A DNA stretch of 63,953 bases, the filler included, from Bonamia ostreae (Eukaryota), in the NCBI GenBank assembly GCA_040357525.1. It is 57 parts of 57 records of this genome, joined end to end, with 100 filler letters (N's around TTAATTAATTAA, not from the genome) between each part and the next. Parts side by side here need not be neighbours in the genome. Positions count along the whole stretch, not along the records: positions 60,699 to 61,717 come from JBDODL010003025.1; 56 more parts are not named here. One strand, written 5' to 3'. The position numbers and the translations under genes are program-made. Position 1 is the first letter of the stretch; each line of letters opens with the position of its first letter. This document shows, in pieces, positions 1-63,953 of the stretch. The notes under the pieces are model-generated. The model had not been told where the DNA came from and did no database searches. It saw nothing but the letters and a program-made list of their open reading frames with translations.

Positions 1-449
1 CCTAAAAAATAAATTTCGCACATGTTTTGTCGGCGGATGCAGTAATGGCTAGATCGTGAAAATTTAAAAATTCGCAATCATAAACGACGGATTTGTGTCC
101 AGCCAATTCCATCGCAGAGCGTTCTTTGGCGTCCCAGACATTTATCGTGCTGTTTCTGTTGACCATAGCCACAAAACGACCGTTCTTAGAAACAGTGCAT
201 TTTACGTCTTCCTGTGTAGAATTGAAGACAGTGTACATTGCTATCGAAGGTAAACGGTTTTTGGTGAAATTGTCGCCTTGTAAAAATGACTCAAATTAAC
301 GATTTTTTGTATTTTCTATTTTAATTTTTTTTGTTCGGCTACTTTCACTGTAAATTAAAAATTTATTTTTACTAATCTTTGGCAGATTGGCCATTTGCTA
401 AATTCCTTTTTACAAACTGTATTGTTTTGTTTTTCGGATACTCTTCCAT
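1..449 (-). CDS. TAF5-like WD40-repeat protein, 5' part (protist). Predicted exons 449-373, 347-301, 276-22
   Basis: RLPSIAMYTVFN...RFVAMVNRNSTINVWD...LAGHKSVVYDCEF...ITASADKT resembles the TAF5 LPSICFYTFLN...GHSGPVY...SSSEDGTVRLW region. GT-AG introns 348-372 (25 nt) and 277-300 (24 nt) join in frame to an ATG at 449. A third candidate intron lies at 2-21. Confidence 0.6.
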
Positions 450-638
450 TAGAATTTTTGGATGGCTAAATATTCTAGAAAAACAAATTTTGAGTGATGA
501 ACTAATATTCTTGTACATAAAATACAGAAATGATGCATTACTATAAATAAACTAAAAAACGTTTTTTTATATCGTCGATATTTAATGCAAAAAGGCTAAT
601 TAAAATAGCCGCAAAAATATATTGGAAATAAAAACAAA

Positions 639-886
639 ATGGGTAACTCTAAATCGAGGAATAAATCGTTTAAAGAAAAAAAAATCGATGATGATGTTGA
701 TCAACTTTTGTTTCATCGCTTAAAATTTAGTCAAGAAGAATTGATGTTGAAACATCAACGGAACAACGGATTACAGAAAACTATTAGAGCGAATATGAAA
801 GAGACGTTAAAGGGGACTCGGAAAATAAAAGAAACGGTTGTTGTTCCCGAAGGCGAAAGCGAGAACGAATGGATTTCTATTCATAG
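639..886 (+). CDS. MOB1: MOB kinase activator (Mob1 family), first exon
   Basis: MKETLKGTRKIKETVVVPEGESENEWISIH matches the Mob1 [27 protein letters not shown] segment. A probable GT donor follows. The MGNSKS N-terminus resembles a myristoylation motif. Confidence 0.8.
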
Positions 887-1030
887 TTTATTTTCATTCT
901 TTGATCTGGCCATTATAATTCATTAATGCTAAGCCTTTAGGATTTTGATTATTAATATGTTCTTAATATTAGTGTAAACACTTTTTCTGTAAATGTGTTA
1001 TTAGTGGATGAGACAATAATGATTCAATTT

Positions 1031-1130
1031 NNNNNNNNNNNNNNNNNNNNNNNNNNNNNNNNNNNNNNNNNNNNTTAATTAATTAANNNNNNNNNNNNNN
1101 NNNNNNNNNNNNNNNNNNNNNNNNNNNNNN
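1031..1130. other. Artificial contig linker (44 N + TTAATTAATTAA + 44 N); first of 56 identical linkers
   Basis: The same 100-bp spacer recurs about every 1.12-1.13 kb. The palindromic 12-mer gives stops in all six frames, and flanking contig lengths fall monotonically from 1030 to 1018 bp. Confidence 0.99.
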
Positions 1131-4100
1131 GAATGATTTGGGTATGGATACATGGATACATTTATGAAGTGGAAATTTCAAGTGATTCATTTGATTTGTG
1201 GGAGAACATCAGTGAACATATCAGAATAACATTCTAATTGATCACACTCTATATACAATTGCGGGCTAGTTTATACCAAATGTATTGCTCGTCAAACGCC
1301 ATGATGAATATTGTTGACTGCTGATAAATACATTCATATTTTTTTCTTTTCGATAGATCATGGGATTCTGAATGAAGTCATGTTCTAGGAAGAGGGAAGA
1401 AAGAAACTCATTACAAAATGTAATTTAGAGATAGCACCCAATCAGGGCAAATGATACTGAATTTAACAGCAAATGATGTGAAATAGACTAAGCCATCAGT
1501 ATGTTGTATATAATGTATTTTTATCACGGAGTAAGATGCACTAGAAGGAATATTACGATGGTTTGGAATTTGTATATTTTACATTGTATCCGTGTTGTTT
1601 GTATATTCTTTATTCATGCTAAGCATCCTTACCTACATGTACGTCGTAATTCTGCATATCCTTGATCATTTCAAACACATCTTTATTTTCATTTAATTAG
1701 GGTATATTAAGTGGTTGATATCAAGGAAATGAACAGTGCGGAATTTACAAAGTGCATTCACAAGAATTAAAAGATATTTACATATATGTAATCACCAGGT
1801 ATATAAACCTTTTATTTCAAATACAGGTGAATATTTGAAAGGTAATAAATATCTGTTGGGAACACATGTTTTCAAATGGTAGTAAATGAATGCACCGTCA
1901 AAAGGTTCCATATGCCATTATGTCTGATTAAGTATTGTGGGTCTACCCACTTTTGATGAATATATGTAGCAATCAATTTCAAAGTTGAAGATATTTTTAA
2001 ATCACTGAATGACCATATGTTTTACAAAGTTTCCGCACTGTAGATTTGTGTGAGGAGATTGGTGATGGTGATATCTCACACCGGAAGTACTTTAAAGATC
2101 ATAGGATAGGATTTTCAAAAAGGTGTTTTCACGCAAATGTGGTTTTAATCACTTAAAACANNNNNNNNNNNNNNNNNNNNNNNNNNNNNNNNNNNNNNNN
2201 NNNNTTAATTAATTAANNNNNNNNNNNNNNNNNNNNNNNNNNNNNNNNNNNNNNNNNNNNTTGTGTTGAATTGATTGCCTCCCCTTCGTCGCAGCAGCCG
2301 TAAACCTAATCAGGAAGTGATGTTGTAATATGAACACCAGTTGATGTTTTCTTGTCACACGCCGGACTAGGACAAATGTGATCACAATAGGTCACTTGAG
2401 CTTTCAGTTACAGTGAACTAAAAGGTAATGTGTCCACAGGCACCTGTGCATGACAATATAGTTGTTTTAATCGTCTATGTATCATAATAGAGCTTTTAAT
2501 ATCAATTTCTGATCATCATTTCATTTTCTCTAATGTCTACGTTTTGTGAATTTGCTGTGAGCCTAGAGACTGTATCTATCTTGTGGTTCAATTAATGATA
2601 AACACAAAAAATGCAAGAACAGTTCGGTTTAATTTTAATTTTCGATTAATCGTTGGACCTAAATGAAGAGTTATACAACCTTTAGTATGATTTATTCTAG
2701 GGTAAATGTTGCCAGATCGATCATTAAACAGTAACCAATTTTCCGATCAACTACTGGAGTAAAATCAGACATCCCGATGTACTATCTTCAATTGTGTCCA
2801 AATGGATCCCCTTAGCTATATATTAAACAATGTGTTGTGCATTATCTTTAATTGTTGTCAAAACACGACAACAATTTAGGATACAGTGATCTCCGAAAAT
2901 ATAAATGAATTTCACTGGAACGTAAAGTAAAGAGAAAATATTGAGTGATTATATTTTTTTCCGAAGACCCGAGAATTCATTTTGTATTCCATAATCGGGA
3001 CGTCAACAGGTACACGAGTAACTGGTACCCGCTGATAGCTCCAGATTATTTTGAACAATTATATAATAATTCCCAATGTTTTATCTTTCAGGACAGTGTC
3101 CATCACCCGGTAAGTCATTAGTATGAGGATTTATACAGTAATCATGCTAATACAGTTTCTGATAGTCGTACCACTTACAACTTGTACATTGATTATACTG
3201 TTATTAATGGTGCATTAAGAACATGTGACGGATCTTCTAAAACTGGACCATTGGTTTACCTAGACTGCAATAAAATCAACAGCCCATGTANNNNNNNNNN
3301 NNNNNNNNNNNNNNNNNNNNNNNNNNNNNNNNNNTTAATTAATTAANNNNNNNNNNNNNNNNNNNNNNNNNNNNNNNNNNNNNNNNNNNNAAAAGACATA
3401 GTTTCTCGAAAATCTTTAATATAGGAGATTTCCATCTTGACATCAAGAAACAAAATATGCTACAATGTAAATGGCATGAGTGTGGATTAAATCAGATACC
3501 CTTCTTGAAGCTTGTTCGATGTTTGATCTGACATTTACAAACAGTATGTTCCTTATAACATAAAATGTACATGTCTGGTTTTCTGACTATCAATTCGTTG
3601 CTGTGTTTTACTGTAACCCATGTAAGCGTCAACGTTATTTCACTCAAACAATGACAACGACATCATTCTTTAATGGCATTTACCCAATTTAATTAGTATA
3701 TACAATGATGGAGAAATGAATTACGTTTGAGAGAAATAAAATGTTGAGTTTGATATATCATAGATCACTATTCAGTACCATTTATCATACATAAGTCAAA
3801 TACCTATGTACGCTTTGTTTATCACAAGTGGAAACCAAACCACATAATGTTTTGTTTGTAGGTACTATTTAGATTCCCGTACATGTACTTTAGAAAAGGT
3901 TGGTGTTAAGATATTTCATAGACAAGAAGCTGTTACTGAAATATTCTGATATTTGCTTCTGCACTTAGATCTACGCTCCTCGAATAAACAGGGGAACCGG
4001 TAGGGTATATGTATTGTTTTTGCGACTCTCTAAAAAGTTTGTCATTATAAAATAAAATAAAATGTTTAAGTGATTGTGCCGCGAGCCTCGCATTTCACAG

Positions 4101-4675
4101 TGGAGCTACAACCTTATGATTTTCAGGACCACATGAAATATGTTTATAGAATTGAATAACCGCACGTGGAGCTCTCCAACCAAATTCAGATTTCAAGTAA
4201 TATTGGTATCTTATTTACAAACAAAAGGCAAACGATGTAAAAACAGTATTCTCACTCTGAGAAATGAATCTTCAAATTTATTGCAACTTCTTTTGGAAAC
4301 ATTTACGTTTCATTCCGGAAAAAAACCCACCTTATAATGTGTGCCATATTTGTAATTTTACTCCATTAGAAATGACGGAAAATAGTAAAACGGCAGTTTG
4401 TGAGAGCTTGGTTAAAAGGNNNNNNNNNNNNNNNNNNNNNNNNNNNNNNNNNNNNNNNNNNNNTTAATTAATTAANNNNNNNNNNNNNNNNNNNNNNNNN
4501 NNNNNNNNNNNNNNNNNNNGAAAAAAGACGACCAAACAATAACAGAAAAACAACGAAAAATCGCAAACACTCTTTTGTCATGGTACTATTCTGGATACCA
4601 CACTGGAAGGTTAGAAGCTGAGCGAGAACACAAAAGCTAAATTTTACTATAATTTTATCTAAAAAAGCAAATTTT

Positions 4676-5548
4676 CTATTTTATATTTTGCAAATTTTCA
4701 TATTCTTCAATTGATCGCTTCAGTTCAATAATTTCGTTTTTGTTATATTCGATTTCCTTTGTTTCGTCGTCGATATATTTGTCCAGTTTGGCCAAATTTT
4801 CGTCATTTAGTTCCAATTCTTTTAATTTTCGATTTTGAAAATTTGCGAAATTTGAAATTTTAATNNNNNNNNNNAAACTTTGAGTAAATTTGAAAAAACC
4901 GTTTTTGTCATCGACAAATTCACTTTCGTCAAATTTACTTTTCAAAGCTTCCAAAACTTCAATCGCAATCTTTTTTTCTTCATCAAATTTTAATTTCGGA
5001 CTTTTCCTTTTCCCATCGCCAATATATTCGTTTTTGTTCTCATTTACAACAAAAAGCAATTTTTTAAGCTTTTCTAAATTTTTTTCGGTCTTTTGAACAT
5101 CCTTTCCCAATTCTTCGAATCGTTTTTTGTTGTATTTGTACCATTCAAGTTGCGTTTCCGGTCTTCGATGGCATTCGCTATATTTCTCCATTTCGGACAT
5201 TAGTATAAAATCTCGGACTTTTTCGAATTCTTTATCGGTTCCGTTGAAATTGTGTTGCAAATCGTAATCTCCTTCTAAAATCGATAGGAAAAAATCGCCG
5301 CACGGCATTTCGCGGGCCATTTTGCAGAGTTGGCAATGTGGATTTTTGTACGGTTCCTTTCAAAGATTTTTTTGCGATTTTAAAAATTGGCGAAAAAAAA
5401 CTTCCCAATTTTCCAATTTGAACTTTCGAAGAATTTTCGAATGGTCTTCGTCTTCGGATTCGAAAATCATTTTCTTTATTCTGAAAGGAAAATCAGTTTT
5501 TTTCGTATTTTTGTTCAGATCTGTTTTCGTTTCTTTTAAATAAAAATT
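4676..5548 (-). CDS. Hypothetical protist protein with CxxC-x7-C motif and coiled-coil C-terminus; intron 5357-5401 (45 nt)
   Basis: The 214-aa ORF extends upstream (EPYKNPHCQLCKMAREMPCGDFF). Removing GTTTTTTT...GAAAG removes an in-frame TGA and joins it to an open upstream exon. There is an internal 10-N gap at 4865-4874. Confidence 0.55.
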
Positions 5549-5684
5549 NNNNNNNNNNNNNNNNNNNNNNNNNNNNNNNNNNNNNNNNNNNNTTAATTAA
5601 TTAANNNNNNNNNNNNNNNNNNNNNNNNNNNNNNNNNNNNNNNNNNNNAATAAAATAATCTTCGTTTTAAATAATTTTCGTTTT

Positions 5685-6639
5685 TTAAAGTAAATTAAAA
5701 ACCCAAAAAATCGCAATTTCCTTGCTAACTCGTCCAAACCTTTTATACAAAAATTTATTTTCCTCAAAACACCTTTTCTCTTTCACTCCAACATTTCCAT
5801 TCGCTAAAAATTTTCTCCAAATCTTGCTTTGCTTAATCGATTCCTGGCGACATTGATCTCTCAGATGCAGCGCGGCGAAGAGAGCTGCCGATATTATTGT
5901 CGACGGCGCCGTCGACGACAATTCCGTCTCAAAAATGGACAGTTCTAACAAAAACCAACAAAAATGGCGCTGTTTTTCATTCGTTTTGGCAACGCCGAAA
6001 AAATGGTTGCAGAAAACAGAATGGGACGGTAAACTTAAACTCCATTCCGTGTTTTTGAGCACAAGCTATTTTAAGCAAATTTAGTCGAAATCCAAATTTG
6101 CAATTTTTATTTTGAAAATTTGCAAAAACGATTTCCATTTCATACAAATCCTTGTGCGAAAAAGCGGAATCCGCGACATAAACGAAATCCCTCGCCACCG
6201 GAGGCGCAATTTCAGAGAACTTTGCGGCTATGAACAGAGCTGCGCAGCCCAAGAGCTGAAATCGCGAGCGCGTCACTTTGCGCTTCGAGAGGAACAAATC
6301 GATCAATTCAGCCGCCAAAAAGAGGCAATCTGTTCCAAGCCGGAAACTGGAGCTGACTTCCGACAGCCAGTCGAGCAAAACCAGACGCATTTTGACGGTC
6401 ACATCTTGTTGCGCCGCCATGAAGTTTTGTTTTGGCCTTCTGGCCATTTCAACTTTTTTCAAGTGCGCTAAAATCGCTTTTTCGCCTTCTTTGAACAAAA
6501 ACATGTCTCCAAAAGAGCGTTTTTGAATGTCTTGCGACATTTTTTGGGAAGAAGGGATTTTTTCGGGGTGGAAACTGAAAGGAAACTTTTTCGATTTTAG
6601 TCTTTTTAACTGCTCTTTCCTTTTGTAAATTGAAGTCAT
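5685..6639 (-). CDS. A/B-type cyclin; intron 6066-6129 (64 nt)
   Basis: The cyclin box reads MRLVLLDWLSEV...LFLAAELIDLFLS...FQLLGCAALFIAAKFSEI. Splicing gives YEMEI|LVLKNTEWSLSLP, the canonical continuation. The 3' end is uncertain. Confidence 0.92.
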
Positions 6640-6901
6640 TTTAATGCTGCAATGTTATTGCAAAATTGACGGCGCCANNNNNNNNNNNNNNNNNNNNNNN
6701 NNNNNNNNNNNNNNNNNNNNNTTAATTAATTAANNNNNNNNNNNNNNNNNNNNNNNNNNNNNNNNNNNNNNNNNNNNTTCCCTTTCTTTTTACATCTTTA
6801 AAAGCATTCTATGACATGTTTATATTTTACGAATTGTGCATCATGACAAGATAAATTGATTGGTATTTTTATGTTTTGAGGTGACATTTCTGCATCTGTA
6901 G

Positions 6902-7247
6902 ATTCTGATGATCCTCCATCAGACACGTTGGTTGTAGGAGGCGTTGTAGGTGGATGTTTTGTTGTGATCGTCCTGGCTGCAATTGTCGTTGTTTTGATCT
7001 TGAGGTACTACTTTGTCATTTCAATGAACTTTTTGGAAAACAAAAGTTATCGTTAACAAAATTCATTGGTTGGTCATAGTAATTCATACTTATCGTCAAT
7101 TGATTATCAATGTTGATACTAACTAAATTGAATGCTTTATCTTAGATTTAAAAGAAGGAAGTCTGAAGGGTCCGACACGAAGGAAAATGGCACACAGAAG
7201 ACAAATTCTTCTTCGATGAAACTGAAAACAAAAATGGTTCCAAAACG
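6902..7247 (+). CDS. Host single-pass membrane protein, two internal exons (about 6902-7004 and 7146-7247)
   Basis: An AG/GT-bounded exon encodes the TM segment LVVGGVVGGCFVVIVLAAIVVVLILR. The next exon carries a basic juxtamembrane tail, FKRRKSEG. Confidence 0.6.
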
Positions 7248-8049
7248 TAAAGTATCATCGTGAATCTCCTGGTGTTTAATAATTGGATGAACTGTCTATT
7301 GATACCTCAGTAAGAAATCATTCNNNNNNNNNNATAAATAAATCGTACATACGTGGTTTGTAGGTTGTAGACGGTGACAATTCCTATTATTAGATAAATA
7401 CTGTCACTAACTTCAATGAAGTACTTAGGTTTTAAAGATGACAGGATCTGGCGACATTTCGTGTTATTGATAGATTTATTCTGCATTCAAATGGATGATT
7501 GTTTCTTATCAGTTATCAATTATATCACTTTTCCGTGCCAGTGGATGAAAATATCTAATGAAAACTCAGGCATAAAATCAAGTCCTCGATGAAGTAGTGG
7601 ACATCCTAATGTATCGAACATCCTCTGATTTATATATACAGCAACTGTTTTGTTTTCGTCCAATCATTCTCTTGCACTTGCTTGCAAGATATCCAACAAC
7701 CAAGCGGTTCTAAAATTGAGTTTTGAATTAATCAATCAACGTATTTTGACATATACTTGCGTGTAGCAATAAATCAGTCTCACCAACATAAAGTTCTTTA
7801 TGTACANNNNNNNNNNNNNNNNNNNNNNNNNNNNNNNNNNNNNNNNNNNNTTAATTAATTAANNNNNNNNNNNNNNNNNNNNNNNNNNNNNNNNNNNNNN
7901 NNNNNNAGCATCTTCGGGATAAGAGGACAGAAATTGTATATTTCAGGAATTCTGCTTTCCCGGAGCAAAAACTGTGAAAACATTTCCGTTTTTTAGCTCT
8001 TTTTTACAACTGCACATGTGCGATAAAAAATAACGCATAGTCATATAGT

Positions 8050-8430
8050 GGAGGATGGCCTCTACCAAACTTGCAAATTTCACGATCTTTGAGGCAGAGG
8101 TTCTAACTCGAAGGTAGTTTGGTATATAGTCTTTATGTGTGAAATATCTAAATAATATATACATACCGTCTTTTTAATGTTATTGATACTAAAGTTAAAG
8201 TAAAATTGATATTAAGAAGAATTGGTAGCCTTTCCAAAATTGTGAATTCCATAGTCCCAGGGTTAGGAGCTATATTTATTGTTCCACAATGGGGGCTAAA
8301 ATAATTTTAGCGACTGTTTCATTTAGGATTTGCTGATACTTTTAATGTATAAGAATAAATGTATTTTTATGAATAGCAAGATGAATGTACCGAAATTGTG
8401 ATTTCACAACCCAGGTTCTGAATTATAGAC
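8050..8430. repeat. Bivalve-type interspersed repeat with degenerate internal tandem subunits (core like ACCAAAATTGTAAATTTCATGACCCC)
   Basis: Related cores occur near 8063, 8233 and 8388 (spacing about 155-170 bp), again near 26225, and inverted near 14700-14735. This resembles oyster satellite-bearing Helentron/MITE-like repeats; the family was not verified. Confidence 0.5.
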
Positions 8431-10375
8431 AGGTCTAAAATAGTGTTAATATTACATAAATGTTGTATATCAGTATGATCATGTTGTAGGTTATGATGTG
8501 TTTTAACAACACATCTTGGTTTCTATGCCAGCTGAATATTAAGCTTTAGCTTAGATATGCATTGATTTTACAGCCCATGGAGCTACAGAGTGTAGCATTA
8601 CTTTTCACTTATACTCAAGTGACCAATAATGTTCATGATTGTAGTCTTTTCTGTTGAGTTGAAAGGTTACTTACTCATCTCAATATTTACTTATTTCTTT
8701 CTTTATCATTCTTGTGTACATGCACTGTCCTATATTTGTTATTGATCAATACATGTATTCAGTACTGTTGCTGCCTAATTGTACATGTATGAGGTTCCTT
8801 CAATAAATATGTAAACAATGTCGCTCTTTATCATATTAGTTTTCAGAAATTGACGATCAACACATCTCCATATGTAAAATGATTTATCTTGTCGATCTGT
8901 TCAGTTTCATTTGATTAAAGGTGAAGATAATGAANNNNNNNNNNNNNNNNNNNNNNNNNNNNNNNNNNNNNNNNNNNNTTAATTAATTAANNNNNNNNNN
9001 NNNNNNNNNNNNNNNNNNNNNNNNNNNNNNNNNNTGTTCGTTATCTTTACCTTTCATTTACGAGAACTCCATATTCTTCCCTAGCAAGGATTTTATAATA
9101 TTGAGAGTGACTTTTTCAACATCCCCAGTTTAAATTTGCTACTGGAACACCTAGTTGCACTGTTTGATAACCTTTATGGTGATGATTTAACAACGATTAT
9201 GACTGGGTGAAAAAAGTGATTTATTAAGAAAAAAATGACCCGGAAGATCATTTACACCCTGGAATAGTTATTACTTCCCTGTTCTAGTTTTATTCATGAT
9301 AAATATTGTCCTTTTCAATCATATCTTATTTGTATTTCAAACAATGTACAATTGATTTGATGTTTACTCTATTTGAATCTGCTCCGCAACGCCACCTGAC
9401 TTGAATTCACAGACATGTTGTTTTCATTTCACCATGAGGAAAATTGAAGGAACACCAGTTTCATCTCTGCGCAAAGCACATTGATGACGTAAAATAGTGT
9501 AGAATATAATCCGTATAAGATAGTATCTGCCAACAATTTACGACTGTATAGCAAAGTCTAATATATGCTGTACAGCAGACTAAACTATAAACACACCAGA
9601 GGTTTTTGTATTCTTTATTTCCCCCATCATGAGAGTTCTGTAGTAGAGTGCTCGTTCACTTACCCACCCAGAACTCTAAAGGTTTCATGGAGTAAGAAAA
9701 CATGCAAATCTTTTATCACTCAGTGTCAACTTAACAGGGCTTTTTGTTAGATTTGATTAGAAATCGCATAACATCGAGAATATTTAAATCATCTAATGTC
9801 AAACATTATTATTATTTTCGATAATTATCATGTGTTATGGTCTCTTTTGAGATCGTTATTCTTTTTATATAAATTATCTTTAATTTCTCACGTTTTATGA
9901 TATATTTCATCGATGCGTATTGATGTGGAAGACAGAACGACATTTTAAAGTACATTGTAAAGTAGTTTTTATAATAACAAATTGTGTAATTGTATCAGCA
10001 AATATTCTATTACAATTATTGATAGAGATGATACTCACAGATAAGTTACATCTGATGTTGATNNNNNNNNNNNNNNNNNNNNNNNNNNNNNNNNNNNNNN
10101 NNNNNNTTAATTAATTAANNNNNNNNNNNNNNNNNNNNNNNNNNNNNNNNNNNNNNNNNNNNAATGCGATTTTGACAAAATTGCAATAATTTTTATAAAC
10201 CGCAATAATTTTTGTTCGAAACGGGTTTAAACAAAGCGGAAAATCGTCCAATAATCGCAAAAAGAAGGAACCAATAAAAATATATTCGCAAAAATTTATT
10301 GACTTTTCCGACGTCTCATGTCCCCAATCCCGTCTCTGAACATTCGAATCAACATTCTGATCAAACGGAAAACAC

Positions 10376-11108
10376 CTAAATTTGAATCTTGAAACTTTGC
10401 TCTTTGCCATTGGCCAAACGAACATTGACCTTCAAGAGCGCCAAATGTTTGCGAGTGGCTTCGATATCGTTGTCCATAAAAAGTCGACTATAAAGTGCTT
10501 CAATTTCAGCCAAAGCGCAAACAAGTTCAAAATGCGCTTTGAAACGAGTTTTGTCTAAAATTTGTGACATAAAAGAAGACAAATTGCGTTCGGAAGTCAC
10601 TTTATCCCATTTTTTGACGATTTTGCGAAACCCGGTCGCATTGATCTCGCAATAGTGTTGCAGAACGGCCAACAACTCGTAAACCGATTCGAGGCGACTT
10701 TTGATATTGCTTTTGTGGAGGAATTTTCTGTCGACCGCTTTGATGTCGTTTTCGGAAATCGATTCTTTCTTCGTTTCTTGTTCGAGTTCGAGTTTGATTT
10801 CGTTCAGACTGCCACGCAGAAGACTCAGATTTTTGCGGTAAAAGTGGTCGACCGTGTGGATGTCGGCGCGGATTCTTCTGAAAAAGCGTTCCTTTTCGCC
10901 GGATCCGTAATCGAACCGAGTTTCCGAGAAATTGGAAGCGCTTTGACTTCTGCGCGAGTGTTCCAGGCTGTTTTTGACATTTTTGATCTGTTTTTTGAGT
11001 TCCAAATAGGACATGAACTTGTCAGACCAAGTTTCCTTTGAAAAGATTTTGGTGAGAGTTGAAAACCATATATTCGATTTCCTGTTTAATAGTTTTGCCG
11101 AACTTCAT
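10376..11108 (-). CDS. SPX-domain protein (probable phosphate transporter or regulator), N-terminal part; intron 11036-11066 (31 nt)
   Basis: The spliced N-terminus MKFGKTIKQEIEYM|ETWSDKFMSYLELKKQIK and the motif YCEINATGFRKIVKKWDK are SPX signatures. Downstream exons are unresolved. Confidence 0.9.
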
Positions 11109-11290
11109 TATATGACTTCGGGTTTTTATTTAGGTTTTTCGTTTTGTTTTTTGTTATATCAAATTGTATAAAGTCTGTTTTAGTTTTTTTNNNNNNNNNN
11201 NNNNNNNNNNNNNNNNNNNNNNNNNNNNNNNNNNTTAATTAATTAANNNNNNNNNNNNNNNNNNNNNNNNNNNNNNNNNNNNNNNNNNNN

Positions 11291-11993
11291 GAGACTTCCG
11301 AAACGAAAGCGCAACTGGCAAAATGCAATAAAAGTAGTAAATTAACGCCATTCCAACCGTCATCAGCGAAAAATATAACGTGAGCGAATTCTTATTTAAG
11401 ACTCCATTAATGGCAACAAACACCAATGACCCGATCCAACAAACTATTCCGATCGTCGTAACACTGAAAGTTTCTCTTTTCAACCGAAATCCATCGTTCC
11501 CTGAAAAGTAAAAAGCAGAAGCAGCCAAAGCATACAGAAAGAGATGGAAGACCACCATCGTCGCACTCAACACCAACGCGGAAGTTTCTGTTTTGGGGGA
11601 AGGCGTGACCGCCAACAAATAAGTCGCCGGAATTGCCGCCAATGATAGCGTGCCCGTCGCCCCAAAGAGCGCAAACAGCATTTTGGGCAAATTCTTGTAG
11701 AACCACCCCAACTTGAAATCGTTCAAAACGATGAGGAGCCGTGCTACGTAGCAGGCGAGAAGTAGAGAAAACAATCCGTAAAAAACGGCCAGCGCTTCAA
11801 TCAAGATGACAACGCCCGAGATCGTCGTTAGCGCGAACAAGTACAGAGTTGTTGCACTGAGTAGACCGATGAAGTAGAAGAAAGTACGCGAAGAAATCAT
11901 TTTTGTTTTATATCTTGCGAAGCTCGTTATTAGAAAGGGTAAAGATAGAACGCCGAGAATGCCGAGCAAAACGAAAAGAGCGATGTCCGACAT
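11291..11993 (-). CDS. Multi-pass (about 7 TM) membrane protein, possibly the receptor part of a 7TM-RGS protein; 3'-truncated by the contig end
   Basis: About seven hydrophobic segments. RYKTKMISSRT follows TM1, ARLLIV follows TM3, and DGFRLKRE precedes TM6. Confidence 0.6.
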
Positions 11994-12650
11994 TTGAATA
12001 AGGTTATTTTATTAAAACAGTTATTGTTTTGGTTTAGAGTTTAAATATTTGGTTTATTTTGCGATTAAAAATTGTTTATATTATTTTCAAAACTCTGTTT
12101 TTAGTTAAATAATATTATTAAACAATTGAAATTTTAACTAAAAATTATCTCATGTGAAAGAAGAAAGATTTGAACTGAAATTCTGGAGTTAAAAAATAAC
12201 AAAAATTTAATTTCCAAATTAATTGGTCGCGGCAGAAAGACTGTTTCCAAATTTTTAAAAATCTCTTCTTAAATCGAAAAAAAGAACTGATACTGGAGCC
12301 AATCGAAAATATAATAAANNNNNNNNNNNNNNNNNNNNNNNNNNNNNNNNNNNNNNNNNNNNTTAATTAATTAANNNNNNNNNNNNNNNNNNNNNNNNNN
12401 NNNNNNNNNNNNNNNNNNTGCCAAAAAAGTAAATTTAAAAGCAAAAACATTCCAAATTAGTTTAAAATCCAAAAGGAAAATTTTGACAATTAAGAGCAGA
12501 CAGTAATTAAAAAGGTCAGCCCTTCTCCAAAAAAATTTTTATTTGTTTCACCGAGAAACAAATAAAAATATATGAAATCGGGGAATATTAACCTATTTAC
12601 GGACTTACTACAAACACATATAACAATTCTGAAAAAGGCGCACGGGCGCG

Positions 12651-13239
12651 ATGGACAAAAAAACCTCCAAAGATTACGAGTCGATGGTCGACAATTCGAA
12701 ATATTACGCTTTCAACAGTCGTCACAGCGAAACTGAAGCTCCCAAAAAACTTTCGGACATCACTTTGAAGCCAAAAAAAGATTGCGTCAAAAATGAAGGA
12801 AGTTGTTTGAGCGATTGGAATAAGCAGAAAACATGGTTTGGAACAAAAATTGTAAAGGGAAGAAAGAGACTACTCGAAAGAGTCCATTGAAAAACTGAAA
12901 AAAATTTTGACTGGAAAAGTCCTTTCGTCGGACGATTTTAGTTTCAGACTGACAGAAATCTCCAAACTCGACGGAAAGACGATCGTCCTTTTCGTCCGCG
13001 GCAAAAAGCGTTTTTCCATTGATCTGGCGATCAAGGGCAAATGGGTCGCGGAAGACGACGAAGAAGTGAAGGGCACGTTTGAAATTCCTCTTTTCGAAGA
13101 GTCGGATGATTTTGAACTTCAGGTCAAAACCGACAAAAGGACGAAAAAAGATTTTGACGCACGACGCTCGTTTCTCAAAACGAAGAAGCATTTCGAGCGC
13201 ATTCTTGGGGCGTTTGAATCTGAGTTCAGGGCCAAATAA
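12651..13239 (+). CDS. Aha1 N-terminal-domain protein (Hsp90 co-chaperone); exons 12651-12835 and 12858-13239
   Basis: Removing the 22-nt GTTTGGAACAAAAATTGTAAAG creates SDWNKQKTWEERDYS and joins it to FVRGKKRFSIDL (RGKK motif) and VKGTFEIP. Confidence 0.85.
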
Positions 13240-13599
13240 ATAAGAATCGTTCACAATTATTTTTCAGTTTGTCGTTTTATTAATTGGAAAACAACAAATT
13301 AATGACAAAAAATAATGAGAAATTTGAAAAAAAAATCTGCAAAAAGCTGAAATTAATGGCAAAAATTTGCATAAATATGGAAAAATTTGCGAAAAAAAAA
13401 CATCAAAATAACACCAATAACTTTAAACTAAAACATCTACACTCTTNNNNNNNNNNNNNNNNNNNNNNNNNNNNNNNNNNNNNNNNNNNNTTAATTAATT
13501 AANNNNNNNNNNNNNNNNNNNNNNNNNNNNNNNNNNNNNNNNNNNNTCTATGTAGATTCCGAATAAGTGAACATGACCTAACAATTAAAAAGGGAAGAT

Positions 13600-13950
13600 A
13601 TGGATAATGGTAAGAAAATAAATTCCCCCAGAAAGAAACAAAAAAATATGTGAATTAATTTTGCCCTACTCCACGTGAAGTCAACAAATAATGGAGAATA
13701 CTAAAGCATTTTTTACGCCTAGTATGGCTTTATAAGAAACATTTTCCCCACAAAACATCCAAAGATGACAGTGTCTCCCAACTCTAAGATGCGAAAGACG
13801 TTTTAGAGAAGCACCCTCTCTACGGACCTAAAAGCACTTAGAAACCTTTTCAAGCTGACTGTTGAGTGAAATTGAAAGGTGTTGACCGTTTCTCTAACAC
13901 GAAAAGCTCGGTGTAGAATCCCAGTTTTCTCTTACGGAGGGATGGACAAA
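13600..13950 (+). mobile_element. Highly decayed Ty3/gypsy-like RT-connection/RNase H remnant
   Basis: Frame-broken peptides KIPPERNKKICELILP, LKHFLRLVWLYKKHFP, KDVLEKHPL...KPF(K)LTV occur in the expected order of PDPEKV..P / LRSFLGLVGYYRRFIP / L..APVL..PF.L.TDAS. There are many stops. Confidence 0.35.
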
Positions 13951-14673
13951 AGAATTTTGGAATAAAACAGGAAGCTTGTAAAGTAACTTAATTGATAAGT
14001 TAGTATTGCTATATATATATTCATAATTGGGTTCAAAAATTACGAAAAACAATTCTGGCAATTTGCAGTTTGTTTTTGCTGAATTTCACATATGAAAGGA
14101 TAATAAAGAACACTAATGTGTGAATTTGTCATTTATTAAAATCAGCAAATAATTAGAAACGAAAATTGAAAATTCCATGATCTTACATGACATTTATCAA
14201 TTGGCTGGGCTTAGATAAGAAAATTTACTAATGACTACGAATTGACTAATTAGAGTTTAAAACAGACAAGACAAAGTAACCCAACCAATAAAACATGTAT
14301 AAATTCTAGAAACACTAAAGATAGAAAACGCTTGCTGATTCTCTTAAAAAAAGACAACATGTGAAATTATATTCTACGACACTAGACGGTAATCGTTTTC
14401 AATATCTTTTAAAACTTAGTATACATTTTTATCCTATTGTCATTAATTATGTACATACATTATGAAAATTTAAACTTTCAGCTTATTTCTAAAACGATGT
14501 TTTATATCTATAAAATAACTTAACCTGTAAATGATAATTATATAAAAAAAAAACATCGTATGTTTCAAGATTTNNNNNNNNNNNNNNNNNNNNNNNNNNN
14601 NNNNNNNNNNNNNNNNNTTAATTAATTAANNNNNNNNNNNNNNNNNNNNNNNNNNNNNNNNNNNNNNNNNNNN

Positions 14674-15000
14674 GCCCCATCCTGAGTTCAAATCCTAAAC
14701 CCAGGGGTCATAAATTTTACAATCTTGGTAGAGGGCTAACAGGGTAAACAGTTTGACTGCTTTATGTCTATAGGAGTAAAAAAGATTTCTGGCGATTTGC
14801 ATTAATTTTGATGGTTTTGGCTTAGGCTTCAGAGAGACAGAGTCCATGAAATTCCTAACTTTTGTTCCCCTTTACTCATGGATGCTACATACCAAAATTG
14901 GTTTAAATAGTCGTTCTTGTGAAAAATGTTCAAAAGTTCACGACCGAAACGAGACGCACGACGTCAGACGAAAACAGATCTAATAGCAGGCCTAAAAACA
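14674..15000. repeat. Bivalve-type interspersed repeat fragment
   Basis: CCCAGGGGTCATAAATTTTACAATCTTGGTAGAGG is the reverse complement of the core seen at about 8055-8090. It is followed by ATGCTACATACCAAAATTGG and GACG-rich short repeats. Confidence 0.55.
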
Positions 15001-15132
15001 GATCACAATATGTCGTATATTCAAGTGATTTAAACTTCCTGGTGTATATATGTATATTATAAGTGTACTATTTAATTTCATTAACAGATATTTCTTTTGA
15101 TAACCGAAGTAGAATGTGCAAATTCTGGCATT

Positions 15133-15699
15133 TTATTTTACTAAGGTATGCTTACCTGCTAATTTATCCACCTTTTTACTCACTCCCTTCACGTCCTCTA
15201 TTTTTGATTCATGTATCTGCTGCAACTCTTCTTCGTAATCTCCTCCCTGGGAATAATGTTTCAATCTCTGGCATATTTTCCTTGCAATTCTATAATATTT
15301 TTTGTATATTTGGTCCTCCAGCTCTTTTATCTTTTTGTGAGAAAACACGTTTTTTGATAATCTAATTCTCTCAATGTCATCTCCAACTTCCACATACGTG
15401 TCTGGTGGTAACTCTTCCAAACCCCATCCCGAGGTTGGATCTAATTTTTTTGTACAAGTGTTTCTGATTAAAGAGTACAAAAGTGTACTGTCGCAGTCGC
15501 ACTCTTCGTAATTTCTAGCAGATTTAAAACTGTTAATAGTTTTCTTATTTTCAGGCTTATAGAGTTTTTTCTTTAAATCATTGCTAGCCAGAATGGTACT
15601 CATTAGCTTACTTGGAATCGGATGTTCTGAATATAATATGTCCTCTAGAATACGTGTGTATAAGGTAATAATACCAGAGAAACGATCAAAGTTTGCTTT
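15133..15699 (-). CDS. DZIP3-like HEPN domain protein exon (host)
   Basis: The frame is open to the contig edge: NFDRF...ILEDIL...CDSTLLYSLIRN...PTSGWG...GDDIERIRLSKNVFSH. This matches the D(I/L)TLLY.L.RN..P..GWG..DIERIR..RN...H pattern of the DZIP3-type HEPN family. Confidence 0.8.
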   Translation of the reverse strand, partial: KANFDRFSGIITLYTRILEDILYSEHPIPSKLMSTILASNDLKKKLYKPENKKTINSFKSARNYEECDCDSTLLYSLIRNTCTKKLDPTSGWGLEELPPDTYVEVGDDIERIRLSKNVFSHKKIKELEDQIYKKYYRIARKICQRLKHYSQGGDYEEELQQIHESKIEDVKGVSKKVDKLAGKHTLVK

Positions 15700-15800
15700 T
15701 NNNNNNNNNNNNNNNNNNNNNNNNNNNNNNNNNNNNNNNNNNNNTTAATTAATTAANNNNNNNNNNNNNNNNNNNNNNNNNNNNNNNNNNNNNNNNNNNN

Positions 15801-16535
15801 CAATTATTGCGAATGCTACTGTGTTCAATTATGGCTGACGCTTATATTTTCTCATCATTTTACGTCAGGTAAATTATGGCGGACGCTTTGATTACATCAG
15901 CATTTGATGGCTGATGCTACTGGGTTGTAACATTTTTACGTTATGTGAATCACAGCGGACGGTAGTTTGCTTAATACTTTTACATCATGCGATTTATGGC
16001 GCTTGTTACTTTCTCAACATTTTATGTTATACCTCAATTATAGCGGACGCTACTGTTTTTTAAACGTATTTACGTCATGTCAATCATGGCGGATGCTGCG
16101 ATTTTTTCAACATATTTTTGCCATGTCAATTATGGCAGATACTGCTATGTTGTCAGAATTGTATGTCATGTGAAGTATGGCGGATGCTACTATTTTCTCA
16201 GCATGTTTACGTTATGTCAAGTATGGCGGGCGCTACTTTGTTTCAACATTGTATACCATGTCAATTATGGCAGATACTTTTTTCTCAGCATTTCTACGTC
16301 ATGCCAATTAAAGTGAATACTAATATTTTCACAGCATTTTACTTCATGTCAAGTATGTTAGATGCTATTTTTGTCGAGTAGTTTTTCACCATGTCATGTT
16401 TGTTATTGTGCCTGCTAAAATGTTTCAGTATTTTGAGGTCATCCCAAGTATGACAGATGTTACTGTGGTTCAGTAATTTTACGTGATGTCAATTATGGTG
16501 GATGCTATCTTTCTCAGCATTATAATGTCATTCAA
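15801..16535. repeat. Degenerate minisatellite, unit about 43-46 bp (like TGTCAATTATGGCGGATGCTACTNTTTCTCAGCATTTTTACGTCA), roughly 15 copies
   Basis: TGTCAA(T/G)TATGGC(G/A)GA recurs head to tail, for example near 16078, 16124, 16215 and 16259. Confidence 0.85.
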
Positions 16536-17439
16536 GTGATGACCTCATCCAAAAGGCATGGACCTCTTTAATGACTTTTCAATATTTCTTTCTTAAATTT
16601 CCCTCATGGTTGAAGCATGCAGAAGCCGAATCAATAGTTTCCTGGCTGAATCATCAGCCTACACCTCTTCCGCCTCACATTGTATACATTTAAACATAGG
16701 GAGCTTACAGCAGTTATTCTGCCTTCAACTCTACACGCTTAACGTTTGGAGCTTTGCAATGTCTCCGAATTTCCATTGTCATATTTTCAATTCTATCAGC
16801 CACCTGTATGTCAAAATCTTAGTGATCNNNNNNNNNNNNNNNNNNNNNNNNNNNNNNNNNNNNNNNNNNNNTTAATTAATTAANNNNNNNNNNNNNNNNN
16901 NNNNNNNNNNNNNNNNNNNNNNNNNNNCATCTCAGTATTTTTATTACATATATAAATTTTGACAATAACATCTAGAACTGACACTTATCATTTATTCTAG
17001 GACTATTGTCTTCAGCGTCTACTAGGCTCAAACTAAAATTCAATGCGTTGATCGGATACGTTTCTAAGAATAATCTAGTCTATTCAGTAGCTGTATGTAT
17101 TTATGGTTTTTCTGCTATAAAGTTTTATTACTTCTGCTGTTTTTTCAGAGACAAGCAATTTGTGAATAGTTCTTCTACTATAAATTTTTTAATTACAAAC
17201 GGGTTGATTCCGTATTTGCTGATTGTAAGCTTTGTAAATGTGGCGTGGAAAATGTAATTTAAAAACACGAAAAAATATAAAAGTCACAAATATACACGTT
17301 CACCCTTATGTAAAAGTAGCAATTCGATAATAAAATTTGCACATAAAATATTCGATAATAATGGGTGATTAAACTCACATTATAAGAATTGGAGCAAAGG
17401 AACTCAAAAATATACATGTGTTTAAGAAATAATTTTAAA

Positions 17440-17954
17440 ATTGTTGAATCAAAAAAAGGCCTTATCTAACACAAATACGTAGTTAAAGATAATAGATCAC
17501 CAGATTCAATATTTTGCAATCAGAATAGTAAAATACAAAATATGATAATTTCCAACTCAAAACGGAACTGGCAATATCTAAATTCTATGGATTCACAGGA
17601 AAATCGATTCTTTTAACAAAACGAGATCTTTAAAATTTTAACTCCCCTGTTCTTGTTACAGCTTTTAATTTATAGAGTTTATTTGCTTATTATCAAATAT
17701 TAGTCCCAGATATTTTGCCGTTTCACTATAGTGTAGTTTCTCATTACCTATTTTAATCGATGGTTTTTTCTTTCGTCTGAGACACATTTTCCCGTTGAGA
17801 ATATTAAGTTTTCTCTTTCATGTAATTCTTTATTTTTGATATTCCATATCTTCCAGACTCCCAAATCACCAAATCATCAACAAATTGTGAGATATTTTCT
17901 TTTGCAAAATTTTGTTGGAAAGAAGCAGATATATTATACCTAATCAAGTGGAAC
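17440..17954 (-). mobile_element. Decayed non-LTR retrotransposon (LINE) reverse transcriptase fragment
   Basis: Minus-strand peptides are ISQFVDDLVIW (YADD-like motif, about 17860-17895), IKIGNEKLHYSETAKYLGLIFDNK (about 17690-17765) and GDLLSLTTYLC*IRPFFD. It has internal deletions and stops. Confidence 0.7.
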
Positions 17955-19252
17955 NNNNNNNNNNNNNNNNNNNNNNNNNNNNNNNNNNNNNNNNNNNNTT
18001 AATTAATTAANNNNNNNNNNNNNNNNNNNNNNNNNNNNNNNNNNNNNNNNNNNNTTTCGTTTGACATGCGTAGAGCACACAACATACATGTAGGTACTTG
18101 ATGTTAAAAATACTAATAACCATCGTTTTTGTGGTGCTAGATCTGTAGTATTTCATTTTAATTCTTGATAAAAAACTGTGTTATAAATCCATCATAAAAG
18201 TGTTATTTAATCAGAAGTGTCATATTAGTATCACCCTCCATTCTTGTAATAATGTTTTATTAATCATACAAACTGTAATCATTATTTTACCCCCAAAATA
18301 AACACATATAGCATTGTCTAAATGTAATCATAAAACGACAAAGTAATTGGAAAAAACATGGTCAACCGCAAGTGTGACATACATGTAATTATATTTCAAT
18401 AACTGCAATGGAGGAATACTCAGTTGTTAAGAGTTTTTGTTCAAGAAAATTGTTTTATCAACTGTATTTGAAGACAGGTGGTTCCTCAATTTAGAAATAA
18501 ATACCTGAATAAGAAAAATAGTATTTCTGGTAGCGCCGATGTTGTATGGGTTCCGAGGAATGTTCACGCTAGTTTACAAACAGTCCGAAATTTATGTACA
18601 TGATCACGCCACCACCAGAGAGGGTTTTCATTTGAATCACCTACCATTTACTCGGTGAAATTTTCAATTTCGCTCTTACGGTCGATGTTGTGTTTTTGTT
18701 TTTCATCAGACTGGTAAATAGTGAGTGAGGAATGCAATATACCACATACGGTTCATTCAACTATCGGATTTGTTTTTCGAACATCGGTTCGTTTGACAAA
18801 TACTTGAATAGTCGACTGTAGTTTGGTATCTTTAAAGATATTAGATTGTCATTTTCCCATGCATCTTCCAATATCAAGTGTTCACTCAAAAGATAAAGTA
18901 ACTTCAGTTATTGACGATAACGTGTCATGTTTTGAATTCCCTTGGCATAATCGCTATATTCATATTTTATTTTAGATGTGGAAGAACATATGAGAGGTAT
19001 TATTGTTCTGCTATTCTTTTCGTTGCATAAAAATAGTTAACTTCATTTCTACAAAGTATTTGCAACATTGTTTATATTGTANNNNNNNNNNNNNNNNNNN
19101 NNNNNNNNNNNNNNNNNNNNNNNNNTTAATTAATTAANNNNNNNNNNNNNNNNNNNNNNNNNNNNNNNNNNNNNNNNNNNNCTGTATCACTATATTTGCA
19201 CAACGCTAAAACATTTCCATGTGTCATAAATGGTGATAATCTTTTATCTAAA

Positions 19253-19356
19253 TACATATATGCTATAAGTAAAACATGGTTAGATCGCTATGAGATAATT
19301 AAATACATGTATGTATGCTATAAGTAAAACATTGTTAGATCGCTATGAGATAATTA
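19253..19356. repeat. Two-copy direct repeat of about 45-50 bp
   Basis: TATGCTATAAGTAAAACAT(G/T)GTTAGATCGCTATGAGATAATTA occurs twice. Confidence 0.85.
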
Positions 19357-19489
19357 TCTTGTTCTTTTCAAAATTATCGATAAAATTTTCATTCTGAAAT
19401 TATCAACCCTCTTATGTCTACCACAGCGTTTTTATGTATTATTCTAATCCAGTTTTGTAAGCCAGTAATAACAAACGTGACATGCATAT

Positions 19490-19770
19490 CGTTCTCTACT
19501 ACGTGTCTCGGTAGGTCGTTGGTTCGAGCCTCACTTTTACCTTAACCACTCCAAAAAGATACTCGGCATTTATAGAAGTGAGATTCGCGGTTCTTTTGGA
19601 TGAAAAATCTGAGATCTTGTTTTGTGGCGGGTATTGTCACTATAAAAACCCTAAATGATACCACCCTGATCATCATGCATAGGTAGAAATTTGTAAGAAT
19701 TTGCCTACGGCTGGTGTCGTCTCGATATGTGGGGAAAAGTTTTAACGGGACGTAAAACAATCAATTATTT
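19490..19770 (+). mobile_element. tRNA-derived SINE-like element (host)
   Basis: B-box-like GGTTCGAGCC at 19521 and a 3' end CGGGACGTAAAACAATCAAT typical of mollusc SINE tails. Confidence 0.4.
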
Positions 19771-21434
19771 TATTTGTTAAAAGGTAAAAATATGCATAAT
19801 TTCAAAGTTTTTCAATAATCGTTTTAGTTGAAGTGCTGTTTTAAAAAAGCTAATTTCGATGGAAAAAATACCAAATTTGTTTTACTAGTATATTTCCAAA
19901 GCCTGTTTAATTATTTTTACTAAGTGCTTCTGGCTTCCACACTGCAGTACTGTAGACTGCACGAACACGGATATATAGTAGTGCAAGCTGACACATTTTT
20001 ATTCAGACTCGAAAACCTTCATCAGATATTATTTTCTGACAAGGAAATGTAATGCGGATTATCTCTTCTTATAGACATTTTTCAGTGTTAAAAATTAAAC
20101 ATGTGTATTGACTTGATAAAAACTATTACTGTGTATCAGACCAAATGAAATGTAGCATTTTCATTCAAATTTTTATTCTTTGTACAGATAATACTGTGGA
20201 GAACTATANNNNNNNNNNNNNNNNNNNNNNNNNNNNNNNNNNNNNNNNNNNNTTAATTAATTAANNNNNNNNNNNNNNNNNNNNNNNNNNNNNNNNNNNN
20301 NNNNNNNNGTTAATACATCCAGGAAAATAAATCTTTATCAAGCACCCACTTTTGACATTATTAGCGAAGTTGTAATATTACATATATCAATATTGTAAAA
20401 CACCAACATATATGTTATGGAATACTTGATTTATTTCCATTTCTTGCTATGATCCGACGATTACAATATCTAAAATTTAAATAACTTTCGTAATTACGCA
20501 TGTCCCACTTCAGATTTTGACGCTTTTGACGCTTGTTTGTGTATTCCTGTGGCTTTTGAAATGTGGGTATTGTTGAAAATTCGCCCTGGTTAATATATTA
20601 TCTACAGGAAATAAAAGTAGGCAGAGCTGAAACACTTGTCTATGGTATTTAAAGATTCGAATTACTTAATCTCGAATACGTATGCGCAACTACATGCAAC
20701 TTTTCTATTAAACATTATCTGACCATTTCACTTGATTTTAGTTGCATAAACTTCACGAGAAAAGATGATCACAAGATATGATATTTCCGTATTTTATTTC
20801 TAAGAGGGTATTTCAATATCAACAATTGACCACAAACATATACATTTTCCCTTAAGTTTCACAAAAATATAACCAAACATTATACTGTTTGACACCTGCT
20901 CTAACCAAAATAGTTTATAGATTTTGAATTTAAGCTGCAATATGCTAGATTTTTCCTTCTTCAAATCATCTGTCTTTTTTAACGTTTATATCCTGCTTTT
21001 CTTATTCCCCCAATGCTGTTTTTTATTTTAACTTTCAATATCAAATGTCAGATTTGAAAGCCATTGTTATTGTTATTTTAATACATGGTCACCAGCGTTC
21101 TTACAAAGCAACTGCTCTGTGTTAAAAGTTAATAGGGGTACAAAGAACTCTAAACAAAGGGACTGACAAATGAGTCTACATGAAGAATACATTTAAAAAA
21201 GTTAACCTTTAAGCTGAAACCTAACTTAAACAGTTCAAAATTTCGTAGCAACTACCAGAAGGTAATTTAAAGTGTAAATTCAAACTCCCAATAGCCTTAC
21301 ATACTTAAGACAAATAAAAAGCTTTGTTATATTTNNNNNNNNNNNNNNNNNNNNNNNNNNNNNNNNNNNNNNNNNNNNTTAATTAATTAANNNNNNNNNN
21401 NNNNNNNNNNNNNNNNNNNNNNNNNNNNNNNNNN

Positions 21435-22460
21435 TTTGCTAAAATTTTAAATATTTAAAAACGGCCATAATATTTAGTCCCACCACAAATCTCACACTTG
21501 TGGCCAATATTCAAACCATGAAATTTGAACAACCAATACGGAATCGGTCGTCCGTCCCATCCCAAAGGAATCTTTTTCGGGTTGTAAACTCCTTTTTTTG
21601 CGTTAAAATTTAGAACCTCCGCTATAAAGGTCCTCTTCGTCTTGTTTTTCAACATCTTCCTCTTCCTCCTTTTCTCTTTCTTCCAGCTCTTTGCGGACCT
21701 CCTCATAACTTCTCGTCAGCTTCTTTTCTATGTAGGAGCAGGTGCCTTCGAACACTTCCGATAATAATGTTTTGAGCACGCGCACCGCAAACTCCACGTA
21801 AGCAGTCTCCTTCTCTTTGCCTTCGAGTACATTTTTATTTGAGTTTGTTTTGGTTGGATCGCCGTCTGCTTCGCTATTTGAGTTTTTCTTGTTTGTGTCC
21901 TTTTCTCGCAGTTTCCTTTGAACGTTCTTTTTATGTTTTCTACCAGAAATGTGACTTCTCCAGACAGTCTTTTTGAAGCGCTTTTTGCAACTTTCACAGA
22001 AAACGGAGAGACGTTCTTTATCGTTTTTCACAATCCCATTGACTTTCGCCTTCTCATCTCCATCGGGTTTTAGTTTGTCTTCTCTATCTATTTTCCATTT
22101 TTCGTCAGCTCTCATGTCAAGAGGCAATGAGCATTTTGCTGGAAGCTGATGGAACACTTCAAGCGGCCACGGCTTTTGCCATCCGGGAACGTCGCCTTTT
22201 CGCCACCTGTCTTCGAATTCTGTTCGAATGTCTTTCAATATGGCTGAAGTCGGATGGAGCGGGTATCGGCGCGAGTAAAAGTCGGAGAGATAAAGAAGGA
22301 GAGAATTGGAATACCTCCGATAACTAGGAGACCGTTTAGCTAGAGATGGAATATGATGGAAATGGTCGAAAACTTCGAGAAACAATTTGTAGTCGATTTT
22401 TTTGACGCCGCTGAGATACATGTTCGGCATTCCGCGCAGGTTCAAAAAGGTTTGATATTG
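21435..22460 (-). CDS. SF3A3: Splicing factor 3A subunit 3 (Prp9), internal fragment; introns 21592-21616 (25 nt) and 21439-21462 (24 nt)
   Basis: [36 protein letters not shown] is diagnostic. Upstream motifs are [12 protein letters not shown] and WRKGDVPGW. The second intron restores YYG|PK (canonical YRGPKAF). Confidence 0.95.
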
Positions 22461-22639
22461 NNNNNNNNNNNNNNNNNNNNNNNNNNNNNNNNNNNNNNNN
22501 NNNNTTAATTAATTAANNNNNNNNNNNNNNNNNNNNNNNNNNNNNNNNNNNNNNNNNNNNTTTTTTAGTTTATCGACCAAAGTCAAATATTTTTTCGTTT
22601 ATCGACCAAAGTCAAATTTTTATGTCAAGCTAATATTTA

Positions 22640-23353
22640 CCTTCGAGTAATTTGGGGAAGAGACTCTACCCGGCCCCGCTTCCTGTAAAATGCTGTGCTG
22701 GAAAGGCGAAAACGGGAGTTTGTGGCCTAAAGAATGGTTCTGGATTTCGCGCATTCTCGGCGATGCTGGCCCGTGCGCGGAATTAAGCTCCCTGTAATAT
22801 GCCGGAGAGCTGAGCGATTTGTCTACTTCGTGCTTTCGAAAACTGCTCTCGTACATCGCGTCGATGTGGCTCATTGACGGATTGGACTTCTTCCTGTGTT
22901 TGTAGTTCAACATGTTCGAATTTTTTTTGCTGATTTCCTTAAAAGAACGATTCGAAATGGACGGTTGTTTTACCATTATTCCGATATCAGTGTTGGCGGA
23001 ATCGGTTCCTTGTGAGTTCGACCCTCTGCACTCTGTTTCTTCTCTGGGCATTGGATTATCTTTTATCTATATATTTCAATCGATTTTGCACCTGAATTTT
23101 AGTTTTACAAAATATTCTACAACTCTTTAACTTACAATTATATCCCAGTTACTCGAAACGAGTATAATGGAATTGACCAAACCTCTTCTTTAGTCGGTTT
23201 CTCCCACTGCGTAATTTTCTTCTTATTGTCGAAAAAGTAGCTTGTTGGACATTCCGCGTCGTAAATTTGGAACCAATTCGAGTTTTCGAGCTGTCTGGAG
23301 ATTTTAAGGTTTTCAGACTCGAACTGATAAAAATGAGGGTTAAGTTTGATCAT
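22640..23353 (-). CDS. WW-domain protein, N-terminal part (resembles the ARHGAP39 N-terminus)
   Basis: NWFQIYDAECPTSYFFDNKKKITQWEKP...IPL is a WW domain. It joins the Ser/Pro-rich ORF 22620-23051 in frame either through introns 23131-23152 (22 nt) plus 23067-23091 (25 nt), or through one 86-nt intron. Confidence 0.65.
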
Positions 23354-24811
23354 TAAACAGGGAGTGATTGTGTTATAATATTAAGCAGCTAAATTAATAA
23401 AAGTGTTTCAAATTTGAGTTTTAAATGGCTTATTTTTTTGCGCTAAAAAAAGTTTTTTTATTGGATTTATTTTCATAATTATAAATAGTTTCTATATGTT
23501 TTTGTGTATTTTACTTGGTTTGTTTTATTTTAATGCGTTCTAAAGTAATAGTTGTTTTTGAAAAATTATTGTTTTTGTTTTTGCAANNNNNNNNNNNNNN
23601 NNNNNNNNNNNNNNNNNNNNNNNNNNNNNNTTAATTAATTAANNNNNNNNNNNNNNNNNNNNNNNNNNNNNNNNNNNNNNNNNNNNCTATTCAATTCGAA
23701 TTAATTTAATGCGCAATAGTTTACTTGGAAGTATTTACACGGATGCGTTGAGATTGGTGATAAGCATATATTTTACTTTTGATTTAGCCTGTTTCACGAA
23801 AGTTCAATAAACTTTTTATATAGAATTTGATAATGATAAAGCGCACCCCTTTATCTTTAGACACGATGACCTTGCAATTGGAAGAATGCCTACAGCATAA
23901 TGGATTCCTTAAGACTCATTAATATTTATCTTTGCCTACATATGTTACTTTATACGTGATAGCCAGCGCTGAACTTTGACTGTACTTTGGTTTCTCCCTT
24001 TTGGTTTTGTTATTAAGACAATTTCGATGTAAATCACAACTAGTTCTAAAATCACACTTTAGGATGGTTTCCGAATACGACATTACTTACACGTTCATCC
24101 TGTTGTATATATTTATCTATTTTACAATCCTCGTACTATTTCTTTCTCTCTTTGTTTGCTTTTCATGTTATCCAATAAGTTAACACACCCAACTTACATA
24201 TAAAGTAAAACTCTTGACGTCTGGATTTTGATATTTATATCTAAAATATTATAATCCTTTGTAGGGATTTCACATAATTTAATCAGACATTAATTCAGAA
24301 GAAATTTATTTTGTAATGCCCTTCTGTGCATATCACAGTACATTTAAAAACAATGTTTTTGATGTTAGTGCAACGAAAGACAAGGTCATTATATGGGTTC
24401 GTTAGATCGAAATCGAAGTTCGTGGAAGGGAAGGGGAATGAGTTTAGTCAGGTGTTTATAATGTTTCTTTCCCCATTGTTAGGCGCTAGAAATCTGGGTC
24501 AGACAGAATAACAGCACCCGTCATCTGAACGTTACACTGAATTCCTCGGTATCATGTTTCACCTTTCAATGTCGTTTATTTGATGGCGTGATTTATTTTA
24601 TACTGCGGTGTATTTACATAGTACTAAATCATCCTTGAATATTTTAATGCGATTATCTATTTTGATTTTTCATTATTCATTTGATATTTCTGTTAAAACA
24701 AAGAAGTATAGNNNNNNNNNNNNNNNNNNNNNNNNNNNNNNNNNNNNNNNNNNNNTTAATTAATTAANNNNNNNNNNNNNNNNNNNNNNNNNNNNNNNNN
24801 NNNNNNNNNNN

Positions 24812-25511
24812 GACCAACAGAAGAACTGCTGAATATGCGAACCACTCGAAATGATTTGATTTGATAACAATAACTTTCGTATCCCTTAAAAACCGAAAAT
24901 AACGAAGACCGATAAATCCAGATTTCACTTCGCATAAATATCCAGCTATAAGACTTCTTGTTACTCGAGTAACTATAATAGGTTCTAAAGACTCGACATC
25001 ATTCATCATGTAGTTCTTATCACTCCTTGTTAACAGATTTGCTTTTAAAGTAAATCCTAATCCAGCAAGAATCTCTTTCGTAAGATATGGTGTCATTTTA
25101 AAGGCCAATATAGCATATTTTGTCCGTTTAACAATATTACGAAAGCGATAAGGGGCATTTGCAGTTGCAAAGACCATATCAAATCCAATAGCTCTTAATA
25201 ATGGTGAATCTTTAACTACATCGCCAAGAAATCTTCGATAGTTTTACAAAATTAGAAAATCTGTTCAAAGGCGATATTTAAAAAACATTTTCTTCTAAAA
25301 ATCTAAAAGGGCCAGTTAAAATAACGACGTCAAAATTTTCCTTTGCAAATTCATTTGCTTCTTTTATATGCTTCATTATCTCAGTTCTACTTTTTTCATG
25401 ATTTCCTTCGTGTACACAAAAGGTTACATATTGTTGATTGACGACAAGCGCCACTGTGTAAGGCTTTACGCAATGGAAAAACAGAATTGTTATCGTGAGA
25501 AGTCCTTTCAT
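24812..25511 (-). CDS. Hypothetical secreted or membrane protist protein (signal peptide); exon junction unresolved
   Basis: Hydrophobic N-terminus MKGLLTITILFFHCVKP, a second co-oriented ORF at 24812-25177, and a hydrophobic segment at the contig end. Confidence 0.45.
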
Positions 25512-26464
25512 TAGTTTTTTCTATAATTTTTCCTTAAAGTAAGTTTTTTATGAATATGTATCTGAATTTCTATTTCTGTTTTAAACCTTTCATGTTTAAG
25601 TTTTTCATATAAAAGAAGCAAATGAATTTTTAGAGCAAAATCTACATACTTTTTTTGTCGATATTATTTTTTTACTTCTTAGCGATTTAACATTATTTGA
25701 TTCACAAATTTGCATTTTTATCGAATTTAAATTTTTCTTTTTTCGCATATTTGAAATATTTAAAAATTTTGCATTTTAAAAACAACTGTTGATATGCGAA
25801 AAAGTAATTTGATTATAACTTGTTTTGTTTATGGCTNNNNNNNNNNNNNNNNNNNNNNNNNNNNNNNNNNNNNNNNNNNNTTAATTAATTAANNNNNNNN
25901 NNNNNNNNNNNNNNNNNNNNNNNNNNNNNNNNNNNNCATCTTTGAATTAAGGGGGACTTTTAATGTACATTTCAGGACTTCATAACTCTTGAGGCTTTAG
26001 GTTTAGGACAAAAACTCCGAAATGTTACCAATTTCTCTACAACTGTCAATGTAAGAAAAAGATAAACGTATATTGATGTATATCAGAGCGAAAGCTACCG
26101 AAATGCAATATTCATGATCGCCGCAAATCTTGTGATAAATAGAGGATGTTTGCATAGCATTTTTAAAAAAAATCATTGTTTTTATTGACACAAGAATGAA
26201 AAGAAATGAAAATGCTAAAAGAAATACCAAAATTGTAAATTTTATCATCCCAGGAGATAATGGCTTGAAGAGTTATCAGGGAAAATCTAAATATATATAC
26301 ATTTACATTATTTAGATAGATTGACTTTTTGTAGGAAATTGCAATTACAGGGCATATATCTCATTTTGCCTGAAAATAGCTTGCTATTGATAATACACAA
26401 TCAAAATTCCGACGCGGATTTTCAATTTTATTATTTATGCCTGAATTGATTTATTAACTTCCAG

Positions 26465-26602
26465 CATGTGACAATCGAAAATACGGACTGGATTGTTCAC
26501 AAGAATGCGGACAGTGCTTAGGACTAGAACAATGCCACCACGTGAACGGAACCTGTTTAAATGGGTGTGATCCAGGATACAAAGCTGGTGCTTGTAACGA
26601 TC
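26465..26602 (+). CDS. EGF-like repeat exon of a host MEGF/scavenger-receptor-like protein
   Basis: A 138-nt phase-1 exon between CCAG and GTAAG encodes CDNRKYGLDCSQECGQCLGLEQCHHVNGTCLNGCDPGYKAGACND. Confidence 0.88.
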
Positions 26603-27061
26603 GTAAGTTATATTAGAAATTAAATTATTTGGTGTTATATAACTTTTAATATTTTTGACATATTTCTGAATTGTGTTCATCCAATCGTTCATATTGTCTG
26701 TTTTCATTAATAAAGTGCACTTTTTACGAAGACACAGCCAATGTTTAAAATGTTTTAGGCATTTAATGTTCGTTCCTCTATTGCTTTGTGTTGATAGTGT
26801 GTATTGCAAACGTTGGACACACCGTTCATGTTTAAAAAACGCATAGGAGATAGTGAGTTTTATTTTATCATTATCTGACATAGAATGCCTTTTGCTGTAC
26901 ATTATCCAACATTGAAGGATTGGGTACGACATCTTAAAATTTCTGATATACCCGAATTTGANNNNNNNNNNNNNNNNNNNNNNNNNNNNNNNNNNNNNNN
27001 NNNNNTTAATTAATTAANNNNNNNNNNNNNNNNNNNNNNNNNNNNNNNNNNNNNNNNNNNN

Positions 27062-27411
27062 TTATCCTTTGCCAGGTTAAGATCAAATTTGGTTAGGTCT
27101 TCATCCTCTCTATTGATGAATAAAGCACACGTTAACAACATTGGATCTTCTCTTTCATCGATCTTTACAGCAATACCATTCATGAGGTTATGAATGCGTA
27201 CGGCTGAATTAGCCAACTTCTGATTGTCAAGATCATGAAAGATATCTTTCAATTCATTGAAAATATGCTCAAAATCAGTGCCGAAACCTATTCTAATTTG
27301 GAGCTTTTCGAACTCCTTATACCTGGCAAGTGATAAAGATTCATTGAATGTATATTTGCGACCATTCGCCCCAAACGAATTCTTTTCGATGTCTATTTTT
27401 TTTACGTCCAT
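27062..27411 (-). CDS. Phage-like hypothetical protein (possible tail assembly chaperone), 3'-truncated
   Basis: The start overlaps the upstream stop by 10 nt (ATGGACGTAA). It is an acidic, probably helical protein containing LLTCALFINREDEDL. Confidence 0.6.
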
Positions 27412-27674
27412 CTTTTAATGATTTTTAAAATTAATGTGCTTAATGCAATAAAGATAATAATCTTAATGTTTATCCCGTATTTAACGACATAAAACCAAAA
27501 TGACAGCTGCCCTGTAAAGCACACATCACATAGTCCCAGTGGCTTTGTTATCCACCATTTCCAACCAGACGAAGCAAGCAGATCATAATACCATCCTAAC
27601 GGTGATTTTTCGTCCATTAGAATTCTAGTGATCCACCATGCTATCAATCCGACTATAATAGAATCTATTATCAT
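27402..27674 (-). CDS. Small membrane protein with KPLGLCxxC motif (DUF1360-like), phage-like
   Basis: 90 aa with 2-3 TM segments and the sequence WWITKPLGLCDVCFTGQLSFW. It overlaps both neighbours. Confidence 0.65.
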   Translation of the reverse strand: MIIDSIIVGLIAWWITRILMDEKSPLGWYYDLLASSGWKWWITKPLGLCDVCFTGQLSFWFYVVKYGINIKIIIFIALSTLILKIIKRWT

Positions 27675-28086
27675 GCTATTTTAATGTCTTTAATTAATTC
27701 CTTACCGATCGCAAAGGTAAGCTCAAAATTAAGCCCAAATACTCCATATGGATAACCTGTAAGTGTTTCCTGGAGAGGAAAACGATATTCTGAAAAGATA
27801 CCGGAATCCGGATCATCCGATCCCAGGAACTTTACACGTATTTTACAAAGCTTTTCAACGGGATCCAAAAACTCCGGAATATTGTCTAATATTTTAGCTT
27901 GTATAGCTGTCGTATCACCAAATGAAAACATAGGCAAATTAACCCATCCTATTACTTTAAAATCGGCTCTAAATCCTATGAATCGTGATTCTTGTTCAAC
28001 AGCAACACATTGACCAGGGTTGAAGAATAGAATACATCTTTCACTTACGTTTGGTGTCATATCCTTAATCTTAGTCTTTCCACCAG
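27671..28086 (-). CDS. Phage-like hypothetical protein (possible tail-completion type), 5'-truncated
   Basis: Intronless and open to the contig edge. Its TGA overlaps the next ATG (ATGA). Confidence 0.6.
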
Positions 28087-30776
28087 NNNNNNNNNNNNNN
28101 NNNNNNNNNNNNNNNNNNNNNNNNNNNNNNTTAATTAATTAANNNNNNNNNNNNNNNNNNNNNNNNNNNNNNNNNNNNNNNNNNNNAGTTAAAACACATC
28201 AACATGTATCGAAACCATGAAGATGTTTAGATTGGGCTATTACCTCATATTTCATCAACGCGGAAACTAAAAAAAAGTATCCCCAGAAGACATCTAGGTA
28301 AATCGTGGAGTTACTCTCATTCTAAAATCAATAGAACCATTCATATATATGTCATTACATGCAATCTAGGTAATATTAGCTACAACACATAAGTGTATCA
28401 CATGTATCTTAAACGTTAAGCAGTATAGACAAAAAGAAACGAATAGTCTTCCTCAGTCACATGGTATCGCATACCATATTAAAGGTACAGATTGTACCAA
28501 TTAAACGTAGTGCAAAGGTAGTTCTAACAAAGTAGATTGATTTTGGAGGTGTCAAGGTCAAATGTCAACGAAAATACTGAGGACATAAACATATTGCTTT
28601 CAACACAAGATTTTAGGGCACATTGTATGCTAGACATTCACCTTGGTACCTTGGATTCCCTTATATATGATACCGATGTTTTGTACAGCGTGTACTATGC
28701 AACTTACATTTGCTTCCATTTTTTTTTTCGAAAGTAAAACATGTTATGATATTAATGAATTATAAGAAAGTAGTTTCTTTAATCTATCAGGGCATAAATT
28801 ATATAATATTTACTTTTATTACAGAATATTTACTTTCGATATGGATTGACTGGTTTGTAATTTTCAATTTCATTTTCATTTATCTATTCTTGACTTTAAG
28901 CCTCCAAAATCCTGCAAAATCCCCTAATAATCCTTATACGTTACATATAATTATCATTTGGTTATAAAGATTATTCTAAATAAAGGAACCTTAGGCTTAT
29001 GATTACATCCTCATCTTTCCAGAAGCTATGGTTCACAAAGAAAAAAAACCACCGGAAAATACCAACATTACTCTTCAATGTAATATTTCGTCCGACACTG
29101 TTAATATTTACTTCAAATCTAGATAGAATTGTACGGGTTATCGGAACTATAATTTTTTTTTTAACGATACTCAATTGCGTCAGCTATATGATTCGATATG
29201 CAAGAGCTTGNNNNNNNNNNNNNNNNNNNNNNNNNNNNNNNNNNNNNNNNNNNNTTAATTAATTAANNNNNNNNNNNNNNNNNNNNNNNNNNNNNNNNNN
29301 NNNNNNNNNNTGGGATTGTAGTTTAGATTTTGAGAAAAACACAATAAATGTAGAAAATTTGTACATAGGAATATTTTCAAAAATGTCTCTTAAGCACACC
29401 AGACCTGGAATTCTCGAAAATATAAACTCGGAACTTGGACGTTAGTCTGATTTACTCAAACGTTGACTGCTCAAATAAAAGAAAATTCAGATATAGGTTT
29501 GAAATTTTTCCGAAAAATCCCGGTCTATAATTTGGTTAAATCGTTTGCAAATATCATCATGTACTAAATAATTTACACTTTAGCCATCATGTGATCAGAA
29601 TTGGCAAATACAGTAAAAAAAAATAGACTGTATGAAAGGCTTTAGTTTAAATAAAACACATTTGTATGAGAAACATTAGCAAAGCTATAGAAATTGAAGA
29701 CAAATAACATTCAAACTTAATCAAACATTGACATATACACTTTCTGAAGAACGTAGATACATGTAGTATCAATGGAAAAAGTTAACAACACTGATGGTTC
29801 AAGGCTCCACTTCATTTATTAGATATGTCTATCATTTGAATGACACAAAAAATCTTAAAGTCGTCTATAAGCGGAATTATTTTTTTTTATAACAATCTTA
29901 CAAATACAACAATGTTTTACCTGGACAGCAATACCAGATAGTACAAAACATAAAGTGATGCCCATGCTTACAAACGATGAATTTTGTAAAAAAAAAATGT
30001 ATGCCCATTCTTACCAACCCATCAATTTTTAAAAAAAAAAAAAAAAAAAAATTCAGAAAACCAAGATTAGAAAATGCAGAAAGTAAAACATCCACTTCAA
30101 AAACACAAGGATACGTCCTCTCCAACACAAAGACAAAAATAGAGTTTTGAAGAAACTTTGATGGTAGAGAAAGTCTTTTATAAGGCCTCCCTTAAATTCA
30201 CAAGTCAACCACAATCGCGGACGTACTTAGAATTCTAAAACGCAGACTATGTCACTTGTCTTAACATAGAGGATCTTACTTTAAGACGAATCGAAGAAAG
30301 ACCCTAATCAAGAACATAATATAAACATGAAAGGNNNNNNNNNNNNNNNNNNNNNNNNNNNNNNNNNNNNNNNNNNNNTTAATTAATTAANNNNNNNNNN
30401 NNNNNNNNNNNNNNNNNNNNNNNNNNNNNNNNNNAGGAGAAATGATTTGAGACTCTCATGTTTTACTATATCAAAATCAGCTGGACTATAGTTGAATCAA
30501 TACGAAGAATAAGAAAATGTAGATAGATTAGGTATAAAATGACCTATATCTAGGCACAGAAAAATTTGTTTCCAATCAAATAATGTTGAAGCAAAAGCAA
30601 CAGTTTATTTGTAGTAAATAAAGGATGTAGACTTGAAAATGAAAAAATTATGTTCAAATCGCAAACTTAAACCATTTTGAAAGGGGATGAATGAGATCAT
30701 TTTATAAAAATTTTTAATGTCGAATAATTTAAATTAATTCGAAATTAGAAAATCAATTTTCCAAATTTGTATAAAT

Positions 30777-31458
30777 TCAGAATGCGATTTTCAACACTTC
30801 GGCCACACTTTCCACGAAATAAGGCTTTATATCCTTTTTCACAACGTCATCCATTTCTTCCCAATCCGCCATATTTTCCTTCGGCAAAATTACTTCTTTC
30901 ATCAAAGATAGTTTGGCTCCCAAAACTTTCTCTTTGATGCCACCGACTGGCAACACGTTTCCAACCAGCGATATTTCTCCTGTCATCGCCATATCCTTTT
31001 TTACCGTCTTCTTTGTTGCCAGTGATATCAACGCTGTTACCATCGCTACTCCCGCAGACGGACCGTCTTTTGGAATTGATCCTTCGGGAAAATGGATGTG
31101 AATATAATTTTCTTCGAAAAAGTTTTCTTTGACCTTTTCGATGTTATTGTTTTTGTTCAAATCGTCATCAGACAAATTTTTATTGGTTAAATGGTTTTCT
31201 TTTAGCATATTTTTGAGGTGCGTTTTCGCGACAGAGAAGGCAATAGAAATACTTTCGCTCATGACTTTGCCCAAAGATCCGGTCGCGTGATAGTTTGTTT
31301 TGTCGTTTTTTAATTTGCCGATGACTTCTGTTTCTATGTACTAATTTTTGAGTTTTGTTAAATCTTTAAAATTTTTGAATTAAAAATTTAAATAAAGGAG
31401 AGAATACCAAAGTAGTTCCACCGCTATATTCGCTGACAGACAATCCAGTGGCGACTCC
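30777..31458 (-). CDS. LONP1: Lon protease, C-terminal proteolytic domain; intron 31341-31407 (67 nt)
   Basis: GVATGL...GGTTL|YIET...TGSLGKVMSES...IHIHFPEGSIPKDGPSAG...AMTGEISLVGNVLPVGGIKEK, with the Ser-Lys dyad intact. The mitochondrial versus peroxisomal paralogue is not proven. Confidence 0.93.
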
Positions 31459-32681
31459 NNNNNNNNNNNNNNNNNNNNNNNNNNNNNNNNNNNNNNNNNN
31501 NNTTAATTAATTAANNNNNNNNNNNNNNNNNNNNNNNNNNNNNNNNNNNNNNNNNNNNAATATAGCCAAAAACAGCGTGCCAAAATTGTATCTATCAAAT
31601 TTGCAAAAATACCTTTCTGGAAAAAAAAAATTCTCTGAAAATATCAAATCAAGTCTGTTAGGAACAACGTTCCAATTCACAAGTGTTAGATAAACTACAT
31701 GCATGACAGATTGGCCTAATTTTGCAAGAATTAAATCCTGGAAAATACTCAGATTTTAATACACAGATATACTACCAACTTGATATTCTATCTCCAAAAG
31801 ATGATACGAGTTGGACACAAATTTGGTTTACTAGATGGATACAATATCAAGTCCACTAAAGTCATAGATATTTTCCATATGGAATTTTATCGCAAAACCT
31901 TAAGTGCATTAGGTATACTAAAGCGAAATTATCTCTTATTTCAAACACCTTCTGACCTTTTTTCGACCTTGAGAGCATGTCTACAATGAAACCATTTGAA
32001 GTTTTCGATATAGAAGCATGATTATCGGATTTTTATAAAAACTTGCGAGCAGGTTAGATTAACCAGACGTATTGTAAATATTAATATTTTTTCTGGTAAA
32101 CTCAATATGGTCAACGTACAAGGCGCAACCTAGAATCGTTCCTTTCTGTATGGATCCCATTGTTATTCGTGAAAAATACCACGCAGCAGCAAGTGGTGTT
32201 CAATAGAAAATTCGCCGAAAATATGCAATTAAAAACATCATTTGTTAGGACAGATCTTGGATATTCGATCAAAATATGATGGACTAAAATCCGTGGTCAG
32301 GACGATGAGATTTTATATTTAGACTGATCACGTGATTTGGAGTCACGTGATTTTCGCAAATTAACCGTCCATATTGAGATCATTAATAAATCTCGATACT
32401 GCAAGATCATAATGAGGATAAAATTCAGACTTTACTTGAACGTTTTAAACAATTTTTAAAGTTTATGAAAAACACTGTGGATTTCTACATATTTCGATTT
32501 TAATTGTTAAAATCGTGCTGTATTGCGTATTTTAATTTCTTGTCGGTCAACTCCATTTTAATTTTGAATGAATAATTCATTNNNNNNNNNNNNNNNNNNN
32601 NNNNNNNNNNNNNNNNNNNNNNNNNTTAATTAATTAANNNNNNNNNNNNNNNNNNNNNNNNNNNNNNNNNNNNNNNNNNNN

Positions 32682-32766
32682 TCCTCCGAAGGACCTCCCT
32701 ATCCTGTAGCCTTTTACGACAATCAATGGGTATTGAGTACCTATTCTAATCCCGATCCCCCACGGG
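32682..32766 (-). mobile_element. Mollusc SINE-like repeat fragment
   Basis: The reverse complement reads CCCGTGGGGGATCGGGATTAGAATAGGTACTCAATACCCATTGATTGTCGTAAAAGGCTAC..., which I recognise as resembling a common oyster repeat. The family name was not verified. Confidence 0.5.
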
Positions 32767-35700
32767 ATAGAAAGCATTTTTGTAACAATTTAGTTTATAT
32801 AATGCTATAAATGGCTAAGGTTTGTAAAATGGAAAGTTGTTAGATTGATTGCACATCATTAAAATGAATATGGGCGACCGACACATATCTTTTAAAGGAT
32901 CACCAATGAACAGTCACAAGATATCAATTCACACCGATGTTCTCTGTTAAGTAGGTAGGAATGTTTCAATTCCTTTTTGAAAAGTCACGTAAACACTGTT
33001 ACTAAAGTCATCATAGGCAAAAATCACACTATTGTTAAAAATCACGCTTTTGCAGAAGTCACAGACATTATTGCAAAAGGCCAGCAAGACCATCAGAAAA
33101 TTTGTAATGCTCAGTCACACAGACGTACATATAGAACCTTTCATATGGACTGAGTTGACAACAAAAAATAAACTATTCTGTCACGGCGAATACATAAATA
33201 CAATACCTAAAATATGCGAAGAAAATATGGACACAGATTTGAAACGTTCCAAAGTTTAAAGTTACCCGTGCTTTGATCGGCGTAAAAAAAAGGTTATTCA
33301 TTGTTTTCAATCATCACAACGTAATGCTCAATGTCATGTTGTATTCATTTTGATTTGAACTTATGCAAACGAATGTAACATAAAAATAATATTGATCAAA
33401 TGAGAACATGATGTATTAATATATGAAATATTTACCTCTATTTTTCGACCATATTGTCCTCTATTCCTATACAGGATATATGTTTTAAGACCCATGTCAG
33501 GATCGTTACGTATAGCCATATAATGTCTGAAAAGCATAAAAAAGATATTTTAGCATCATTGTCAAAATTTGTCATAATGAGATTTTACACGACCATTCCC
33601 CCACGGTAAATCATAATCTAGGCTTTTTCGCATGATAGACTGTTGGTTCTTCAAAAGAATAGAGCATGGGGATATATTCGATATAGGGTTCACGGCGGGT
33701 ATGNNNNNNNNNNNNNNNNNNNNNNNNNNNNNNNNNNNNNNNNNNNNTTAATTAATTAANNNNNNNNNNNNNNNNNNNNNNNNNNNNNNNNNNNNNNNNN
33801 NNNCCAATTCAATCACAACCCTGGCTTGTTTAAACGTAATACATTCACAGATGATTGAAACAATGTGTTGGTATTTAAATGTGGTTACTCCGGAACAAAG
33901 TTCAATATTATAGACAAATTATGAGGATATAAGCTATTGATTCTCAAATATTTTGTGAGTATGTAATTTTTTTTCCAACTCAATGCGTATCATGCACAAA
34001 AAAAAAAACAACCAAAACATGATATCTTAAATTTAATAGTTGTCATAATGTTGCCCAAATGCGACATCAATTTTCAGTTTTATACAATGTAATATGTAAA
34101 GTTCGAGAATTTCATTTCATCTGTAGTTTCAAACTGAAACACTATAGGTTCCAGTCTACCGCTTTTCCGGACTCAATCCATCGAACAGATAATTACGAAC
34201 TAAGCAAAATCCACGACTCTTTGGACAAATCTAAGTGGATCCATACGTTGTATGCATCAATTAAGGAACAGAAAGAAAAACCTTACATTTCACACATCAT
34301 ATTACCTTTATTGTGGATATTCTTTAGAGATATATACAGTTGTACCTTTATTTCGTTAGGACCCTTTTTTTCATACAGTTGGTAAACAACATATAGCGTA
34401 TTTATCAAAAAAAGTTCGACAAAATCTCTAACATCATATGCGCTGCATGTTAATAAGATGTATATACATTGAGAGAAAGAGACCTGTCTTTATAATTAGT
34501 CATCAGACATTTTCTTTAATCAGTCCTAAAAATACAATGTCATAAAATATATAGTGGCACGGTTTTGGGCAATACAAACTCCTGAGATCTGGCAGATAAC
34601 GAAGCCATGAGAAACTTGGCGCTTCTTTGATCTCTTCATCTAGATGTATTGCGAAAATAGACATTTAACGTATTGATATGAAGTCTCTTTAAACCGATAA
34701 TATGAATTCTCTTTATCTTGTTAAATGTACATACTTCATTAAAGATATTGAATTAGATTAACTCTGAAGGCAGTGTGCAAACTAAGACTGAAATGTAATC
34801 AAACTCGTTTCAAGAAGCCCTAGATNNNNNNNNNNNNNNNNNNNNNNNNNNNNNNNNNNNNNNNNNNNNTTAATTAATTAANNNNNNNNNNNNNNNNNNN
34901 NNNNNNNNNNNNNNNNNNNNNNNNNTCCGCGTTTTAGCAACACCCCTCGACTGTACCCTATACGAAAGTTAATCACCAATTATGGAGTCCGTCTTTTACT
35001 GCTGGAATCTTATAGCGGAGGACAATGACTAATAAACAAACAGACAGGATTAATCGATTTCAGGGTCTTAAAATAAAATGAAGCGTTCCAGGTGCAAGAG
35101 GACAAGACCCCTCCCCTTCCAGCCTGGGTCCTTAGTCCTCATTGTCGGTGATTTTCGACTTATCATTTCTAAATTGTTTACCTTGGCGTGTATGTGACCT
35201 CTAGCAATGCTAAAGAGACTTTTGACTGAAACCCAGTACAGTTGACCAACTTGACGGGAATAACAACTTCTGACGTCATCACTGGATCCCACATAGTTGT
35301 CGTGAGCTGAATAAAGATTAAAATCAATGAATATAAAATAAAATGTTGCCTTAACAAATAAAAAAAAACAAAAACAACTTCATGAAATTTGGGTTCTTTG
35401 CTTTAGGTTACATCTAATGTAGTTGTCTTTCAAGTGAAGTTTCATCTGGATATCAAGTGTTAATTGCAAAATGTAATCTGTTGACCTTGAACTTTGGACC
35501 TAAAATCAATAAAGGTCATCCTTAAATCACATAACTAGATTAGTCATAGCTAAAATCAAGTAAGTATGTTATATTTAAATTGATGATGTCTTTTTGAAAC
35601 CATTTCTCTGTGACCTGGTGACATTTACAGTGACATTTTAGCATTAAAAGCAGTAGCTTATACATGCATACATCAAATGGTATTTGAGTCATCATCTGGA

Positions 35701-38653
35701 AACTAATTTCGTGTGCATGTATATCACTTACAAGACAGTTTGACGCTTTTGACAGAACAATGCACTGAAATCGCGGAACTGACTGAATGCGTAGCATGAA
35801 GGCTTACTCTCAAGTTTATTAATCACCTATAACACGTGGATTTTTCATATTTGATAGAGCCAAAATCAACAAAAATGCACAATTGGTATTTTTGAAACAT
35901 TAGTAACGAGTAGTCAATAGAACAAATAATATTGTAGTAGTTAGGGCNNNNNNNNNNNNNNNNNNNNNNNNNNNNNNNNNNNNNNNNNNNNTTAATTAAT
36001 TAANNNNNNNNNNNNNNNNNNNNNNNNNNNNNNNNNNNNNNNNNNNNGAAATATCAGAGGCGATCCAAACCGCCTTTTAAGTTTAAAGACTGCACAAAAC
36101 ATAATGTATACTTTGCAAGACCTACTTTAAATACATGTAAATCAAGGATATTGGTACCAGCACCAAAGTTAGGGGTCGGATAAATGCTGTATGATATTAA
36201 AACCAAACTAGTTTTTGTTAATAATCCTTTTCAATATCTGAACCAATTTTAACGCCTTTTAAATGGCAGGTGTATTGACTTATACATTGTACTTAATCAA
36301 GAAACTATTAGAATATTTCATTATTGAATTTATCAGTAAGGATTTATTGGATGACAATGTAAGGAATATTTTTCATTGAATACAGTTGCCGATAACAGTG
36401 TTCATTTAACAACAATGCGAACGATACAGATTTTACTAAATAAAGGGGTCACAAATGTGTTGGAGTATACTTTACAATCACAGTAAACAATAACATCATG
36501 CATTATATCATAAGTCAACTTCAAAACTCATCCTAACAAACTGATGAAATGATGAGTATTCACACAGACATCTCGCAGTGAATAAACATTCCACAGTAAA
36601 TCATGGATCATTACAGACAATATTGTATACATTGAACCAGGTAGTACCTGCCAATAATCCTATAACCATACATTTCAATTTTTTTTATAGTGTTACGTTA
36701 ATCAATTGATCAATCCTTTTCACACTTTGCTATATATTCAATGCACACAAGAGGACATAGCTTCGTGAAGGTTTGACCCCCATAATCAGAGATTCGGGGA
36801 CATGTAGTTTTTGGTATATCTGTTTGTTCGCAAACACTTTTAATTGTAAAGTATACACCGCAAGTATACATCGCAAAAACCTTGGCCATAACTTTTTGAT
36901 ATATGGTGATAGGGATTTTATTTTCCTTGTGGCAAAACCTTTCTTTTAGCACCAAACCTTTCTTTTCACATTGTCACCTTTACATTGCGGTTTTACCTTC
37001 TTTGATAAAAATTAACCTTGATCGTAACTTTTGAATAGTTGATAATAGAGCTTTCACATTCTATGTGTANNNNNNNNNNNNNNNNNNNNNNNNNNNNNNN
37101 NNNNNNNNNNNNNTTAATTAATTAANNNNNNNNNNNNNNNNNNNNNNNNNNNNNNNNNNNNNNNNNNNNCGGACAGACAGACAGAGTGATTCGAAAGAAA
37201 GAAACACGTGCATGGCAGGCAGAAATATATGCAAAATCATTAGAACCCCGTATTTTAAGAGAACAGTAGGCCTTACGGATTTAACGGTTACTCAAGTACT
37301 ACACAGGAAACTAAATCGAGAAGTTTTGGTTGTTGATGTGCATCAAGTAACCAATCACCTGACACCTTGCACTATGCTTTGTTCAATATAAATATATGAA
37401 TTTCCCTCTTATGAGTATCAGCTGTATGATTTAACATGCCTGGGAATGTTATACGGAATTGTTGTACGATAGAATACCAATAATTCATATATTTCGGTAT
37501 AAAAAGACACTGAAATTAATTACGAGTATGTACATGTACATGTTATTTTTACTGGAGCAGGAACAAGATGATATCTAGTCCATAGATGAATCTATGTATG
37601 CTTATTCACAGATTTTACCTTGATAATTAAAGGACAACTGTCTTTTTAAGTGTCCATTTGCTAATATGTATTTGTATGGAGTTCCTTAAAAAATGTAGAT
37701 TTACTTTGATTTCTATCAAGTGTTAATTAAGTGCCCAGGACCATGTAACAGTACGAATTCGTTATGTTATAAAACACCAACCAGGAAAGGAATATTTTCA
37801 AGGTATATGTATCATCGGGAAGAACCTTGGCTTTTTTCTAAAGCAAACATTTGGTGAAGGAACTGTCGCTAACTTACTTCAACGGTCAAAGTTAAATCAG
37901 GGTATTTCACTTTCATAGCGAACGCTCTACCGACTGAGCTACATTAACAATGCATTTGGAAACGTAATCGGGCTGTTGTAGGACTATCAATTTTTATGAC
38001 GCATTACTTTCTACAAAATCAAATCGGTTCTAAATAATGCAATACATTTTCAATGACTGAAATAGAAAGACATGATTATGTTTTTTAACTTTTGTACTAA
38101 GAATGATACGTCTCTGATTCCCATGAAAACATGCTGATTAGTTTATAAAATTTTATTCATTTACCTAATCAATCAATTAAGAAATATATAGNNNNNNNNN
38201 NNNNNNNNNNNNNNNNNNNNNNNNNNNNNNNNNNNTTAATTAATTAANNNNNNNNNNNNNNNNNNNNNNNNNNNNNNNNNNNNNNNNNNNNTCAGCATTA
38301 CTTCTGATAATAAAATAGATCGACTTTAACTTTTCAGATAGGAGGTCCACTTTTTATGTTAGCAACAATATACATTTTTAAGAATAATTTCAGATTATAA
38401 TGCTCACAATACTTTCGGATTATAATCCTACTTTCATCGGAATTTAAAAACAATAAAACTTGATTTAACTACTCTGCATATAAAAAAGAACCAAGAAACA
38501 ATTTCAATAGGAGGAAACTTCTATTCTAACATACCATAACCTTTAGTCACGGTTCAGCACAAATCCCATGACAATGTGTTCGAGTAGTGGAGTAATATTA
38601 ATGTTTTTCATATAGTTGTAAACGTCCTTCAATGTTTTGTCATTTTAGGAAAC

Positions 38654-39037
38654 ATGAAAAGCAGTCAGCCAACTGAAATCATTACTTTTATTTGTATAGT
38701 TTGGTCAGGTGAGTGTTTCGTATGCGCTGTTTTAATTTGAATTAGTGTACGATGCGTGTTTCACACTATTTGCGGGGCACTACTCACTGAAGTTGATATA
38801 TATTCTACTAAGTTGATATATATTCTACAGTAAATCACCTAGTTTGTGCGGATCCATGCGACACTTTCATGGAGTTGTTTTCTGCTTCCAAAAGAGATCC
38901 AGCGTATGTAATTGATGCTGTTCCAATCTGTGACAGATTGATATCCCCTGGGTGGTATAGAGTAAAGTACAGGACCATGACAACGTCACCACCACAGCTG
39001 AACACATGTGGAACAGTTTTTCCTATTTGGTTGCGTG
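38654..39037 (+). CDS. Host secreted protein with a UMOD/GP2/OIT3-like D8C cysteine-rich domain; exons 38654-38708 and 38831-39037
   Basis: A signal-like first exon ends CAG|GTGAG. The phase-compatible second exon encodes DPC...CDRLISPGWYR...MTT...CGTVFPIWLRG. Confidence 0.8.
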
Positions 39038-39885
39038 GTAGATATACTGCACATGTGCAATATTAACATTCAGCATTTCATTAATGATACGAATTAGAAA
39101 GGAAAGAGAAGAGACAGAAAAGGATATATATTACCAACTGACAATTAACATTGTTAATTTCGTTTCTTATAAAGTTTGACAATTCCATTTATTCTATGCA
39201 TATCTTTGCGATGTATATCTCTCGTTTAGTATGCCTTAACTTTATTCAACATATTTCCAATAAAAGCACTTTATACGCTTTATACGTTCAAATAAAATCA
39301 TTGTATTAAGTTNNNNNNNNNNNNNNNNNNNNNNNNNNNNNNNNNNNNNNNNNNNNTTAATTAATTAANNNNNNNNNNNNNNNNNNNNNNNNNNNNNNNN
39401 NNNNNNNNNNNNTTCTGTCCAATTAGATTTCATTGTTCTAGTAAAACAATCCAGGTTTTTACTCTGTCAGTTCAAATGACTGAGAGTCTTCTAACGTTTG
39501 GACAACTCCTTTACAGTCTGCTGTAATATAACTAAAATATAGCTGACAAACCTATTTATAAACCCAAAACACTGAATCATTTTCCTAATATATATTTAGA
39601 TATGACAATTGAAATATTCCATTTTTAGACAAGAAAAGACAAGTGGACCAAAAAGGTGGTATATATACACCAGAGGATGCTGCAAAATCACAGATATGTA
39701 CATGATAGTGACGACTGGTTCACCACAGCTAATTTTCTCAACGAGGATTATCATAAGATTGGATCAAGGCAAGAAATACTTGCGATGATGAGGTCGTGAA
39801 CCTTGCCAAACTTTCTCTAATTCAAAATGTTGATTTACAGTATTCTGATGAACATTATTTTCTGAAGTATTTTTCCCCCTTTAAG

Positions 39886-40078
39886 ATGATTGAATTAGTT
39901 CCGGGTACCAATGTATGTATTCCCTTTGTCAGAAAAGCTACAATATTTTCATCAGTCACGTCAAGAGGGGATTTAGCCGGTAGGCTATTGCGATGCTTCT
40001 ACAACAAGGAGGAGATTACCAAGGCAGTTTCTTTAACTTTTTTACCAATGTACAAAGAAATCATACCAGCAATTATAG
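39886..40078 (+). CDS. Host exon with a BEN-domain-like segment
   Basis: AG/GT-bounded exon encoding ELVPGTNVCI...DLAGRLLRCFYNKEEI...IIPAII. Confidence 0.45.
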
Positions 40079-41759
40079 GTAATCAATAATACACTTATTA
40101 CTTATTGTGGTGTAATTGTACAGCTTTAGGAAATCATTGGGATTGTGTGTGTATGTGTGTAATTTGGGTTGGTTATGCAGTTGCACTGGTTTCAATAAAT
40201 TAATATACATTGTATTTTATTCAAGGTAAATATTACACAAACATTGAAAACAACTATATGCATGTATATGTATTGAGCATACAAGATTTAAGACTTTTTT
40301 CATTCTACCCGATATATTGTAGCTTGTTGTGTGCGATATTCGCCTAAAGATGGTCGTAGTATCTCCTCGCTTCCTGGTAATTGTTCAAAAGCCAATGGTT
40401 TAAGGTAGACCTGATAATGATATAATTGCTTTANNNNNNNNNNNNNNNNNNNNNNNNNNNNNNNNNNNNNNNNNNNNTTAATTAATTAANNNNNNNNNNN
40501 NNNNNNNNNNNNNNNNNNNNNNNNNNNNNNNNNCAAAAAATTAAAAAATAAATTATTTGAGATCTACAAATCTAAAAAATACAACTCCAATAAATCATGT
40601 TTAGAAATGTTTAAAATTCTAAAACGACAATGTTCGAAAATGGAGCATCGACATACCACCCACAAAGACTGAAATGGAAAGTTGGAGAGATTTAAGTCTT
40701 TATTGAAAAAATATTAAAAATCCAAATACAAAAAATGGCAAATATTAAAATTAAAATATTAAAAAAATTGACAAAACATTAAAATGAAAAACTTGAGCGC
40801 AAGTTAAAGAGTTTTCGTTGTTTTGTTCTCTTAACAAAGAAGCAAAATATTTAAATTTTGCAATGTAATTTTTCCTTCTTGCCGCGTAGACTCGTTTTTG
40901 TTGTTTCATAAATGTTATTCGTTTTATTGTTTCATCCAAAATTACTATTTTGTCTTTTCTTTTGTTAGTCGTTATAACCATTTTCAAATTTTATTAATAA
41001 TTTTTGTTGCTTTAAATTGTTAATAATGTTTTGTTCTTATATTGTAAAATATTTTTTTGGTTCTTTTTATAAAAAAAAATATTTTTTTTTCGTTTTTAAA
41101 ATTTAATAGTTTTTTTCATGTTGTAAAATAATTTTTTATGTTCATAAAATCAGAAAATTTTTATCTACAAACTTTTTGAGATGTAAAAGATTTTTGAGTT
41201 CTTCATATTGAAACGAAATATTAATTCTGTTCTGTTTTTCTTTGTATCTTTTTATTATTTTTGAGTTCTCCGTCATATATTATTATTTTTGTTTTCAAGC
41301 TTGCATGTCTCTTTTAACCTTTTAACTTAAATTTTTTGAGAATCGTTTATTGGTTTATTATATAAAGAAGGGTTTGTTAATTTTGTTAATAATTTTTCGC
41401 AAACATTTTTGTTTTGAATTTATCATTTGAGCAAATCTCAAAAAACATTTTTATAATTATTTTGCAAAATCAAACTTTCACATTTTCCAAAAACGCCAAA
41501 ATAATTTTTCGCAAACATTTTTGTTTTGAATTTATCATTTGAGCAAATCTCAAANNNNNNNNNNNNNNNNNNNNNNNNNNNNNNNNNNNNNNNNNNNNTT
41601 AATTAATTAANNNNNNNNNNNNNNNNNNNNNNNNNNNNNNNNNNNNNNNNNNNNTTAAGAATTATTCGCTTGATTGATACCAAACCTAGTGAACGGCAGC
41701 GGCGGCGGCGTCATCATCTCTTTCACTGCCTCTCGCGGTGGCATCTCCAATATTCCGTG

Positions 41760-42113
41760 CACGTTTTAAAACTAAAGGTTGGGGACATGGTAAGTATTTC
41801 TCATTTACAACGTGCGTTTGATAGAGAATACAACGAGCGCTGGACTTACGAATACTTCATTGTATCTTTTAGAGGAATGAAACAAGGACTGTCCTATTAT
41901 ACGCTAAAAGACGTGGAAGGTGAAAGGGTCGACGGAATATTTTATCAGCCAGAATTATCTGAAGTAAATATTACAGACGAGACGAAATTTCGGGTCGAAA
42001 ATGTGCTTATACGTAGAAAGGACCAAGTATTGGTCAAATAGTGGGGGTAGTCCAAAAAAATCAATGGTTGGATCCCGAAAGCAGACGTTCAACATTATGG
42101 TAAAAAAGCATAA
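41760..42113 (+). pseudogene. Polinton/Maverick integrase C-terminus with chromodomain, disrupted by stops
   Basis: LKVGDMVSIS...FDREYNERWTYEYFIV...YTLKD..GE..DGIFYQPEL...FRVENVL...VLVK*WG*SKKINGWIP matches the F.K.Y...W+.E.F / G.FY..EL / VKW.G+P..FNSWI pattern of Polinton integrases. Confidence 0.8.
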
Positions 42114-42161
42114 GAGAGGGCACCGTGATCTGGGGTTTTGACGCCAGAGAAGAAAGTTAAG

Positions 42162-42616
42162 ATGCATCATTATTTCTTTTTGTGCAGTGACGATTCATCA
42201 ACGCAAAATCCTTGCAATACCCCGGATGATTTTACCGTGAGTCTGCCGAAAACGTACTCTTTAAAAGGTGAATGGGAGTGTGCCTTAGTAGAACTTTCAA
42301 TGAATTTATCTTATCATCAGCGTTTACACATATGTTCTGACATTATTGAAGATTCGTGTATAACGGGACAACATATCCTGTGCTCAGAAGTATTCCCTCC
42401 GTAGAGGATGACCAAAACAGAGTGAGAATGGACAAGTGGTCTGCCTCTGTAAGGGTACATCTGCAATTCATCCGTCCTTATGCCTTTCCATTACGTAAGA
42501 AGGAAATTGATCGCATACGAATATTTATAAGAGACAGAGAGTTACAATCTGCTTCACCAATTACCGGGATGGTGAATTGCGTGCTGCTACTGAGAAAGAA
42601 AAAATGGGATCAATAG
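42162..42616 (+). pseudogene. Polinton/adintovirus-type minor capsid (penton) protein, frameshifted near 42356
   Basis: YFFLCSDDS...PCNTPDDFTVSLPKTYSLKGEWECALVELS...HICSDIIEDS, then in another frame YPVLRSIP...PYAFPLRKKEIDRIRIFIRD...CVLLLRK. It lies directly after the integrase. Confidence 0.75.
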
Positions 42617-42955
42617 AAGTGTACGACGCGGTGCAGGGAAAGTCACAGACTCCAAACTACATAGGGAAAAGTGCCNNNNNNNNNNNNNNNNNNNNNNNNN
42701 NNNNNNNNNNNNNNNNNNNTTAATTAATTAANNNNNNNNNNNNNNNNNNNNNNNNNNNNNNNNNNNNNNNNNNNNTCTCATAACTTCCATCAGCATAAAA
42801 TATGATAATTTGCCCTATGCAGACTGTACCGTTATTGTAAAAAAAAAACCTTGAAAATCATAAATTTTATGTAAATGTTTACCAGGCGCATTGGAAGCTT
42901 CAGGGTGAAGAAACATTTCAATTAATTTCTTTTCAAAGGAACTATAACTTGACAG

Positions 42956-43138
42956 ACACAAATCCCAAAGAATTGAAACTGATTGCATTGTTTGACGAAG
43001 TGAAATCAATTCTTGAAAGTGAGGAATTTGACGAAAATTTGCGGCAGGGACTAAATGCATCGAATCCATGTCATTTGGAAATAATAGAAAAAAGAAAGAA
43101 AGATCTTTTACAATCAGATCATGGAATTGTGATTGCAG
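42956..43138 (+). CDS. Host exon preceding the P-loop of a dynamin-like GTPase domain
   Basis: The AG/GT-bounded exon ends LQSDHGIVIA-G, the typical lead-in to GETSAGKS in mollusc-expanded dynamin-N proteins. The P-loop itself is not in the contig. Confidence 0.5.
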
Positions 43139-45261
43139 GTAAACATTCTATATATTTTTGAGTTTGAATATTAGGTACATTTCTCTGTTGGTTGCCCTTT
43201 GTGTAAGTTTATATATGATATTTGAGATCAATCTTTGTTATTTTCTCCTAGTTTATGTACAACGAATTATGCGCTATAGGTTATCATCCTAGATAATAAA
43301 GCAGTACAAAATTAAAGGTAGGGCAAATACGAACCCCAGGACACACCAGATATGCTCTAAGAGGAGCAAACATATGTTAACCAGTCACACCTATCATATG
43401 TCCCAGCAGGTAAATATATGTAACCAGTGGGTTTGAATTAGGCATATCTGATGGTGTTAGGCTTTCTCCATCGTCGCAATCCATGGCTGAAACGTATCCC
43501 CCTTTCCCTTTCACCCGTGACTCTCTGTGTGACAATTTTTTCGTTTCTCACAAGTATGCATGGCGTGATTCGGCCAATCACTCAAGTTCCAAGTAAAAGT
43601 TAGTTGAAGATTTAAACTGCTTATATAATGTGAGTATTTTACTTTTGACAAATTAGAACGCTTGTTCTTTCACTAATTCGGTAAACTAACGAACGCAGAA
43701 TCCGTATTTATAGATTGATGACGACAAGTTTTGTGTATTGGTACTACCCCACCCCTTTGGAACAAGTGGGTATATATAAGAAATAAACCGTGAAACNNNN
43801 NNNNNNNNNNNNNNNNNNNNNNNNNNNNNNNNNNNNNNNNTTAATTAATTAANNNNNNNNNNNNNNNNNNNNNNNNNNNNNNNNNNNNNNNNNNNNTATA
43901 TGCTACAGTTTTACGTTGGATACAAGATAAGGGTATTCTGTAAAATTAAGGGGCTTGACGCCTGTCATGTTGTGTTTATATATCATTAAGATAAGTGAAC
44001 TTTATAAATCGTAATAAAGAACTTGGATAGAATTTTAGTGCAAAGTATTTTGCGAAATACCTGTGTTTTAGCGTTGGGAATGAGACCTTATTGCAGCTTC
44101 CTGCAGACCCTAAAATCCTACGTCCTTAAAAATCTTCCCAAGAAATGAACGAACATGATTTATCATATATAAAAAAAATCTTCAGATAGTGCAAATACAG
44201 CATGTTACCTACTCTTAATAATTAAAACAGGTTATTTTTAATCAATTTGTTCACGTTATTTTATGTCAACTTCTGTCCACGTCACACATATTTCTGCTCG
44301 TGCACAAAAACAAAACACCGATGTTTCTTTCATTTTAAACCTTGTTTGATTTGGAAAAGTATTCAATGTCTTCGGGGGAGTGGAAAAATAATCAATTTGT
44401 CGATAAAAATTAACCTCAAAATGTAAAAACATATAACACCTCATGATCACAAGTAAAATCCTCCTAAGCTCCGTCTGCCACCATTAACATCGATCGGAGT
44501 CGGCGCACTACATCTTCTTTTACATCATGGACTCCCAGAATGCTCTATATATCGGCGGAAAATACAAAACAGCGAAAATTTCAGATGCAAACAATGAAGA
44601 CGTAAGATCGGAAAATAATGATAGCATATAATTCTTAAAAACTGTAGATATTTGTGTAAAATATTCGTTTTTGTTATATTTCTAATAGCATGTTTGCAAT
44701 TTGCCCCTGACAGATTAAAGGAATTTCATGTTTTGACTTGTGAATGTGCAAGCTTCACATTCTCGTTCTTAGCTTTATTAGTACCTGGCATTAGAGTTAA
44801 ACTCCTGTGAGTTTTAAAGATGTCGCTTGCATTGTAACAAACTCTGTACTTTTTGTTTTCACAATTGACGAAGATCGGAGAACAGGCAGTGGTAACATTT
44901 GTGCCAACAGGGTATTTNNNNNNNNNNNNNNNNNNNNNNNNNNNNNNNNNNNNNNNNNNNNTTAATTAATTAANNNNNNNNNNNNNNNNNNNNNNNNNNN
45001 NNNNNNNNNNNNNNNNNTTTAGAGAATGAGCTTCCATATTAAATAGATTGTTTATTTTTAAATTCAAGAGACATTTTGTTTCCAATAAAACAATTTTAAA
45101 AACATAAAATCATTACTAAAAAATAATCAAACTGACCTGCAATAAAATTCATATAACAAAAAATGAAAATCCGTCAGCTAATTTAAAAAGCTAAATAAAA
45201 GTAAGCTCTTGAAATATTGAAAACATAACAAAATAGATATAATATTAAAGCTAACTTTGCC

Positions 45262-46029
45262 ATGATCGATCTCAAGAAAATTACTCTTGTTAACGAAAAT
45301 CAGATCAAATATCGAGATCCATTCTTGTTACATTTGGAACTCCATTGTTACGAACCTGGATTGCCCCCCAATTCAAGTCATTCTTAAAATCTGTCGAAAC
45401 ACAATTTTACTAAAAAAGACATTAAATTTTACAAAAATTCAATTTTTTAGCAATAAAAAATCACTTATTAAAATCGACAAAAATTTAGCGATTATTTTCG
45501 ACATTTCCTTTGTTAGTCCATCTAACGAAAAGGAATTCGAGCAGAAATTGGGTAAATTTGAGATCGGTTCGATTAGAACTGGTTTCAACACTTTCGATTT
45601 GAAAGTCGAAGGTCCTGATCATTCCATTGTTCCAGAAGTTGATCGTTTTGACATTAGCGCGCTAATCATCTCTTGCTCTTATCTTGACCAAGTTAAAATT
45701 GTAATTCGATTTTGCTCAAAATTTAAAATCCAATTTTCTAAAAATCGAATTTTTTGCGAAAATTAAAAATTTAGGAATTTGTAAGAGTTGGATATTTTGT
45801 TTCGTTTTATGTCGCAGAAGAGATGAAAGAACAAATCGAAACAATGGAAAAAATATCTGTTGAAGATGTCAGAAGAAAGATTTTGGAAAATGACGTTCGC
45901 GTGACAAGATTTTCAATTGATTGGAACAAAAGCAAATTGGCCAATTCGGAAAAATTGGACAACGCTAAAAGTTTTGATGGCAAATTAGGTGAAAATTCAA
46001 ATTTGGTGAACAATATGGAAGACGAGTAA
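45262..46029 (+). CDS. ASF1: Histone chaperone ASF1, complete; exons 45262-45376, 45489-45691, 45775-46029
   Basis: The spliced protein has DPFLLHLELHC, SALIISCSYLDQ|EFVRVGYFV and RRKILENDVRVTRFSIDW. Introns of 112 and 83 nt are phase-compatible. Confidence 0.9.
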
Positions 46030-46447
46030 AGCATTAAANNNNNNNNNNNNNNNNNNNNNNNNNNNNNNNNNNNNNNNNNNNNTTAATTAATTAANNNNNN
46101 NNNNNNNNNNNNNNNNNNNNNNNNNNNNNNNNNNNNNNATACCAAATATTGTAGGTTGAACCAGGTTCCTCCTTTTGAGGCAAAGGTCCATCTATCTGAA
46201 TTCTAGCTTTTTGCAGCAAAGGATTATGAGCCATTTTTAAAGCTCTTCACAGTATATTTAAAATTTTTATATATGAACAAACTGTAAAAATTTACTAAAT
46301 CAATTGTTTTTAGCCAAATCTGTTTTTTTCTCTTTTGATATCCCGTCTGGTTTACTTATATCGCAAGGCAATTTTCCTTAATTTTAAATTTTTTGCAAAA
46401 CTAAATTTTACTAAACGTCAGAAAACGATAATAAAAAGTAAATTTTA

Positions 46448-46927
46448 CTAAAAGTCAGAAAAACTTGGATTCTTCTGATTTGCAGAATTCAAAAAACTAT
46501 TTTGAAGAAATTGTCCTAAAGTTTTGTCTTCGTCAATTTGTCTATTTCTAAATTTTAAATTTCCGTTAAATTTTAAATTTCTGTTTTCTTTGTTGAACAT
46601 CTCTGTCGGCTTCAAATTGACTGATTTTCTAGACATAAAATTATTTATTCCGTTTTTAGCCGAAATCGGGAAATTGGGGCGTTGCAGCAAATTCAAATTT
46701 TGCCCTTTTGGTAGAAATGTCTTTTTCTCAAATTGCCCAGTTAAGATCGAATTTCCGAATTTCTGACTTAAGGACGTTTTATTATTGGCGATTTGCATTT
46801 TATTTTGCAGTCGAAAGTCCATTTTGGCGTTATAAAATGGCAGTCGATTGGATTGAGCGCTGTTCTTTTGAATGTTTTTCTGCGTTTTCGTGTGGACATT
46901 TTCGATTGAAATTGGACGGCCCATCAA
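46448..46927 (-). CDS. Hypothetical N/K/Q-rich protist protein, internal exon
   Basis: 159-aa ORF in a protist-like contig with no recognisable domain. Confidence 0.4.
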   Translation of the reverse strand: MMGRPISIENVHTKTQKNIQKNSAQSNRLPFYNAKMDFRLQNKMQIANNKTSLSQKFGNSILTGQFEKKTFLPKGQNLNLLQRPNFPISAKNGINNFMSRKSVNLKPTEMFNKENRNLKFNGNLKFRNRQIDEDKTLGQFLQNSFLNSANQKNPSFSDF

Positions 46928-47025
46928 TAAGGAGTGCTTTGGTGTGCTGAAATTTGGTTTTATCGCGTTTATATTTGATTGTGCTGCGAAACGACTGTTT
47001 TAATATTTTCGGTAAAACAGTTTTA

Positions 47026-47159
47026 AAAAGTTGCAATTTTCAAATTGGAAAAACAGTTCAAAATTTTAAAGTTTGAACAAAAAGTTGCAATTTTCAAATT
47101 TGGAAAAACAGTTCAAAATTTTAAAGTTTGAACAAAAAGTTGCAATTTTCAAATTTGGA
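47026..47159. repeat. Tandem repeat, unit about 53-54 bp, about 2.5 copies, cut by the contig end
   Basis: AAAAAGTTGCAATTTTCAAAT(T)TGGAAAAACAGTTCAAAATTTTAAAGTTTGAAC is repeated. Confidence 0.9.
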
Positions 47160-47299
47160 NNNNNNNNNNNNNNNNNNNNNNNNNNNNNNNNNNNNNNNNN
47201 NNNTTAATTAATTAANNNNNNNNNNNNNNNNNNNNNNNNNNNNNNNNNNNNNNNNNNNNGGACCGAAAACCCTTGAACATATTGAACTATGTATATCAA

Positions 47300-47760
47300 T
47301 CATTTCCTCAGACTTATTTTCACTCTTGTCCAAGAGATCAATAATGACAAAGTAGCATTGAGGTTCGGATGGTTAATGCATTGTGGAATACATGATTTAT
47401 ACTTAATAAGACTGTCCTCATACTTAGCAAGGACTTGCGCATGCATAATGTGATGAATAAAATTATTATTAAGAACCACAGACTTCTCTAAGGTAGGAAT
47501 AAATACACTGTTGTTCACTTGACTAATGCCGGCAATGGGATGTATGTCATTATGAGTAGGTTCTACAGCTTGTTTTTCTAGTGCTACTAGCAAAACACAG
47601 TACCAGATTTGTCTCTTCCTATCAACACTCATTTGAAATGGACTTCGTGTTATATCAATATTGTCTACAATGATGTAACTGGACTTACTTTTTGGCATTT
47701 GGTATTCACCCTTATCTGGTGCATCACCCTTGAACAGGCTTTCAATACGTTGCTGTTGTC
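47300..47760 (-). pseudogene. DUF6589-like fragment, probably transposon-derived and decayed (host)
   Basis: YIIVDNIDI...QMSVDRKRQIWY...P...VFIPTLE...LNNNF...VLAKY...IPQCINHP resembles the GDN.D..V..R.M..D..N.S.H / FLPS / VP.HI.H pattern of this family. Confidence 0.5.
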
Positions 47761-50241
47761 TGCTGTTTCTAATTAACTGATTATGACCCCAATTTTGACA
47801 AAGTATCAATTCTCTACAAAATATGACATTTATAGTAATGTAAGGTAGCAAGAAAAGGACTTGCTGTATTCCAAACATTAATTCAGAAAATTTAGGTACT
47901 GGCTGTCTTTTAACATTTCCGTTTTTTAATACTGTCATAAATATTTCTTATGGGGGAAAATCTAAAATTGATGTTGAAGCTTGAATCATTTCACATATGA
48001 ACACAAAATTATTTAGTTAAACAATACTAAATATATAGTTGACAACCAAACGTAAACATATAGCAGGTAAAGCAATATATGTACTTTTTTAGTTTTGTTA
48101 TTTATGTAGACATTTCACATGCATACCTCATCGGTGGGTCCACCATGGTCTAAAACTTCGCCAGTAACATGCTGAAAAGCAGACGTAGGTGTTTGCAGAC
48201 TTAAGTGCTGTACATAACGCAACAGCAGTACCTATAGATGTGTTGTTGGCCACCGTTGACATGAACTGATGAAATAAAGGNNNNNNNNNNNNNNNNNNNN
48301 NNNNNNNNNNNNNNNNNNNNNNNNTTAATTAATTAANNNNNNNNNNNNNNNNNNNNNNNNNNNNNNNNNNNNNNNNNNNNGTTTCTATTTCACTGAGTGA
48401 CAGCCAGTCTTAAGCCAACAAGAATTTCGCAGATTTCACTTTACATACACCGTTCCTTTCTCATACCTTTTATCACTTGAATAATGTTGAAATTTGAATT
48501 ACTAACTATACTGTGATACTAAGTGAAATGTTTCTTCACGAGTAACTGAAACTATTTATATTTTTCACCCACAAAAAATACAGGAAAAATAAACACGTCA
48601 TTTATTTCATATAAAATAGCACAAAGGAAACTTAACAAGTTTAGAATAAACACATATGAAGAGTCCATAGATATTGTGCAGTATATAGATATAGAAACAA
48701 TTCACATCACTTCCTGGTTTGAACACTTGAAGCTCAGTATGAAGCTGGTTGAGGTAAGTATTATCCACAGGCGTTCATTATGATGGTATTGTTGGGACAC
48801 TAGAAGCAAAAGGAGAAAACCTCCTATCTAAAAATACAGAAACACAATACTGTAGAACGCACATTCGTATACATAACATGAAAACATTCAGGTTTCTTCA
48901 TTTAGCTGCAAACCATGCAGCAATATCACAGTGGGATTTCTATTATTTTCACATCATTCAAAATTTAGCAGAAATTCATGTTGACTGGATGCAGTACTGT
49001 AAATGGATATTCAAAATATGTGAATTACTCAGATTTCTTTTTATCAAGTCAGTGCCTGCTGCTAAGTGGATTATTTAAAGTTCATAAAACTCACACTACA
49101 TGATTTCTTGTGGTTGCTCACATGATTTGAAAAATTGGGAGATATCCTGTTCTTTGAAAATCAACATTCTTGTTGACATCAAACACATATTAAATGTCCT
49201 GAACATACATTGTGAGAATATTGCAGTAGGACTGTCAGTAAATTTCTGTATCTATCTAAAAAGATGGACCATTTTCAGTTAGAGTGGCTATAAAAAGAAT
49301 CTCCAAGTTTACATTTTCTTTAATACATATGATGAGGAAAATACTATGTAAATGTAGAGCATTGAAATTGATCTACATACAGAGCTGCACAAAATTTTAC
49401 TNNNNNNNNNNNNNNNNNNNNNNNNNNNNNNNNNNNNNNNNNNNNTTAATTAATTAANNNNNNNNNNNNNNNNNNNNNNNNNNNNNNNNNNNNNNNNNNN
49501 NAACAAAAGATATTATACTGGTTGGTTTAGCAATTGATATTTTTTTCTTGATATTTGTATTGGCGTCTTGGTGCAGATGCACTAAACGCGGTGCATCATG
49601 AAATCTGTAATATTTTGAATGTGCCATGGTGAATGGTCGTGAAATTTTCTGTTAACATGTATGTATCCTAATTCTGAAATTACCACTTTGTGCTATACAT
49701 TGAATACCTTAACATTTATCAACTAATATCGTCACTTTACTTACCTTAAAATATTTTAAATCATCTTAATCACCCTCGTAAAATCAAAGGTTTGAAATTG
49801 GTCTCCTATGTACTTCCATATGTGCTTGTAAGTCATATATTGGTATTTGGTAACATGACAAAGTAAACAATTGTAAACGACATTTCACATGTTTATACAG
49901 CACGTTCGTTACTTTTACTTTTTCATTAACAACAAACACCAGTTCATCTCGATTTCAACTGTTATCCTTAAAAAAAATGATGACAACCCATCTCATTTTT
50001 TAAGTTGTTCTTGATTTATTTTCAATAAAAAAAACACAGTGAAATTTCACACCCACTTTCATTAATTTTCATTAATTTTCTCCTTCAAATATGGTCTGAC
50101 AACGTGTACCCTGCCACTGATCTGTCGAAAACGTGTACCCTGTCATTGATATGTAGGAAACGTAGTATTGTACATGTATACACGTGAGAATATAGCGAAT
50201 TTTATAACGACATTATCCAACAGCGTTTTCATTTTGAAGGT

Positions 50242-50465
50242 GAATTAAAAGACCAGCGAAGGTCTGTAGTAAATAGCATTCCTGAGAGAGAACGCTGACT
50301 GTGTGGGTGTTTTGTCCACGGGATATGGCAAAAGTATGTTTCAATAATCATGCCCCCCCCCCCTTTCATCTTGGACTTTAATTCCAACAATAAGCATATC
50401 CGTAGCGTATCATTGAAAATGTTTATGCCTGATCAATACCAGCATAATTGAAGACATGCCATATT
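50242..50465 (+). pseudogene. RecQ-like helicase remnant (Walker A region)
   Basis: ELKDQ..., then a frameshifted DCVGVLSTGYGKSMF and VSLKMFMPDQ, match LK..Q / D+..LPTG.GKS / SPL..LM.DQ. Stops are present. Confidence 0.55.
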
Positions 50466-53400
50466 TACTGAAGTTATAATAAACAAAGAAGAGAACCACG
50501 TGACCACTGACGGTGATGGTCNNNNNNNNNNNNNNNNNNNNNNNNNNNNNNNNNNNNNNNNNNNNTTAATTAATTAANNNNNNNNNNNNNNNNNNNNNNN
50601 NNNNNNNNNNNNNNNNNNNNNTGTAGTCCTTATAGGAGTTGCAAGATTTGTTACTGTTCTTTATCATCACCTCTTACAAAGGAGTATAACATTTCCTCAA
50701 AGATAAGAGATTTACTGAGTGAAACAGACTTTGAATCCACCCACTCACGACCTAAAGAAAATAATTAACAAAAACATGTTTAACACTGACATTGCACTTA
50801 GTTATAGTGACTTCGCACACAACTCAGTATTTAGAAATCACGTAAAATATGAGCTTGGTATGTTTTTTAATATTCATCAACTGCTAGAGACATTGATATC
50901 ATCAAAATGCCTTTGACCATGGCCAAATAACCTAGATTTAGGACCATGACACAATGACCTTTGTGTCAATTAGTTCTAATGCATCTCCATTACAAAGTGA
51001 AAACGAGAACAAATATTTCTAACGTTTTGATAGTGACCTTGGTTAAGGTAATTACAGATTGTTTCCATTACAAAATTGTTATCTAGAGGGAAATGGGTTG
51101 AAAGGACAGACAGACATGGCTTGCACAACAAATATTATCAATGAAATCTAAACCATATTGGGGCAAAATAATTCCCCTATTCTGACGGAGCAATTTACAA
51201 GAGACATCACGTTTGGTATGTATCAATAAGAACAAGCCTTTAATTATCTAATGCAAATGTCAGCGTCCGTGATCATTATGAAAGTTTTGTTAATCAGAAA
51301 CAAAATGTGTAAGTAATGTACATGTTAAACTACAATTTCGCCATGTATGTTCTATAAACTTCAACTGTTGGATTGAAACGGGCCAAACAGGTACTGTGAA
51401 TGCAAAGTAGGTGCTAGAACTGTAGGTTGTGCTACCTATACATTGCATTCAGTTTGATGGTACTTAGGGTATATGCTCATAATTAGCCCCAGATACTAGT
51501 TCCTTCTGAATATACAAATATGATGCAAATATTAATTAATAAAGTAGCCATTGAACAATAGTGTGAAATTATCTTAAAGGAGAATCTTTGTCTTAAAATA
51601 TCATAGATTAGAGATTTTTCATTTTATACTAGTAGTTTATTNNNNNNNNNNNNNNNNNNNNNNNNNNNNNNNNNNNNNNNNNNNNTTAATTAATTAANNN
51701 NNNNNNNNNNNNNNNNNNNNNNNNNNNNNNNNNNNNNNNNNAATTGAATATTTTTCCTATGCGAATAATGGACCCTAACCGTTTTACAAACAAAAAAAAA
51801 AAAAAAAAATAGCGCAAGAAGTTGAAATTAAAAGCAGTCGGTTTGGTATATTTGTTACACAGTGAATGCTTGAACTAATATGGAATATATGTCCTTAGTA
51901 AATCCCATATGGAACGCAGTTCGTGAAGTTAAAGAAGTATTGATTCATTGAAATATCTATAACGTAACATGTTGTCATAGTTCATATGCTTTTTGAGATA
52001 TGCTTATTTTGAGTATAATTAAATGAAATTATACCCGTCCCAGTTAGATGCATTTCTAATTTGAGTTAGTTGATAAGTTTGTAAAGATATAAAAATTTTA
52101 CTTACTTATTATGGAAAACAATTTCATGACTTTCAATGATGTCTCAAATGAAGATATGAGAAAAACGTTTTCTCCTTTATAATGATTTATCATGTGACGT
52201 AAACTAGAAATTGAAAATCAATTTGTGACACAGCTTAGACGATTTCAATATAGGAGTTATACTCATGTAGAAGGCGTGTTATAGCCAAATAATAGTCTGT
52301 AGATATCATGCTGACAAATGAACGCTATTAAGCACTGCTTTATCATTTATAAGGTTTTGAATGACACCTCCCACTCTCATTGCTCTTTGTTGAACATCTT
52401 GACTCACACCAGCCTTTCTCACGATTGATAAGACAATGTTTATTCAATGTAGTTTCGATTTGGGTATTCGGAAATAAATATATCCAAAAACATGATCCTG
52501 CTTAGAAATGTGCTGAGTCTGTTACCTTTTCTTTGGTTGCAACCATATCTAAAAATCATCACAAAATGTTCATGATATCAAAGTCAACATTGAAACATCA
52601 TGCGGAACCGTTTTTTATAAGTTCATTGCCGAACAAACCCATCACCTTGGTCTGTCAACTTGCACGAATTTTAAACGGTCCCTTGTTAAAAAATATAATA
52701 TATTTATTTCTCAAGCAAGTATATCGAAATAAAGATTTGGTTAGGGTCTCGTTACCTATTGNNNNNNNNNNNNNNNNNNNNNNNNNNNNNNNNNNNNNNN
52801 NNNNNTTAATTAATTAANNNNNNNNNNNNNNNNNNNNNNNNNNNNNNNNNNNNNNNNNNNNATCCGCCGCTAAAATATTTACTAAACGGCGTTGACATTT
52901 GGCCATTTTATAATAAAAAAGAAAATAAAACATATTTTTCTCTTTTCGAAATGTCCGAATTCGGAGATTTGAGTTCAACTTGTTTCAATGTTGAAACTTT
53001 CACAACAAAAAATATTAATGTTAACAATGAAAATACTTTTTATAGCGCTTTAAAAAGTTTTTTTTGTTTCAAAAATTTTCAATTTTAGCGATTTTGCCCT
53101 GCAACAAACAATACGTCAAAATGGGCGATGAAAACATTAAAAACAAATATTTGAATGCAACGGATTGTTTTAATTAAATTTGAGCCAAAAGATCTTGCAA
53201 CAAAATGGGACAAAAAATCTCATGCAACAAAAGTTTTGTTGTATCGAAAAAGAAAAAGAAAAATTGATTTTGAGAATAAAATTAAAAATGCGAATTTTGA
53301 TGATTTGAATGAAGCCGCAAATCATTTTTTAAAATTTAAAAAATATTTGATCAAATTTTTGCGTTTGCCAAGAACGCTGTTTTTTCGAGCTCAATTTCAA

Positions 53401-53650
53401 TAAACTGATATTAACAATTTTAACTTTTTGATAAAATTATAAAAAATGGAATTTTAGACTTGAAATATGTGAATATCTAGAACGAAACGAAATAGTCGGA
53501 TCAAAAACTACAAATTCTCAAATTTACAGGATTCTTTTATTGCTTTGCAAAGACAATCCAAATTTTAAAGATTTAAAATTGTTTACATTCTTCAACAACT
53601 TTTCTGGCAGTTTTTATTAATTCTAAAATATTTGTTGTTGAAAAACAAAT

Positions 53651-53881
53651 TTGCAAAATGTCTTTAAACGTTCAAACAATAAAATTTGCAAAATGTCTTT
53701 AAACGTTCAAACAGCAAAATTTCAAAATGTCTTTAAACGTTCAAACAAAAAAATTTATCAAAATGTCTTTAAACGTTCAAACGAAAAATTTATCAAAATG
53801 TCTTTAAACGTTCAAACAATAAATTTTCAAAATGTCTTTAAACGTTCAAACAATAAATTTTCAAAATGTCTTTAAACGTTC
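53651..53881. repeat. Minisatellite, 34-36-bp unit with invariant core CAAAATGTCTTTAAACGTTCAAAC, 7 copies, cut by the contig end
   Basis: Cores start at about 53654, 53689, 53723, 53759, 53794, 53828 and 53862 (the last is truncated). Confidence 0.95.
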
Positions 53882-56800
53882 NNNNNNNNNNNNNNNNNNN
53901 NNNNNNNNNNNNNNNNNNNNNNNNNTTAATTAATTAANNNNNNNNNNNNNNNNNNNNNNNNNNNNNNNNNNNNNNNNNNNNCTCGCTCTATTTAGACAAG
54001 TCGCCAAAATGTGATAAAATTTTTGCCAAAATTTATGATTTCCCGAAAACAATTTGTCCTTTTTTTCGTAATAAATTGTTTCCATCAAAACTTTTTTTCA
54101 AATTATTCAATTTTAAATTTATTTAAAAACTATTTAAAGCTTTTGTCGAAATCAACTGCGAAACAAATTTTTCAATTGTAGTTTTAACGTTTTCGTTCAA
54201 ATATATTCTTTTCTGTTGTTTTCTTTTATTAAAATTTAATAATAAAATTTTTCTTTGAAAATTTTGTAAAAATTTGCGAATAAAGATTTTTAAGACAAAT
54301 TTAAAAATGACAAAATTTGCGAATAAATTTTAATTAAAACTTAGTTTTCGAACGCGTTTTTAGTCTTTTAATTTTTTTGTTACACAATTTTTCCGGAGAC
54401 GTTCCCAAAATGTTCTTTCCGTCCTTTAGAACAATATTTTAACAATTTCCAAAAAAACATTTTTGGAAAGAACAAATTGCGAATTCCAATTCGAACTTCT
54501 GTTTTTTATATTTTTGTTTTTGAATTGTTCCTTTTCTCTCAGTTTTGACAATTTGTTTATTTTTTGGCTAAAATTTAGTTTATTGCTTTCCAGATTTAGA
54601 ACATTAAAAATTATTTCCATTAATAACAAAGCGATTTTTACATTTTCGCCTTTGAATTTCTGTTGACTTAACAGAACGATCGAATCTAAAATGTGTTCCT
54701 TTTTTGATATTTATTTTAGCAATTTTTTGTCAAAAATGTTAATAAAATGGAACATCCGAGAAAGCAAGGACGATGTTGTCGTGAATTGAATAGTTTTTGG
54801 CAAAATTGGAATCGGAAAAACATTGTGGAAAGGTGAATGATAAATTGTTGAACAAAAATAAATAAACTTCCATCGATTCAATTGCTATTAAGCTTTTGCC
54901 TCTTTAAAATAGCAATTGGCAATTTTTGTTGTTTTATTATTGCAAATTTAAAAGAGGTTACAAAAATAAAAAAAAATTTGTTCAAAAATAAAAACGAAAA
55001 TNNNNNNNNNNNNNNNNNNNNNNNNNNNNNNNNNNNNNNNNNNNNTTAATTAATTAANNNNNNNNNNNNNNNNNNNNNNNNNNNNNNNNNNNNNNNNNNN
55101 NGTAAGCATATCCTGTCTACCGGCCACACCCGCCGCATGGAAGCTTAAAAGTCTTCACACTTGTGTTATATTTCTATATATTGTCTTACTTTTTATTGTC
55201 TTATCAACATATAATCCGCTATATTTCCTTATTTTCACTTATATGTTGTATTGTATTAAGGTATTTTAACATAATTTAAAGCGCATTTTCTGTTTGATGA
55301 AAGTTTTTTGCTAAACGTTTTATCGACGTAACAAAATATTGATCTGAGATGTTATTATATCGATATATTGATTTAAACATGAAGCAATAAAATTATATGC
55401 AGAGTACTTATTGTGATATAAATATGTCGATATTTCATGAGAAAAAGTATAGTTGTCGAAATAGTTTCGCGGGCGCTGGAATTCTATACTGAAACGTCAC
55501 GTACATCAGTCTGGGAATCACCGATTAAGAAGCGCGTGTAACAGTGACAGCAGTCGAGCGCGAGCAGTCGTGATGAACGGAAAAATGTCTAAAAAACGTA
55601 AGTAAAGTAAATTGATCTGATTACCATTCAAATATTTGCTACCGACAGTATTTTATCAGATTATGAGATACTATACAGTATCTAAGTTTTGATTTAATAA
55701 TGTTTGGAAGAGTGGTGAGGGTAGAGAGCAGTTAGATCTAAATTGCCCAAAATTAAGCAAAAAAAGATTTATCATTTTTCCTAGTTAGCAGCTAGATCTG
55801 ATCCGTTGATATTGACATTTGATAGAAAATAATTTGATATATGTAACGCGTCGTGATTGGGATTATGAATTTTTAGCTGCGTTTTTCCCCCAAGGGGTTT
55901 ATACATGGTACCAATAAACGCTACTATTTCCAGTGGAAAAAAGTTCATTTTTCTAAATGTTGGACTAATTAGATATTCCCAATTAAACTGCCTAGAAACA
56001 AATTTCATCGTAATTTGCTAATTGATATGAAACGTTATACATTTCTAAAACCTTTTTAATGAAATTAAATATATGTAAATAGAGCAAAGCAGTCTTTTTA
56101 AAGACATATTTCACAAATTTTNNNNNNNNNNNNNNNNNNNNNNNNNNNNNNNNNNNNNNNNNNNNTTAATTAATTAANNNNNNNNNNNNNNNNNNNNNNN
56201 NNNNNNNNNNNNNNNNNNNNNTTTTATATCTACATTGTCATGATCAAGTGAGAACAAGTAATGGAGGTACATATGCAAAATTCTTGTAGGGTAGAGACTG
56301 GCAGCCATTTGGTGAACTAGCAATTTTTACACAATGTAACCATTTTATTTACTTTCAATGACAAATTCCGAATATTTTTCACAAAGGCAACATATGGACA
56401 TTTCATAACCACCCTTCTAAGTTTGAGTAACATAACAGTGCACCGTGGGCCATCGTGACTTTGATGAAAAGATTAAGGAACGCACGACAAGAGATTAAAA
56501 TGAGGACAGGATATACGAGGTGAAAAAAATCGTTTAATACACAAGTTTAAACCTGTACATTTTACACATACTTACCCAACGGAATGAATGCATTGTTCCT
56601 TTGTCTATATATAACATCGAAATTAATTCATATTCATAATCTGATCAGTAATAATGATCTTCTTGTGTATTTATTCATTCATTCAATACATGTCTATTTT
56701 ATCTGCATCTTTTGTACATTTATTCATTATCTACTTATACGTTTCTTTCGTGTGTACATGTATATCTTTTCTATGAACTAGAGTTTAGTGTCTTGACATT

Positions 56801-58460
56801 TATATAATACATTCAATATCAAATCAATTTATTTATGTACATATATGTATATTTAAAATTCCCCACAGGGTACCCACCATAAAGCGTGACAAAGTGTTTT
56901 CCCGTGGTTTATAGTAAATCACAGGGCTTGCTCCCGTTCGTAAAATATTATAAACAATACAATTATTATTTTATAAACAGTAGCAAACCTATGTGAGTGA
57001 ATAAACTCTATTTTTTAGGAGCTAGTTGTATTCAACTTGCCCGTCCATCCACGCACAGGGGCATCTTATCCGCTCTCTATCACACATGCGTTTAATATAT
57101 ATGTGAAAGAGATCAGGGCGGAAAAGATGCCCTGTGGCAGTAATATTTGTGAAGAAAATATATCCCTTTTTCTTAATGGTATGTTTCGGGCCCAATCTTT
57201 ACCAGAAGCTGCTCACACATGCTGGGGTCATAATAGGAGTANNNNNNNNNNNNNNNNNNNNNNNNNNNNNNNNNNNNNNNNNNNNTTAATTAATTAANNN
57301 NNNNNNNNNNNNNNNNNNNNNNNNNNNNNNNNNNNNNNNNNCAAAAGTCCAGTGATACACCTATTACATAGCCGTTCATTAACAGAAAATCTCGGTCATC
57401 CAACTTTATCATTTTATTGCCAATAGAAAGTCAGCTATTGATGTTGCAGAATTATACTTGAGTAAAACCAATGACTACCGTCTTCTTGAGAGTGTGATAC
57501 ATTATGGTTTCGTCTATGAATTGTAATACGTTAGAAGAGGATTGCATGTTTTATGCATTTCGGTAGCTATTAACAAAGTCTTGTGCATTTTGATACATGA
57601 AACAAGTAAACTTACAATGTTGCAGTATCGTGAATATTCAATCATTGAATAAAATTACATGACATTATCTAAATCAAAAAGCTTTAGTTTTCATATTTCG
57701 ATTTTTTAAAAGCAAAAAACACTCTCTATAGAAGTCCCAATTATGTTTTTGTATGTGTGTTTACATTGATTCACAAGCGATTAATTCGCAATAGTTTTAA
57801 CAATTTAGATACAATTCCCGCAGTTGATCAGCAATGATAGTTGCCCTACAACAGGCTGTAACGACGAAACTTATTATCATATCTAGGATGAAATACGTGT
57901 GCATTGTACTTGCATCCTATACGTATTCAATAGAGATAACACCATTATATTGAATAAACAAATATGCCATAATATGCCTCTTTTGTGATATTTTTAAGTG
58001 TATCAGTAATATAAGGTGTTTATCTTAAAAGTATGATAAAACTACTTAATTTACCTCACTTTTTGTGTGCATATCTTTAATATGTTTTTGACCTGAGATA
58101 CAGAGTTGTGGGTAATGTCCGAATCATCCCTTTAGCTGATAAACTTATATCTCTAAATATTACGCTGGAGACAAGTTGTGACAGTATTGATTGTTTATTC
58201 TTACATCTGTATAAAGATTAAATTTCTATTGATAAACAATTTTATATCTAAACGCCAGCACATTTTGTCTTTTTTAGTTCATGCAAAATACTACAAATAT
58301 GAAGGGATATTTCAGTCTGCATGAAATCTCTAATTTTATAAAGAATTTGCTAATCCTTATNNNNNNNNNNNNNNNNNNNNNNNNNNNNNNNNNNNNNNNN
58401 NNNNTTAATTAATTAANNNNNNNNNNNNNNNNNNNNNNNNNNNNNNNNNNNNNNNNNNNN

Positions 58461-59431
58461 CTGATTTCAGACGACATTTTGATTTTGATTGTAACTCTGT
58501 TTTTCTTTTTCTCAAATATAATTTTCTCTAAAAATCTGTCGTTCGCTTTTCTCTTTTTCCTTTTCAATTTTTAAAAATTTTAATTTCAAAAAAGCAAAAA
58601 ATCACATTTCGTTAGTCTCTTCGCTTTCATCATTCTCTTCAACATCAAAACTTTCGCTCGAAATAGAATCGTCGCTTTTTTCCATTTTTCGGTTCCCTCT
58701 TTCGACGTCACCTTCGAATTCGATTTCCGTGTCTTCATCCGTTTCATCGTCAATTTTGTCTCCGCTTTCGTCGATAAAAAAAGTTTCGGCGTCGTCAATT
58801 TTGTTTTCTTTGTGACCTTTTCGAGATTTGCTTCGAAAAATGTCATCGTTAAAAGCGGATTTCGAAACGATTTTTTCCAATTCGATTAAAAGCAATTGTA
58901 CGAAACTTCTTGTTATTTTGCGTTTCAAAGTTTCCCATTTTACTAATTTTTTGGATTAAAATTTTTTCCGATTTAATTTTTTGTCGATTTAATTTTTTTC
59001 GATTTAATAAAATATTTGTAAAAAAACTTTTATTGGCAAAATTTAGCAAATTGATCGATATATTAAATCGTCTAAAACTTTTGCCCGTTTTTTCCAAACA
59101 AGTTACCGATTTGATGATCTTTTTATAATTTTTGGCATTTTTATCGATTGTTTGAAGTTAGTTCAAAAAATAAAAACAGAGCTGAAATACAATGTGCTAA
59201 ATTTCACAACAAATTTTCTTCCCAATTCTGGTCTGAGACTGTTTCCGATGAAACCGAAGTCCATCGTCGGCGTTTTTATATTCCCAGAACTGGTCATCAA
59301 AATTTCTCGCAATCTCGGAATTCCCAAAGTTACGTTTGCGCCGCCATGTCCTGCCAAATGAAATGTGTTTAATGTCATTTGTGTCGATGGCTCTCCAATC
59401 GATTGTCCCGCGATTATTCCAACGCTTTCTC
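58461..59431 (-). CDS. RPA1: RNA polymerase I largest subunit, internal multi-exon fragment (one intron at 59119-59177, 59 nt)
   Basis: [57 protein letters not shown] is the Pol I-type region G. A downstream acidic segment fits the Pol I expander region. Confidence 0.93.
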
Positions 59432-59643
59432 CTTTTAAAATTTGATTTTTTAAACATTTTTTGGACATTTTTGTTAAAANNNNNNNNNNNNNNNNNNNNN
59501 NNNNNNNNNNNNNNNNNNNNNNNTTAATTAATTAANNNNNNNNNNNNNNNNNNNNNNNNNNNNNNNNNNNNNNNNNNNNTGAAAATTGACAAAATATTTC
59601 ACGTTTTATAAAAGATGTCGAAAAATATTTTCAATTAAAAAAA

Positions 59644-60498
59644 CTAATTTTCTTTTAACCGAAACAAATATGAATAGCCATTCCACGAACTTAACCAAAA
59701 CTCATTCAAATCATCAGAATCTTCACCTTTCAAAAGTCGTCTTTTTAAAACAGTTTTTTCGAACTGTTTTAACTTAAACAAATTAAAATCCTCGACGCTG
59801 AATCTGTAACAATTGAATCGACACCATTCCCTGAAATGATCCGAAAACACAAAATTTTTCTCTTTTTTAAATTTGTCATTTGTTATTAACGGCACATTCA
59901 ACAAAATCGCTGCGGAACAAATATACAAATCTTCATTTTTCATTTCTACAACTAACAAATTATCGTGAAAATCTTCGCTGTATTTGATTGCTTCCAGATA
60001 TGAAAGAATAAAAGTCGATTTGTAGAAAAGGATCAACGGCTTAAAATTCTTATCGTGGAAATAATTAAGACAGTTCTTCAATTTTGTTGTGATATGTTTT
60101 TCTGTGTTTTCAGGAGATAAATTGTTTTTAGGTAAAAGTTGATCACTAAAAATTGCGTTGTAGCCATCGACGACACAATCGAATGGGCCTTTTTGACGAG
60201 AAAATAGGCGAATTTCTTCTAGAAATTGATCAATTCCGAAAATTTGTCGAATCGATTTTAAAATGCTTCGGCGATTACTTTGGTTTAGCAAAAAAGGTTT
60301 TTCCTTGTAAAAAATGCTTTTTTCTTTTTTAATTTGCAAATGTTGCTGAATATTTTTCTTTTTTAAAATTCGATATATTTGGGTGGAAACTCCGAAGCTT
60401 AAGAAGTTTTTGAATGGGGCTAACGACATTTGATGCAGAATTTGTTTTATAATGGAATATTGTCGGTCGTTGTTTGTTTGTTCCAGTTTTTTTAGTAA
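59644..60498 (-). CDS. Protein-only RNase P (PRORP)-like NYN metallonuclease domain, divergent; last exon
   Basis: KGPFDCVVDGYN, KNEDLYICSAAI, LITNDKF and HFREWCRFNCYRF parallel the PRORP motifs HGPFDAVIDGAN, SNDDWYWLYAA, VTNDEMRDH and FPRWKEKHQVR. The frame is open to an AG acceptor at 60499. Confidence 0.75.
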   Translation of the reverse strand, partial: LLKKLEQTNNDRQYSIIKQILHQMSLAPFKNFLSFGVSTQIYRILKKKNIQQHLQIKKEKSIFYKEKPFLLNQSNRRSILKSIRQIFGIDQFLEEIRLFSRQKGPFDCVVDGYNAIFSDQLLPKNNLSPENTEKHITTKLKNCLNYFHDKNFKPLILFYKSTFILSYLEAIKYSEDFHDNLLVVEMKNEDLYICSAAILLNVPLITNDKFKKEKNFVFSDHFREWCRFNCYRFSVEDFNLFKLKQFEKTVLKRRLLKGEDSDDLNEFWLSSWNGYSYLFRLKEN

Positions 60499-60757
60499 CT
60501 GAAATTTTTAGAAAAGAATTATTGATTTAACGACAAAAAATGTTTTATTTAAACGACAAAAAATATTATTTAAACGACAAAAATCATTTTTTTAAAACNN
60601 NNNNNNNNNNNNNNNNNNNNNNNNNNNNNNNNNNNNNNNNNNTTAATTAATTAANNNNNNNNNNNNNNNNNNNNNNNNNNNNNNNNNNNNNNNNNNNNAA
60701 AAAATTTTTAAAGAAAAATTTAAATTTGAAACTAAAAAATTTGAATAAAATCTCAAG

Positions 60758-61226
60758 GCGTCGCCTACTACCTGTCGCCGCCGAAGTCTCTGATCGAAAT
60801 CTTGTCCGACCCATTCCACGCCGCGGTCTACTTTGCCTTCATCCTGGTCAGCGCCGCCCTCTTCTCGCGCACGTGGGTCGACGTCTCGGGGAGCAGCCCA
60901 AAGTTTTGACACAACATTAGAAGGGACGTCGCGAAGCAGCTCAATAACGAGAAGATGGTCCTCAAAGGCCACCGCGGGAGAAACACGGTCAAACTCTTGT
61001 ACAAGTACATTCCCATCGCGGCCGCGTTCGGCGGAATGTGCATCGGAGCTCTCACCATCTTCGCGGACTACACGGGTTTCCATCTAGATCTTTAGGTGCG
61101 ATCGGATCCGGGACGGGCATTCTGATGGTGGTGACCATCATCTTCCAGTACTTCGAGATTTACGCGAAGGAGCAGCAAAAAGACGGCGGCAATCTTTTGT
61201 CGATGCTGAAGCCCGGTGCTTATTAA
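60758..61226 (+). CDS. SEC61A: Sec61 translocon alpha subunit, C-terminal exons 60758-60902, 60924-61075, 61096-61226
   Basis: The spliced product reads GVAYYLSPP...DPFHA...[20 protein letters not shown]...GHR...[44 protein letters not shown]. Introns are 21 and 20 nt. Confidence 0.97.
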
Positions 61227-62559
61227 ATGCGTTGTGACTTTTCTCTTCTACTTGCTTTATCAGCTCTTTTTCATCTGTTTTGATTTGGCGGGAGAACTCC
61301 GTCTCTTTTCGATGTTACAAATTTGAGTTTGGCTTGTCGTGGGACGTCATTCATTTTTCTGTACAAATTTAAACTTTTTCTGGTACAGCAAATTAAAATA
61401 TGGCGAAAACGACAGATTTTTTGAAAAATAGTTTCAACGTTATTGAAAAGTTTTCTTCGGCTGTTTTTATTGTACAAGAGCAACATTAAACTTTTTATCT
61501 GTTTTTAGTAAAATTGCAATTTATAAAGACACCATTTTTATTAAAATAATTCCAATTTTCAGCATTTTCCTTTAATTTGAGGAAAGTCTCGCGTTTTTAC
61601 AGAGAACAAAGTTGATTGGGAGGTCACATTTTTTTTATTTGTTTAAGCTGTCCTAGAAAAAAAGGAAAACTTATTTAATGTCGAAAAAAAATTCCAGAAA
61701 AAAATAATTGCTTTAAANNNNNNNNNNNNNNNNNNNNNNNNNNNNNNNNNNNNNNNNNNNNTTAATTAATTAANNNNNNNNNNNNNNNNNNNNNNNNNNN
61801 NNNNNNNNNNNNNNNNNTGTTTTCCGGTGTTATGACCGAACCTAACGAAACAGTCACAACAAAACCGAACAACATAAAACGTGGTATGCCTAGATACGAG
61901 TATGATTAACACGACATTGCTGTTCTTTTTAAAAGATGTTCTTTCTTGTATACACGCTTTATGTCGAATTGATTTAATCTAACCACAGAATAAACAAGAA
62001 CTCTTAAATCCACACAACTCAGATACGTTTGCATTTTGATATAATGTTTGTGACCCTGATACTCTTTAAAAGAATTTTTTAAATCAATTATCAGTGTATT
62101 CACAAATAAAACTTTGATCTCCTGGACCCTTGAATTGTAGAAACTTAAATTTGAACTACATGAAGGTGTCTGTATATCTTGATCAACAAACACGGCCCTA
62201 CTGCTATTGAAATGTAGGCTTCAGAATGTGTTTTTCTGTTGTCATTTGTCTGTTAACTCTTTCACGTTTTCATATTCCCCAGAACAACTGGGCCAGTTTC
62301 AATAACAACACAATCAAGAAAAAGACCAAAATAGGGTGGGATCATTTAATAATCTGATCATTAAAGCCCCACTACACCAGACAAGTTGAAATTTACATGA
62401 ACGTTTCCTGAGTCTTTTGTTGATATCATGTCCTTCGGGTAAAAGGTAGAGTCATGATACGAGATAAACATTTATCATAGGAATAAATAAGGAAGCATTC
62501 TGAAGGTGCTTGTATATCACTCTAATTAAGCATGGTCCTTTTTTGCTGTGTTTTTAAGA

Positions 62560-62835
62560 TTTTAAAAGATTGTCCCTGATATATTGCTTGTAAAATATTG
62601 ATCCATTATCGTGGTCCTACCTTACTTCCGGAGACCAGAATTTGAGCAAACTTGAATCTTTAATTTTGAAAAAGATTTTGTTTATATATTCGTATGTTGA
62701 ATGCTTGTATATTGATATGATTAACAATGGCCCTGTTGTTCCCAAGAATAATATTTTTAAAAGATATGTCCGTTTAACATCCTTTATTGTGCTCCTGCCC
62801 TTCCCCGGGGACCACAATTTGAACAAACTTATATC
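62560..62835. repeat. Bivalve satellite-like repeat, two degenerate units about 180 bp apart
   Basis: GACCA(G/C)AATTTGA(G/A)CAAACTT occurs near 62633 and 62811, preceded by related GAAGATTTT/CCCTATAT-like segments. Confidence 0.55.
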
Positions 62836-62989
62836 NNNNNNNNNNNNNNNNNNNNNNNNNNNNNNNNNNNNNNNNNNNNTTAATTAATTAANNNNNNNNN
62901 NNNNNNNNNNNNNNNNNNNNNNNNNNNNNNNNNNNAAATAATCGATCAAAAAAAGTTGGTCAAAAAAATTTTATTTTGAAATAATCGAT

Positions 62990-63780
62990 CTAAATTATTT
63001 TGAAATAGTCGAGAAAAAATTTTTCAATAACATTTTGATTTTTGTCTTTAGACAAACTCTCCAATTTTTCAACTCTTTTTTCATAAAACATTTTTTCTCT
63101 TTTATTCTTATCAACTAAAGCTTTAATCCTCTTTTCAAGCTTTAAAGTTTGTTCATTTTTAAAGTTATTGTCATTTCCAAATTTTCCCATTTTGTCCAAT
63201 TTTTCTTTCGCTTTTTTCAGTTCCGACTTCATTTTGTCATCTTTGTCCAATTTTGCGTTTTCGGCCGATTTTAATTCGGAAATTTTTTTCTTCAAAACAT
63301 TTTTTTCGTTCGTTTCCGCAGCCAATTTTTCCTTGAAAGTCAAGATTTCAGATTTCAAGAACGACTCGAAAGAATTTTCGTTTTGATTATTTTTATCGTC
63401 GATTCTGTTGTTTTGTTTAAAATAGTTTTGAATATTTTTATTTTCCTTTTCGAGTTTTTCCAATTTGAAATTTAGTCTGTTTTTGGTTTCTTTCAGTTTG
63501 AAATTTTCGTTTCGCAATTTTTCGATTTGTTTTTCTGTCGCGTTTTCGTTGTGAAAATTTGGCGATTTTTGATTTTTAAGCGATTTGAGATTGGATTTTG
63601 TTTCGCCGAGCTCTGTTTTCAAATTATTGTTGGCGATTTTTTCTTCAAAAAGTTGGTTTTGGAGATCGTCTATTTTTTTAAAAGTCGAATTTAGTTTTTC
63701 GTAATTGCGTTCTGATTCTTTTTTTGTCAGAGAATGGCTCTTTTGTTCTGATTTTAATTCTATTTCTTGTTTGTTGATTG
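62990..63780 (-). CDS. Coiled-coil hypothetical protein fragment (protist)
   Basis: K/E/N-rich 210-aa ORF that appears to continue upstream. Low-complexity TTTTTGACAA-type repeats follow at about 63790-63953. Confidence 0.55.
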
Positions 63781-63953
63781 ACTAATTTTTTAGTGATTTT
63801 TTAACAATTTTTGTTTTTGCAATTTTTTTTAACAATTTTTTCAATATTTTTAGTGATTTTTTTTGACAATTTTTAACAATTTTGTCAATGTTTTTAATAA
63901 TTTTTTTGACAATTTTTTGCAATTTTTTTAACAATTTTTATTTTTGCAATTTT

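Follow-up and report, generated by a model that had tools for sequence, protein, structure and literature searches.

How does Bonamia ostreae, a haplosporidian parasite of oysters (Ascetosporea, Rhizaria), make a continuous Sec61-alpha protein from a gene whose reading frame is interrupted by two inserts of only 21 and 20 nt? Both inserts lie on one small contig of the window, by which we mean the whole stretch of 63,953 bases that was analysed. The window consists of 59 N-free pieces, nearly all of them 1,018-1,030 nt long and separated by linkers of the form N..TTAATTAATTAA..N; these pieces are small contigs of a fragmented assembly placed end to end, and they represent several loci, not one. 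The window is in keeping with the B. ostreae genome as characterised in the available parts of the genome description (12.24 Mb, 9,705 scaffolds, N50 1,417 bp, 33.3% GC; PMC11069148).

The contig that carries the inserts (60699-61717, 1,019 nt, 40.5% GC) is best explained as the last third of the B. ostreae Sec61-alpha gene. Three successive open frames lie along it, at 60745-60909, 60910-61095 and 60948-61226. A 110-residue query that reads through the stop codon between the first two frames (TGA=X) aligned with residues 340-437 of the solved human Sec61-alpha (E 3.4e-31), with a single 7-residue gap located exactly at the first insert. The third frame begins at residue 440 of the solved chains (E 1.2e-07), and residues 437-439 correspond to the end of the second exon plus the split codon, directly before that frame. 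Pfam SecY matched the 152-nt coding exon at 60924..61075, which is also covered by the PDB alignment, on its own (32.3 bits against a cut-off of 32.2, E 8.6e-08), and similarity to the Sec61-alpha/SecY channel subunit was thereby found over the C-terminal part of the protein. This exon is preceded by a coding exon at 60758..60902 (human residues about 340-388; 63% GC) and followed by the last coding exon at 61096..61226, which encodes the C-terminal residues from human 440 on and ends in a TAA stop codon (61224-61226). The spliced coding sequence comprises 429 nt with one terminal stop. The exons have a GC content of 52-63% and their codon bias is extreme, GC3 reaching 82.5% in this highly expressed gene (60757-61226), as against 10-35% GC in the introns and flanks and the 33% reported for the genome.

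The first insert (GTTTTGACACAACATTAGAAG, 60903..60923 on the plus strand) starts with GTTTTGAC, ends with TAGAAG, lies in phase 2 and contains an in-frame TGA at 60907-60909, whereas the second (GTTTCCATCTAGATCTTTAG, 61076..61095, plus strand) starts with GTTTCCAT, ends with CTTTAG, lies in phase 1 and shifts the frame if it is retained. A preliminary description of the locus had given these strings, their lengths of 21 and 20 nt, the in-frame stop and the frame shift, and all of them were recovered exactly. Both inserts open with GT and close with AG, and placing the same deletion in any other way never gives canonical ends; by simple arithmetic, a random insert would start with GT and end with AG with a chance of 1/256, for each of the two. 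They are also AT-rich (33% GC for insert 1 and 35% for insert 2), to a degree that is reached by only 2.4% of the 20-nt windows of the spliced coding sequence. We joined the three exons in silico and aligned the encoded sequence to the 120 homologs that a protein search had listed. All 120 matched, with a median identity of 67%, and 119 of them spanned both junctions; none of these 119 had a gap within six residues of either junction, and 110 were wholly gapless. Removal of both inserts thus leaves a single open frame, collinear with the homologs, which bears out the earlier proposal that a conserved Sec61-alpha results from it; the pattern goes far past what chance would produce. At the level of sequence, the exons join seamlessly and the inserts are present in the DNA, and it is almost certain that the two, 21 and 20 nt long, represent ultra-short introns.

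The exact 3′ end of intron 1 deserves separate consideration, given that its acceptor is a tandem TAG/AAG. Use of the upstream TAG would remove 18 nt (60903-60920) and add one residue to the protein, and within the TAGAAG tandem the 18- and the 21-nt choices both keep the frame. Nevertheless, it is unlikely that a substantial share of the transcripts uses the upstream acceptor, as the 21-nt model leaves no gap at the intron 1 junction in 119 of 119 homologs and is also the one used in the deposited gene model. This deposited model, 'hypothetical protein MHBO_004043, partial [Bonamia ostreae]' (P0121; 106 residues, 93% identity, from a contig of 1,019 nt), excises exactly the 21-nt intron 1 and leaves the 20-nt intron 2 unspliced, running six residues into it before reaching a stop codon. 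It consequently lacks the last 43 residues of Sec61-alpha, and these 43 residues match the solved Sec61-alpha chains. A protein search for a spliced, transcript-derived B. ostreae protein returned none, the deposited model alone appearing, and one further protein search gave the window's own ORF as the sole match. Likewise, among proteins of at least 90% identity in the length bands 60-193 and 194-2000 residues, we found only the model of the Sec61-alpha contig itself.

A partial deposited model that terminates at a stop codon inside insert 2 would also be expected of a decaying pseudogene or paralogue, or of inserts that are mere artefacts of assembly or sequencing, and the assembly is indeed very fragmented, with contigs of about 1 kb and an N50 of 1,417 bp according to the accessible text of its description (PMC11069148). 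We nonetheless regard these explanations as very improbable. DNA contigs of two runs from different studies, X1 (possibly the source of the assembly) and X2, cover the whole stretch without a gap at the inserts, and X2 differs from the window by eight letters and one gap, all of them outside the inserts. Since identical inserts are present in DNA from two separate studies, they are not assembly errors. The gene is moreover expressed and under purifying selection. Its expression is very high in a third run that behaves like RNA (X3, see below), and the three variant exon positions in X2 and X3 (60783, 60801 and 61160) are all synonymous third-codon changes. The frame past insert 2 still matches Sec61-alpha chains (E 1.2e-07), which is not expected of an untranslated remnant. 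The protein search in the two length bands, which gave no other protein at or above 90% identity, also speaks against a paralogue, although an intronless second copy of Sec61-alpha may exist elsewhere in the fragmentary genome.

None of the listed sequencing runs is recorded as RNA, and the RNA label of X3 is an automatic guess, but the run behaves as RNA. X3 has a depth of 0 over 60699-60732 and again over 61651-61717, a downstream spacer; it joins letters of an upstream exon at 60757, and it contains joints of 65 and 80 nt that correspond to GT-AG introns on the minus strand. The first of these regions belongs to the 3′ end of a longer intron (60699..60757, plus strand; at least 58 nt, 10% GC) with an acceptor AG at 60756-60757 and a donor that lies off the contig. 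Two contigs of X3 and one of a further run, X6, align only from 60757 on and carry identical, GC-rich and stop-free letters before it. These shared letters identify the AT-rich stretch 60699-60757 as the end of an intron and place the upstream exon off the contig; the G at 60757 may belong to the exon at 60758..60902 instead of the intron. On the other side of the gene, the 3′ UTR (61227..61345, plus strand) is covered by X3 record 11 (61191-61345, depth 354), with a change in coverage at 61345/61347.

Within the exons, the depth of X3 rises up to 1.5e5. In the bin that holds insert 1 (60903-60936) it is 25.8k, versus 83k and 149k in the flanking bins, and in the bin that holds insert 2 (61073-61106) it is 40.3k, versus 110k and 102k; contig depth cannot rank the parts of a gene, and this roughly threefold dip at both inserts is in keeping with splicing but, as a hole in coverage, is no proof of it. 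The sole contig listed across insert 2 (61049-61123, ungapped) retains the insert at a depth of 4,871, which amounts to 7-27% of the exon depth (18,241-71,291 at the three exon positions with totals). Among the contigs listed, 8 of 120, none joined 60902 to 60924 or 61075 to 61096, and none showed joints or deletions at either short insert; a junction contig of 57-60 nt with a 20-nt gap may fall below the 90% likeness filter. An argument for a splice bubble from the positions of contig breaks was dropped. Record 9 runs from 61049 to 61123, one base inside the retained-branch unitig expected at k=31 (61048-61124), and the boundaries never fitted exactly. The depth profile suggests that most transcripts lack the inserts and that a minority keep insert 2, and in X3 there is no sign of retention for the long upstream intron, so that splicing of the short introns would be less complete than that of the long one. 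Overall, the data argue strongly for splicing of both inserts. Homology, AT-richness, DNA from two studies, synonymous variants and RNA-like depth all point in the same direction, and both inserts are very probably GT-AG introns, as first proposed.

The existence of an RNA-like contig that retains insert 2 also brings up the possibility that the inserts are kept in the mRNA and are dealt with by the ribosome, through stop-codon read-through at the TGA of insert 1 and, at insert 2, either a programmed frameshift or a bypass of 20 nt. The length of insert 1 is divisible by three and its frame holds a single stop, and at both ends of insert 2 stands the triplet GGT (61075-61077 and 61095-61097), with a spacing of 20 nt, like a pair of take-off and landing sites. 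Programmed translational bypass, as known from gene 60 of phage T4, involves take-off and landing codons that match and restore the correct frame. Matching codons of this kind that restore the frame were not found for the two inserts together: the GGT triplets at insert 2 do lie 20 nt apart, but at insert 1 the AAG repeats are 20 nt apart where a skip of 21 nt is needed, such that a hop would land out of frame. Recoding would take two different rare events in one gene, and read-through would place a 7-residue insertion in a motif that is uninterrupted in 119 of 119 homologs. Furthermore, recoding would assign no role to the AT-richness, to the GT..AG ends or to a GTT start common to the introns, the contig retaining insert 2 accounts for only a minor part of the exon depth, and the standard code leaves long AT-rich ORFs open in other parts of the window. 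We therefore consider recoding highly improbable, and return to splicing as the preferred reading.

If both inserts are spliced out, the other introns of the window should tell by which signals. On the same contig, a convergent transcript on the minus strand (61347..61628, from X3) abuts the 3′ UTR of Sec61-alpha at 61345/61347. Its intron begins with GTTGAAAC at 61438 and extends down to either 61359 (80 nt) or 61374 (65 nt), using alternative acceptors; the joints 61358>61439 and 61373>61439 in X3 have CT..AC ends, equivalent to GT..AG on the minus strand. A search of all frames on the contig gave no long ORF for this transcript. Two introns of similar size are supported by domain matches that continue from one frame into another. 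In a cyclin gene, an intron of 64 nt (6066..6129, minus strand) that begins with GTTTTTGC separates Pfam Cyclin_N in one frame from Cyclin_C in the other, and in ASF1 an intron of 83 nt (45692..45774, plus strand) that begins with GTTAAAAT separates positions 29-107 of ASF1_hist_chap in one ORF from positions 105-154 in the next.

A third short intron was found in the gene for SF3a3/Prp9, itself a component of the spliceosome, at 21592..21616 on the minus strand. It begins with GTTCTAAA and is most likely 25 nt long, and models of 19, 28 or 37 nt likewise join both frames. The upstream ORF (21606-22460, minus strand) stops inside the GTT..AG stretch and the downstream frame (21458-21589, minus strand) matches positions 1-38 of Pfam SF3a60_Prp9_C (E 2.6e-16), and a short intron is therefore needed to join the two. 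In the same gene, a fourth short intron of 24 nt (21439..21462, minus strand; GTTTTTAA..TTTTAG, 8% GC) is a tentative and weak candidate, with 4 nt of the next exon on the contig. A 22-nt candidate at 12836-12857, ahead of the Aha1_N domain of AHA1, is also tentative, as nothing upstream of it shows homology. For a short intron in MOB1 (609-923), no convincing donor was found. A blind scan for ORF-joining introns of 15-40 nt gave 126 GT..AG candidates and was too noisy, and from it we kept only introns with support from homology or RNA. Three further stretches of the form GTTNNNA..AAG/TAG (28961-28985, 53167-53191 and, on the minus strand, 63782-63805; 24-25 nt) would each join two open frames, without homology.

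All six well-supported introns with their 5′ end on a contig (introns 1 and 2 of Sec61-alpha, the minus-strand intron and those of cyclin, ASF1 and SF3a3) start with GTT, as do both of the tentative ones. In the window, GT is followed by T at a base rate of 0.377, which gives p ~0.003 for six out of six. The two short introns of Sec61-alpha thus carry the same splice-site signature as the minus-strand intron with its RNA joints. In each of the five short candidates (60903, 61076, 12836 and, on the minus strand, 21616 and 21462), position 7 is an A (GTTNNNA). In what is a small sample, this A may represent a branch point at a fixed position. The preliminary description had gone further and proposed a spliceosome adapted to minimal introns. 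While the part of this idea that stands is the reach down to 20 nt, the adaptation to minimal introns was overstated, because introns of at least 58, of 64, of 65/80 and of 83 nt are also present. The longer introns in the same window indicate a broad size range down to 20 nt and not a regime of minimal introns only.

We consider it very likely that Sec61-alpha contains two U2-type GT-AG spliceosomal introns, and that these are excised by a spliceosome that also handles introns of 60-85 nt. According to this model, one and the same spliceosome would take the short and the 60-85 nt introns out of the pre-mRNA; it would tolerate intron lengths between about 20 and more than 80 nt and recognise the introns by a GUU 5′ site, and the common signals would be an unusual 5′ GTT and a 3′ (A/T/C)AG. 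The resulting mRNA would then encode the C-terminal part of the channel without interruption. A role of the spliceosome in the removal is what we infer, and a protein endonuclease plus ligase pathway or an editing-type deletion could in principle remove the inserts from RNA as well. In support of such a route, a length of 20-21 nt falls at the bottom of the size range known for spliceosomal introns, no branch point could be named, and massive RNA editing has been described in ascetosporean mitochondria (PMC11946409, in the portion available). However, that editing is mitochondrial and Sec61-alpha is nuclear, three other lineages are known to have spliceosomal introns as short as 15-21 nt (available text of PMC10245619), and the inserts have canonical GT..AG ends and the same GTT start as longer introns with GT-AG joints in the RNA-like run. 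Removal by a non-spliceosomal pathway accordingly appears a far-fetched explanation to us, and spliceosomal excision remains the preferred one. Regarding the machinery itself, we found no Rfam family over the whole window (64 kb), and so no snRNA there, and no tRNA in the window either.

The proposed introns can be compared with the ultra-short introns documented to date, which, in the accessible text of PMC10245619, comprise those of mikrocytids (16-17 nt), chlorarachniophyte nucleomorphs (18-21 nt) and heterotrich ciliates (15-16 nt). The mikrocytids are the closest case, as they belong to Ascetosporea like B. ostreae (PMC10245619 and PMC11069148, as far as available). The 224 introns predicted in Mikrocytos mackini are without exception 16 or 17 nt long and highly conserved in sequence, its reduced spliceosome has 17-19 proteins, and mikrocytid splicing is incomplete (63% for 16-nt and 37% for 17-nt introns) (PMC10245619, in the text available). 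B. ostreae would resemble M. mackini and Paramikrocytos canceri in having ultra-short spliceosomal introns in essential housekeeping genes of an ascetosporean parasite of marine invertebrates, and apparently also in splicing them incompletely (same source). It is unlike them in that introns of 20-25 nt stand beside introns of 64-83 nt in the window, and in that its introns share only GTT..AG, possibly plus the A at position 7, whereas those of M. mackini are highly conserved. The numerous nucleomorph introns fall in the same size class of 18-21 nt (Gilson et al. 2006, cited in the available part of PMC10245619); a nucleomorph, however, is the relic nucleus of an endosymbiont with introns of a narrow size range, while B. 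ostreae has the short introns in its own nuclear genome together with longer ones. In heterotrichs such as Stentor, introns of 15-16 nt are likewise tiny and removed by the spliceosome (Slabodnick et al. 2017, via the same text), but these introns are uniform in size and occur in free-living organisms with a large genome, in contrast to the mixed sizes in the different lineage of B. ostreae. The Sec61-alpha introns, at 21 and 20 nt, do fall within the length of such uniform regimes (about 25 nt or less). Nevertheless, the one narrow size class that defines these regimes was not found in B. ostreae, since the short introns of the window are accompanied by others of 64, 83, 65/80 and at least 58 nt.

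Descriptions of B. ostreae introns have so far been of a different kind. The available text of PMC11069148 assigns canonical introns to B. ostreae, with a mean of two per mRNA, and ascribes very short introns to mikrocytids alone; the text available gives no intron lengths for B. ostreae, and the supplements may hold length tables. More generally, intron numbers and sizes are stated to be drastically reduced in Ascetosporea (PMC13746701, 2026, text available in part). In the literature covered, including the accessible parts of PMC11069148, PMC10245619, PMC13746701 and PMC9329632, we found no description of introns of 20-25 nt in Bonamia or other haplosporidians. A metagenome scan gave three loci of 54-61% identity, which are too distant for a comparison of intron positions.

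As 20-21 nt is the lower limit for removal by known spliceosomes and has hitherto been reported in a handful of lineages, these introns would add a haplosporidian to the groups with ultra-short introns, with the additional feature that the same machinery also removes introns of 60-85 nt. B. ostreae would hence offer a natural system in which to ask what sets the minimum length of an intron and how miniaturisation proceeds, and it is a possible intermediate in the miniaturisation of ascetosporean introns. A wider and more tentative idea, which we think could hold but would not expect to, is that the species has two intron classes, micro-introns of 20-25 nt and introns of 60-85 nt, both recognised through an unusual GUU 5′ site and with the micro-introns being spliced less completely. 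If this were true, haplosporidians would preserve an intermediate stage of a miniaturisation that ends at 16-17 nt in mikrocytids, and many public gene models of B. ostreae would be truncated because of missed micro-introns. For Sec61-alpha, the consequence is already visible: the public model of an essential gene is short by 43 residues as a 20-nt intron was not called. The reading frame of SF3a3 is cut off in a similar way, the ORF-only protein of this gene (P0241, 272 aa; 21435-22460, minus strand) ending at the stop codon in the first intron and thereby lacking the Prp9 C-terminal domain. Comparisons of gene content and gene loss that involve this commercially important oyster pathogen may be biased by such missed micro-introns.

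Lastly, we made some observations on the remainder of the data. Around the stop codon of Sec61-alpha (61209-61245), the depth of X3 drops from ~22,600 to 3,500 and then to 354 within about 30 nt, and its contigs break at 61220/61221, three bases ahead of the TAA; a variant, an artefact of the contigs or a major site of polyadenylation could each account for this fall. Among the 1-kb contigs of the window, about half lack an ORF of more than ~70 residues in every frame (for example, 1131-2160, 13547-14573, 18055-19081 and 57342-58360) and may be non-coding DNA of the parasite or residual host sequence. The contig at 27062-28086 carries, on its minus strand, three abutting or overlapping ORFs of 137, 92 and 117 aa in different frames, a prokaryote- or phage-like layout, and may be a contaminant of the assembly.
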